The translations under genes and the position numbers were made by a program. Below are positions 1 to 64,000 of a DNA stretch of 64,000 bases, in pieces. The stretch spans positions 1 to 64,000 of the forward strand of contig NW_024055720.1 of assembly GCF_902713615.1 (NCBI RefSeq), read 5' to 3'. How positions within the stretch are numbered: the stretch's first letter is position 1; each line of letters begins with the position of its first letter. Under the pieces are notes generated by a model. It was not told where the DNA came from and made no database searches. It saw nothing but the letters and a program-made list of their open reading frames with translations. The DNA is from Scyliorhinus canicula (lineage: Eukaryota).

Positions 1-29
1 AAAACAATAAAGGTTGTCTAAAAAATTGA

Positions 30-125
30 CAAATAGATAGATAGACAGATAGATAGATTGATGGATAGATAGATAAATATATGAAAGATAGATAGATAGA
101 GAAAGTAAGATAGATAGATAGAAGA
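30..125 (+). repeat. (GATA)n/(GAAA)n microsatellite; also (GT)n at ~1220-1290 and (CA)n at ~41960-42035
   Basis: Visible simple repeats. Confidence 0.9.
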
Positions 126-829
126 AAGAAAGAAAGAAAGGTGGAATTTTATTTTGAATATACTAACTGATTTTTATTCGTTCATGGGATGTGGATGTCG
201 CTGGCTGATCCTGCAGTTCTCACCCATCCCTGAGGGCATTTAAGAGTCAATCACATTGCTGTGGAGTCATCTGGAGTCATATGTAGGCCAGACTAGTTAA
301 GGGCGACAGGTGTCCTTCCCTGAAGGACATCAGTGAGCCAGATGGGTTTTGATTAGACAGAACAATGGTTTCATTGTCATCATTAGACTTTTAATTCCAG
401 AGTTTTCTTGATTCAAATTTCACCACCTGCCGTGGTGGGAGCCCGGGTCCCCAGAACTTGACTCTGGGTCTCTGGATTACTAATCCAGCGACAATACCAC
501 TGAGCCACTGCCTTGTGACACTCACTTGTGTTTGGAAGAATGCATTTTGTCGTATCAATCAGTATTAGCTGTTATGGAAGTTCGTTGCAAAGGCAAATAC
601 ATCTTTAAAACTCCTGCCGATCTGTTCTCATCTCTTTGTTTCAGACTACACATCGATTAATTAATATCTCTGTTCTCTCTCAGACTTAATTCACTTACAA
701 AAGCATAATGAATAACTATTTGGTGTTGTGTGATTGGTCTGGTAATGGGTGTGTAATATTTTGCTGCAAGGTTGGAGCGAATCTTGAGATATTCACTTCA
801 TCACCAGGCTGAGGAACAGAAACACAGGA

Positions 830-1000
830 GCCATATTGAACTTCACATTGCACAACACTGTCACAAACTCCATTGTGTTGGAGATGGCTAATTCAGCCTT
901 GTGTTCATCTGTGGCAATCACCCGCTGTTTCCTTTCATGGTCCGAATTGTCTTTCACCCTTTTTGCTGAATGGATTTCTGTTTGCTTTTGGTGTGGCCAC
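830..1000 (-). pseudogene. V 3' relic (copy at ~42060-42230, plus strand)
   Basis: DEHKAELAISNTM..TGTGCAATG resembles DKKNKTTELTISNTM..CAM of the V at 20224. Confidence 0.4.
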
Positions 1001-1042
1001 TGATTGTGAGAGACAGAGTCTGAAACTGTGAGTGTATGGAAT

Positions 1043-1218
1043 GAAATGAAAACTGAAAATCGCTTATTGTCACGAGTAGGCTTCAATGAAGTTACTGTGA
1101 AAAGCCCCTAGTCGCCACATTCCGGCGCCTGTCTGGGGAGGCTGGTATGGGAATCGAACCGTGCTGCTGGCCTGCTGGAAAAGCCAGCGATTTAGCGCAG
1201 TGAGCTAAACCAGCCCCT
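1043..1218 (-). mobile_element. Short tRNA-derived SINE (other copies at ~3021-3180, ~13400-13605, ~33950-34045)
   Basis: GGGGCTGGTTTAGCTCAC..GGTTCGATTCCC..CATTTCA tail recurs at several sites. Confidence 0.75.
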
Positions 1219-2849
1219 ATGTGTCTGTATGTGTGTGTGTGTGTGTGCGTATCTGTGTGTGGATAGGTGTGTCTATGTACGCGCCTGTGTGTCTATATGG
1301 GCCGATTAGTCTGGAACACATCATTATTCATTGTTTGCAAAATGGCGTTGCCAATAATTGCAATTATATTTCAGCACAGGACGACATTTTATTGAGATTA
1401 CCTTCCACATCCTATGCTGCACTCAATATGTACTTGTAATGTATTGTCCTGAGTGATCTAGACAGTAATATCAAGCTGTCCATTCAATTGAAAAGGCAAA
1501 TATATCTTTCAAATTATTTACATATCGGTTCAGCTCGCTTTCTCTGTCTCAGGCTGCACCTAAATCAGTTGAACCCTCTTTTCTCTCTCAGACTTAACTC
1601 ACTTACACAGGCACACATCAGCCGAGTCTGGAACCTAGTGTTTAAATGGCACCTCGTGTTTAAATCTTTTTTGTTGAAGGCACTTCTGAAAATAATTAAG
1701 CACCAAAACGTCATCAGAGGAACATTCCGTGCCAAAAAGGCAATGGATTATTCACTTAACCTCTCTCCCTTTCCCCCCTCTCACTCCCCCTCTCCCCGCC
1801 CCCCTCGCTCTGACACCAAGTGACTTCAAACTTTCTACATTAGTATAACCTCTGTTAACAGATTGTTGCTTTAATTTCCCTTAATCTCTCCAGATTATTA
1901 TTCGTATTATGACCAGTGAAGATCATCTGTGCATCTCCCGATCGGTTTCTAAACAAATAATATAACTTTTACAAGGGAATGGGAATGGAGGTGCATGTAA
2001 TGCTGAGAGCGGCAGCAATCTGTGTGGGTGTTCTTGATGCTGTCAGAGTGAGTTCACCCTCACAGGCAGGAAGACTGTTCACGGTGATAACATGAAACTG
2101 ACGCCTGCTGTTTCATTCTCAGGTAACACAACTTCCTGTTTCTCTGCTGCCGGTTCCAAACCGCACATCTCACTTCTGAGCAGAAAATAAATCCAGGGAC
2201 CACAATCTGGTGAGAACATCTGTCAGTGCGGCCTATATCTGCCCACAGAGTCAGGGCAGAGTCACACAGATCACATTGTGGTGACATTTACAAATGAACC
2301 TGTTGTGATCTGTTCAAAGATTCCATTCCAGGACATAACTGGATGGTCAGTGGATCAGTCACTGAGTTTCCCCGGTTCTCTGAAGCCAGGAAATTATATC
2401 TTGTTCCATTTCACTATTGTATCATTCTCCCGCTCTGGGTGTAATTTGTTTTTACTGTTTCTCAGTTGTGTCTCTCTTTCTAATTTCTTCGCTCAGTTTC
2501 ACTTCCTCTCTCTGTATCTTTCTCCATCTTTATGTGTGTCTATTTAATTAAACTGCTAAAACAAAACCATCAAGGTTTAAATCTAGTAATTAAAGAGAGA
2601 CTATTACAACTGGTAGGAGGGTCTGTAACCAGAGGACACAGATGTACCGTATTGAACAGGAGGATTGTTTTTACACAGCGAGTTGTTATAAACTGGAACA
2701 CACATCGGGAAAGTATGATGGAATCAGATTTAACAGTAACTTTGGAAAATGATGGATAAATATTTGAAAGTATTAAGATCTGAAGGATGAGAGGGAAGGG
2801 AACAGTTAGATGGTTCATCTCTAATCATTGTCCCAGCACCTTTTCTGTA

Positions 2850-3270
2850 TCTCCCTCTGTCATTCATTGAGGCCGAATAAAATACAATCATTACACAGCT
2901 TTGATCTTGTGCTAATCCTGTCTTTAGGCAGAACCTGGGTGTGTGCAGATAATTGCCACGAATCTTTCAGAGGTTCGTTGCTGTTTACAATCCACTACTT
3001 TGGACAAAGTAACAGTGGATAGGGGCTTATTTAGCTCACTGGGCTAAATCGCTGGCTTACCAAGCAGGCCAGCAGCACGGTTCAATCCCCGGGCAGGCGC
3101 CGGAATGCGGCGACTAGGGGCTTTCCACAGTAACTTCGTTGAAGCCTACTCGTGACAATAAGTGATTTTCATTTTTCATTTTCGAATAGCACTTGTTTCG
3201 AAAAAGAACAATTACCGTTAACATTTGTCGCACTAATTCTTCCTGTGATGAGGCTTTGGCTTTTAGTCTT
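2850..3270 (+). pseudogene. V relic split by a SINE (uninterrupted copy at ~40140-40400, minus strand)
   Basis: GATAATTGCCACGAATCTTTCAGAGGTTCGTTGCTGTT resembles 6281-6320 of the V at 6105; EKEQLPLTF resembles HKENTTVPLTI. Confidence 0.35.
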
Positions 3271-3870
3271 TGTGTCCGAAACTGATGATTTAAACATATG
3301 TGTCCATAAACTGGGACGGTAGGGTGGCGCAGTGGTTAGCACTGCTGCCTACGCCTCTGAAGACCCGAGTTCGATCCCGGTCCTGGGTCACTGTCCGTGT
3401 GGAGTTTGCACCTTCTTCCCGTGACTGTGTGGGTTTCACCCCCACAACCCAAATCTGTGAAGGTTAGGTGGATTGGCCGTGCTAAATATAAATAAATGGA
3501 TACTTTAAATTTACCAAAGAAATATTGGGTTCATAAGCTGCCGGAACGGGCTCTTGCGTGTCTGTGTAATTGGAGAACTGTTGGTAAGAATGAGAAGAAA
3601 CAGATGTTTTTGTTGCCCCCGACAGATGCACCAGTATAGGTGCCATAATGGTCCTCCCATTGGGTATAAACGATCCTAGGTGGAGTCAATCACACGCGCC
3701 TCACTCAATGAAGTTTCCAATCCACTTTTCCCACACACATCCCTGTCACTCAGCATGACAATGAAGCCTGGGCTCGGGCCCAAAGAATCCTTGCTTTCTG
3801 ATAGTTTCACTTCCTCTTAAAATCAACTGTTCATGAGATCCACTGCCTCCCTTAATCGAAGATTATCACC

Positions 3871-4310
3871 AGTCTCTGTTATTGATACACTGGAGCCGGT
3901 GTCTGTGATTATTATTATACCAGACCCCAGTCTGACCCCGGGCCCGGCAGTCTCTGTTGTTGATACACTGGAGCCGGTCTCTGTGATTATTATTATCCCA
4001 GACCCCAGTCTGACCCCGGGCCCGGCAGTCTGTGTTATTGATACACTGGAGCCGGTCTCTGTGATTATTATTATACCAGATCCCAGTCTGACCCCGGGCC
4101 CGGCAGCCTCTGTTACTGATACACTGGAATCGGTCTCTGTGATTATTATTATACCAGGTCCCAGTCTGACCCCGGACCCGGCAGTCTATGTTATTGATAC
4201 ACTGGAGCCGGTCTCTATGATTATTATTATACCTGACCCCAGTCTGACCCCGGGCCCGGCAGCCTCTGTTATTGATACACTGGATCCGGTCTCTGTGACT
4301 ATCATACCGG
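3871..4310 (+). repeat. 78-bp minisatellite, ~5.5 copies
   Basis: Unit translates as PVSVIIIIPDPSLTPGPAVSVIDTLE; ~2.5 copies in the paralog at ~38915-39130. Confidence 0.92.
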
Positions 4311-5958
4311 TGCGGCAGTTGTAAATCACTTCGCAAATCCAAGGAGAAAATATGTTTGTTCTTTTACAAGTGCGGAGTGGGGGGCGGCGACGAGGGGGGG
4401 GGGGGGGGGGGGGGGGGCGGTGGAGGAAAGGACGTCAAAACATCATTGATGTGCCAGTAACGAAAGGGAAAATGCTGGAAAATCTCAGCAAGTCTGGCAG
4501 CATCTGGCTGGAGAGAAAAGAGCTAACAAAAGCTTTGACTCTTTGTCAAAGCTTGACTGATGTCACTTCCTGCGGAACACATGACAGGAACATCGCCTCC
4601 AGAGCTGTGTCTGATTGGCCTGATATTATTTTTGTAAATCACAAGTTTGTGTTTATTGCAGAGGCTGAAAATCTAACCGTACATTTCGCTGATCACTAAC
4701 AGAACGGTAAAAATCAGAACGGTAAATTTGATCTCTAATTGACCTCAGCGACTGTTTAATCAATAATTGTCCTGAAAACTGTTCCCTGGAAGAATAAAAA
4801 GTGCTGGATGCAGATGAAGATGTTCTATTGATTTTAGTCTCTGTCATTAATGAAACTGAACTGGCTGCCCGGAAGGGTATAAGGGGGGGGGGGGGGGGGG
4901 GGCAGGGGGGGGGGGGGGGGGGTTAGTGAAGGGAGTCGAGTTTGATTAAGATTCTACTGTGGCGCTCAGGGAAATGGTCTCTGTGTTGTTCGTGGCATAT
5001 GCACAGAACGGGGATATACGCTATTAGTTTAGTATCCGAAACTTGTAATTTAACATACATGCATTTAACATACATTAGACGTTTGCTGCCTTCATTTTAT
5101 TCTGGCGTCTGAAGTGTAGTTATCATCTTGTGTAATTTAAAGTTCCTCCCACCAAAGAGCTGCAGCATCATATTTGTCTGTTGACTGCGGCGGAAGCGGT
5201 TACGGGTTCCTTTTTGTTACTATTGTTAATGCAGGTTAATATACACAGGAATTAATTTTAAATTATGTTTAAATTGCAGTGAAGTAACTTATTTTGACGT
5301 GTTGTGTTATATTCAATTGATTATATCATTTTCTCAATTATTTAATATTTAAATAGATTATTATTTATGTCTTATTTTTCTTCCCATTTTGAATTCCTGC
5401 ATCCACTTCATGCTTTTTTCTCACTATGTTCCTTTGTTTCTCTCTCTGTTTTTGTTGTTATCTGTTGGTTTGTCTCTCTTCGTTTCTCCGACCTTATTGT
5501 TTCCACATCACGGCACCGGGTCCCTTCACTGTACCTTGGTTCGTGAATTGGTTGAAACGGGAATTTGAGATGAATTTGATTTTCTACCCTCTGAACTTGA
5601 ATGCCACGTGAAGGAACGAAAACGAGACAGTGAAAGTGTCTCTGACAGAGAGAGAGAAAGAGAGGCGAGATACCGACAGAGAAGCCGAACAGCAGAGAGA
5701 GACAGACACGAAGAGAAAGCTGAGAGACACCAAGGCAGCGAAAATGCTGAAGGAGTTCATTAGCCCAGGAGCAAGAACGATTGGTGCCCGACTCTCACGA
5801 GAACTGAGGGACTAGCCAATCCTGACCTTGGGAAACGCCCATCAGAATCACATTGCGTGAAATCTGCAGCTGATTGGAGATTACTCTTTAATATCAGACT
5901 AGAACTGCAACTTATTTCAAACATGATTTTATTTCTTTCCAACTTTAAACCAGGCACC

Positions 5959-6408
5959 ATGTTCTCCTCATATTGCTTTATGGTGATTCTCATCCCCCTG
6001 CCCAGTGAGTAAATATTTCCTATAATATTCAATATCACACACGCACATGTTCCATATGCTATGTTCACTCCCAGACGTTTGAAACATTATGTGTCTTGTT
6101 ACAGGAACAAATGGCGAAGACGCAGTGTTCCAGGATCGATCTGAGTTAAAGGTTCTGAAAGGACAGAACGTAACACTGGATTGTAGATACTCGACAGCTT
6201 CTTTTCGAACTCTGTTCTGGTACATCCAGTATCCCGGGAAAGCTCCAAAATATTTAATGGCAATATATAGCTCTGGGGATGTAAATAATTCGCCAAATTT
6301 ACCAGCGAAGTTCTTGGCGGTTTTGCATAAAGAAAACACAACGGTTCCTTTAACTATCACCGGGGCCCTTCTCTTCGACTGCGCCGTGTATTTCTGTGCC
6401 ATGGAGCC
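5959..6408 (+). CDS. TRAV/TRDV: TCR alpha/delta-type V segment (leader 5959-6004, V exon 6105-6408), open frame
   Basis: 46-nt leader MFSSYCFMVILIPLP with gtgagt donor; acag acceptor in phase 1. V exon RTNGEDAVFQ..VTLDC..LFWYIQYPGKAP..DCAVYFCAMEP has the canonical C, W and C, followed by an RSS. Confidence 0.88.
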
Positions 6409-6446
6409 CACACTGCTGCAGAGAGAGCAGATGCCGTAAAATAACC
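6409..6446 (+). other. V RSS, non-consensus (CACACTG, 22-nt spacer, AAAATAACC)
   Basis: Read directly after the V exon; nonamer has 2 mismatches to ACAAAAACC. Confidence 0.75.
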
Positions 6447-7229
6447 CCACACTGAGAGTTCCAGTTAGTCCTCACCAGAGGGCGTTCTCTGACTGATAAA
6501 CTTTCAACATGCACAGTGAAAGCCAACGAGACTTTTCAAAATTTAAGAGCAAGCCAGGGACCCAACAAAACCAGGCAAGGGCCAATTAGGGAATTAAAGT
6601 ACTTGCTTTCAGCTCACAGCTGTAATAAAAATGAGAGTCACAAATAAATTTCTGGTGTCACCTCGTTTTTTCCTTTTGATGTTATTTCTGTGTCTGTCTG
6701 ATTTATTGTGCAGCTTTTTCCCCGTCTCCCCGTTAGTATGCCGATCCTTTTGATCACGACCGCGCACAAACTCTATATGAACAGCGTGTTTTAGTTGTCC
6801 GGATTGTTTTATTGAAAAGATTGAAATTTACAAATTAGGAACATCGAGTGTTAAAACACACCCCATGCATCAATTTCCCTCGATGTTCATGGCCTTTTGG
6901 AGTGTCTTTTTATATCTATCATATTTTCCACCAGCTTTCATAGCCCAGAGTTTCTGTCTTAAAGTGTCTAAAGAAAAATTTTCTTCTCACCCATCTCCTC
7001 CAACAGAACCAGCCCCCAAAAGGACACGGCACTGCAGCCGAGACCGAGACCGATATGTTTCTGTTCACTCGCAGTCACTTCACTATTCATCCGTTTCACA
7101 ACCGCACTGCGAACAAATGGCAGTGAACTGATAGAATCCGAAGACCTTTCAGTAGATTATTGATGGTAGGGTCAGGATCGGTATCTTCAAATACTCAACC
7201 CTCCTTTGAGAGACCGGATAGCGAGCAGA

Positions 7230-7724
7230 ATGTGACTTAGCATCAGGATATTGTGGGAATATTTCTGACAGGTAATTGTGGGCTAAACACCTTCCGCATT
7301 TTCTCCAGTTTCCAAAATAGGGTATGAATCAGAATATTAAACACTCGCCCGTCTGATAATTCCTTGTTTGAATATGCTTTTAGATCCAGGTCATGGAGGC
7401 TCTGTTTGTCAGTAGCTGACCTTAGACCTAAAGACAGTTGTAGAAGGGAAAACTGAAAAAGGTATATGCAACATCAGCTTCATTATTTATTCTGGCACAA
7501 GAGCACCAGATACACAGCGCGCGAAGTTGCACTGCAGGAATTCTGGGTGGGTAAATGAAAGTTTTGCCAAACCATATTTCACGGTAGAATTCGAGACCTC
7601 TACTAAATTCACCAGTTTAAGCTTCAAGGGGCGGCAGCTGACTGACTGTGCCGTCTATTATCTATTACTGCGTTTTGTCTGTAGGAAATGTGATGGAAAG
7701 CAGTCTTACCCCTGTACGTTTACC
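7230..7724 (+). pseudogene. TCR V pseudogene with decayed RSS
   Basis: Leader-like end (ATATTTCTGACAG|gtaatt); acceptor at ~7383; DPGHGGSVCQ* start; ..FTVEFETSTKFTSLSFKGRQLTDCAVYY, then YYCVLSV after a frameshift. RSS relic AAATGTG-23-ACGTTTACC at 7686-7724. Confidence 0.7.
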
Positions 7725-8042
7725 TTGGACAGTAGCTCAGTACTCCTGGCTGTTTGGGGGTTCTACAGAATCTCGGGCAGATTCACCCGTAATATGAGCA
7801 GCGCTGTCAGCCTCTCAAACCAAATACTGCCAACAAACCAATCTCATTTTGAATGAAAACGTCAGGATACTGGTTCCAGAAGCGGCTGAAAAAACAAACA
7901 AAATAGAATGTTGAAAATGACAGGCAGATGCAGCGCGAACGAAATGAATGGGTTAATTATTCTTTCCTGCGCCTTTTCTTTCTTTATTCTTTTTAAAAAC
8001 AGGGTTTAATGTTAGGATCAGCTCCATGGAACAGGGTACCTC

Positions 8043-8096
8043 TGACGTCACAAAGACCCGACAGACTGACGTCACAGATAGTACAGACAGACGTCA
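8043..8096 (+). promoter_or_regulatory. Cluster of CRE (TGACGTCA) motifs
   Basis: TGACGTCA at 8043 and 8067, AGACGTCA at 8089; NRF1-like ACGCATGCGCA at ~8136. Confidence 0.55.
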
Positions 8097-8435
8097 CAGA
8101 GCCTGCAGTCTGACTTTTCTGAGACGGAAGCACTGACGCATGCGCACTCTCCTGCTTGTGGCGGAACAGCAATGCTGAAGCTCCCTCATACCTTCACCCT
8201 GTTATCCACATTCCCAGGGACACCTTTCTGGCCTCTACAGTGTATCTGGTGTAGGACTCAGTTTGATGCTCAACAGCGTTGCCTTCTCTGGCAACGCCTC
8301 TCAGTTTGGGTTCTGCTGACAGCTATTTTACAAATTGGGTTTGATCTGTGATATCAATCTGAGCTTCACTTTCGTGATCCGATTCAGTGAGAGGGGATTA
8401 GAGTGCCTTGCCGGTTTTTCTACGGACTGAATGCA

Positions 8436-8859
8436 TCTCAGCCCACTGAGATACACGGCAGAGTCAGGGACAGAAGCTCAACTAATATGTAAAGCAACTG
8501 TTTCCTTGTCCTGGTCGAAATCAGCAAAAAAAAAAACCGCTCTTGTTATTCTGGAGAACTAGCCCGCTACCCCTTTCCATACCTCCTCATTAAGGATCCC
8601 GGAGCTCTGTAGAATAGTGAATGTACCAAAGAGGGAGGGATAGCTATCCGATGTATAGTAATTGCAGTTTTGTGTTACGGTCTGTCCTTCCTGAATCATC
8701 TCTGGGACATTGTGTCCATCCACTAATTCTAAAACAAAGACCAACCTGTGTCAGACATCACAGTAAATGCAAACAATGGAACATAGAAAGAAACGACTCA
8801 ACAATCCACTCACCGGGCAGCACGACCATGGTTAGCGGGAAAGGACATAGGAGAAATAT
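8436..8859 (-). pseudogene. TCR V pseudogene (same family as 27929-28366)
   Basis: 46-nt leader 8814-8859 starts ATA instead of ATG. Exon from 8728: ELVDGHNVPEMIQEGQTVTQNCNYY, frameshift at the Trp, ..ADFDQDKETVALHIS*ASVPDSAVYL. RSS collapsed. Confidence 0.8.
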
Positions 8860-11800
8860 GGCAGATGGTTTAGATTTCATCTAACAAATCAGAATGTTTT
8901 AAATATTCTGAATCTTATAGACTGACATTGAAGTGTGAACACAGAACGGGGAATGTTTCGCTTATTGTGAATCTGAGGGACAGCTGCCGAGGAAGAGGGT
9001 TGGCCGCTCTCTCAGAAATGGGACTAACAATGAACCAATCAGTGATGCTGGTGCCCTATTACTGCATGAACACTCAAAGCTATTTCTGTGCTAATCCGCT
9101 TGAGGTTGGCCTTCCATCGATGCACTTACACACACACCAGACGCACATGGAAACTCTTTCGTACAGCCACTCAAGCAGAGGCTCACAATTACAGTTAAAC
9201 AAATGTAATCGTTACCCAGTGTGGCTAAACCTATTTCAGTATATTTCTCTTTCTTGACCTTCTGCTAAGAGTTTTGCTTCAAATCTTTCTCTCTCTCTCA
9301 CACTATCGCCCATATGCTCTCCTTCCATGTGCTTGTGATAATCCTGATTATTTTGCTGTCAGTCTGGTCTCAATAAAACTCGAGCGGGATCTGTAGGTAT
9401 AGTATTATTTATTTTTTTGAAACTTGCCAGGCTGACCCGCTCTATAGAGATTCAGAACACATACAGTCTCCTGAAGCTCCCAGAACCGACTGAGGACCAA
9501 GACAAAGAAATCTCTGCACATATTCAAATGGCATCACGTTTCACATACAAGATTCCCATAGGTCATCCTATACACCTCCTGACCTGGCCATATATACTGA
9601 TTGGCTCACTTCTCATTCCTCAACCCTGGGCCTCTTGTTACCCAGCATCCTTTTCACCATCCTCTGCACGAGGCTCCCCTCCCCCTTTCTGGCCATGCTT
9701 TGCTGAATTCCTTTGTTCTTTGGCTGTGAACTCACGACCATCAGACCGGCTCTATCATCTACATTATTCTAACTAATAATCCTATTTTATATCACATTCG
9801 TTTGTTCAATTCCTCACTTGTCTCTCACTCGCCCTGCACCATCCATTTTTTGTCAGTATCACTTTCTACCTTGCTCACTGTTTCCCCCTCTCTCATCCCA
9901 TCTCTTGCAATATTTTACGAGGTTGAAAGTGAAGCAATTCCTGGTTTTGATATGACCCATTAATAATTCCAAACTTAATAACGTGAGAAACATTGTGCGC
10001 ACGATCAGAATTAAATAATGTGCACACAATGGCTTGATTAGTTGAAGTAATTTACATACATTGAAAATGTTTGCTGGGAAAAACCTTCGCCAAATTATCT
10101 CGCAGCGCCGTCTTGCATCAAGTTTTGGTAAAATAAGCATAACTGTAGACGCCGGGGAACAGCCCTGAAGACATACAAATAAACACTTCCAGACGCATAT
10201 ACAACACACACACAAGTACCCACGTACTCAAACAGACAAATACATTCTCTCACACAAATATAAACTCACATGCACATATATACACACATTCACACTTGCA
10301 GACACACACACAAAGCAAACATTGGTAGTCAGACCCTTATTGTAATCGAGTGATAGCTTTCCATATATCATTTCATAGCAAATTACACAGTTATTAATAA
10401 GGCATGACTGAATGCAGATAATTCGTTAATTGCATCCAGCAGCATGTCAGAAACATTGGCAAATGGTTCCAAACCAGGCGAAAAGATCCTGAGGATAATG
10501 CGAGAAACTGAATTCAGGGACTGTCCTTTCTCACTTCCAGTCATGAACACTTTTTCAAGGTGGATGTTTTCAACTGTCCCTCATTGGAAAAAAAAGCGGT
10601 TGGAAACTTCTGATTTTCAAGCGAGTTCCCGTTTCTGAAGGGCAGGCAGGAAATTGGACATACGGCCGCAATCTGATCAACTGTGAATTTACTGAAGGGT
10701 CGAAGGGTCAACTAATCTGCGCTCGATGCTATTTCTTATATGGTTATTCATATAATGTAGAGAGGACCAAAAGATACTTAAAAACAAGTATCTCAGGTTT
10801 CTTCGGCGGAATATCAATGTCATCGTGTTTTTAAGACCAAGGCATATACATTCCCCTTTAGGGGTTAGTCTATCGCGTGATAGGTGTGATGAGAAAGGCC
10901 GATGTTGTTGTGTTGCTAATTCCGGTGTTTCTGAGGGGAAGAGCTTCTCACTGGCCATACTAACTGTCTACGGTCTAAATAGGCAGGCAGTGAGGTAACT
11001 GAAGAGGAAATTGTGGTAAATTACAAAAATAGAAATGAAATACGGAGTGCCCCACGGGTTTGAGGAAAATGGGATTATTGGACAAACAAGTAGAATCAGT
11101 GATATTTGGGTGAAAAGATCAGTCAGAGAAGAATGGAGTTTTAAAGTGAGGGAAGTATTTTCTGAGAAGTCAGATCATGTTAAGGAGCGGAACCAGGATG
11201 ATCCTGAATTAGTCCTTCATTGGAGGAAGTGATCAGCTGGAGCAGATATACACACTCTCAGACCGATCAGCATTGGTGACCTATCCGATGCCACGAATGG
11301 GTCATGTGCAGCAATGTCCCCAACAGCACAATCGTTTCAGAATGAAAATGGGAACAGCAAACGGAAGCTGCGCCCCAGGACACCGCAGATTCTAAACTAG
11401 TCAGACTGTGCGGCTGGTATCAGCTGCAGGCGGGATTGCCGGAGCGGAAATAGCGACGGTTGAATGTCTGGAGCCTTGTGACCATCCTGCACCTGCGCCC
11501 TGCTCAAGTGAGAATAATTAGTGGGGGACTGGCATGAATCGCCCAGAAGTATCGAAAATTAGGGAACGCAATGAGCATTCGGCTTACCGTGCACGTGCCT
11601 ATTTGACAATGCTATCCCAATCGTCTTTCGCGCCCTACATTTTCCATATTGCTTTCCCTTCCCAGATTATGACTTTTGAAATTTGCTATTGAATCTTCTT
11701 TCATTATTTTACGCGTCGTGTTCTAGATGATAACAAATCGGAATGTTATGAATAAATACATCATTCTCTATGGTATTTTTCCATGAAATCGGAATGATTT

Positions 11801-12302
11801 GTCATTGGAACTGCTGCTAATGGGATCAATTACAGACGATCTACGCTTCGAAATGGCATATTTTTCAGCAAAACGATTGAGTCTTGCTTCCACGTCCTTT
11901 GTGACAGGTAAATGAAGCCAAAGTTCTCTGGGTCTTTTGCATAAACGGCCCTCGCCTCTGGTAATCTTTAAATATATAACATCCGCTCTTTCTCCAAAGT
12001 CCTAACACTGCTTCTCATTTGTCGTACACCGGATTTGGAAACGGCCAGCAAAGATTTCATTGATTAAGCATCCCTTTCTGACGTTAACATCAACAGCAGT
12101 AAAAACTGTTTCGTAGCAGATCCAATTTAGATTTCTGGGAAACATTCGTGTTTTCTTGTGTATTTCAATTCACCCTGAATCCATTCAGTGGCTGCATTGT
12201 AACTGGAATGAAACTACTCCGACACCAGGGGGCGCCACCTTCAAACATGGGCATGCTGAAGTTCCGTGACGGCACCGTCAACACCAATAGGTGTTGGGGT
12301 CA

Positions 12303-12312
12303 GAGTGATGTC
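12303..12312 (+). promoter_or_regulatory. TCR V promoter decamer AGTGATGTCA (CRE-like)
   Basis: Exact decamer ~125 nt upstream of the ATG at 12438; equivalents at 17546 and 22556. Confidence 0.7.
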
Positions 12313-12437
12313 ACAATGGGCTTTACCCCCTGCAGTGTGTGAGTGGAACATTGAGCTGAACAGAGCGCGGGTTCCCTCTCCTCCTCTCAATCTCTGACTC
12401 ATTCCATTCCCATTCACTCAGAGAGAATCAGTCAGAC

Positions 12438-12950
12438 ATGTTTCTGCTAATAATGGCGGCGCTATTGGACGGTAAGTAATGGATAATGTTCATAAAATCA
12501 GATTACCAGGTTATAGATTGGAATTACATTTAATATAATTAACGATCAAAAATATCCACATGATGAGTAGTGGAGTTTCCGCAAACTCACGGATATACAA
12601 ACAAATGTAGATGAATTGCGTTTAGACCATTGATGTTTCGTTTCTCTCCCTTTACAGGCGGGCTAAGCGCAGATCCAGTAACTCAGTCACCGGTGACAAC
12701 AACTGTATTGGAAGGAGGTTCAGTGCGGCTGGATTGTGAATATACAGCCTCGAATATGCAGTCCATGCAATGGTATCATAAGAAGGCGGCACAGCCACCA
12801 ATCTGGATTATTAGCAAGTTATTAGATCTGAAGGAAGATGAACTTTCAGGACGATATCTGGCGGCTGCTGACAAGTCTAAACAGACCGGTTACCTCAATA
12901 TCAGCGCTCTCAGTGTGGAGGACGGGGCGGTCTATTACTGTGCAATGAGG
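12438..12950 (+). CDS. TRAV/TRDV: TCR alpha/delta-type V segment (leader 12438-12471, V exon 12658-12950), apparently functional
   Basis: Leader MFLLIMAALLDG with gtaagt; V exon GLSADPVTQSP..VRLDCEY..MQWYHKK..EDGAVYYCAMR; RSS follows. Confidence 0.92.
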
Positions 12951-12989
12951 CACAGCGTTAGAGAGCAGCTAGAGCACCGTACAGAAACC
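12951..12989 (+). other. 23-RSS (CACAGCG-23-ACAGAAACC)
   Basis: Spacer counted directly. Confidence 0.9.
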
Positions 12990-13109
12990 TCAGCGAGTAT
13001 TCACAGCTCCACTGAATCTGCTTTCCTGCTCCTATCTGCGGGAATTCTTTAATCCTGGATTCACGAACTCAGTCAGGTCTATTTATCGGACAGTTATATT
13101 GGTGTCTCC

Positions 13110-13319
13110 GCTCTTCTGCGGGTGAACAGAGGAGTAATTTGCGAAATCACGAGAATCATCTCCAGCCGCAGATGTAGATGGTAAATTAAAACTTGGAAAT
13201 CCAGCGTACCAGCAGGGGGTAATAACAGCTCTCAGATAATGTAGCCCGAAATTCTAGTTTGCTTTTACAGACGCGTTAACTCAGATGGGCCCCAAGGCCC
13301 CTGAGTCTCCTGTACGTTC
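13110..13319 (-). pseudogene. TCR V relic (family of 5959-6408)
   Basis: gttacag|GAACG acceptor and start homologous to the V at 6105; stops and deletions present. Confidence 0.6.
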
Positions 13320-13964
13320 CTGTAACAAAAGTGTCAAACTCTGCTGAAATTAGAATTTCAACAACAACTCACGGAGCAACCCGATTATTATTATCATGTA
13401 GGGGCTGGTTTAGCTCACTAAGTGGCTGGTTTAGCTCACTTGGCTAAATCGCTGGCTTTTAAAGCAGACCAAGCAGGCAAGCAGCACGGTTCGATTCCCG
13501 TGCCAGCCTCCCCGGACAGGCGCCGGAATGTGGCGACTAGGGGCTTTTCACATTAACTTAATTGAAGCCTACTCGTGACAATAAGCGGTTTTCATTTAAT
13601 TTTTTTCATGTAAGAACCTTTGGGATCTGCTTTAGGCTTCAGTAGAAAATCGATTTTTCGATCGAAAACTCACCTGTTGCCTGCTGCGAGGGAGTCGGCC
13701 AGATACCGGACTTGCTTCAGAGGGGTGCGGTTAACGATGAGGGCGATAAAACTCGCGGCGCTCGGATTAATCCGCAAGTCATGAACGCCCGGGACCGCCA
13801 CAGCTTTCTAGTTGTATCGTCCTTACAGATTTTTGCTGCTCTGTCACGGGGGGCAACATTACTGACGTTGTCTTTCACCCGAGTGTCGCTGGTAATCAGA
13901 GGATTGGCCGTCTCTGCTGAAATGAACAGAGACTGTTCTGATCGTCAGTACCGCGCACCTGCTG

Positions 13965-14284
13965 CTACATTGTGCTGTCTACACTATTGTAGATCCTTCC
14001 TCTTCCTGTGGTCAGACAGCTCAACCGTGCTATGCCTCGATCGGTAACAATATATACTTATGTACAGGGATGTATCTGTATGTGAGTCAGAGTAAGACCC
14101 TCTATCCCATTCTGCTGAGCAGATTCTCTCCAGTGAGATGAAACATGAACGGTGCAGGGTGCCCGGATGCTGACTGTATCGGTCAGGATCTATTGTTTTG
14201 ACTGAACTGTTGTGTGACGTCACTGTCCTCTTCAACCCTTATTTCAGCCTCCCCGCTGTTCCACTGGGTCCTGGTAGCTCCAGT
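13965..14284 (-). pseudogene. TCR V pseudogene (family of 20224-20613)
   Basis: (D)WSYQDPVEQR/EAEIRVEEDSDVT matches EWSHQDTVEQKEPEITLEEERNVT; ..STVELSD near the end; CACAATG heptamer relic; frameshifts. Confidence 0.65.
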
Positions 14285-15666
14285 CTGACAGAAACCAACA
14301 GAAAAAATAAAATCAGAATTCATCAGCCTCATATTGAGCAACTTAACGGCCACCCCACCATCATCATTATTATTTAACAATAATATCAGGTTACACAGTG
14401 GGGGGTGTTTTCGTGAAGTGAGATGGTGATGAGGAGAGCCGAGATGTGGTTTCCGCGATAGTTCCAGAATTCATTGCTCTCAGGAAATTATCTGTCAGAG
14501 CAGAAAAACAGATTCAGGTGTCACTGCACGGCTGACCAAACCAATGACAGGAATCGAGCAGCGACAGCAATTTCTACAACACCACAACGGTGTTAGAGCG
14601 AGATCAACAATCGGAAACTGTGACGGGGGACACCACAGACTCTAAACTAGTCGGGCTGTGTGATTGTTATCAACAGCAGGCGCGACAGGTGGAGCGGAAA
14701 TAGCGACGGTTGAATCTCTAAAGTTATGTGACCATCCTGCACCTGCTCACTGCTGAACTGAGTGAGAACAATTAGCGGGGAGCTGGCAGGAATCGCCCAG
14801 AGTTATAGACAATGAGGGAACGGAATGAGCATTCGGATTACCGTACACGTGCCTATTTGAAAATGCTGTCCCAATCGGCTTTCGCACCCCAATTTTCCAT
14901 ATTGCTTTCCCTTTTCACATTCTGACAATCCCCTTGTGAAATTTGCTATTGAACCTTCTTCTGTCATCATTTTACACGTCCTGTTCTAGACGTTAACAAA
15001 TCGGAATACTATGAATAAATACATTATTCTCTATAATATTTCCCCACGAAATCGGGATGATTTGTCATTGGAACTGCTGCTAATGGGAACAATTACAGAC
15101 GATCTACGCTATCGGAAAGGCAAATCTTTTCAGCAAAACAAATGAGTCTTCCTTCTTCCTCCTTTGTGAGAGGCAAATGAAGCCAAAGTTCTCTGGGTCC
15201 TTTCCATAAACGGCCCTCGTCCCTGGCAACATTTAAATGTATATCGTCCGCACTTTCTCCAACGTCCTAACAGTACTAATTTGATGTGCAGGATTTGGAA
15301 AGTAACGGCCAGCAAATATTTAATCGATTAATATCCCTTTCTGACATAAACATCAACAGTAGTAAAAACTGTTTCGTAGCAGATCCAGTTTAGATTTCTG
15401 GGAAACATTCGTGTCTTCTTGTGTATTTGAATCCGCCCTGAATGCATTCAGTGGCTGCATTGTAACTGGAATGAAACTACTCCGGCACCAGGGGGCGCCA
15501 CCTTCAAACATGGGGATGATGAAGTTCCGTGACGGCATTGTCAAAACCAATAGGCGTCGTGGTCTGTGTGTGGGTGGAACATTGAGCTGAACAGAACCCG
15601 GATTCCCTCTCTGCTTCTCAATCTCTGCCTCATTCCATTCCTACTCACTCAGAGGTTCAGTCAGAC

Positions 15667-16510
15667 ATGTTTCTGCTAATACTGGCGGCGCTGTTGGACG
15701 GTGAGTAATGGATAATGTTCATAGTGCCAGATTAGCAGGCTATTTCATAGAATTTACAGTGCAGAAGGAGTCCATTCAACCCACCGAGTCTGCACCAGCC
15801 CTTGAACTGTGTACCCCATCCAAACACACACCCGCACTCTATCCCTGTGACCCAGTAACCGCACCATAACTTTTTGGACACTAAGGGCAATTTAGCATGG
15901 TCACATCTTTGGACTGTGGGAGGAAACTGGAGCACCCGGAAGAAACACAGGCAGACGTGGGGAAAACGTACAGATTCCGCGCAGACAGTGTCCAAAGGCG
16001 GCAATCGAACCTGGGCCCCTGGAGCTGTGAAGCGACTGTGCTAACCACTGTTCTACCGTGCCGCCCAAATTATAGATTTTAATAATTGAATATAATTAAC
16101 GGCCAGAAATATCCACGCGATGAGTAGAGTTGAGTTTCCACAAACTCACACATATACAAACAAATGTAGGTGAATTATATTTAGCCTATTGATGTTTAAT
16201 TTCTCTTCCCTTGGCAGGCGGGCTAAGCGCAGATCCAGTAACTCAATCACCGATGACAAAAACCGTGTCAGAAGGGGATTCGGTGCGGCTGCATTGTGAA
16301 TATACAGACTCCAGTATGGATTCCATGCAATGGTATCAGCTGAAAGCGGCACAGCCACCAATCTGGATTATTAGCAAATTCGTAGCTCAGAAGGAAGATG
16401 AAGTTTCAGGACGATATCTGGCGGCTGCTGACAAGTCCAAACAGAACGGTTACCTCAATATAAGCGGCCTCAGTGTGGATGACGGGGCGGTCTATTACTG
16501 TGCAATGAGG
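15667..16510 (+). CDS. TRAV/TRDV: TCR alpha/delta-type V segment (leader 15667-15700, V exon 16218-16510), apparently functional
   Basis: Leader MFLLILAALLDG with gtgagt; V exon ADPVTQSP..VRLHCEY..MQWYQLK..DDGAVYYCAMR; intron enlarged by a SINE. Confidence 0.92.
15746..16066 (-). mobile_element. tRNA-derived SINE inside a leader-V intron
   Basis: Head GGGCGGCACGGTAG..GTGGTTAGCAC..GGTTCGATT; absent from the paralogous intron at 12472-12657. Confidence 0.8.
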
Positions 16511-16549
16511 CACAGCGTTAGAAAGCAGCTAGAGCCCCGTACAAAAACC
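16511..16549 (+). other. 23-RSS (CACAGCG-23-ACAAAAACC)
   Basis: Spacer counted directly. Confidence 0.92.
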
Positions 16550-16789
16550 TCAGCGAGTATTTTCAGCTCCACTAAACCTGCTTTCAGTTTCCTGTCTGCG
16601 GGAATTGTTCGAACGGGGATTCACGAACACAGTCACGTCTGCTTTTCATAAAGTTTTATTGGTGTCTCTGTCCTTCTACAGGTCATGATGCCGGCATTGA
16701 ACTGGGGTGAACACATTAAGAAGTCTGACAGCACCAGGTTCAACTTCAACATGTTTGTTTCGAATCACTATCTTTCGGAGCGCAGCTCC

Positions 16790-17002
16790 TTCCTCAGATC
16801 TACAGAGGAGCAATTTGGGAAATCACGAGACCCATCCCGAGGCCCGATGTACATGGTAAATTAAATCTAGGAATACCCGGGTACCAGCAGCGGTAATAAC
16901 AGCTCTCAGATGTGGAGATAATGTAGCTGGAAGCTATAGTTTGATCTTCCAGACCCGTTAACTCAGATGAGCCCAAGGCCGCTGAGTCTGTACCACACGT
17001 TC
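16790..17002 (-). pseudogene. TCR V relic (family of 5959-6408)
   Basis: GTCGTDSAALGSSELTGLEDQTIASSYIISTSESCYYRCWY aligns to GTNGEDAVFQDRSELKVLKGQNVTLDCRYSTASFRTLFWY. Confidence 0.65.
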
Positions 17003-17764
17003 CTGTAATAAAACAGAGAGTGCCAAACTCTGCTGTTGCAATTAACACATGAAACTCAAAATAAAAAAATCAACAAGGACTCACGGAGGCTTCAGTAGAA
17101 AATCGATTTTTCGATGGAAAACTCATCTCTTGCTTGTTGCTAGGGAGTCACTCAGATACGGGACGTGCTTCAGAAGGGTGCTGCTCACGGTGAGGGCTAT
17201 AAAACTGCCGGCGCTCGGATGAATCCACAAGACATGAGCGCCCGGGACCGTCACAGCCTTGTAGTTTTATCGTCCTTACAGATCTTTGCTGCAATGTCAC
17301 AGGGGCCAATATTACAGACGTTGTCTTTCACCCGAGTGCCGCTGGCAGAGGATTGGCCGTCTCTGCGGAAATATAAGAGCCTGTTCTGATCCTCAGTACC
17401 CAGCTCCTGCTGCTACATTGAGCTGTATACACCATTGTAGATCCTTCTTGTTCCTGCGGTCAGACAGCTCAACTGTGCTGTGCCTCGGTCTCTAACAATA
17501 TATAATATATAATAGTTTCTCTGAAGCCTGTGTGGCTGTGCGACCAGTGAGGTCACAAGACCCCCCCCCCCCCCCCCCGCCCAACCCCTCCGCCCTCGCA
17601 ATGAGCGGAACAGAGCCCCTGCCCCCTCTCTCCTGTATGGCTGGGAGACCAGTAAGATCACAATAGAATCCCCCTCCCCTCCAACCCCTCGGCTCTCTCA
17701 ATGAGCTGAGCAGAGCCCGGGCTCCCTGTCTCCCTCACAATCTCTGAGAGAGATTCAGTCTGAC

Positions 17765-18257
17765 ATGTTTCTGATAATACTGGCGGCGCTGTGGCACGGT
17801 AAGTCCTGGATAGTGACCATCGAGGTAGATTAGCATATTAATACAGATCGATGGCAATATAATCGCGCTCGAAAATAATATGATGCGCAGTTGGGAGGTT
17901 TCACAAACTCTCTCAGACACAGGCAAATTTGCATCAGTTGATATTTAATCCTCTACCTTCACAGGCGGACTGTGCGCAGATCCAGTAACTCAGTCACCGG
18001 TGACAATAACCGCATCGGAAGGGGATTCGGCGCAGTTGAATTGTGACTATACAGACAAGAATATGGACTTCATGCTATGGTATCAGCAGAAACCGGCACA
18101 ACAACCGAGATGGATCATCACTAACACGCTAGCATTGAAGAAAGGAACAGTTTCAGGACGATATTTGGCGGTTGCTGACAAGTCTAAACAGAACGGTTCC
18201 CTCAATATAAGCGCCCTCAGTGTGGAGGACAGGGCGGTCTATCACTGTGCAGTGAGG
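17765..18257 (+). CDS. TRAV/TRDV: TCR alpha/delta-type V segment (leader 17765-17798, V exon 17965-18257), apparently functional
   Basis: Leader MFLIILAALWHG with gtaagt; V exon ADPVTQSP..AQLNCDY..MLWYQQKP..EDRAVYHCAVR. Confidence 0.9.
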
Positions 18258-18296
18258 CACAGCGTTAGAGAGCAGCTAGAGCACCGTACAAAAACC
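18258..18296 (+). other. 23-RSS (CACAGCG-23-ACAAAAACC)
   Basis: Spacer counted directly. Confidence 0.92.
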
Positions 18297-18334
18297 TCAG
18301 CGAGCATGCACAGCTTCACTAAGGTTCCTTCTGT

Positions 18335-18600
18335 GCGAAGCATTTGATCCCCGCCGATCGAACGCTGTTAGGTGTATTTACCAGGCTTTCTTTAATGCTT
18401 CCACCCTTGTACCGATCAATAAAGGAGCAGTTTGGAGAATGTTGTGGCTTATCATGCTGCGATATTTACAGTACCTTTAACCCCGGAATATCCACCAAGC
18501 AGCAGGGGGAAGATCTCAGATGTGGAGTTAGTTTAGCCGGAAAGTACGGCTAGCCTTAACTCAGCAGAGCCCAGGGACACCGACTCCTCGGCACCCGGTA
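18335..18600 (-). pseudogene. Heavily decayed TCR V relic
   Basis: Homologous to the relics at 13110 and 16790 (GAEESVSLGSAEL..STSEIFPLL..DRYKGGSIKE..). Confidence 0.5.
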
Positions 18601-20183
18601 TGTAACGAAATGCAGAATGGATCAGGGGGAGGCGGTGGCAAAGTGGTATTGTCACTGGACTAGCAATGCAGACACCGAGAGTAATGATATGAGGTTGACT
18701 CTTAACTGCCCCCTCAAGAGCGATTCGCGATTAACCAAAAAAACAATTCCTCCGATACTTAACACATGAAATGTACAATAGCAGAGATTCACCTCACAAC
18801 ACGGCTGGCATTATCAGTCTGTGACATGGGGAGCAGATGATGCCGGGTTTAGGCTTGAATACAAATCGACTTGTCGATCGATCATGTAAATAAAAGCAGA
18901 TTATTGCTGGAATATGAAAACCTGGACAATCTCAGTAGGTCTGGCAGCATCTGTGGAGGGAGAAGGGAGCTAACGTTTCGGGTCTGAGTGACCCTTTGTC
19001 AAAGCTGAGAATTCGGATGTTGAGTTGATTAAGGATTTACATACGGAGCCACAAATGTGTCCCAGAAATCTAAATTGCAGCTTTTTAGACACCGTCTTCC
19101 TTAATGTTGATATTTATGTCAGAAAATGATGAGGGACACAGATCGGGTAGATAGGAAGGAATTTGGGTCAATAACCAGGGTGCAGAGATTTAAGTTAAGG
19201 GGAAGGATTTAGAGGAGAATTGAGGAAACAATTTTACCCAGAGGGTGATGGGAATCGGGAACTCACTGCGTGAAGGGTGGTAGAGGCAGGAAGGCTCGTA
19301 ACATTTAAGAAGCATTTCAATGCGCACTGCAAACGCCAGAGTATACAAGGCTATGGGCCAACTGCTGGATAATTGAATTAGGATAGAAAGGTGCTTGATG
19401 GCCAGCGCATGCACACTGGGCCGGAGGGCTTCATTTTGAGCCGTAAAGCCATATTGTTCTTTGACTCTAAGTGGAAAGGTGAAAACGTCTAGCGAGGAAA
19501 TTTCAGAGCTTTGTGTCGAGGCAGCTGAAGGCACGGCCAGCGTTGGTGGAGTGGTTAAAGTCGGAGGTGAAGGCAGTGAGTTCCAGATTCCCACCACCGG
19601 CTGGATGACAACGTTTTCCTCAAATCCCCTCGAAATCTCCAACTCCTTATCTTTAATCTATGCCCATTGGTTATCTACTAAGGTGAAAAGTTTCTTCCCA
19701 TCTATGTCCCTCATAGGAAGGACAGTCATTGTTCCTTTGAAATTCTCCTTACAACCAAACTCTTTGACCAAACTTGTGATCACATGACCGAATATGTTCA
19801 TTGTTCCTGTGACACCCCTTGGGAGATTTTATTATGTGAACACCCTCGACAGTGATATAAGTTGCTGCATGTATTGTCACTCAGTGAGACCTGATAGTTT
19901 ACTGAGCGAGGGAGTCTGTATAGTTTACTGAGTGAGTGAGTCTGTACACCAGGATAAGAACAAGAAGCAGGAGTTAAGGTATCGGAGATAGATTCATCAA
20001 TACAATATCTGTTATGAATGCGAATTGCAATCATAAACTGGTATAACTGTGCAGGTGGGTCTCACTATTTCTGTTTTTGAAAGTTGTGTTTTGTTACAAT
20101 TGTTGATACGCTCGCTATGGAAACTGAACAATATGGGGGGGGGGGCGCCACCGGCTGAGCAGTAGCTGGAACTGCCAGTGTGG

Positions 20184-20223
20184 GGTTTTTGTACGGGGTC
20201 CACCATATCTCTGTAGCAGTGTG
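20184..20223 (-). other. V RSS with 24-nt spacer (CACACTG-24-ACAAAAACC)
   Basis: Spacer 20193-20216 counted as 24 nt. Confidence 0.85.
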
Positions 20224-20613
20224 GGCTTCATAGCACAGAAATACACGGCGCTGTCGGAAATCATTGTATTACTGATCGTTAACTCAGTAGTCTTGTTCTT
20301 TTTATCAAGCGTAGAGGAAAACCGATTATCGAGGTCGATGTTCCTTTGCACAGTCAGTCCAATAAATTGAATCATGTACATTGGGGCTTTCCCGGGCTGC
20401 TGACTGTACCAGTACACATAGGGGTTAGGATTGCTTGTTCTGAAGGTGCAGGTTAATGTGACATTCCTTTCCTCTTCAAGCGTTATTTCAGGTTCCTTTT
20501 GTTCCACGGTATCTTGGTGGCTCCATTCTAACAGAGGTAACAGCGATAATGACAATCAGAGTCAGCATCACATGGAATACAATGATGAGGAGCGAAGCGA
20601 GATGGGTCCACAT
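20224..20613 (-). CDS. TRAV/TRDV: TCR V segment with intact V exon (20224-20527) but apparently defective leader splice
   Basis: V exon EWSHQDTVEQ..VTLTCTF..VYWYSQQPGKAP..SDSAVYFCAMK. Leader MWTHLASLLIIVFH starts at 20613, has no phase-1 GT donor and lies only ~44 nt from the acceptor. Confidence 0.8.
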
Positions 20614-21367
20614 GATCCTTCTTGTGTTTGTAATTCTACAATGAGAGAACCCCTCTGTCAGAGACAGAAATACAGATCCCCGTTACACTGCACTGCGGAT
20701 CCGGCAAATGAGAGGAATGAACGAGCAGCAGCAATCTCTCCAAGAACACTATGGTGCTAGAGTGAGAGCAGCAAACGGAAGCTGTGGGCGGGGATACCGC
20801 AGTCTCAATATTGAGTGAAGTGTGCGGTGACTCTCAGCTGTACTCGGAACTGAGGGAGCGGGAATAGCGACGGTTCAATCTTCCCTCCACCGTGACCATC
20901 CTGCACCTGCTCACTGTGCAAGGCACTGAGAAGAAATAGATCGGGAGGGACATGAACGGACTAGAATCTAGAATCTTCGAGTCCACACAATCTCAATTCC
21001 CGAGACACTTTGAAAGAGTTTTCGTATTCTTCTTTCAAAAACTGCATTTTCTATATATCCCGGTAATTGCCTTTACATTTGTGTGAAATTTCCTTCTTAA
21101 AGTTATTGTTGAATCTTCTGCCGCCTTTATTTAGACTCCGCCTTTTATAGTTTAACAAATCGCAGTGTAGATAATGAACAGAATTTTCCTGGGCTTTATT
21201 TCTCCTCAATCCTTCTGTTATCCACGGATCTGCTCGTGGAAATAGCTCAGTGCGATCTTTACATTTCAGCAACTAAGTTCAGTCTCCCCTTTACCTTCCT
21301 TGACCGAAGGAGAGGCGACCTTGTGGCGCCATCGGCAGTTTCCCTGCCTCAGGCTCCTTAGTCGCTG

Positions 21368-22300
21368 AGTTTTACAGCGAAGAAGAGGACCTTTGGCCCA
21401 TCGCGTTTGCCCCGACCATCAAGTACCTATCTCGTCTAAACCAATTTTATGGCACTTGACCCGTAGCCTTGTATGCAATGGCGTTTCAAGTGCTCTTCCA
21501 AACGCTTAAGTGTTGTGAGTGTTCCCGCCTCGACCACCCTCACAGACAGTGTGTTCCAGGTTCTCACAACGCTCAAATGCCCTCTAAATCTCCTCCCCTT
21601 ACCTTAAATGTATTCCCGCTGGTTGTTGACCCCTCCACGAATGGGAACGGTTTCTTCCTATCTATTTTCCGCATAATTTTGAAAACCTCGATCAGGTCAG
21701 CCTTCCCTGACAACGTTTGACAATTAATGACAATAATCCCAGCCTATCCAGCCTCTCTTCATAGCTGAGAAACTCCTTCCCAGAAACCTTCCTGATTAAT
21801 CTCCTCTGCACCCTCTCTGGTGCATCACACCTTTCCCATAGTGTGTCGACCAGATGTGCACAAAATATTCCAGGTGCGGGCTAACCAGCGTTTTACACAT
21901 CCCTATAATAACCTCCCTGCTCTTATATTCCATGCCTCGGCTAATAAATGCAAGTATCCCGCATGTCTTCTTCACCACCTTATCTACTTGTCCTGTTGCC
22001 TGCGGGGATCTATGGGCCAGAACACCATGGTCCCCCTTGCTTCCATACTTCTTGACTTCCTGGCGTTTATTGTGCATTTTCTTGCATTGTTCATCCTCCC
22101 AAAATGCATCATCCAACCCTTTTCAGGGTTAAATTCCATTTGACACCGTTCTGCCTATCTGGCCCGTCCGCCTACATCATCCTGCGATCTAAACCATTCC
22201 TCCTCGCTATTTAGCACACCGCTGAATTTCATGTTGTCTGCGAACGACGGTTGGGCATAGCTCAGGGAATTGAAATGCCAGAACGGTGTGGTTCCTGTTC
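21368..22300 (-). mobile_element. Decayed CR1 fragment (similar pieces ~19000-19450 +, ~31490-32460 +, ~33060-33930 +)
   Basis: LAFISRGMEYKSREV..LVSPHLEYFVHIWS. Confidence 0.8.
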
Positions 22301-22688
22301 CAGTTCTGGGGTGGTTGCGGCTTGCCTCCCAGTGACAGTGCAATGGATTGGACCTTCCTTAAGACAGATAGCGCCAGAGAAGAAAATAATGATTAGATTC
22401 CAGATTTAGATTCCGTTTTGACATAGAAATCAATAAACCTTAAGTCCATTCAGTAACCCCCATTCTGAACCGGATTGAACAGAATCCATCATCAGAGGGC
22501 GCAAAGCCCAACCACGATAATTAGAAAGTCACATGAGACCAAAACCAGTCTCCTCAGTGATGTCACAATGGGCCTGACTCCCTGCAAGTGTGTGGGTGGA
22601 ACAATGAGCTGAACAGAGCCCGGGCTCCCTCTCTGCTTCTCAATCTCTGGATCATTCCAGTCATATTCACTGAGAGATTCAGTCAGAC

Positions 22689-23151
22689 ATGTTTTTAATA
22701 TTACTGGCGGGGCTCTTGCACATTAAGTAATGGATTTTCCTCATCAATACAGTTTAACAGATTGATGGGAATTTACACAAATTCATACAGTTAATGAAGG
22801 TTTACCTCCATCCTGTTTATCCTTCTGCTCTTTTGATCCTCTACATTTACAGGCGGACTATTTGTGGATCCAGTGATACAGTCTCCGGTGACAGTAGCTG
22901 TGTTTGAAGGGGCATTGGTGACGTTAGATTGAGAATATACAACCCGGGTAATAACGGGCATCCACTAGTATGGAGAGAAACCGGCACAGTCTCCAAACTG
23001 GATTATTAATGAAGTAATAGGACTGTAAAAAGATGGAATCTGAGGGCAATATCTGGCTGTTGCTCATAATATAAACACGCTGAGTGTGGAGGTCTCTTAC
23101 TGTGCATTGAGGCACAGCTTCACATAATAACCAAGAACTCGCACAAAAATC
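22689..23151 (+). pseudogene. TCR V pseudogene (family of 12438/15667/17765) with RSS
   Basis: Leader MFLILLAGLLH with donor mutated to TT; first Cys to TGA and further stops. RSS CACAGCT-23-ACAAAAATC at 23113-23151; promoter decamer at 22556. Confidence 0.88.
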
Positions 23152-23815
23152 CTCTGCGAGTCTTTGTGTAGTCTTCTTAGCGCCTTGATCAACCGGGATA
23201 ATTTCATCCCAGGCCCACGGACAACAAACATTAGCAGGTTTGTTTATCAAACAGTTGCATTATTTTATTGGTCCTTGTTCAAATCAATCGATCTGAGAAA
23301 TGTTGCGACGTAGCTCAATATCGCCTCCGAAACCTCCTCAGTAAATATCTCGCAGCTTATAAAGAATACTGACCTGCCTACATCGGCAGAGAAAGCTCTC
23401 GCACGTGGAGCGATTACAGCTGAACATTACTGACTGTCTTTCCAGAGCCTTCAATTCGGCCGGATCCTGGGAAACTCATTCTGCATCACACATTCCTGTA
23501 ACAAAACGTAAAATGTGTCTAAGTAAGGAATTTGATTTAACACAAGAAATAGACAACGACCTTTGAATATTAACTCACCGAACGGCACAATGATTATTAT
23601 CTTAAAGCACCATCGAACCCGTGCTCTCTGGTTGTGACTTCTACAGAACATAAACTGAATTTAAATGAATTCTGGACCTTCTTTTCTGATATTAAACAGG
23701 AAATTCAAATCACGAACAGGCCTCACTCATTGGGACGTATCCACGGAAGAATGTTACTAAAATGCCTGCTCTCTGATGACTGCACAGGCGACACACTTTC
23801 TGAATCACCACGGCA

Positions 23816-23854
23816 GGTTTTTGTACGGCGCTGAATGGTTTTCAGTTCACTGTG
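23816..23854 (-). other. Consensus 23-RSS (CACAGTG-23-ACAAAAACC)
   Basis: Perfect heptamer and nonamer. Confidence 0.95.
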
Positions 23855-24368
23855 TCTCCACTGCACAGAGATAGGTGGCGGTGTCTGTCAGTCGAACGTC
23901 ACTAATATTCAGAACGCTTAACTCTGAAAAACTGAACCGAGCTGTGATCCTCCCCTGATCGCTGGTACCGCTCGCCAGATGCTGCACGGTTTGGTCCGGG
24001 TATTGTCTGTACCATTGTAGGATGCTTACTGCTAATGTGGTGGAACAGGCCAAGGATGCAATGTCTCCCTCGGTAACAACCACTGACTGAGGAGACTGTG
24101 ATACCTCGTCACTGCCAGCGGCATCTGAGAAACATGTAGATGTAAAATAACATGATAAATTTAATATCGCATAGACCACGAGAATATACTATAGCAAAAT
24201 CAAATACAAAATGGCATAACAAAATCCACAATAAAGCATGCTAAATGTTACTACAACATGACATATCTGATGTGTGACATATTCCTGCCAGATACAGTGA
24301 TCACACTCACACGGAGAGAAGAGTAAGACATTCAGGGAGATAATCACTAAAGTGAAACTCAGCTTCAT
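23855..24368 (-). CDS. TRAV: TCR alpha-type V segment (leader 24311-24368, V exon 23855-24124), apparently functional
   Basis: 58-nt leader MKLSFTLVIISLNVLLFSP with gtgagt; V exon AAGSDEVSQSPQ..ASLAC..LQWYRQYP..SGTSDQGR..TDTATYLCAVET with the short CDR2 typical of V-alpha. Confidence 0.9.
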
Positions 24369-24579
24369 GTTGGATCCTATCGATCTGTGTTAAGTAGCTC
24401 TCGGTAGTTTTCAGGACCAGAGACAATGCTGCGAAGGCAGCGCTGTTGTATATCAAACTGAGTCCAACACCAACTGCGCCGTGCCCGCCCGAACCAGGTC
24501 TCTGGGGCTTGTGATCACAAAGTGAAGCTGTGAAGGAGCTTCAGCATTGGTGGGGTGTGGGTAGGAGAATGCGCACGCG

Positions 24580-24897
24580 GCAGAGCACCGTCACTGTGAC
24601 GTCTGACTGAGGACACGTGTGACGTTTCCCTGCATATTTAGTGACGTAGGTCTGTAAACTGAGTGATGTCAGTGGGACTGGTTGAAGGGGCAGAAACATC
24701 GTTGCCGGAGCTGATCTGAACATCCAGCCCTGTGTTTCTGAGAACTAACCGCTGATCAGATTTTTCGATTCAGTCCAACATTCGGACAAGTTGCACCCAT
24801 TGACCATCTCGGAGCTGCGGCTGTCTGACACCGCGGTCTATTACTGTGCACAGAGTGTCGCAGTGATGGGAGCGAGTGAAAGTCTCGAGCAAAAACT
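24580..24897 (+). pseudogene. TCR V pseudogene with CGC-heptamer RSS
   Basis: ..TRVTFPCIFSDV.. and ..LTISELRLSDTAVYYCAQSV; RSS CGCAGTG-23-GCAAAAACT at 24859-24897; frameshifts. Confidence 0.78.
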
Positions 24898-25809
24898 GCC
24901 GCAAGTTTCTGGGTCACAGCTGCTGTCTGTTGAAGAGTTTTTAAACAGCAGATCGGCTACTGACAAGTTAATAGATTCTCGTGCACATAAACTACAGCAC
25001 AATCCATAGCAACACCGCCTAAAATGGTTCGCATTGAATAGTGATTCAGTCTGATTGTTGCATTAACTGTGAGAGGGAGGAACTTGCTGCTGTTCATTTC
25101 GAGTCTCGGAGAACTCGCTACTACCATTGCGAGCACTGCCACCCGTGGGTGGCCTGAAACTATATACATCCGTGCACCTCTGATGAGGAAAAGAAACTCC
25201 GAGTGAGAGCAAAGACTTTTCTGTTTGTGACATCAGGCTGTAATGTAAACCGAATCCAGCATGGTGAGGAGACTCCTAATCAATAGAATAGGCCGATAAA
25301 ATTCCTCTCAATGTTAAATACACTAACGAATGTTAAAACTAAGAATGAACAGTCACATGAACAGTTATAAATGGGTATTTTCAGGACATGATTAGAAGCC
25401 AATGAAAATAATATAGTAAACTGTGAGGTCAGGCGTTGTACGTTTTCGGTCGCGGAATGGTCACCGAATGGTCGGAAAAACGAGTTAATGGAAGAATAAC
25501 CAGAACATTTTCTTCACTACATGTTCTGCAGCTTTGGATTTGGATTTTAGTGTCACAAGTGCCGAGGTAGAATGAAAAATATTGTTTTGCGTACAGTCCA
25601 GTCAGATCGTTGCATTAATGAAAAACAGGATATACGATAGATACACAATATAAATCTATAGGCACAGACATCGGGTGAGCATACGCAGTGTAGTATAATA
25701 ATAATATTAATAATCTTTATGAGTGTCACAAGTAGGTTTACATTAACAATGCAATGGAGTTACTGTGAAAATCCCCATGTCGCCACACAAGGACAGTTCA
25801 GTTCATAAT

Positions 25810-26769
25810 GTGTCCAATGTGTCCAAGTTTGCAGATGACACTAAGATGAGTGGTAAAGCAAAAAGTGCAGAGGATACTGGAAGTCTGCAGAGGGATTTGG
25901 ATAGGTTAAGTGAATGGGCTAGGGTCTGGCAGATGGAATACAATGTTGACAAATGTGAGGTTATCCATTTTGGTAGGAATAGCAGCAAATGGGATTATTA
26001 TTTAAACGATAAAACATTAAAGCATGCCGCTGTTCAGAGAGACTTGGGTGTACTAGTGCATGAGTCACAGAAGGTTGGTTTACAAGTGCAACAGGTGATT
26101 AAGAAGGCAAATGGAATTTTGTCCTTCATTGCTAGAGGGATGGAGTTTAAGACTAGGGAGGTTATGTTGCAATTGTATAAGGTGTTAGTGCGGCCACACC
26201 TGGAGTATTGTGTTCAGTTTTGGTCTCCTTACTTGAGAAAGGACGTATTGGCGCTGGAGGGTGTGCAGAGGAGATTCACTAGGTTAATCCCAGAGCTGAA
26301 GGGGTTGGATTATGAGGAGAGGTTGAGTAGACTGGGACTGTACTCGTTGGAATTTAGAAGGATGAGGGGGGATGTTATAGAAACATTTAAAATTATGAAG
26401 GGAATAGATAGGATAGATGCGGGCAGGTTGTTTCCACTGGCGGGTGATAGCAGAACTAGGGGACATAGCCTCAAAATAAGGGGAAGTAGATTTAGGACTG
26501 AGTTTAGGAGGAACTTCTTCACCCAAAGCGTTGTGAATCTATGGAATTCCTTGCCCAGTGAAGCAGTTGAGGCTCCTTCATTACATGTTTTTAAGGTAAA
26601 GATAGATAGTTTTTTGAAGAATAAAGGGATTAAGGGTTATGGTGTTCGGGCCGGAAAGTGGAGCTGAGTCCACAAAAGATCAGCCATGATCTAATTGAAT
26701 GGCAGAGCAGGCTCGAGGGGCCAGATGGCCTACTCCTGCTCCTAGTTCTTATGTTCTTATGTTCTTATA
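25810..26769 (+). mobile_element. 5'-truncated CR1 LINE (RT C-terminus and 3' UTR)
   Basis: SKFADDTK..LVRPHLEYCVQFWSP..RNFFTQ; (TTCTTATG)n tail. Confidence 0.92.
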
Positions 26770-27137
26770 AGAGGGTCATTCAGAAGTCTGGTAATAGCGG
26801 GGAAGAATCTGTTTTTGAATCCAGCTTGTATGCCTGCTATTGCGGCTGCATTTACTTGTTGTGTTACTTCCTGTAACCGCTAAATCACATCGTTAAGTAT
26901 TGTTTTCAACATTTCTTTCGCGACATTGTTCAATTACAAAATGGTACAAATGCTCCAAACATTTCTTTTCATTCTGTCTAGAATGTATTTAATGTGAATG
27001 GAATGGAACAGAACTTTCCCAATGCAGCACTATTACTTTCGGCTTTATACTTATTTCAATATTTTCAAATGAGAACAATCTGCAGGTTTATCTCCCAATC
27101 TGTACCCAGTTCCATTCACAGTGTCACACTGCGACAG

Positions 27138-27510
27138 TGATTTTGTACCAGACTCCCTCTGGTTGCTGTCTCTGTCTCTCAGTCCGCAGTACTACACCGC
27201 GCTGTCAGACAGCAACAGTTCCCGGATGTTGAAATTTCCCTCACTCCTCGAACTGTTCAAAGATGCAGAAAATCGACTCCCCACGCCCACTGCTCTGGAA
27301 ACACCTCCGTAATTAGGAATGTAGATCAAGAATATGGGGGCTTCGTCCCGGTCCTGACGGTACAATTGCAAATAATATGTACCAGCTGTGGTCGAATAGC
27401 TGAAATCAATAGTAATCAGGATCTGCAGTGGACGATTTGCCCCTTCACATGGGGGTGCTCTGCAATTGTACAGATCATAGTTGTTCGACCTGGAATCTAA
27501 TTTCCTGCAC
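27138..27510 (-). pseudogene. TCR V pseudogene (delta-like)
   Basis: ..FSYSTTAGTYYLQLYRQDRDEAPIFLIY..RFSASLNSSRSEGNFNIRELLLSDSAV*YCGLR (C to F, W to L, stop); RSS relic GACAGAG-23-ACAAAATCA. Confidence 0.8.
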
Positions 27511-27889
27511 CACCTGCATGTCCCTTATTTCCCCGCATATCCCCAAATCCAACATATGTCTCGAAACAACTAAACGACGAACAACCGTCGCTCTCTGTGA
27601 CACAGAGAGGGCGTGAAAGCGAATGTTAGTCCTGTTCCTGAGCGTATCTTTGAGACAGGGCACAGATGGATGCTATTTAGTGTTGTCATGACGGTGGCAT
27701 TTGGAGAGCTGCTCGCAAAACACAGAAACTACTATAAAAAGGGATTTAGCAGACAATGATACACGTTCAGCACTACAGAAAGAAATAATTAGGGCTAGCT
27801 GCTCTTTATAATATTGCTTTGTTTACATAAATAGTTCACAATCCAGGTGAAAGATCTAATTCAGTGAATCGAGGTGAGAGTGCTTTACC

Positions 27890-27928
27890 GGTTTTTGTAC
27901 GGGTTGAGAGTCCCTCTGTAACAGTGTG
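27890..27928 (-). other. 23-RSS (CACACTG-23-ACAAAAACC)
   Basis: Spacer counted directly. Confidence 0.92.
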
Positions 27929-28366
27929 GGGCTCAGCGCACAGAGATACACGGCAGAGTCAGAGACACGGACCCCGGTGATATTTAAAGGAATCGTTTTC
28001 TTATCCTTGTCTAAATCAGCAGAAAACCGGTCAGGGAAATCTGAAGACCTTTCTCCCTTCCCCGCGCTATATTTCTTCAGTAGATATCTCGGAGCTTCCC
28101 CTGGATACTGGATGTACCAGAAGAGATTCTGGTCAGTATATTTTGCTTTGTAACTGCAGTTCAATATTGCTGTCTGTCCTTCCTGAACCGGTAATTCAGG
28201 CGGCTCCTGGGAAACCGAATCTTGGCCACTGGTTCCTGTAACAACATATAGAATGTGTCATAAATATGTGAGTAAATATAACCTATGAAACACTGGAGGA
28301 GGATTTGAGCTCAGACTCACCGGGCAGCAAGACCGTTATTATCAGTAAAACACACAGGGAGCACAT
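27929..28366 (-). CDS. TRAV/TRDV: TCR alpha/delta-type V segment (leader 28321-28366, V exon 27929-28235), apparently functional
   Basis: Leader MCSLCVLLIITVLLPG with gtgagt; V exon TSGQDSVSQ..AILNCSY..LFWYIQYPGEAP..SDSAVYLCALSP; upstream TGACGTCA at ~28533. Confidence 0.92.
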
Positions 28367-29251
28367 GGTTCCTGATTGAACAGTAAAAAGCGACACTGTT
28401 TCAAATATGTTGCTGCTTCTAGTCTCATATCAAAGTGCAAACCCAGATCAGTGGCAAAGAGTAAACGCAGATCAATTCTTGGGAAACTGAGGGGTGTTTG
28501 TCAGTACTACGATTGGCTGGTCTCTCAGCTCTGACGTCAGCTGAGGGCCAATCACTGTCAGTTGAGCGTTTATTAGGGCGGGTTCTCTCCAATCACATTC
28601 CACCCCTGGCTGTGTGTTTGTCTTTCTCGCTCCCTTCCTCACATTGCCGTCATTCTGACACTTTCTCGGTTGAAATCGTTTTCCTTCGACATCAACTTTC
28701 ACATCTTTCCTGAGGTAGATATTTCTCCCCAAAAATGTGAAAGATAAAATAAATATTTTAAAATCAGCCTTACACACAGATGTTAACGAGGCCATTCAGT
28801 GCACGAACATAATTAATAATTACTGTTTTAAAGGTACCCGGGATAAATAGTCATCCAACTCTACGCCAAGATGCGCTTCCACTGGGGTCTCTTGTACTGG
28901 TAAAGTACTCATTTCAGTCAGTCATCACTTGTACCCCAGGAAATTTAAACAGTGATAACTCTGAATTTGATCACTTTTTAAAACTGCTGCATGGTAGATT
29001 GCCACCTGATCAAGAAGTTTCACAAATACAGATTGATGAAATGATTCTCCGGGATCGGCAGGTTTATATAAATGGGATCGGGAAATTATGGAATTTGATT
29101 CTGGGGTATAATGACCGTCAAATGTCAAATGGCCCAACATTGAGAACCATTGACCTCATTCAGGGAAACCCATTCAGATGGAGCTGGATTGCCCCGTTTA
29201 TTATCTGTACCAATGCAACTCCTTGTGCTTACTTGATACGGAAATCGTGCC

Positions 29252-29290
29252 AGTTTGTGTATGAGCCCCGCCGGGCCCTCGTTCACTGTG
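29252..29290 (-). other. 23-RSS (CACAGTG-23-ACACAAACT)
   Basis: Spacer counted directly. Confidence 0.92.
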
Positions 29291-29762
29291 GGTCTCAGCG
29301 CGCAATAATACACGGCGCTGTCTGTCATCTTCAAATCTGTCAGGGACAAGTGAAAAGTGCTTTGTGTCGGGTTGAGTTTCCCGCTGAAACGTTCAAAGCC
29401 GGGAGCCGTCTCGTTGAACCCATAACTATCGGCTCTGAGCAGATACCGCGGAGCTCGGTGTGGATACTGGCGATACCAGAAGAGGTAATAGCTTGCAGCT
29501 GAACTCGATACCGAGTAACTGCAGGGTATGGCTGAATCTTCACCCTCTTCTGCGTCGACTCGTTGTTCTTCCTGAGACACCGAGTCTCCCTTACTCATCC
29601 CTAAAATGAAAAAGCTGGTTAGAAGGAGAAACGTGAAGCGGATGAGCACCCGAAGATGGAAATAAGAACACATTTGGGAATTGGAGGATTCAGTACAGAG
29701 GTTCAATATAACCAACCTGTCATCAGGACAATAACCAGAGGCAGGTAGAGTATCAGCCCCAT
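29291..29762 (-). CDS. TRAV/TRDV: TCR alpha/delta-type V segment (leader 29717-29762, V exon 29291-29600), apparently functional
   Basis: Leader MGLILYLPLVIVLMTG with GT donor; V exon MSKGDSVSQ..AIPCSY..YYLFWYRQYP..TDSAVYYCALRP. Confidence 0.92.
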
Positions 29763-30736
29763 GGTTCGAATCTGAACTTCAGATACAGAGACAGGTATCA
29801 CTGACTGGACCAGCCCTGTAATTGGCGGAGATAAAACAATTAGCGAGATGTTATGAGTTCGAATCCGATTTCTTCGCTCCGCCCACCTTCATGTCTTAAA
29901 GCAGCCGCTTCCTCTGGAACGGGTCGGTGATGTTTGATACGTGATCAGAGAGCGCCCTCCTGTGGACAGCGCAACCGCCTATTGGAAACACACACGGCCA
30001 CGTGCAACAACATGTACGTAAACATCCATCCAGACATGCACAGACACTGCAATAAATTCCAACATTCGTTGACATGATTTTTGAGTGCATATTAGTCTGA
30101 GTTGCTAATGATGAAAGTAAGTGAATATGTCCATCTCCCAGCAGCCTCGTTTACAGCACAGAATCAGCACAAACATAGACACAGAGACAGGTAAACACAG
30201 TGATCGACCCACAAACTGATCTCTCAAACAGACACACAGACAACCATTAAAGTAAATAAGCAGCCAGATTAACACAGCCATAGAAACACAAAGGAGAAAT
30301 TCCGTCAGAGACACTTTCAAAAACCTTGGACTTGTCCGAGCGAGCTTTCTGGGATTGAAATCCCTGAGTTTGTGTCAGTGCGGTAATATAATGTTGGATA
30401 TTCATAGCGATCAACCTGCACATGTTAGCAGCATGAACATCCCGGAACTTGTTTCCCATTAACCGTGAGGATCGATTTATAAAAGCGATTATCCTTTGTA
30501 TTACGTTATAAGTTGTATTGAGTTCGGGTTGGTTCACCCAGTCTCTCCATTAGTCCACCCGTCCGACGGGTTCTTGAAAAATATAAAATGCTATCAGCTT
30601 TAATATTCATTCCATCTGTCTGTCTATCTACGTATCTATCTATCGAGCAATCGATTGATATATCCATCTAATATATCGACGCAACCATCAACTTTCTATT
30701 AATTTTTCAGTCTGCTGTGTGGGTTAACCACAAATA

Positions 30737-31010
30737 GGAGTGGTTTCTGGAGATCGGGTCGGGCAGTGAGTAACAGAAGCTCAATCCGCTGATCTTATAT
30801 TGTATCTGTTCAACCTCCAAATGTGAACTTTTCTGTTCTACTTTTATTGTCAGACCCAGAACAATGCTTCCACGTTCGTACTTCATACATATTTCTATGG
30901 AACGAAAGAGGTTAACATTCGTTTCCTTTTCTTCTGAATACGCCAAAGAATATCACAATTTTCACATTGAATGGGCTGCAGCTCACCTACAGCGCTGTCT
31001 GCTGAGGTCA
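30737..31010 (+). pseudogene. Heavily decayed TCR V relic
   Basis: Pieces in shifting frames: GVVSGDRVGQ*, FYCQTQNNASTFVL, KNITIFTLNGLQLTYSAVC*. Confidence 0.55.
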
Positions 31011-34000
31011 ACACACAAAGACCCCGGGACAACTGGGACCATTACCCTGTCTGTGACGTAATTTGAAGAGAGATTCGTTCAAACCTGCCACCAGGTGGCG
31101 CACCCCACCGCCTGTCACGTTGCAACAACCAATACTGACTGACGCGTTCTCAATGTAACAACTGGTACAATTCAGAGGTAACAATGAATGTTGACTCACA
31201 GCTTCTTCGTTCAGAAACTTAGCTCACTGTTATGAGCAATTCTGCAAACAAAAGTTGTAGAATGTTTTTAATTAACTTGATCGTTGGCGGAATCTAGTTC
31301 CCCGTTGGTTTCTGTGAGGGGAATCTTCAGCCAATCAGTGTCGACTTGCCAACCAATCAGCAGCCTTTCCTGGAGTATTAGTTGTGACGGATTGAAAGTT
31401 GTCATTCAGTTGTTTACCCTGAGGTCATTGCACTTTGTCTTTCGGTGGTTTTCTGTTCCTCTTGCCCCTTTTTACACTTGACAAGGGGCATGGATTAAAT
31501 ACTATCCAGTTGACCCACTTCATGGCCGACTATTATATGAATAGTGATAGATTGCAAATGTTGATGTACAAAGGGATCTGGGTGTCCTTGCACTCCTATC
31601 ACTGAAAACAAGCATGCAGATGCATCAAACAGTTTGGCGGGCTAGTGGTATGTTGCCCTTAAATGCAATAGGACTTGCGTACAGGAGCAAGGCTGTCTTA
31701 CAGCAGATATGTAGGGTATTGGTGGGACGTCACCTGGAATATTGTGAGCAGATCTAGACTCCCTACCTCAGAACGGAAATGCTTTCCATGGAGGCAGTGC
31801 AGTGACTGTTCATCAGAATGATGCCTGGGATGGCACCATTATCGTGTGAGGACAGATTGGATGGACAAGGCCTGATTTCACAGGACTTTAGCAGAATGAG
31901 AGGCGATCTCGTTGAAGTATAACATTCTGACAGGGTTGTGCAGCCCGGGTGCAGGGAGGATGTTTCCTCTGGGAGTGGCCAACAAGAGGTCACGGTCTCA
32001 GGGGTGAGCCATTTAGGACAGAGATGAGGAGAAAGGTTTCACTCAATGGTTTTGAACATGCAGAATTATCTACGACAGGTGGCTGCAGAGGACAAATTAC
32101 CGAATATATTTCTGAAGGAAATGAATTAAGTTCTCGACTCTAAAGACGACAAGGGGTATGGGACAGAGCTGGAGTCTGGTGTCGAGATAGAGAATCACCT
32201 GATATACTATTGAATGGCGAAGCAGGCTCGAAGGAGCGAATACCCGATTCCTGCTCATACTTTATATGTTTCTAAGATTCTGGTTTTCTTATATTACGCA
32301 GGAACACCACACGTTTTATTTTATGTTCAGCAATTTCTTTATTATTCCTGCACCAGATCTCACCCAATGATTTTTTTTACTGCTTCATCAGAGGGTCGGT
32401 GATGATTCGATGGTCTGAATGGCCTCCTTCTGCATTAAAAAGATTCTCTGATTCTATGAGGTTGGAAGACGTTGGGTGGAAATGAAGTTCAAGCGTTAAG
32501 ATTGGATATTGTGGATCGGAAATGAATGTGAAACACGTTACAGAGCAGTAAATGTTCCTTTCCTTTTCAGCAAGTGGAATACTTAATCAGCACTGTAAGT
32601 TTCATTAATTTCACGTCAGGTTTAGGTTGTTAGGTCCACTCACTTGCACAAATAATCACATTGCAACGTGTGGTTCCCATGGCTCCACATTCCTCCTTTC
32701 AAATAAGATAATCAAAAAAATAAATTAACAGCAATTGAGGCACTTTGCAATTTCGCTGACCATAACTCAAATTAATCTGCAATTTAAATTTTGGGACCAC
32801 CAGCGAAGGCTATGAGCTGGTACATCAGTGCTTTGTTGATAAATTAAGCCGTGCGACGATGTTTAATTACGTTGCTTGAATTTTCTGATGAATAGCAAAG
32901 ATGGTTGATCTGAGGATTGCTGTTGATGAACTTCCAAATGCCATTTGATAATGTGCTGCAGCGCCACATTCTGAGGTAAAATGGACAGTTGCAAGGTGGA
33001 CACGAAATTTCCAGTAAACAACTAGCTGTAGGGATCAGCTGTTTCTCGGAGTGAAGGGACGTTGTGATGAAGTTTCCAGGGATCTATATTGCGGCCTTAT
33101 ATATGACACCTTAATAACCTGGACCTTGTTTGATGGGGAGATTTTTAACATCTGCGAATGATACACAATGTGACGGTGTTGCGAACCATCGGTAGGATAA
33201 TGTACAACTTCAAAACAACAAACACAGGTTGGTGGAATGGGTGGGTAATTTGCAGATTAAAGTTAGTGCAGTAAAGTTTGAAGTAATTCATATGTCTTGC
33301 AGACCGCAGAAAGACAAAAGAAAATAAAGGGAATAATTCAAAAGGCAATGCAGGATCAGAGGGAGCTTTTACAAAGGGTCATCTGGACTCAAAACGTCAC
33401 CTCGTTTCTCTCCTTACAGATGCTGCCAGACTTGCTGAGATTTTCCAGCATTTTCTCTTTGGTTTCAGATTCCAGCATCCGCAGTAATTTGCTTTTACCA
33501 ACAAAATGTTTATATGTAGATAAATTACTGATGGGGATAGGACAGTTGAGAGCGCGGTCATTAAAACAATTAATAAAGGGAATTATCAATGGGTATATAA
33601 AATACAGAGGAATGGACGTTATGTTAAACTTGTATTAAATCCTGAACCCACTGAACTGAAGCATTGTGGGTATCACACTTACAGGACAATGTGAGTCATT
33701 AGGGTGCGTGCAGAAAATGCTCACGGGAATGGCTCCAGTGATCAAGTTCACCTGCGAAGATAGATTGGACAAGTTGCGACTATGTCCCTTGACAAGCAGG
33801 TTACGACGTGATCTGGCGGAGATATACAAAATCATGAGGGTCCTCTCCAGAGTAGATATGGAGGAACCTATACCACTGGCGGACGGGCCGAGTGCCTGAT
33901 TGAAGGAATTGGGAAAATAAGCAGGAAGACATAAGCTATTCCAGTAACAGCCTCCCCGAACAGGCGCCGGAATGTGGCGACTAGGGGCTTTTCACAGTAA

Positions 34001-34668
34001 CTTCATTGAAGCCTACTCGTGACAATAAGCGATTTTCATTTCATAAGGATAAAACCTTTCACCCAGTGAGTGGTTAGCATGGACTGGACATTTGTGTAGC
34101 GGTGGCAGGGTCACTTGCTGCTTTCAAAGCGGTTTTGGATTATTATCTCAAAGGGAAAAACAATGCTAGACTGCGGGAAAAGAATGGTATTCAGCAAATC
34201 ACACCTATAGATGGTCAACACATCCATATCTGTCCAAACGGCCTTATTCTTCACTGAAAACCCCCCCTGACTGTTTAAAGAGACAGCAGTGTGTTAACTG
34301 TAATGTCACTGGGCCAGTAATTGAGAGTCCCAGCTTCATTCACGGAGGCGGTGTTCAAATCCTGCTACAGCTGATAGTGTGCTTTAAAAATACAAATAGA
34401 GGCCCTATAACTTATCAGTTCGTGAGGTTAGTGATTGTCAACAAATGCGGGCCTTGCTAATGAGGCCACATCTCATGAAATATATTTTATAAATCAATAA
34501 TTGCAATAGCAACGTTTGGCCAGTTGATGGCAGTGACGCCGTGATTGCTGACATTACATGAAGCAGAGATTGTCTCCATTGTTACTGCCAAGGACCCTCT
34601 TCCTATTCATATCTAACCAGACACCGTCTCTGATTCTATTACGTTAGGTCAGCTTTCTGATTTTATGA

Positions 34669-35269
34669 TGTGGAGATGCCGGCGTTGGACTGGGGTGAGC
34701 ACAGTAAGAAGTCTTACAACACCAGGTTAAAGTCCAACAGGTTTGTTTCAAACACGAGCTTTCGGAGCACGGCTCCTTCTTCAGGTGAATGGAAAGGCTT
34801 GTTCCAGAAATGTTTATATAGACACAGTCAGAGATGCCCCGGAATGCGAGCACCTGCAGGCAATCAAATCATCAAAGATGCAGAGAGAGAGGTAACTCCA
34901 GGTTAAAGAGGTGTGAATTGTCCCAAGCCAATTCAGTCGGTAGGCCTCTGCAAGTCCAGGCTTGTTGGTGGGGGCCGAATGTCGCATTACATTCGGCCCC
35001 CACCAACAAGCCTGGACTTGCAGAGGCCTACCGACTGAACTGGCTTGGGACAATTCACACCTCTTTAACCTGGAGTTACCTCTCTCTCTGCATCTTTGAT
35101 GATTTGATTGCCTGCAGGTGCTCGCATTCCGGGGCATCTCTGACTGTGTCTATATAAACATTTCTGGAACAAGCCTTTCCATTCACCTGAAGAAGGAGCC
35201 GTGCTCCGAAAGCTCGTGTTTGAAACAAACCTGTTGGACTTTAACCTGGTGTTGTAAGACTTCTTACTC
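34669..35269. mobile_element. Penelope-like element terminus arranged as a near-perfect palindrome
   Basis: 280-bp arms 34703-34982 and 34989-35268; same sequence family as the termini at 56284 and 61000-61425; flanked by direct repeat TTCTGATTTTATGA. Confidence 0.85.
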
Positions 35270-35829
35270 TTCTGATTTTATGACAGCAGGTCTCAGTTGT
35301 TACTGTACTCGGCTCAATCCCAGCTGTTTATATGCTGAAGCAAGGACCACTTTATATTACACTAAGTACATAGGAAGTTAGTATAGCATGGGGTCATATC
35401 TCAATTATTATTACAATTATAATCTTTATTGTCATAAGTAGGCTTACATTAACACTGCAATGAAGTTACTGTGAAAAGCCCCTAGCCGCAACACTCCGGC
35501 AGCTGTTCGAGTACACAGGGGGAGAATTCAGAATACCCAATTAATCTCACAGCACGTCTTTCAGGACCTGTGCGAGGAAACGGAGCACCCGGGGGAAACC
35601 CACGCAGATATGGGGAGAACACGCAGACTCCACGCAGTCATTGACCCCAGCCGGGAATCGAACCTGGGGCCCTGACGCTGCGAAGGAATAGTGCCAACCA
35701 ATGTCATAGTCTATGTCTAAATTGTTACCTCACTAGATTCAATCTCCACGGATACTAAACCAGAACATGTTTCTCTTTGTATTACCTGAGCCACTGTCTC
35801 AGTTATTGCTTTACCTGAAGCTGCCACGT

Positions 35830-36720
35830 TCCTCAGGGTAGTGGTCTGGGACCAACCATATCCAGCTGCTTCATGAATGGCCTTTCGTCCATCACAAGGA
35901 TAAAAGTGAGCGTGTTTGCAGATGACTGCACAATGTTCAACACCTTTTGCGACTCATTAAATGCAGTCCATGTCAGAATGCAACAAGATCTGGACTATAT
36001 TCAGGCTTGGCAAGTGGCAAGTGCGGCAATGTCCCGCTCTAACACGAGAAGATCTAACCATCTTCCCTTGACATTCAATGGCATTACCATCACCGTGTCC
36101 CCATTATGAATATTCAGGGGGCTGCTGTTGCCTGGAAACTGAACTGGATTAGCCATATAAATACTGTTGCGATCTGAACAGGTTAAAGGCGAGGAATCCT
36201 GCCGCGAGTAACTAACTTCCTGTCCCCAAAGCCCGTCCAACATCATCAGGGCTCAAGTCAGGAGTGTAATGGAAAACTCTCCACTTGTCTGGATGAGTGC
36301 AGCTCCAACAACATTCGAGAAGCAAGACGCCATCCGGGAGAAAAGAGCCTGCTTGATTGCTAACCCTTCCAAAAACGTTATTTCCCTCCAACCGAAGAAT
36401 AATGGCAGCTTTCTGTCCTACCTAAAAGATGCATTAGTGCAACTCAACAAGGTTCCTTCGGCAGCACCTTCCAAACCCATGACCACTGCCACCTGGAAGG
36501 ACAAAGGCAGCAGATACCTGGGATCACCTTCAAGCCACTCACCATCCTGACATGGAAATATACCGCCGTTACGTCACTTTCGCTGGGTCAATAGGCTGGA
36601 ATTCCCTCCCTAACAGTTTTGTGGCTGGGCCTATACGTTAGGAACTACAGCGATTTAAGAAGGCAACTCCCCACCACCTTCTGAAGGGCAATTAGAGATG
36701 GAAAAGCAATGTTGACCTAA
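35830..36720 (+). mobile_element. Decayed CR1/L2-clade LINE RT fragment
   Basis: SVFADDCTMF and MENSPLVWMSAAPTT; a related minus-strand piece lies at ~55230-55470. Confidence 0.7.
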
Positions 36721-48900: not shown

Positions 48901-50130
48901 TTCGATCTCGCGTTTGCCGTGCGTGATGACTGTTCCCAAATACATCACTTTACTTTCCAATATTTGGGCCTTTTTCGGGTTAACTTTACAGCCAATTTCA
49001 GTTAAGAGTTCCAGGAGTTCGGCCAGAAGCGAAATGTGCTCTGCCTTTGTGTCTGTCTGCAGTAGTAGGTCGTCTACATACTGTACCAGACATTCGGGTC
49101 GGGAAAATTTCTCTAATCCACTTGCCAGCTGTCGGTGGAAAATGGAGGGTGAATTGTGGAATCCTTGTGGGAGGCATGTCCACGTGTACTTCTGAGTTTT
49201 AAAAGTGAATGCGAATTTGTATTGGCACGCTTTTGCCAATGGTATGGACCAGAATCCATTACTGATGTCCAATACCGTGAAGTACTTGGCGTTGAGACCC
49301 TGCTTGAGCATGGTCTCGGGACTAGTAGCTACCGTTGGGGCTACTGCGGGGGTTACTTTGTTGAGTTCCCGATAATCGATGGTCAGACGCCATGATCCAT
49401 CGGGCTTCCTCACTGGCCAAATAGGGGCATTGTTGGTGGAGGCTACCGTTCTCAGTACACCTTGGTCCAACAAGCTGCCTATAACCTTTTCTATTTCCAC
49501 CTCTGCCTCGAGGGGAAATCTATACTGCTTTTGCGGTCGGGGGTCCTGTCCGGTAACATGAACTTGTCCAGTCATTCTGCCACAGTCATGATGGTGACTT
49601 GCAAATGCTGTCCTGTGTTTGTTTAGTAGGGCCTTAATTTGTCGGTCGGTGTGGAGCGTAGTCAGGTCGAATGAGTACTCTCCCACTGCGCTAATCCGAT
49701 TAGCGTAGTCTCCTACTGTGAGGGTGGCTGGGGCTCTGTCGGATCTCGCCATTCGCCAGACACACTGGTTCACTGGGTCGAACGACAAGCTGTGTGCGTT
49801 CATGAAATCGATCCCCAGGATGTGTTCTGCTGTCCGGGGAAGATTTACTAAAACTACGGGGTGCCTTGTGCTAATGTTCCCTAGCTGGATCGCTACGGGT
49901 GCTGTGATATGTCCCTGCTGCGAGTGTCCGGTGAACCCGCTAAGTGTGATGGTGGAGGTGGTCGGCCACGTGTCTGCGTGTGCCGTGGTTGTGGAGTTAA
50001 TGGTGGTGCGGGATCCTCCTGTGTCCCACAGTAACTCTATGGGCTTCCCTTTGACTTTTGCCGTGACTACGGGCCTCCCTGATGAGTCCCATAGTGTGTC
50101 ACAGACCCAAGTGGGGGAGCCCGAACACCG
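45904..50130 (-). CDS. pol: Pol (PR-RT-tether-RNase H-IN), in frame with gag after a UGA
   Basis: LLWDTGG protease (50017-50025); LPQGFHNSP and YVDD in RT; degenerate RH; second RH with YVDGSS / AELAA / YSDS / KADALA; HHCC, D-D-E and GPY integrase motifs. Confidence 0.95.
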   Translation of the reverse strand, partial: RCSGSPTWVCDTLWDSSGRPVVTAKVKGKPIELLWDTGGSRTTINSTTTAHADTWPTTSTITLSGFTGHSQQGHITAPVAIQLGNISTRHPVVLVNLPRTAEHILGIDFMNAHSLSFDPVNQCVWRMARSDRAPATLTVGDYANRISAVGEYSFDLTTLHTDRQIKALLNKHRTAFASHHHDCGRMTGQVHVTGQDPRPQKQYRFPLEAEVEIEKVIGSLLDQGVLRTVASTNNAPIWPVRKPDGSWRLTIDYRELNKVTPAVAPTVATSPETMLKQGLNAKYFTVLDISNGFWSIPLAKACQYKFAFTFKTQKYTWTCLPQGFHNSPSIFHRQLASGLEKFSRPECLVQYVDDLLLQTDTKAEHISLLAELLELLTEIGCKVNPKKAQILESKVMYLGTVITHGKREIEFKRIDSIVKLPLPQNVSALRSFLGLVGYCRNHIDGFATKAAPLSDLLKKGAPWEWLPQHTEAVEELKRALSAAPALLVPDQLSPYAIEVASTDLTLSAVLLQERHEQLRPVAYASRLLDPVEQGFSACERHLLAVFWAVQYFSYITGLNPITILTEHTPTQLLLDGRLKDGSVSQIRAARWTLLLQGRDITVKRTRTHTYLADNLQYPGQPHDCEIVAPLHNTGPFLAKTPPRKIGNPKQSPQPTDTCGPLRIYVDGSSTVLNGERITGCGIYVEDAQGRALEEIALKLPGHLGAQAAELAAIAYIVDHPDSFPSPADIYSDSLYVCNSLTDFLPLWRTRGFVSADGKPLPSAPLLQHILEKAKDRTFGIIKVCSHHRSSPPGNVKADALAKAGSRRGHLWTPPASAPASAPVSAVQVSQTDIKDLVAAQKQDGDLREVFKGNFVPAYEHFKHALTTHEGVIIKDRLYVVPQQDRNQMIALFHDGHGHQGIDATTRHLRQLCWWPNLRNDVTHYIENCLICAQNNPERYSKKAQLRHTRPVNGPWTNLQIDFIGPLPPCRNGYKYVLVVIDTFTKWVEAFPSRTNTAKTAAKILTHHIFTRWGLPRSIDSDQGSHFTGRVMRNVLTIFGIKQNFHIAYHPQSSGIVERMNRTLKTTLRKMVQENNSTWDSVLPFALMFIRNTVSTSTGYTPHTLMTGRPMKGTEFLLGLDMTSPEVTALTHEKAVKDLVETVRSAQLAAAVQLGKRRQQRTACFNNTVHTTEFQVGQQVMLSVYNPSSFLAPKYSGPYSISDKISPSVYRIKYPNGKTAWFHINQLKAYGTQANHAHHVLLDAAEHFTPPTRNTFPPSPSQTSSSTDSPTTPPTDHYRPRPDTPTSCHSRDSRTDTDSEDSDSTQPYSPHCTNYDPDSSDPMEVTYLKNPEPPPDPDYPDNTLDATQWHRDNSYRLVRNDESDPRSHNSKIACLIHTRVWDPGEQDDTVSDSRHGNPFVTLFTEAESK

Positions 50131-51879
50131 TCAGTTCGTCTCGTCCACATTGGTGGGTCCTGACTGTACTGCTACATTGTGGATGGGTTTTGCCTTACTG
50201 CGGTTCAGAGTGCCTGTCTGCTGGCCTCTCTGAGATCGCTGGGGTGCATTACACTCTTTTGCCCAATGCCCTAACTGTCCACAGTTATAGCATTCCTGTC
50301 CTTTCTGTTGAGGGCTGCTCTTGCCTTCATTTACCCATGCGGGCTTCTGGTGCTCTCTGACTGCTTGGATATCTGCAGCAGCCTGAGCCTCTTCTGGGGA
50401 TCTAACCTTTCCTTTTGCCTGAAGCGATTGCTCCCAAGCGCGGGACAATCTTTTCAGGACCCATTTTTCGTTATGGGCCTCTTCTGAGGGGTCGTAATTA
50501 TTGCAAGCGCTCTGTCCTGCTTCTGTTGCGTGTGAGATAATTGTGCGCGTCCACTTAACCATGTTTTCGCGGGTTAAATGCGCTCTATCTAGCTGTCCGA
50601 AAACTGCGCTGAAGTGAATCCACAGCCTTCCTGCGAATGCTGTGGGGTGTTCGGATCTCTTCTGCCTGCACTTATTCAAGCCTTCTACGGGGTCACCTCT
50701 ATTGTACCCGATGGCATCTAAAATGGCAGTGTGCATCTCCTCTAGGCTGCCTCCTGCCACGTTTTGTGGGTCGGGGAGGGCTGCCACTACACTCTGGTCT
50801 AAGCTCAGCACGGTGAGCTTAACCTGCTCTCTCTCATCCAGGCCGTACATGGTAGCCTGCTGTTTTACTTTAGCGAAAAACTGGTGGGGGTCTGCGGTGG
50901 GGAGGAACGGAGTGATCTTTTCACAAGCGTCCCTTAGCTGGGTTACTGTTAAAGGGGTGGTGTAAGTTATGTCTGGGGCGCCTTCTGATTCGGCTTTCCT
51001 CTGTGTGGTTACGGGATTCATGGGTGCGGTTATGATCTGAGCTGGGGGGGGTTGGGGTGCCTGTCGTTTCTGCTGAGCTGCTGGCGCACATGTTCCCTGA
51101 ACATAACGCTGCGCTGTCTCGCTTAATTCCTGCCAATCTGGGGCGTTTTCCCCATCTAACTGAGCTCCAAAGGTGCTTTGGAAGCCATTCTGCACCGAAA
51201 GCAGAGATTGCAGTTCCGCAATCTGTTTCCTGCATTTCGCGTGGTCAACTGTGCTTTGTCTTTGTTCGGTCGTTGCAGCGTGGAGTGCTCTCAAAGCTGC
51301 TTTGAGATCGGAACATTGCCTCTGCAATGCCTCCACCTGCTTTTCCGATTCCTGTCTTATCAGAACGGCACGTTGCACGTCCTGATAGGCTTTCTCATAC
51401 TGGGTCTGGGAACTGTTCAGATGAGCTAGACAAGACTGGTGAGCCCTCTTGGCATCATCCACCTCTCTACCCTTCTCTGCCAACTTCCCTTTTAATTCCA
51501 GGTTTTCTTTCTCGATGTCCCTGACATCGACCTTACTCATTCGGTTCCTTTCCTCTAAATCTGCCCGGAGCGTCCTGATGACCTCCTCTGCGCCTCGCAA
51601 CTGTGCCAAGCAGGACACAATCGCCATCGGCTTGCGTGCTTTACCTAAACTCTTTTTGTGTATCTGAGAGAGGTTCTCCCACCAAGTATGACCTATACTC
51701 CCGGGACCTGTCTCCTCATTTGCACAAAACTCTTTCCAAAGGGGCCATCCCTTTCCTTGTAAATATTTGCGGAGTTCCAGCTCCCACGTGGGACACTGGC
51801 CTACTCTGCTACTGCTGCTGGTCGCTGCGACCACAAACTTTGCTGGATCCATCAGACGTTCCATTGCCTGCATGGCCAT
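50131..51879 (-). CDS. gag: Gag, 582 aa
   Basis: Long central coiled-coil-like region, capsid-like region and one CCHC knuckle CYNCGQLGHWAKEC. Confidence 0.9.
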   Translation of the reverse strand: MAMQAMERLMDPAKFVVAATSSSSRVGQCPTWELELRKYLQGKGWPLWKEFCANEETGPGSIGHTWWENLSQIHKKSLGKARKPMAIVSCLAQLRGAEEVIRTLRADLEERNRMSKVDVRDIEKENLELKGKLAEKGREVDDAKRAHQSCLAHLNSSQTQYEKAYQDVQRAVLIRQESEKQVEALQRQCSDLKAALRALHAATTEQRQSTVDHAKCRKQIAELQSLLSVQNGFQSTFGAQLDGENAPDWQELSETAQRYVQGTCAPAAQQKRQAPQPPPAQIITAPMNPVTTQRKAESEGAPDITYTTPLTVTQLRDACEKITPFLPTADPHQFFAKVKQQATMYGLDEREQVKLTVLSLDQSVVAALPDPQNVAGGSLEEMHTAILDAIGYNRGDPVEGLNKCRQKRSEHPTAFAGRLWIHFSAVFGQLDRAHLTRENMVKWTRTIISHATEAGQSACNNYDPSEEAHNEKWVLKRLSRAWEQSLQAKGKVRSPEEAQAAADIQAVREHQKPAWVNEGKSSPQQKGQECYNCGQLGHWAKECNAPQRSQRGQQTGTLNRSKAKPIHNVAVQSGPTNVDETN

Positions 51880-52174
51880 TTCCTCTGACTCTCTTTTTAT
51901 AATTTGGAACAGGGGGTTGCTGGGGTGGTGTTTCGTAAAAAGGGTACGGCTTACGCTATTTTCCGATCACAAAACTACCGAAAGTTTGTCGCAACAAAAA
52001 GCTTTCAGTTTTACCTTACAGCCCTGTTAGTACGCATGCACTAAACACACTTCCGAATTTCGCTTATTATTTTGAACACCTTGAATACTTGTGATCTCTT
52101 TCTTTCTCTGCAATTTGGAGTTCTGATTCAAATTTCAGGGTCCTGGACACTGTGGTGTTTCCACTTACAACAGG

Positions 52175-52192
52175 ATCCCACCAGAGTCGCCA
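52175..52192 (-). promoter_or_regulatory. Primer-binding site, tRNA-Arg(UCU)-like
   Basis: TGGCGACTCTGGTGGGAT lies 5 nt after the 5' LTR and is complementary to a tRNA 3' end ..UCCCACCAGAGUCGCCA (vertebrate Arg-UCU as recalled). Confidence 0.75.
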
Positions 52193-52197
52193 CTAAA

Positions 52198-53146
52198 TGT
52201 TGCACGTTTTACTATGGGCGTAAAACGCGTTTATTGGAGTGTATTAACACGCCTCCGAGTTCGACGTGTGCTTAACACTGCTAGGCTCTGTTCTATGTAA
52301 TTATTTAGCTCTGGAGTCGCCAGCTGCCGTATAGGCAACGTCACAAGTATTCCAAGGTCAAGTTCAAAGTAATAAAGACAATACACCGATTAGTCAAGTT
52401 CAAACGATCAATATTTATTATACAGTTAATAATAAATACTCATGCACACACTAAGAGACTAAGCTACAACTAAACATAAGCAAACAGAATACTTATCTAA
52501 CAGGAACAGGCAAGGTCAGAGAACGAGGCCTTCGTCCTGGTTTTGTCTGCAGCCTTCAGCAAGCGTTCTGGCACTTGGGAGTCTAGCGGGCTTGGATCGC
52601 GTAGCGAGCGTTGAACTTACGGTTTCGGCGGCTGGTGCTCAACGGCTGGAGTCAGGATACCAGGTGTCAGTCGGGGCCGGAGCACAGGTTTAACAGACCG
52701 GACAACACGAGGTCCCTATCTTTTATAGGGGTTCCGTTGTCCTTCCCTCTTCTCGGGCGGGCTCTACCTATTGGATCAATTTCTTATCGATACTGGATTA
52801 ATTCCCCAATGCGAGGGGGTCTCCGTGATGGAGGGGGCGTTTCTTATGTCCTTTTGTTTGGAGGTTTCTGGTGCCTCGATGTCTGGGTCTTGATTGGAAT
52901 GTGTCCATTCAGAACCAAATGTATCTATTGTGTGGGTGTTCAAGTCTGATGGCCTCATTAGCATGCAAAGCGTTTTGCCATTTGCACCTAGCTAAGGTCT
53001 TTTCACCTGAGCCCAAACTGGTTTCTGCTGCTGCAGAATGCAAACTGCTCTTTGCAGACTGCTGTTCTGGCTGAACTGTCTGTTTCTCAGCAGCCTTCCA
53101 TTTTAGTTTGGCTCAGTGTCCATTTTGCGTGGCCAGCATGGCTACA
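52198..53146 (-). repeat. 5' LTR
   Basis: Only 2 differences from the 3' LTR seen by eye; TATAAAA on the minus strand at 52721-52727. Confidence 0.95.
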
Positions 53147-53435
53147 GACCCAAGCCGGAATCAAACCTGGGACCCTGGAGCTGCGAAGCGATTGTGCTAT
53201 CCACAATGCTACCGTGCTCCCCACGGTAGCAATTAAAAGTCTAATGATGAGCATGAAACCATTGTCGTGTGTAATCAAAACCCATCTGTTCACTGATGTC
53301 CTTCGTAACTAGTCTGACCTACGTATGACTCCAAATGACCCCACAGCAATGTCATTGACTCTGAAATGCCCTCAGGGATGGGTACGATCAGCCAGCGACA
53401 TCCACATCCCATGAACGAATAAAAAGTATTTAGTC

Positions 53436-53670
53436 NNNNNNNNNNNNNNNNNNNNNNNNNNNNNNNNNNNNNNNNNNNNNNNNNNNNNNNNNNNNNNNNN
53501 NNNNNNNNNNNNNNNNNNNNNNNNNNNNNNNNNNNNNNNNNNNNNNNNNNNNNNNNNNNNNNNNNNNNNNNNNNNNNNNNNNNNNNNNNNNNNNNNNNNN
53601 NNNNNNNNNNNNNNNNNNNNNNNNNNNNNNNNNNNNNNNNNNNNNNNNNNNNNNNNNNNNNNNNNNNNNT
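53436..53670. other. Assembly gap (235 N)
   Basis: Run of n. Confidence 1.
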
Positions 53671-54059
53671 TTTTTCATTCATTTGCGCGATATGGCACCA
53701 CTGATTGGTCAGCAATTATGGCCCATTCCAAGTTGCCATTCTGAAGGTGGTGGTGAGCTGCCGTTTGAATCTCTGCGGTCCCTGATATGCAGTTACACCC
53801 ATACTGTATTAGCGAGAGAAATCCAGTATTTTCACCCAGCCACAGTGAAGGAACGGCGATATATTTCCAAGTCAAAGTGTTGAGTGACTTGGTGAGGAAC
53901 CTCCAGGTGTTGGTGTTCCAAAGTATCTGCTGTTCTTGTCCTTGTTGATGGTTGTAGCCGTGGGTCTGGTAGGTGCTGAATATGAAACCATCATTAGTTC
54001 CAACAGTAAATCTTGTGGATGGCAACAATCAAGCGACTGATTTTTCCTGGATGGTACAA

Positions 54060-55235
54060 AGTTAAAGAAAATTACAGCACAGGAACAGGCCCTACGGCCC
54101 TCCCAGCCTCCGCCGATCCAGATCCTTTATCTAAACCTGTTGCCTATTTACCAAGGTCTACTTCTCTCTGTTCCCCACCTGTACATATATCTGCCCAGAT
54201 GCATTTTAAATGATGCTATCGTACCCGCCTCTACCACCTCTGCTGGCAAAGCATTCCAGGCACCCACCACCCTCTGCGTAAAGAACTTTCCATGCACATC
54301 TCCCTTAAACTTTTCACCTCTCACCTTGAAATCGTGACCCCTTGTAACTGACACCCCTACTCTTGGAAAAAGCTTGTTGCTATCCACCCTGTCCATACCT
54401 CTCATAATTTTGTAGACCTCATTCAGGTCTCTCCTCAACCTCCATCTTTCCAACGAAAACAATCCTAATCTACTCAACCTTTCTTCATAGCTAGCACCCT
54501 CCATACCAGGTAACATCCTGGTGAACCTCCTCTGCACCCTCTCCAAGGCATCCACATCCTTCTGGTAACGTGGCGACCAGAACTGCACACAGTATTCCAA
54601 ATGTGGCCTAACCAAAGTCCGATACAACTGTAACATGACCTGCTGACTCTTGTACTCAATACCCAATCCGATGAAGGCAAGCATGCTGTATGCCTCCTTG
54701 ACCACTCTATCAACCTGCGTTGCCACCTTCAGGGTAGAATGGACCTGGACTCCCAGATCTCTCTGGACATCGATTTTCCCCAGGACTCTTCTATTGACCA
54801 TACAGTCTGCTCTTGAGTTAAATCTTCCAAAATGCATCACCTCGCATTTGCCTGGATTGAACTCCATCTGCCATTTCTCTGCCCAACACTCCAATCTATC
54901 TGTATTTTACTGTATTCTCTGACAGGCCGCCTTGCTATCTGCAACTGCATCAATCTCAGTATCATCTGCAAACTTGCTCATCAGACCACTTATACCTTCG
55001 TCCAGATCATTTATATATATCACAAACAACAGTGGTCCGAGCACGGATCCCTGTGGAACACCACTAGTCACCTTTCTCCATTTTGAGACACTCCCTTCCA
55101 CCACTGCACTCTGTCTCCTGTTGCCCAGCCAGTTCTTTACCCATCGAGCTCGTACACCCTGAACCCCATACGACTTCACTTTTTCCATCAACCTGCCATG
55201 GGAAACTTTATCAAATGCTTTACCGATGTCCATGA
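54060..55235 (-). mobile_element. CR1 LINE 3' fragment
   Basis: [43 protein letters not shown]; frameshift at ~54900. Confidence 0.92.
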
Positions 55236-56645
55236 TTGTGGAAAGCTTCTTGAGATTTGTTGAAGCTGCTCTCCAGACAAGTGGAGAGTATTCCATTACA
55301 CTTCAGACTTTTGCCCAGCAGGTGATGGACAGGCTTTGGGCAATCGGGATGTGAGTTACTCGCCACAGGGTTTCTACCCTTTGAACTGCTCTGGCAGCCA
55401 CAGCATTCGTCTGGCTTGTCCAGTTCAGTTTCCGGTCAATGACAACCCCCAGGATGTTGATTGTGCGGTAATCAATGAAAATAAATCTGGCGCATTATTC
55501 TGTGGGGCAAGACTTCAGCCGTGAATGAAATTGAGTCTAACAAAATAATATCAGAGAATGGGCTCAACATAATATAAATGGAGACTTGCTGCAGTTGAAC
55601 AACTGCTCCGAAATGGTGTCTTCTTACATATATAGCAGCATGGATTCATGCATCAATTAATTAATCCGCACATAATGTAATATTAATAGATATAAGGTCT
55701 AATGCAATGATTAAAAAAGAGTCAATTGCAGTAGAGAGAGGTGTTGCTCAGTGCATTTCTGAATGTGACTGCATCTATTTGTTAAAACAGTAAACACAGT
55801 CTCGTGCAGTCATAACTGAGAATGGGTGAATTGTAGTATGTACAGAAACATGGTCCTTCTTATTCAAATGTTTATCTGTAGATAGAATTATATACACAAA
55901 TACAATGCTGGGGGAAAGGTAAAACGAAACATGGTCCTGTACAATCATTCCAGAGACAAGACCAAGTATAATAAAACTTGGTACACGGTTAAGTACAGTG
56001 ATAACTGAAGCAGGGATTAATGTAATACTACGAAACACAATGTGCAGTAAAATATAAATAAATACATGGTCTAACTACAAGTAAAAACTCAACTAGAGTA
56101 AATTATTCAGGCCACAGAAGCATGATCTAATGTATTAATAACTGGAATAATATCTAAAGATATAAACACTGAGAGGGTCTAATTTAGAGAGAACTGAGAA
56201 AGGACCTATTTTGTTTTAAACAGAGATATGGAAGGGTGCGGTAATAAATGAGATGTAACCCATTGCACGATTAATATTATAAAAAGTCTTACAACACCAG
56301 GTTAAAGTCCAACAGGTTTTTTTCAAACCCTCGCTTTCGGAGCACTGCTCCTTCCTCAGGTGAATGAAGAGGTATGTTCCAGAAACATGTATGTAGACAA
56401 TTCAAAGATGCAAGACAATGCTTAGAATGCGAGCATTTGAAGGTAATTAAATTTTTACAGATCTAAATGGATCTTGTGGGGGGGACGACTTACCAGGGGT
56501 AAGCCATGGGGTACGGGCCTCTGGCACGGAGTCTGTCCCTGTTGCTCAGAAGGGAAGGGGGGAAAGGAGTAGAACATTAGTAATTGGGGACTCAATAGTC
56601 AGGGGCACAGATCGGAGATTTTGTGGGAGCGAGAGAGACTCACGT

Positions 56646-57080
56646 TTGGTATGTTGCCTCCCAGGTGCAAGGGTACGTGATGTCTCGGATCGTGTTTTCC
56701 GGGTCCTTAAGGGGGAGGGGGAGCAGCCCCAAGTCGTAGTCCACATTGGCACTAACGACATAGGTAGGAAAGGGGACAAGGATGTCAGGCAGGCCTTTAG
56801 GGAGCTAGGATGGAAGCTCAGAGCGAGAACAAACAGAGTTGTTATCTCTGGGTTGTTGCCCGTGCCACGTGATAGTGAGATGAGGAATAGGGAGAGAGAG
56901 CAATTAAACACGTGGCTACAGGGATGGTGCAGGCGGGAGGGATTCAGATTTCTGGATAACTGGGGCTCTTTCTGGGGAAGGTGGGACCTCTATAGACAGG
57001 ATGGTCTACATCTGAACCTGAGGGGCACCAATATCCTGGGGGGGAGATTTGTTAGTGCTCTTTGGGGGGGTTTAAACTAA
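56646..57080 (+). CDS. CR1 ORF1 C-terminal SGNH esterase domain (partial)
   Basis: CLPGA..VHIGTND..DGLHLN motifs. Confidence 0.85.
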   Translation: MVCCLPGARVRDVSDRVFRVLKGEGEQPQVVVHIGTNDIGRKGDKDVRQAFRELGWKLRARTNRVVISGLLPVPRDSEMRNREREQLNTWLQGWCRREGFRFLDNWGSFWGRWDLYRQDGLHLNLRGTNILGGRFVSALWGGLN

Positions 57081-59923
57081 TTCAGCAGGGGCATGGGAAC
57101 CTGGATTGTAGTTTTAGGGTACGGGAGATTGAGAGTATAGAGGTCAGGAGCACAGATTTGACTTCGCAGGAGGGTGCCAGTGTTCAGGTAGGTGGTTTGA
57201 AGTGTGTCTACTTCAATGCCAGGAGTATACGAAATAAGGTAGGGGAACTGGCAGCATGGGTTGGTACCTGGGACTTCGATGTTGTGGCCATTTCAGAGAC
57301 ATGGATAGAGCAGGGACAGGAATGGTTGTTGCAGGTTCCGGGGTTTAGGTGTTTTAGTAAGCTCAGAGAAGGGGGCAAAAGAGGGGGAGGTGTGGCGCTG
57401 CTAGTCAAGGACAGTATTACGGTGGCGGAAAGGATGCTAGATGGGGACTCTTCTTCTGAGGTAGTATGGGCTGAGGTTAGAAACAGGAAAGGAGAGGTCA
57501 CCCTGTTGGGAGTTTTCTATAGGCCACCTAATAGTTCTAGGGATGTAGAGGAAAGGATGGCGAAGATGATTCTGGAAAAGAGCGAAAGTAACAGGGTAGT
57601 TGTTATGGGAGACTTTAACTTTCCAAATATTGACTGGAAAAGATATAGTTCGAGTACATTAGATGGGTCATTCTTTGTACAATGTGTGCAGGAGGGTTTC
57701 CTGACACAATATGTTGACAGGCCAACAAGAGGCGAGGCCACATTGGATTTGGTTTTGGCTAATGAACCAGGCCAGGTGTTAGATCTGGAGGTAGGTGAGC
57801 ACTTTGGAAACAGTGACCACAATTCGGTGACCTTTACGTTAGTGATGGAAAGGGATAAGTATACCCCGCAGGGCAAGAGTTATAGCTGGGGGAAGGGCAA
57901 TTATGATGCCATTAGACATGACTTAGGATGTGTTGGTTGGAGAAGTAGGCTGCAAGGGTTGGGCACACTGGATATGTGGAGCTTGTTCAAGGAACAGCTA
58001 TTGCATGTTCTTGATAAGTACGTACCAGTCAGGCAGGGAGGAAGGGGTCGAGCGAGGGAACCGTGGTTTACCAAAGAAGTGGAATCTCTTGTTAAGAGGA
58101 AGAAGGAGGCCTATGTGAAGATGAGGCGTGAAGTTTCAGTTGGGGCGCTTGATATTTACAAGGAAGCGAGGAAGGATCTAAAGAGAGAGCTGAGACGAGC
58201 AAGGAGGGGACATGAGAAGTCTTTGGCAGGTAGGATCAAGGAAAACCCAAAAGCTTTCTATAGGTATGTCAGGAATAAAAGAATGACTAGGGTAAGAGTA
58301 GGGCCAGTCAAGGACAGTGGTGGGAAGTTGTGTGTGGAGGCTGAGGAGATAAGCGAGATACTAAATGAATACTTTTCGTCAGTATTCACTCAAGAAAAAG
58401 ATAATATTGTGGAGGAGAATGCTGAGACCCAGGCTACTAGAATAGATGGCATTGAGGTGCGTAGGGAAGAAGTGTTGGCAATTCTGGACAAGGTGAAAAT
58501 AGATAAGTCCCCGGGGCCGGATGGGATTTATCCTAGGATTCTCTGGGAAGCCAGGGAAGAGATTGCTGAGCCTTTGGCTTTGATTTTTAGGTCATCATTG
58601 GCTACAGGAATAGTGCCAGAGGACTGGAGGATAGCAAATGTGGTCCCTTTGTTCAAGAAGGGGAGTAGAGATAACCCCGGTAACTATAGGCCGGTGAGCC
58701 TCACGTCTGTGGTGGGTAAAGTCTTGGAGAGGATTATAAAAGATACGATTTATAATCATCTAGATAGGAATAATATGATTAGGGACAGTCAGCATGGTTT
58801 TGTGAAGGGTAGGTCATGCCTCACAAACCTTATCGAGTTCTTTGAGAAGGTGACTGAACAGGTAGATGAGGGTAGAGCAGTTGATGTGGTGTATATGGAT
58901 TTCAGTAAAGCGTTTGATAAGGTTCCCCACGGTCGTCTATTGCAGAAAATACGGAGGCTGGGGATTGAGGGTGATTTAGAGATGTGGATCAGAAATTGGC
59001 TAGTTGAAAGAAAACAGAGAGTGGTAGTTGATGGGAAATGTTCAGAATGGAGTTCAGTTACGAGTGGCGTACCACAAGGATCTGTTCTGGGGCCGTTGCT
59101 GTTTGTCATTTTTATAAATGACCTAGAGGAGGGCGCAGAAGGATGGGTGAGTAAATTTGCAGACGACACTAAAGTCGGTGGAGTTGTAGACAGTGCGGAA
59201 GGATGTTGCAGGTTACAGAGGGACATAGATAAGCTGCAGAGCTGGGCTGAGAGGTGGCAAATGGAGTTTAATGTGGAGAAGTGTGAGGTGATTCACTTTG
59301 GAAAGAATAACAGAAATGCGGAATATTTGGCTAATGGTAAAATTCTTGGTAGTGTGGATGAGCAGAGGGATCTCGGTGTCCATGTACATAGATCCCTGAA
59401 AGTTGCCACCCAGGTTGATAGGGTTGTGAAGAAGGCCTATGGTGTGTTGGCCTTTATTGGTAGAGGGATTGAGTTCCGGAGCCATGAGGTCATGTTGCAG
59501 TTGTACAAAACTCTAGTACGGCCGCATTTGGAGTATTGCGTCCAGTTCTGGTCGCCTCATTATAGGAAGGACGTGGAAGCTTTGGAACGGGTGCAGAGGA
59601 GATTTACCAGGATGTTGCCTGGTATGGAGGGAAAATCTTATGAGGAAAGGCTGATGGACTTGAGGTTGTTTTCGTTAGAGAGAAGAAGGTTAAGAGGTGA
59701 CTTAATAGAGGCATACAAAATGATCAGAGGGTTAGATAGGGTGGACAGCGAGAGCCTTCTCCCGCGGATGGAGGTGGCTAGCACGAGGGGACATAGCCTT
59801 AAATTGAGGGGTAATAGATATAGGACAGAGGTCAGAGGTGGGTTTTTTTACGCAAAGAGTGGTGAGGCCGTGGAATGCCCTACCTGCAACAGTAGTGAAC
59901 ATGCCAACATTGAGGGCATTTAA
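57062..59923 (+). CDS. CR1 ORF2 (APE endonuclease plus RT), 953 aa, frameshifted near the C-terminus
   Basis: YFNARS, ISETW, GDFNFP, SDHN endonuclease motifs; PGPDG, GVPQGS, FADD RT motifs; T-run slip at ~59845. Confidence 0.93.
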   Translation: MGGFKLIQQGHGNLDCSFRVREIESIEVRSTDLTSQEGASVQVGGLKCVYFNARSIRNKVGELAAWVGTWDFDVVAISETWIEQGQEWLLQVPGFRCFSKLREGGKRGGGVALLVKDSITVAERMLDGDSSSEVVWAEVRNRKGEVTLLGVFYRPPNSSRDVEERMAKMILEKSESNRVVVMGDFNFPNIDWKRYSSSTLDGSFFVQCVQEGFLTQYVDRPTRGEATLDLVLANEPGQVLDLEVGEHFGNSDHNSVTFTLVMERDKYTPQGKSYSWGKGNYDAIRHDLGCVGWRSRLQGLGTLDMWSLFKEQLLHVLDKYVPVRQGGRGRAREPWFTKEVESLVKRKKEAYVKMRREVSVGALDIYKEARKDLKRELRRARRGHEKSLAGRIKENPKAFYRYVRNKRMTRVRVGPVKDSGGKLCVEAEEISEILNEYFSSVFTQEKDNIVEENAETQATRIDGIEVRREEVLAILDKVKIDKSPGPDGIYPRILWEAREEIAEPLALIFRSSLATGIVPEDWRIANVVPLFKKGSRDNPGNYRPVSLTSVVGKVLERIIKDTIYNHLDRNNMIRDSQHGFVKGRSCLTNLIEFFEKVTEQVDEGRAVDVVYMDFSKAFDKVPHGRLLQKIRRLGIEGDLEMWIRNWLVERKQRVVVDGKCSEWSSVTSGVPQGSVLGPLLFVIFINDLEEGAEGWVSKFADDTKVGGVVDSAEGCCRLQRDIDKLQSWAERWQMEFNVEKCEVIHFGKNNRNAEYLANGKILGSVDEQRDLGVHVHRSLKVATQVDRVVKKAYGVLAFIGRGIEFRSHEVMLQLYKTLVRPHLEYCVQFWSPHYRKDVEALERVQRRFTRMLPGMEGKSYEERLMDLRLFSLERRRLRGDLIEAYKMIRGLDRVDSESLLPRMEVASTRGHSLKLRGNRYRTEVRGGFFYAKSGEAVECPTCNSSEHANIEGI

Positions 59924-61621
59924 AAATTTATTGGATAAGCATATGGATGATAAGGGCATAGTGTAGGTTCGATGGCCTTTAGATTTTTTCCATGTCGGTG
60001 CAACATCGAGGGCCGAAGGGCCTGTACTGCGCTGTATCGTTCTATGTTCTAAAGATAGGGGTAACCCCAGGTTAAAGAGGTGTGAATTGTCTCAAGCCAG
60101 GACAGTTGGTAGGATTTTGCAAGCCCAGGCCTGATGGTGGGGGATGAATGTAATGCGACATGAATCCCAGGTCCCGATTGAGGCCGCACTCATGTGTGCG
60201 GAACTTGGCTATAAATTTCTGCTCGGCAATTCTGCGGTATCGCGTGTCCTGTAGGCCGCCTTGGAGAACACTTACCCGGAGATCAGAGGCTGAATGCCCT
60301 CGACTGCTGAAGTGTTCCCCGACTGGAAGGGAACATTCCTGCCTGGTGATTGTCGCGCGATGTCCGTTCATTCACTGTTGCAATGTACCACACTACGGGA
60401 CATCCTTTCCTGCAGCGTATGAGGTGGACAACATTGGCCGAGTTGCACTAGTATGTACCTAGTGGGTGGTGTTCTCACATGTAATGGTGGTTTCCATGTC
60501 AATGATCTGGCACATCTTGCAGAGATTGCCCTGGCAGGGTTGTGTAGTGTCGTGGTCGTTGTTCTGAAGGCTGGGTAGTTTGCTGCCAACAATGGTTTGT
60601 TTGAGGTTGCGTGGTTGTTTGAAGGCAAGTAGTGGGGGTGTGGGGATGACCTTGGCAATATGTTCATCTTCATCGATGATGTGTTGAAGGCTGAGAAGAA
60701 GATGTTGTAGTTTCTCCGCTCCGGGAAAGTACTGAACAATGAAGGGTACTCTGTCGGTTGTGCCCCGTGTTTGTCTTCTGAGGAGGTTGGTGCGTTTTCT
60801 TGCTGTGGCGCGTTGGAACTGTCGATCGATGAGTCAAGCACCATACCTCATTCGTGTGAGGGCATCACTCAGCGTCTGTAGATGTCTGTTACGCTCCTCC
60901 TCGTCTGCGCAGATCCTGTGTATATGGAGGGCTTGTCCATAGGGGATGGATTCTTTAGTATATTTAGGGTGGAAGTGGAGAAGTGGAACATTGTGAGGTG
61001 ACCCGCAACAACGCAGAATCGCTGAGCAGAAACATATAGCCAAGTTCCGCCTACATGAGTTCGGCCTCAACTGGGGCCTGGGATTCATGTCACATTACAT
61101 TCATCCCCCACCATCTGGCCTGGGCTTGCAAAATCCTACCAACTGTCCTGGCTTGAGACAATTCACACCTCTTTAACCTGGGGTTACCCCTATCTCTGGA
61201 TCTGTAAAGACTTAATTACCTGCAAATGCTCGCATTCGAAGCATTGTCTGGCATCTTTGACTTTGTCGATATATATGTTTCTGGAACATACCTCTTCATT
61301 CACCTGAGGAAGGAACAGTGCTCCGAAAGCTAGTGTTTGAAGCAAACCTGTTGGACTTCAACCTTGTGTTGTAAGATTTCTTACTGTGCTCACCCCAGTC
61401 CAACGCCAGCACCTCCACATCATGATTAATATTGGTATTGTCTCGCACAGTAATAACTAAAGCAGAGAGAATCGCATCATTTATAAGTACAGAAACTGGC
61501 ATTAAATAAACAGAGCCGGCGGTGTACCGGAATTATTAAAACAAGGATACAAGTGGAGACAGTGCAGTGCAGTAGAAACCGAGAATTTCCTCACACAGTC
61601 CAAAGATGCGCAGGTTACATA

Positions 61622-62350
61622 GGACATAGAACATTACAGTGAAGTACAGGCCCTTTGAACCTCGATGCTGCGCCGACCTGTAAAACCACTCTAAAGCCCA
61701 TCTACACTATTCCCTTATCGCTCATCTGCCTATCCAATGACCATTTGAATGCGTTTAGTGTTGGCGAGTCCACTACTGTTGCAGGCAGGGCATTCCACGA
61801 CCTTACTACTCTCTGAGTAAAGAATCTACCTCTGACATCTGTCCTATATCTATCTCCCCTCAATTTAAATCTATGTCCCCTCGTGCTGGACGTCACCATC
61901 CGAGGAAAAAGGATCTCAATGTCCACCCTATCTAATCCTCTGATCATCTTGTATGCCTCAATTTAGTCACCTCTTAACCTTGTTCTCTCTAACGAAAACA
62001 GCCTCTAGTCCTTCAGCCTTTCCTTGTAAGATCTTCCCTCCGTACCAGGAAACATCCTTGTAAATCTCCTCTGTACCATTTCCAATGCTTCCACATCCTT
62101 CCTCTAATGTGGCGACCAGAACTGCACGCAATACTCCAAAGCCGGCCGCACCAGAGTTTTGTACAACTGCAACATGACCTCATGGCTCCGAAACTCAATT
62201 CCTCTACCAAAAAAAGCTAACACACCATACGCCTTCTTGACAATCGTCTCAACCTGGGTTGCAACTTTCAGGGATCTATGGACATCGACACGGAGATCTT
62301 TCTGCTCGTCCACATTGCCAAGAATCTTACCATTTGCCCAGTACTCTGTC
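61622..62350 (-). mobile_element. CR1 3' fragment
   Basis: KKAYGVLAFFGRGIEFRSHEVMLQLYKTLVRP; same subfamily as 56468-60047. Confidence 0.9.
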
Positions 62351-64000
62351 TTCCTGTTATTCCTTCCAAAATGAATCAAATCAAGGATAGGTGGATTGGC
62401 GATTCTAAAAGATTTTCCCTGAGTGTACAAAGGTTAAGTGGGGTTATGGGGATAGGATGGAGGAGGGGTCCTCAGTGGGGTGGCGTTTTGGAGGGCCGGT
62501 GCAGACTTGATGGGCCGACTGGCCTCCTTGTGCACTGTCGGGATTCTATGATTCTATGATTCTATGATTCTTTGAAAAGACACGGATTCACAATAACTGG
62601 GGCAGGGTTCTAATGTACTGGTTACTGTTACAGGGTAAATATTCATAATAACGGAGACAGGGTGTGCAGCAATGATTAATGGAGGGGAGTCCAGAATCAG
62701 GGACACAGTCTAAGGATATAGATGAGGAGAAATTTATTGACCTAGAGTGGTGAGCCTATGGAATTCTCTACCACACAAAACAGTTGGGGCCAAAGCATTG
62801 TATGTTTACTGGAAGGAATTATATATAGCGCTTGTGGCAATAGGGATCATATGATATGGAGGGAAAGCGAGAACAGTTTACTGAGTTGGATGATCAGCCA
62901 CGATTAGAATGAATGAAAGAGCAAGTTCAAGGGGTCGAACGACCTATTCCTTCACCTATTGTCTATGCTTCTATACTTCTATTGTTCTATGTAATGCAAA
63001 AAAGCCTAAATTAGATATAATCTGAAACAGGATCTAGTACAGTAATTCCTGATACAGGGTCTAGATTAATATAAACCGAGACAAGGTCGAGCGCAGTGAT
63101 TTCTGATGGGGAGGGGGGGGGGCTGTTCAGTAATATGAATTTAGAGAGGGTTCTCGAGCACTAATTGCTGATAGAGCGTCGAGATTAATATAAAGTAAGA
63201 CAGATTCTAATGCCGTAATTATTGATGCAGGGTCTAGATTAACGAAAACTGAGATAAGGTCTAATGCAGTGATTACTGACTCAGGGTATACATTCGTACA
63301 AAGCGAGGCAGGGTCGATTGCAGGGACTGCCCAAGATTAATGTTAATCAATGTCGGGCCGAGTGTGATGTTCACCGTTACACGTTTGAGATTATATACAT
63401 TAAGACATATGTGTGTTTTTTTCTGAGTGTTAGTGTGTGTGGACATTTTCACACCAAATTCCTGCACAAATAATTCCTTTGTTTTATACACCAATTAATG
63501 GGACGGAGTATGGGGAACTTTACTATCCACATACCCTGCGTTTTTCCTGCTCTGCAAGTATATGATGGTCCGCCAAAAAGGAAGCTTTACTCTGTTCCTC
63601 ACATGCGCTTTACCTGTCCTTCACATGTTAGATGGCGGATGTTGTGGAGGCGGCTTTGCTCTGTACTGTACCTGTCCTTCGAGTATTTGAGGGGAGATTG
63701 TAAAGCGAAGTTTATTCAGTAACTAAATGTTTACTGTTGGGGCCCTGGGAGTATATAATGGGACAGGTTTTCGGAAGTTTTATTCTTTATCGAAGCCTGT
63801 GATGCATTTGCCGTGAGAGTGTTTGCTGGTTCAGTGTGCAGGAAGCTTTGCTCTGTATATAACCCCGTACTGTACCTGGCCTGCGAGAATTTGACGGAAT
63901 AGTTTAGACAAGCAGAGCGTTACTAAAGGTGTCCTTGGAATTCTGATGGGACACGAGGAATGGAAAGGTCTGGGACAAATATCTTAATGTCTGTGTCATA

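Follow-up and report, generated by a model that had tools for sequence, protein, structure and literature searches.

Gag and pol genes that share one reading frame and are separated by a single stop codon are found in the snakehead retrovirus (SnRV) and in SnRV-like endogenous retroviruses (ERVs), such as CmiERV lineage I of the elephant shark and chicken Ovex1. SnRV and Ovex1 are annotated with amber suppression in the cited part of PMC2717909, which also describes the SnRV Gag as a non-myristoylated, coiled-coil protein with one zinc finger. A cartilaginous fish is also known to carry SnRV-like ERVs (PMC4422223, in the part cited), and the SnRV stop is given as UAG-GGC in section 4.1.2 of a 2026 review (PMC13517186). 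The gammaretrovirus MoMLV, which belongs to a different retroviral clade, produces Gag-Pol by the same logic through suppression of the gag stop, using a UAG-G (type III) context and an H-type pseudoknot, the structure lying 8 nt downstream.

In-frame UGA codons between gag and pro are listed in section 4.1.2 of PMC13517186 for SSSV (UGAAGA), ZFERV (UGACGA) and RMEV (UGAAGU), elements of fish and toad that are said to be distant relatives of the epsilonretroviruses. Their readthrough is presumed, none of them is listed there with an exact type II hexamer or a downstream structure, and the same section describes readthrough in fish retroviruses as not verified and its RNA signals as unclear. 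The type II contexts are UGACGG and UGACUA in the cited part of that review, and a UGA-CGG with a stem from +12 and raised 3' synonymous conservation is reported for the alphavirus VEEV and for segment 9 of Colorado tick fever virus (CTFV) (Table 1 of PMC13517186; cited part of PMC3159437). VEEV readthrough in cells amounted to 7.6% as against 0.8% without the stem (PMC3159437, same part). Tca2 of Candida albicans, a Ty1/copia element, likewise has gag-UGA-pol in one frame and expresses pol from the gag-pol RNA, but its junction flanks failed to produce readthrough when placed in a yeast reporter (cited part of PMC2194720), which counts against a readthrough reading of the shark junction described here. 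The mechanism itself is textbook and the strategy has already been proposed for other fish retroviruses; what differs at the present locus is the alphavirus-style signal.

The element and its lineage

The window, a stretch of 64,000 nucleotides from Scyliorhinus canicula (contig NW_024055720.1, assembly GCF_902713615.1), carries on its minus strand an env-less ERV of 9,850 bp, with thousands of young copies in the genome. Two LTRs of 949 bp (TG...CA; 5' LTR at 52198..53146, 3' LTR at 43297..44245) differ by 2 mismatches, and the target-site duplication is the 4-bp GGTC. The insertion site lies inside a SINE-like repeat; a target-site preference for the SINE was rejected, the flanks of other copies being different from it. 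The primer-binding site at 52175..52192 is the complement of the 3' end of tRNA-Arg(UCU), and its complement terminates an ARAGORN tRNA-Arg(tct) gene, the one clean match among 13 pattern loci. tRNA-Arg is also the primer of SnRV. A polypurine tract (44246..44256) precedes the 3' LTR.

Gag contains one CCHC zinc knuckle (zf-CCHC, E 1e-7) and lacks Gly2; its N-terminal half is coiled-coil-like by inspection and its middle capsid-like, and a match to Retrotrans_gag-like features at 0.93 has a low shared count and is a lead only. Pol follows the order aspartic protease, RT (YVDD), tether/RNase H-like domain, RNase H, integrase with HHCC and a low-complexity tail, the matches to RT_RNaseH (465-596) and RNase_H (662-805) corresponding to the tether and second RNase H of a Retroviridae-type Pol. 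No env gene was found in the 1.66 kb that separate pol from the 3' LTR, where the longest ATG frame has 117 aa and no Pfam match, and no ATG frame longer than 294 aa occurs in the 3' region scanned in 40 copies. A search of viral contigs and phages found nothing. A conserved non-coding block lies 3' of pol.

The single stop between gag and pol in one frame and the one-CCHC Gag without a myristoylation glycine agree with the SnRV-like elements; SnRV differs in possessing env and a described 3' ORF layout, in place of which the shark element has a small membrane ORF, and the shark element is present in thousands of young copies. Loss of env is common in ERVs, and its absence therefore lowers the case for a virus and not that for the lineage. 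By hand count, about 84 of 142 RT positions (~59%) are identical to SnRV (RT from the supplement of PMC7947760), against 44% for one lokiretrovirus and 41% for SFV, so that among the RTs compared that of the element appears to resemble SnRV most. No SnRV-labelled protein occurred among the matches of the Pol searches and therefore no tree with SnRV was built; in an RT tree without it, the element groups with frog and coelacanth elements (95/87). The 'NYNRIN-like' labels on the best Pol matches hinted at a lokiretrovirus, an identity that the RT motifs rule out: Loki RTs read RCPFGY...AEFNIFL, while this element and SnRV read LPQGFH..P.IFH, and with no env there is no Mononegavirales-like Env. 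Scyliorhinus torazame is unmarked in Table S2 of the lokiretrovirus paper (PMC7947760). No description of this family's junction was found in the literature searched; a catshark ERV of a foamy-like clade is reported in the cited part of PMC10699275.

The in-frame UGA and its conservation

Direct reading of the minus strand at 50125-50136 gives AAC TGA CGG TGT, the gag end proposed in the first-pass annotation, which had left out the strand. The gag frame is open from stop to stop over 50131-51966 and encodes 582 aa from the ATG at 51879 (50134..51879, minus strand); it ends at the TGA at 50131..50133, the putative readthrough codon, and pol continues in the same phase for 1408 codons, stop to stop (45904..50130, minus strand). 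The protease DTG lies at codon +36, ahead of the first in-frame pol ATG at 49803 (minus strand), which is codon +110, 327 nt past the stop, and leaves 1299 aa. Gag, one residue and Pol add up to 1991 residues, and the single frame, the 327-nt interval, the 1299-aa ORF and the Gag-Pol of ~1,990 aa reported at first pass all hold on re-reading.

The UGA-C proved to be fixed, in subfamilies as well as in individual copies. With a 35-nt junction pattern that includes older subfamilies, TGA was found in 2288 of 2322 genome copies (about 98.5%), and an exact 33-nt pattern returned TGA 1105 times, TGG twice, AGA once and T[ACT]N never, with a reversed-pattern control of 0, which rules out chance and a private nonsense mutation. 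The 34 variants are scattered (TGG 12, AGA 5, CGA 4, TGC 4, TAA 3, GGA 2, and GTA, CAA, TTA and TCA 1 each); TAG occurs in none of the 2322 copies, the UAG-G context of gamma- and epsilonretroviral type III readthrough being absent. Older copies chosen by Gag similarity carry TGA in 28 of 30 cases and TGACGG in 23 of 30. In each of the 5 identity groups (77% to 98% nt) TGA-CGG outnumbers every other pair; it is retained at dS 1.2-1.5 to the oldest copies, and three of four Gags of S. torazame (72-76% identical) stop at the same column. On these counts, gag ends at a fixed TGA (50133-50131) in this large env-less ERV family.

Further families of this genome, more distant by their Pol pieces (26-58% identity), were represented by 22 loci. 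In eight of these an in-frame TGA lies exactly 36 codons ahead of the protease motif, and the next base is C in seven of the eight (triplets CTA 5, CTG 1, CAG 1, TTG 1). In 2 further loci the TGA is off by one base, and at the homologous position 12 loci carry a sense codon; in 11 of the latter a shared in-frame TAA follows 8 codons on. The in-frame stop lies within a type II hexamer, UGACGG or UGACUA, and both classical contexts are present in sister lineages.

The TGA could also be a nonsense mutation in a non-autonomous Gag-only lineage mobilised by a sense-codon partner, for which BHIKHARI, a Gag-only retrovirus relative (cited part of bioRxiv 2024.03.25.586437), offers a parallel. This is scarcely credible here: no sense-codon subfamily has been amplified among the 2322 junction copies, gag and pol are both open in 10 of 20 young copies sampled, the window copy has an intact Pol, and dN/dS over RT-RH-IN is 0.05-0.08 over dS above 1. 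The Pol ratios and the copy counts largely refute it already.

Selection and transcripts across the junction

The 109 codons between the stop and the first pol ATG have dN/dS values of 0.04-0.15 in 13 of 13 comparisons; as judged by these ratios, the stretch is under purifying selection at the protein level. Codons +10 to +15 have changed synonymously, with their amino acids retained. Codons +1 to +9 (50104..50130, minus strand), which comprise the UGA-CGG context and spacer, are synonymously frozen in the subfamily comparison, with a synonymous difference of 4% as against 37% overall (rank 8 of 1867 windows) and all 8 degenerate codons invariant across subfamilies (empirical chance about 1.3%). 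Five other invariant runs of at least 8 codons exist among 1434 codons, and the frozen stretch is therefore not unique. The elevated synonymous conservation behind the stop is confined to about 30 nt.

Pol might instead be made from a separate message, by foamy-like splicing, an internal promoter or internal/non-AUG initiation, the TGA being an ordinary stop. Foamy viruses express pol from a spliced mRNA that has an ATG of its own, and their Gag lacks a zinc knuckle. The integrase and RT matches of the element include foamy-virus structures, and the Tca2 junction holds a cryptic promoter (cited part of PMC2194720). However, no in-frame ATG precedes codon +110, which lies beyond the active site of the protease; the nearest AG downstream of the stop is found at +49 to +58, although the protein is already conserved at codons +10 to +15; and with an acceptor located upstream, the stop would remain in frame. 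RNA reads and contigs span the junction without any joint, and no splice joint is among those listed for 49750-50450 in 4 of 4 RNA runs, the low depth of this evidence (which includes two raw RNA runs) and the use of listed joints leaving the separate message some room. Nor would it preserve the frame, the stop identity and the 36-codon spacing in the distant families. Foamy-type pol expression was accordingly rejected, with no ATG before codon +110, a CCHC present and no joints listed, and a separate message of any kind is unlikely. Neither an ATG nor a splice acceptor that could serve it is present, and the stretch behind the stop has no other evident route to translation.

Predicted structure and decoding of the UGA

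An extended stem-loop is predicted from +12 to +93 (50041..50122, minus strand) in the consensus fold, with an outer stem of 12-20 paired with 85-93 (5+2 bp), an inner stem of 30-35 paired with 68-73 and the stop codon unpaired. In the consensus stem 98.7% of cells are paired and one pair is changed on both sides, probably in one event, a covariation count equalled in 263 of 500 shuffles. Folding of the downstream region, named as a check in the first-pass annotation, thus returned a predicted stem from +12 and not its stability in single sequences, where the fold is weak (z -0.8 to -1.84; at z -1.84, 7 of 200 shuffles were as stable). A rival local hairpin from +6 to +38 fits equally well, without covariation; the TGA-CTA families gave no stable fold in 9 loci of decayed copies (z -0.64 to +1.06); and Rfam gave no match over the element, the folding tools used being ones that do not predict pseudoknots. 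CTFV shares its first 10 nt with the shark junction (UGA CGG UGU U), but VEEV and CTFV are unrelated RNA viruses with tested stems of 12-17 bp (cited parts of PMC13517186 and PMC3159437), whereas the outer stem predicted here has 5+2 bp and there is one clear conservation peak.

The predicted double-stranded region adjoining the stop could serve as substrate for A-to-I editing of the UGA into a Trp codon, and among the 34 genomic variants TGG is the most frequent (12), though it is also the expected transition. Against this, no variant at 50131-50133 is among the 40 listed, at depths of about 39 and 8 reads, the consensus fold leaves the stop unpaired and the CGG and CUA contexts are translational signals, all of which makes editing very improbable. 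Selenoprotein genes have redefinition elements in which UGA is followed by a stem. The UGA with its predicted stem resembles these, and a conserved non-coding block follows pol; but no Rfam SECIS match was obtained over the whole element at E up to 5, a simple SECIS-core scan was empty in the window copy and 11 others, and no Cys-codon variant has been amplified (TGC in 4 of 2322), so that decoding as selenocysteine has only a remote chance of being correct.

Since the family keeps one UGA in the same frame between gag and pol, ribosomes are likely to read through it occasionally, and Gag-Pol is very probably made by UGA readthrough, as the first-pass annotation had proposed; every comparative test (the fixed UGA-C, the selection and the frozen context) points this way. 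A few percent of ribosomes would insert an amino acid at the UGA to give the ~1,991-residue Gag-Pol, the genomic RNA presumably acting as pol mRNA and a near-cognate tRNA decoding the UGA, for which Trp, Cys and Arg are candidates. The CGG triplet, the 27 frozen nt and the predicted +12 stem may raise readthrough, as in VEEV and CTFV, and the leak would set the ratio of Gag to Gag-Pol. The earlier remark that UGA is an unusual choice for a retroelement was overstated, UGA junctions being on record for SSSV, ZFERV, RMEV and Tca2 in the cited parts of PMC13517186 and PMC2194720.

The chances appear evenly balanced for the broader proposal of a shark retroviral lineage that expresses Pol by an alphavirus/coltivirus signal (UGA-CGG with a stimulatory +12 stem-loop), with UGA-CUA in its sisters and UAG-G in SnRV, classes II and III being swapped within one clade. 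If true, this family with its thousands of natural variants would be the first among retroviruses to have its type II UGA readthrough element mapped. The family represents a defined candidate cassette of stop, 27 frozen bases and predicted stem, which about 2,300 copies support on evolutionary grounds. It also holds a warning for annotation: a pipeline that filters out ERVs on account of an in-frame stop, or takes the first ATG as the start of pol, loses the protease and may overlook the fact that a large and recently active family of this genome is intact. As a separate lead, the small membrane ORF of 117 aa in the env position (44577..44930, minus strand) is conserved.

Position and conservation of the gag-pol stop

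On the minus strand, positions 50125-50136 read AAC TGA CGG TGT, the TGA (50133-50131) separating a gag frame (50131-51966; 582 residues counted from the ATG at 51879) from a pol frame of 1408 open codons in the same phase (45904-50130). The first ATG of the pol frame is codon +110 (codons are numbered past the stop), 327 nt past the stop and with 1299 aa remaining, and the protease DTG lies well before it at codon +36; the predicted readthrough product has 1991 residues. The first-pass annotation, which had described a single in-frame TGA, the 327 nt, the 1299-aa frame and a product of ~1,990 aa, was correct in all these numbers on the reading frames.

One exact 35-nt pattern, which admits older subfamilies, retrieved at least 2322 copies of the family genome-wide, with TGA at the junction in 2288. 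The other 34 copies are scattered (TGG 12, AGA 5, CGA 4, TGC 4, TAA 3, GGA 2 and four singles) and TAG occurs in none of the 2322, which argues against a private nonsense mutation. An exact 33-nt junction pattern gave TGA 1105, TGG 2, AGA 1 and no others. Both patterns require downstream context and, therefore, 30 older copies were chosen solely by Gag similarity to one Scyliorhinus torazame protein; these carry TGA in 28, TAA in one and AGA in one, with TGACGG in 23 and CpG-type changes in the five remaining TGA copies. Forty near-full-length copies (20 young, via the junction pattern, and 20 older, via Gag) fall into five identity groups, in each of which no other pair is as frequent as TGA-CGG, although dS against the oldest copies is 1.2-1.5. 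Of the four S. torazame Gags, one is truncated and the other three terminate in the alignment column of this stop. Thus, the stop is a family trait. A TGG shared by three copies ~32.6 kb apart on C16 (88.56-88.62 Mb) reflects a tandem duplication and not an amplified subfamily.

LTR pairs are 97.8-100% identical in 19 of the 20 young copies, gag and pol frames are both open in 10 of the 20, and a related Gag piece gave 13,244 first-look candidates genome-wide. The family is a large, recently active ERV family, resembling snakehead retrovirus (SnRV) in its RT motifs; only the slightest likelihood attaches to a dead, non-autonomous lineage.

Sequence context and predicted RNA structure

At codons +1 to +9, synonymous differences amount to 4%, compared with an overall 37%, which places the stretch eighth among 1867 windows (21 copies of <90% identity). 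All eight degenerate codons of this stretch, part of which served to select the young groups, are the same in every group (probability 0.001 from class rates); five other equally long invariant runs occur in 1434 codons, an empirical chance of ~1.3%. The longest invariant synonymous run in gag-pol, 18 codons, lies in the integrase tail (residues ~1267-1303 of the Pol frame product; window ~46220-46330) and is a possible overlapping RNA signal.

RNAalifold (22 and 30 sequences) predicted a stem from +12 to +93 with an inner six-pair stem, 98.7% of its cells being paired as against 32-47% when slid; the single-sequence fold reached z = -1.84 at best. In 11 sequences both partners of one pair have changed, probably in a single event, and 263 of 500 shuffles match this number of doubly changed pairs; several G-U changes are also present. 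An alternative local hairpin (+6 to +38) fits equally well, without covariation, and decayed TGA-CTA loci of distant sister families gave no fold signal. Given the frozen codons and the weak fold statistics, the primary context of the stop is well supported, and a downstream structure, as predicted, is only suggested.

Probable translation behind the stop and comparison with known systems

From the stop to the first Met, dN/dS is 0.04-0.15 in all 13 comparisons (gag 0.06-0.12; RT-RH-IN 0.05-0.08). Translation of pol from a separate message is quite unlikely: no joint over 49750-50450 occurs among the joints listed in any of the four RNA runs, and RNA contigs span the junction unbroken. A splice acceptor upstream would keep the stop in frame. 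The nearest AG past it lies at +49 to +58 (one copy per group; the oldest partly masked), and residues of codons +10 to +15 are kept through synonymous changes; therefore, a canonical splice cannot supply these codons. Alteration of the UGA by RNA editing is highly improbable, no variant at the stop being present among the 40 variant rows listed (116 more exist), at a depth of only ~39 and 8 reads at the stop in two raw RNA runs; editing at a low rate might escape this listing. Decoding as selenocysteine is less probable again, no SECIS having been found by Rfam search or scan. The stop is real and conserved, and is probably a programmed UGA readthrough site. Very probably, Gag would be translated from unspliced RNA, and Gag-Pol would arise from the small share of ribosomes (a few percent) in which a near-cognate tRNA reads the UGA, with help from the CGG context and probably from the predicted stem 8 nt downstream.

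According to the available portions of the sources, type II readthrough uses UGACGG or UGACUA, with stems from +12 in the alphavirus VEEV and in Colorado tick fever virus (CTFV), the context of the latter being UGA CGG UGU UGG (PMC13517186); readthrough in VEEV is 7.6% with the stem and 0.8% without (PMC3159437), amber suppression is presumed for SnRV and Ovex1 (PMC2717909), and a comparable UGA junction, that of Tca2, can fail in a reporter (PMC2194720). The element carries the type II hexamer UGACGG, as do VEEV and CTFV. UGA gag-pol junctions are on record for the fish and toad retroviruses SSSV, ZFERV and RMEV, epsilonretrovirus readthrough being without experimental verification (PMC13517186); the element has UGA-CGG where ZFERV has UGACGA and SnRV UAGGGC. 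The annotation's proposal of readthrough is supported; its view of UGA as an unusual choice goes too far. The strategy and UGA junctions in other fish retroviruses are already known; what is new in detail is the exact type II signal, the switch between CGG and CUA among sister families, and the conservation map. SnRV-like ERVs are reported from elephant shark (PMC4422223) and coelacanth (PMC4977317), the junction not being described in the portions available. The literature, as far as available, gave no account of this family's junction; supplements of PMC7947760, PMC8922424, PMC9040795, PMC10435555, PMC12193657, PMC10699275, bioRxiv 2024.03.25.586437 and 2025.03.14.642691 could contain the family. 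In a coelacanth gene model (P0007), the Gag-like part runs into protease, with Gln-Gly 36 codons before the protease motif; at the protein level this would be compatible with UAG-G, the junction type of SnRV.

A distant protease query yielded 30 loci in the same genome, of which 22 were examined after exclusion of six with matches starting too late to anchor the junction and two of the main family. In eight, an in-frame TGA precedes the protease motif by exactly 36 codons and is followed by CTA (5), CTG, CAG or TTG (1 each); the TGA is displaced by one base in two and replaced by TGT in one. The other 11 (within L096-L111, mostly small contigs) form a decayed subgroup that has a sense codon in place of the junction stop and, eight codons later, a common in-frame TAA-CTG. 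They are probably duplicates of one dead copy; alternatively, the stop may have shifted. One locus (L087) carries both TGA and the later TAA.

Element lineage and other features of the window

The element (43297-53146, minus strand; 9,850 bp) has 949-bp LTRs with 2 differences, a 4-bp target duplication, a polypurine tract and a primer site complementary to the 3' end of a genomic tRNA-Arg(UCU) gene (ARAGORN: 1 clean hit, 13 loci). In older subfamilies (L112-L131), what follows TGGCGACTC close to the 5' end differs from the tRNA-Arg site of the young family (52175-52192), possibly a primer change or a motif within the LTR. By Pfam, Gag has a single CCHC knuckle, and Pol comprises protease, RT, an RNase H-like tether, a second RNase H and integrase. 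No Gag relatives were found beyond the four S. torazame proteins (72-76% identity), which makes a catshark-like shark the likely host; for Pol, the best matches (36-45%) are elements of frog, coelacanth and turtle, which group with this element in a 35-row RT tree (95/87). The element is SnRV-like by RT motif, the tree being without SnRV, because ~84 of 142 RT residues, counted by eye against the alignment printed in the available part of the PMC7947760 supplement, are identical to SnRV, as against 62 for one lokiretrovirus and 58 for simian foamy virus.

The element lacks env, the env position being occupied by a 117-aa membrane ORF (44577-44930, minus strand) whose N-terminus is hydrophobic and which has an NVS sequon and a single transmembrane stretch (~57-79) followed by RLRKWKRR. 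It occurs in 19 of the 20 young copies and in 12 of the 20 older ones, with dN/dS of 0.12-0.26 where computable, and has no Pfam match (Atlas best 0.88); this conserved ORF is possibly of more interest than the stop. Its layout recalls the sORF2/FAST-like proteins of env-less insect retrotransposons, but it differs in its signal-peptide-like start and lack of a myristoylation glycine; the available part of their source names no vertebrate ERV (bioRxiv 2025.03.14.642691). Between pol and this ORF, a block without Rfam match (45017-45489, minus strand) retains 74-80% identity in the oldest subfamily, a level equal to that of the coding region, and has high RNA depth; it is possibly an export or packaging element or a promoter. 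A LINE-type frame of 955 codons (57056-59923, plus strand) encodes endonuclease and RT domains (Pfam).
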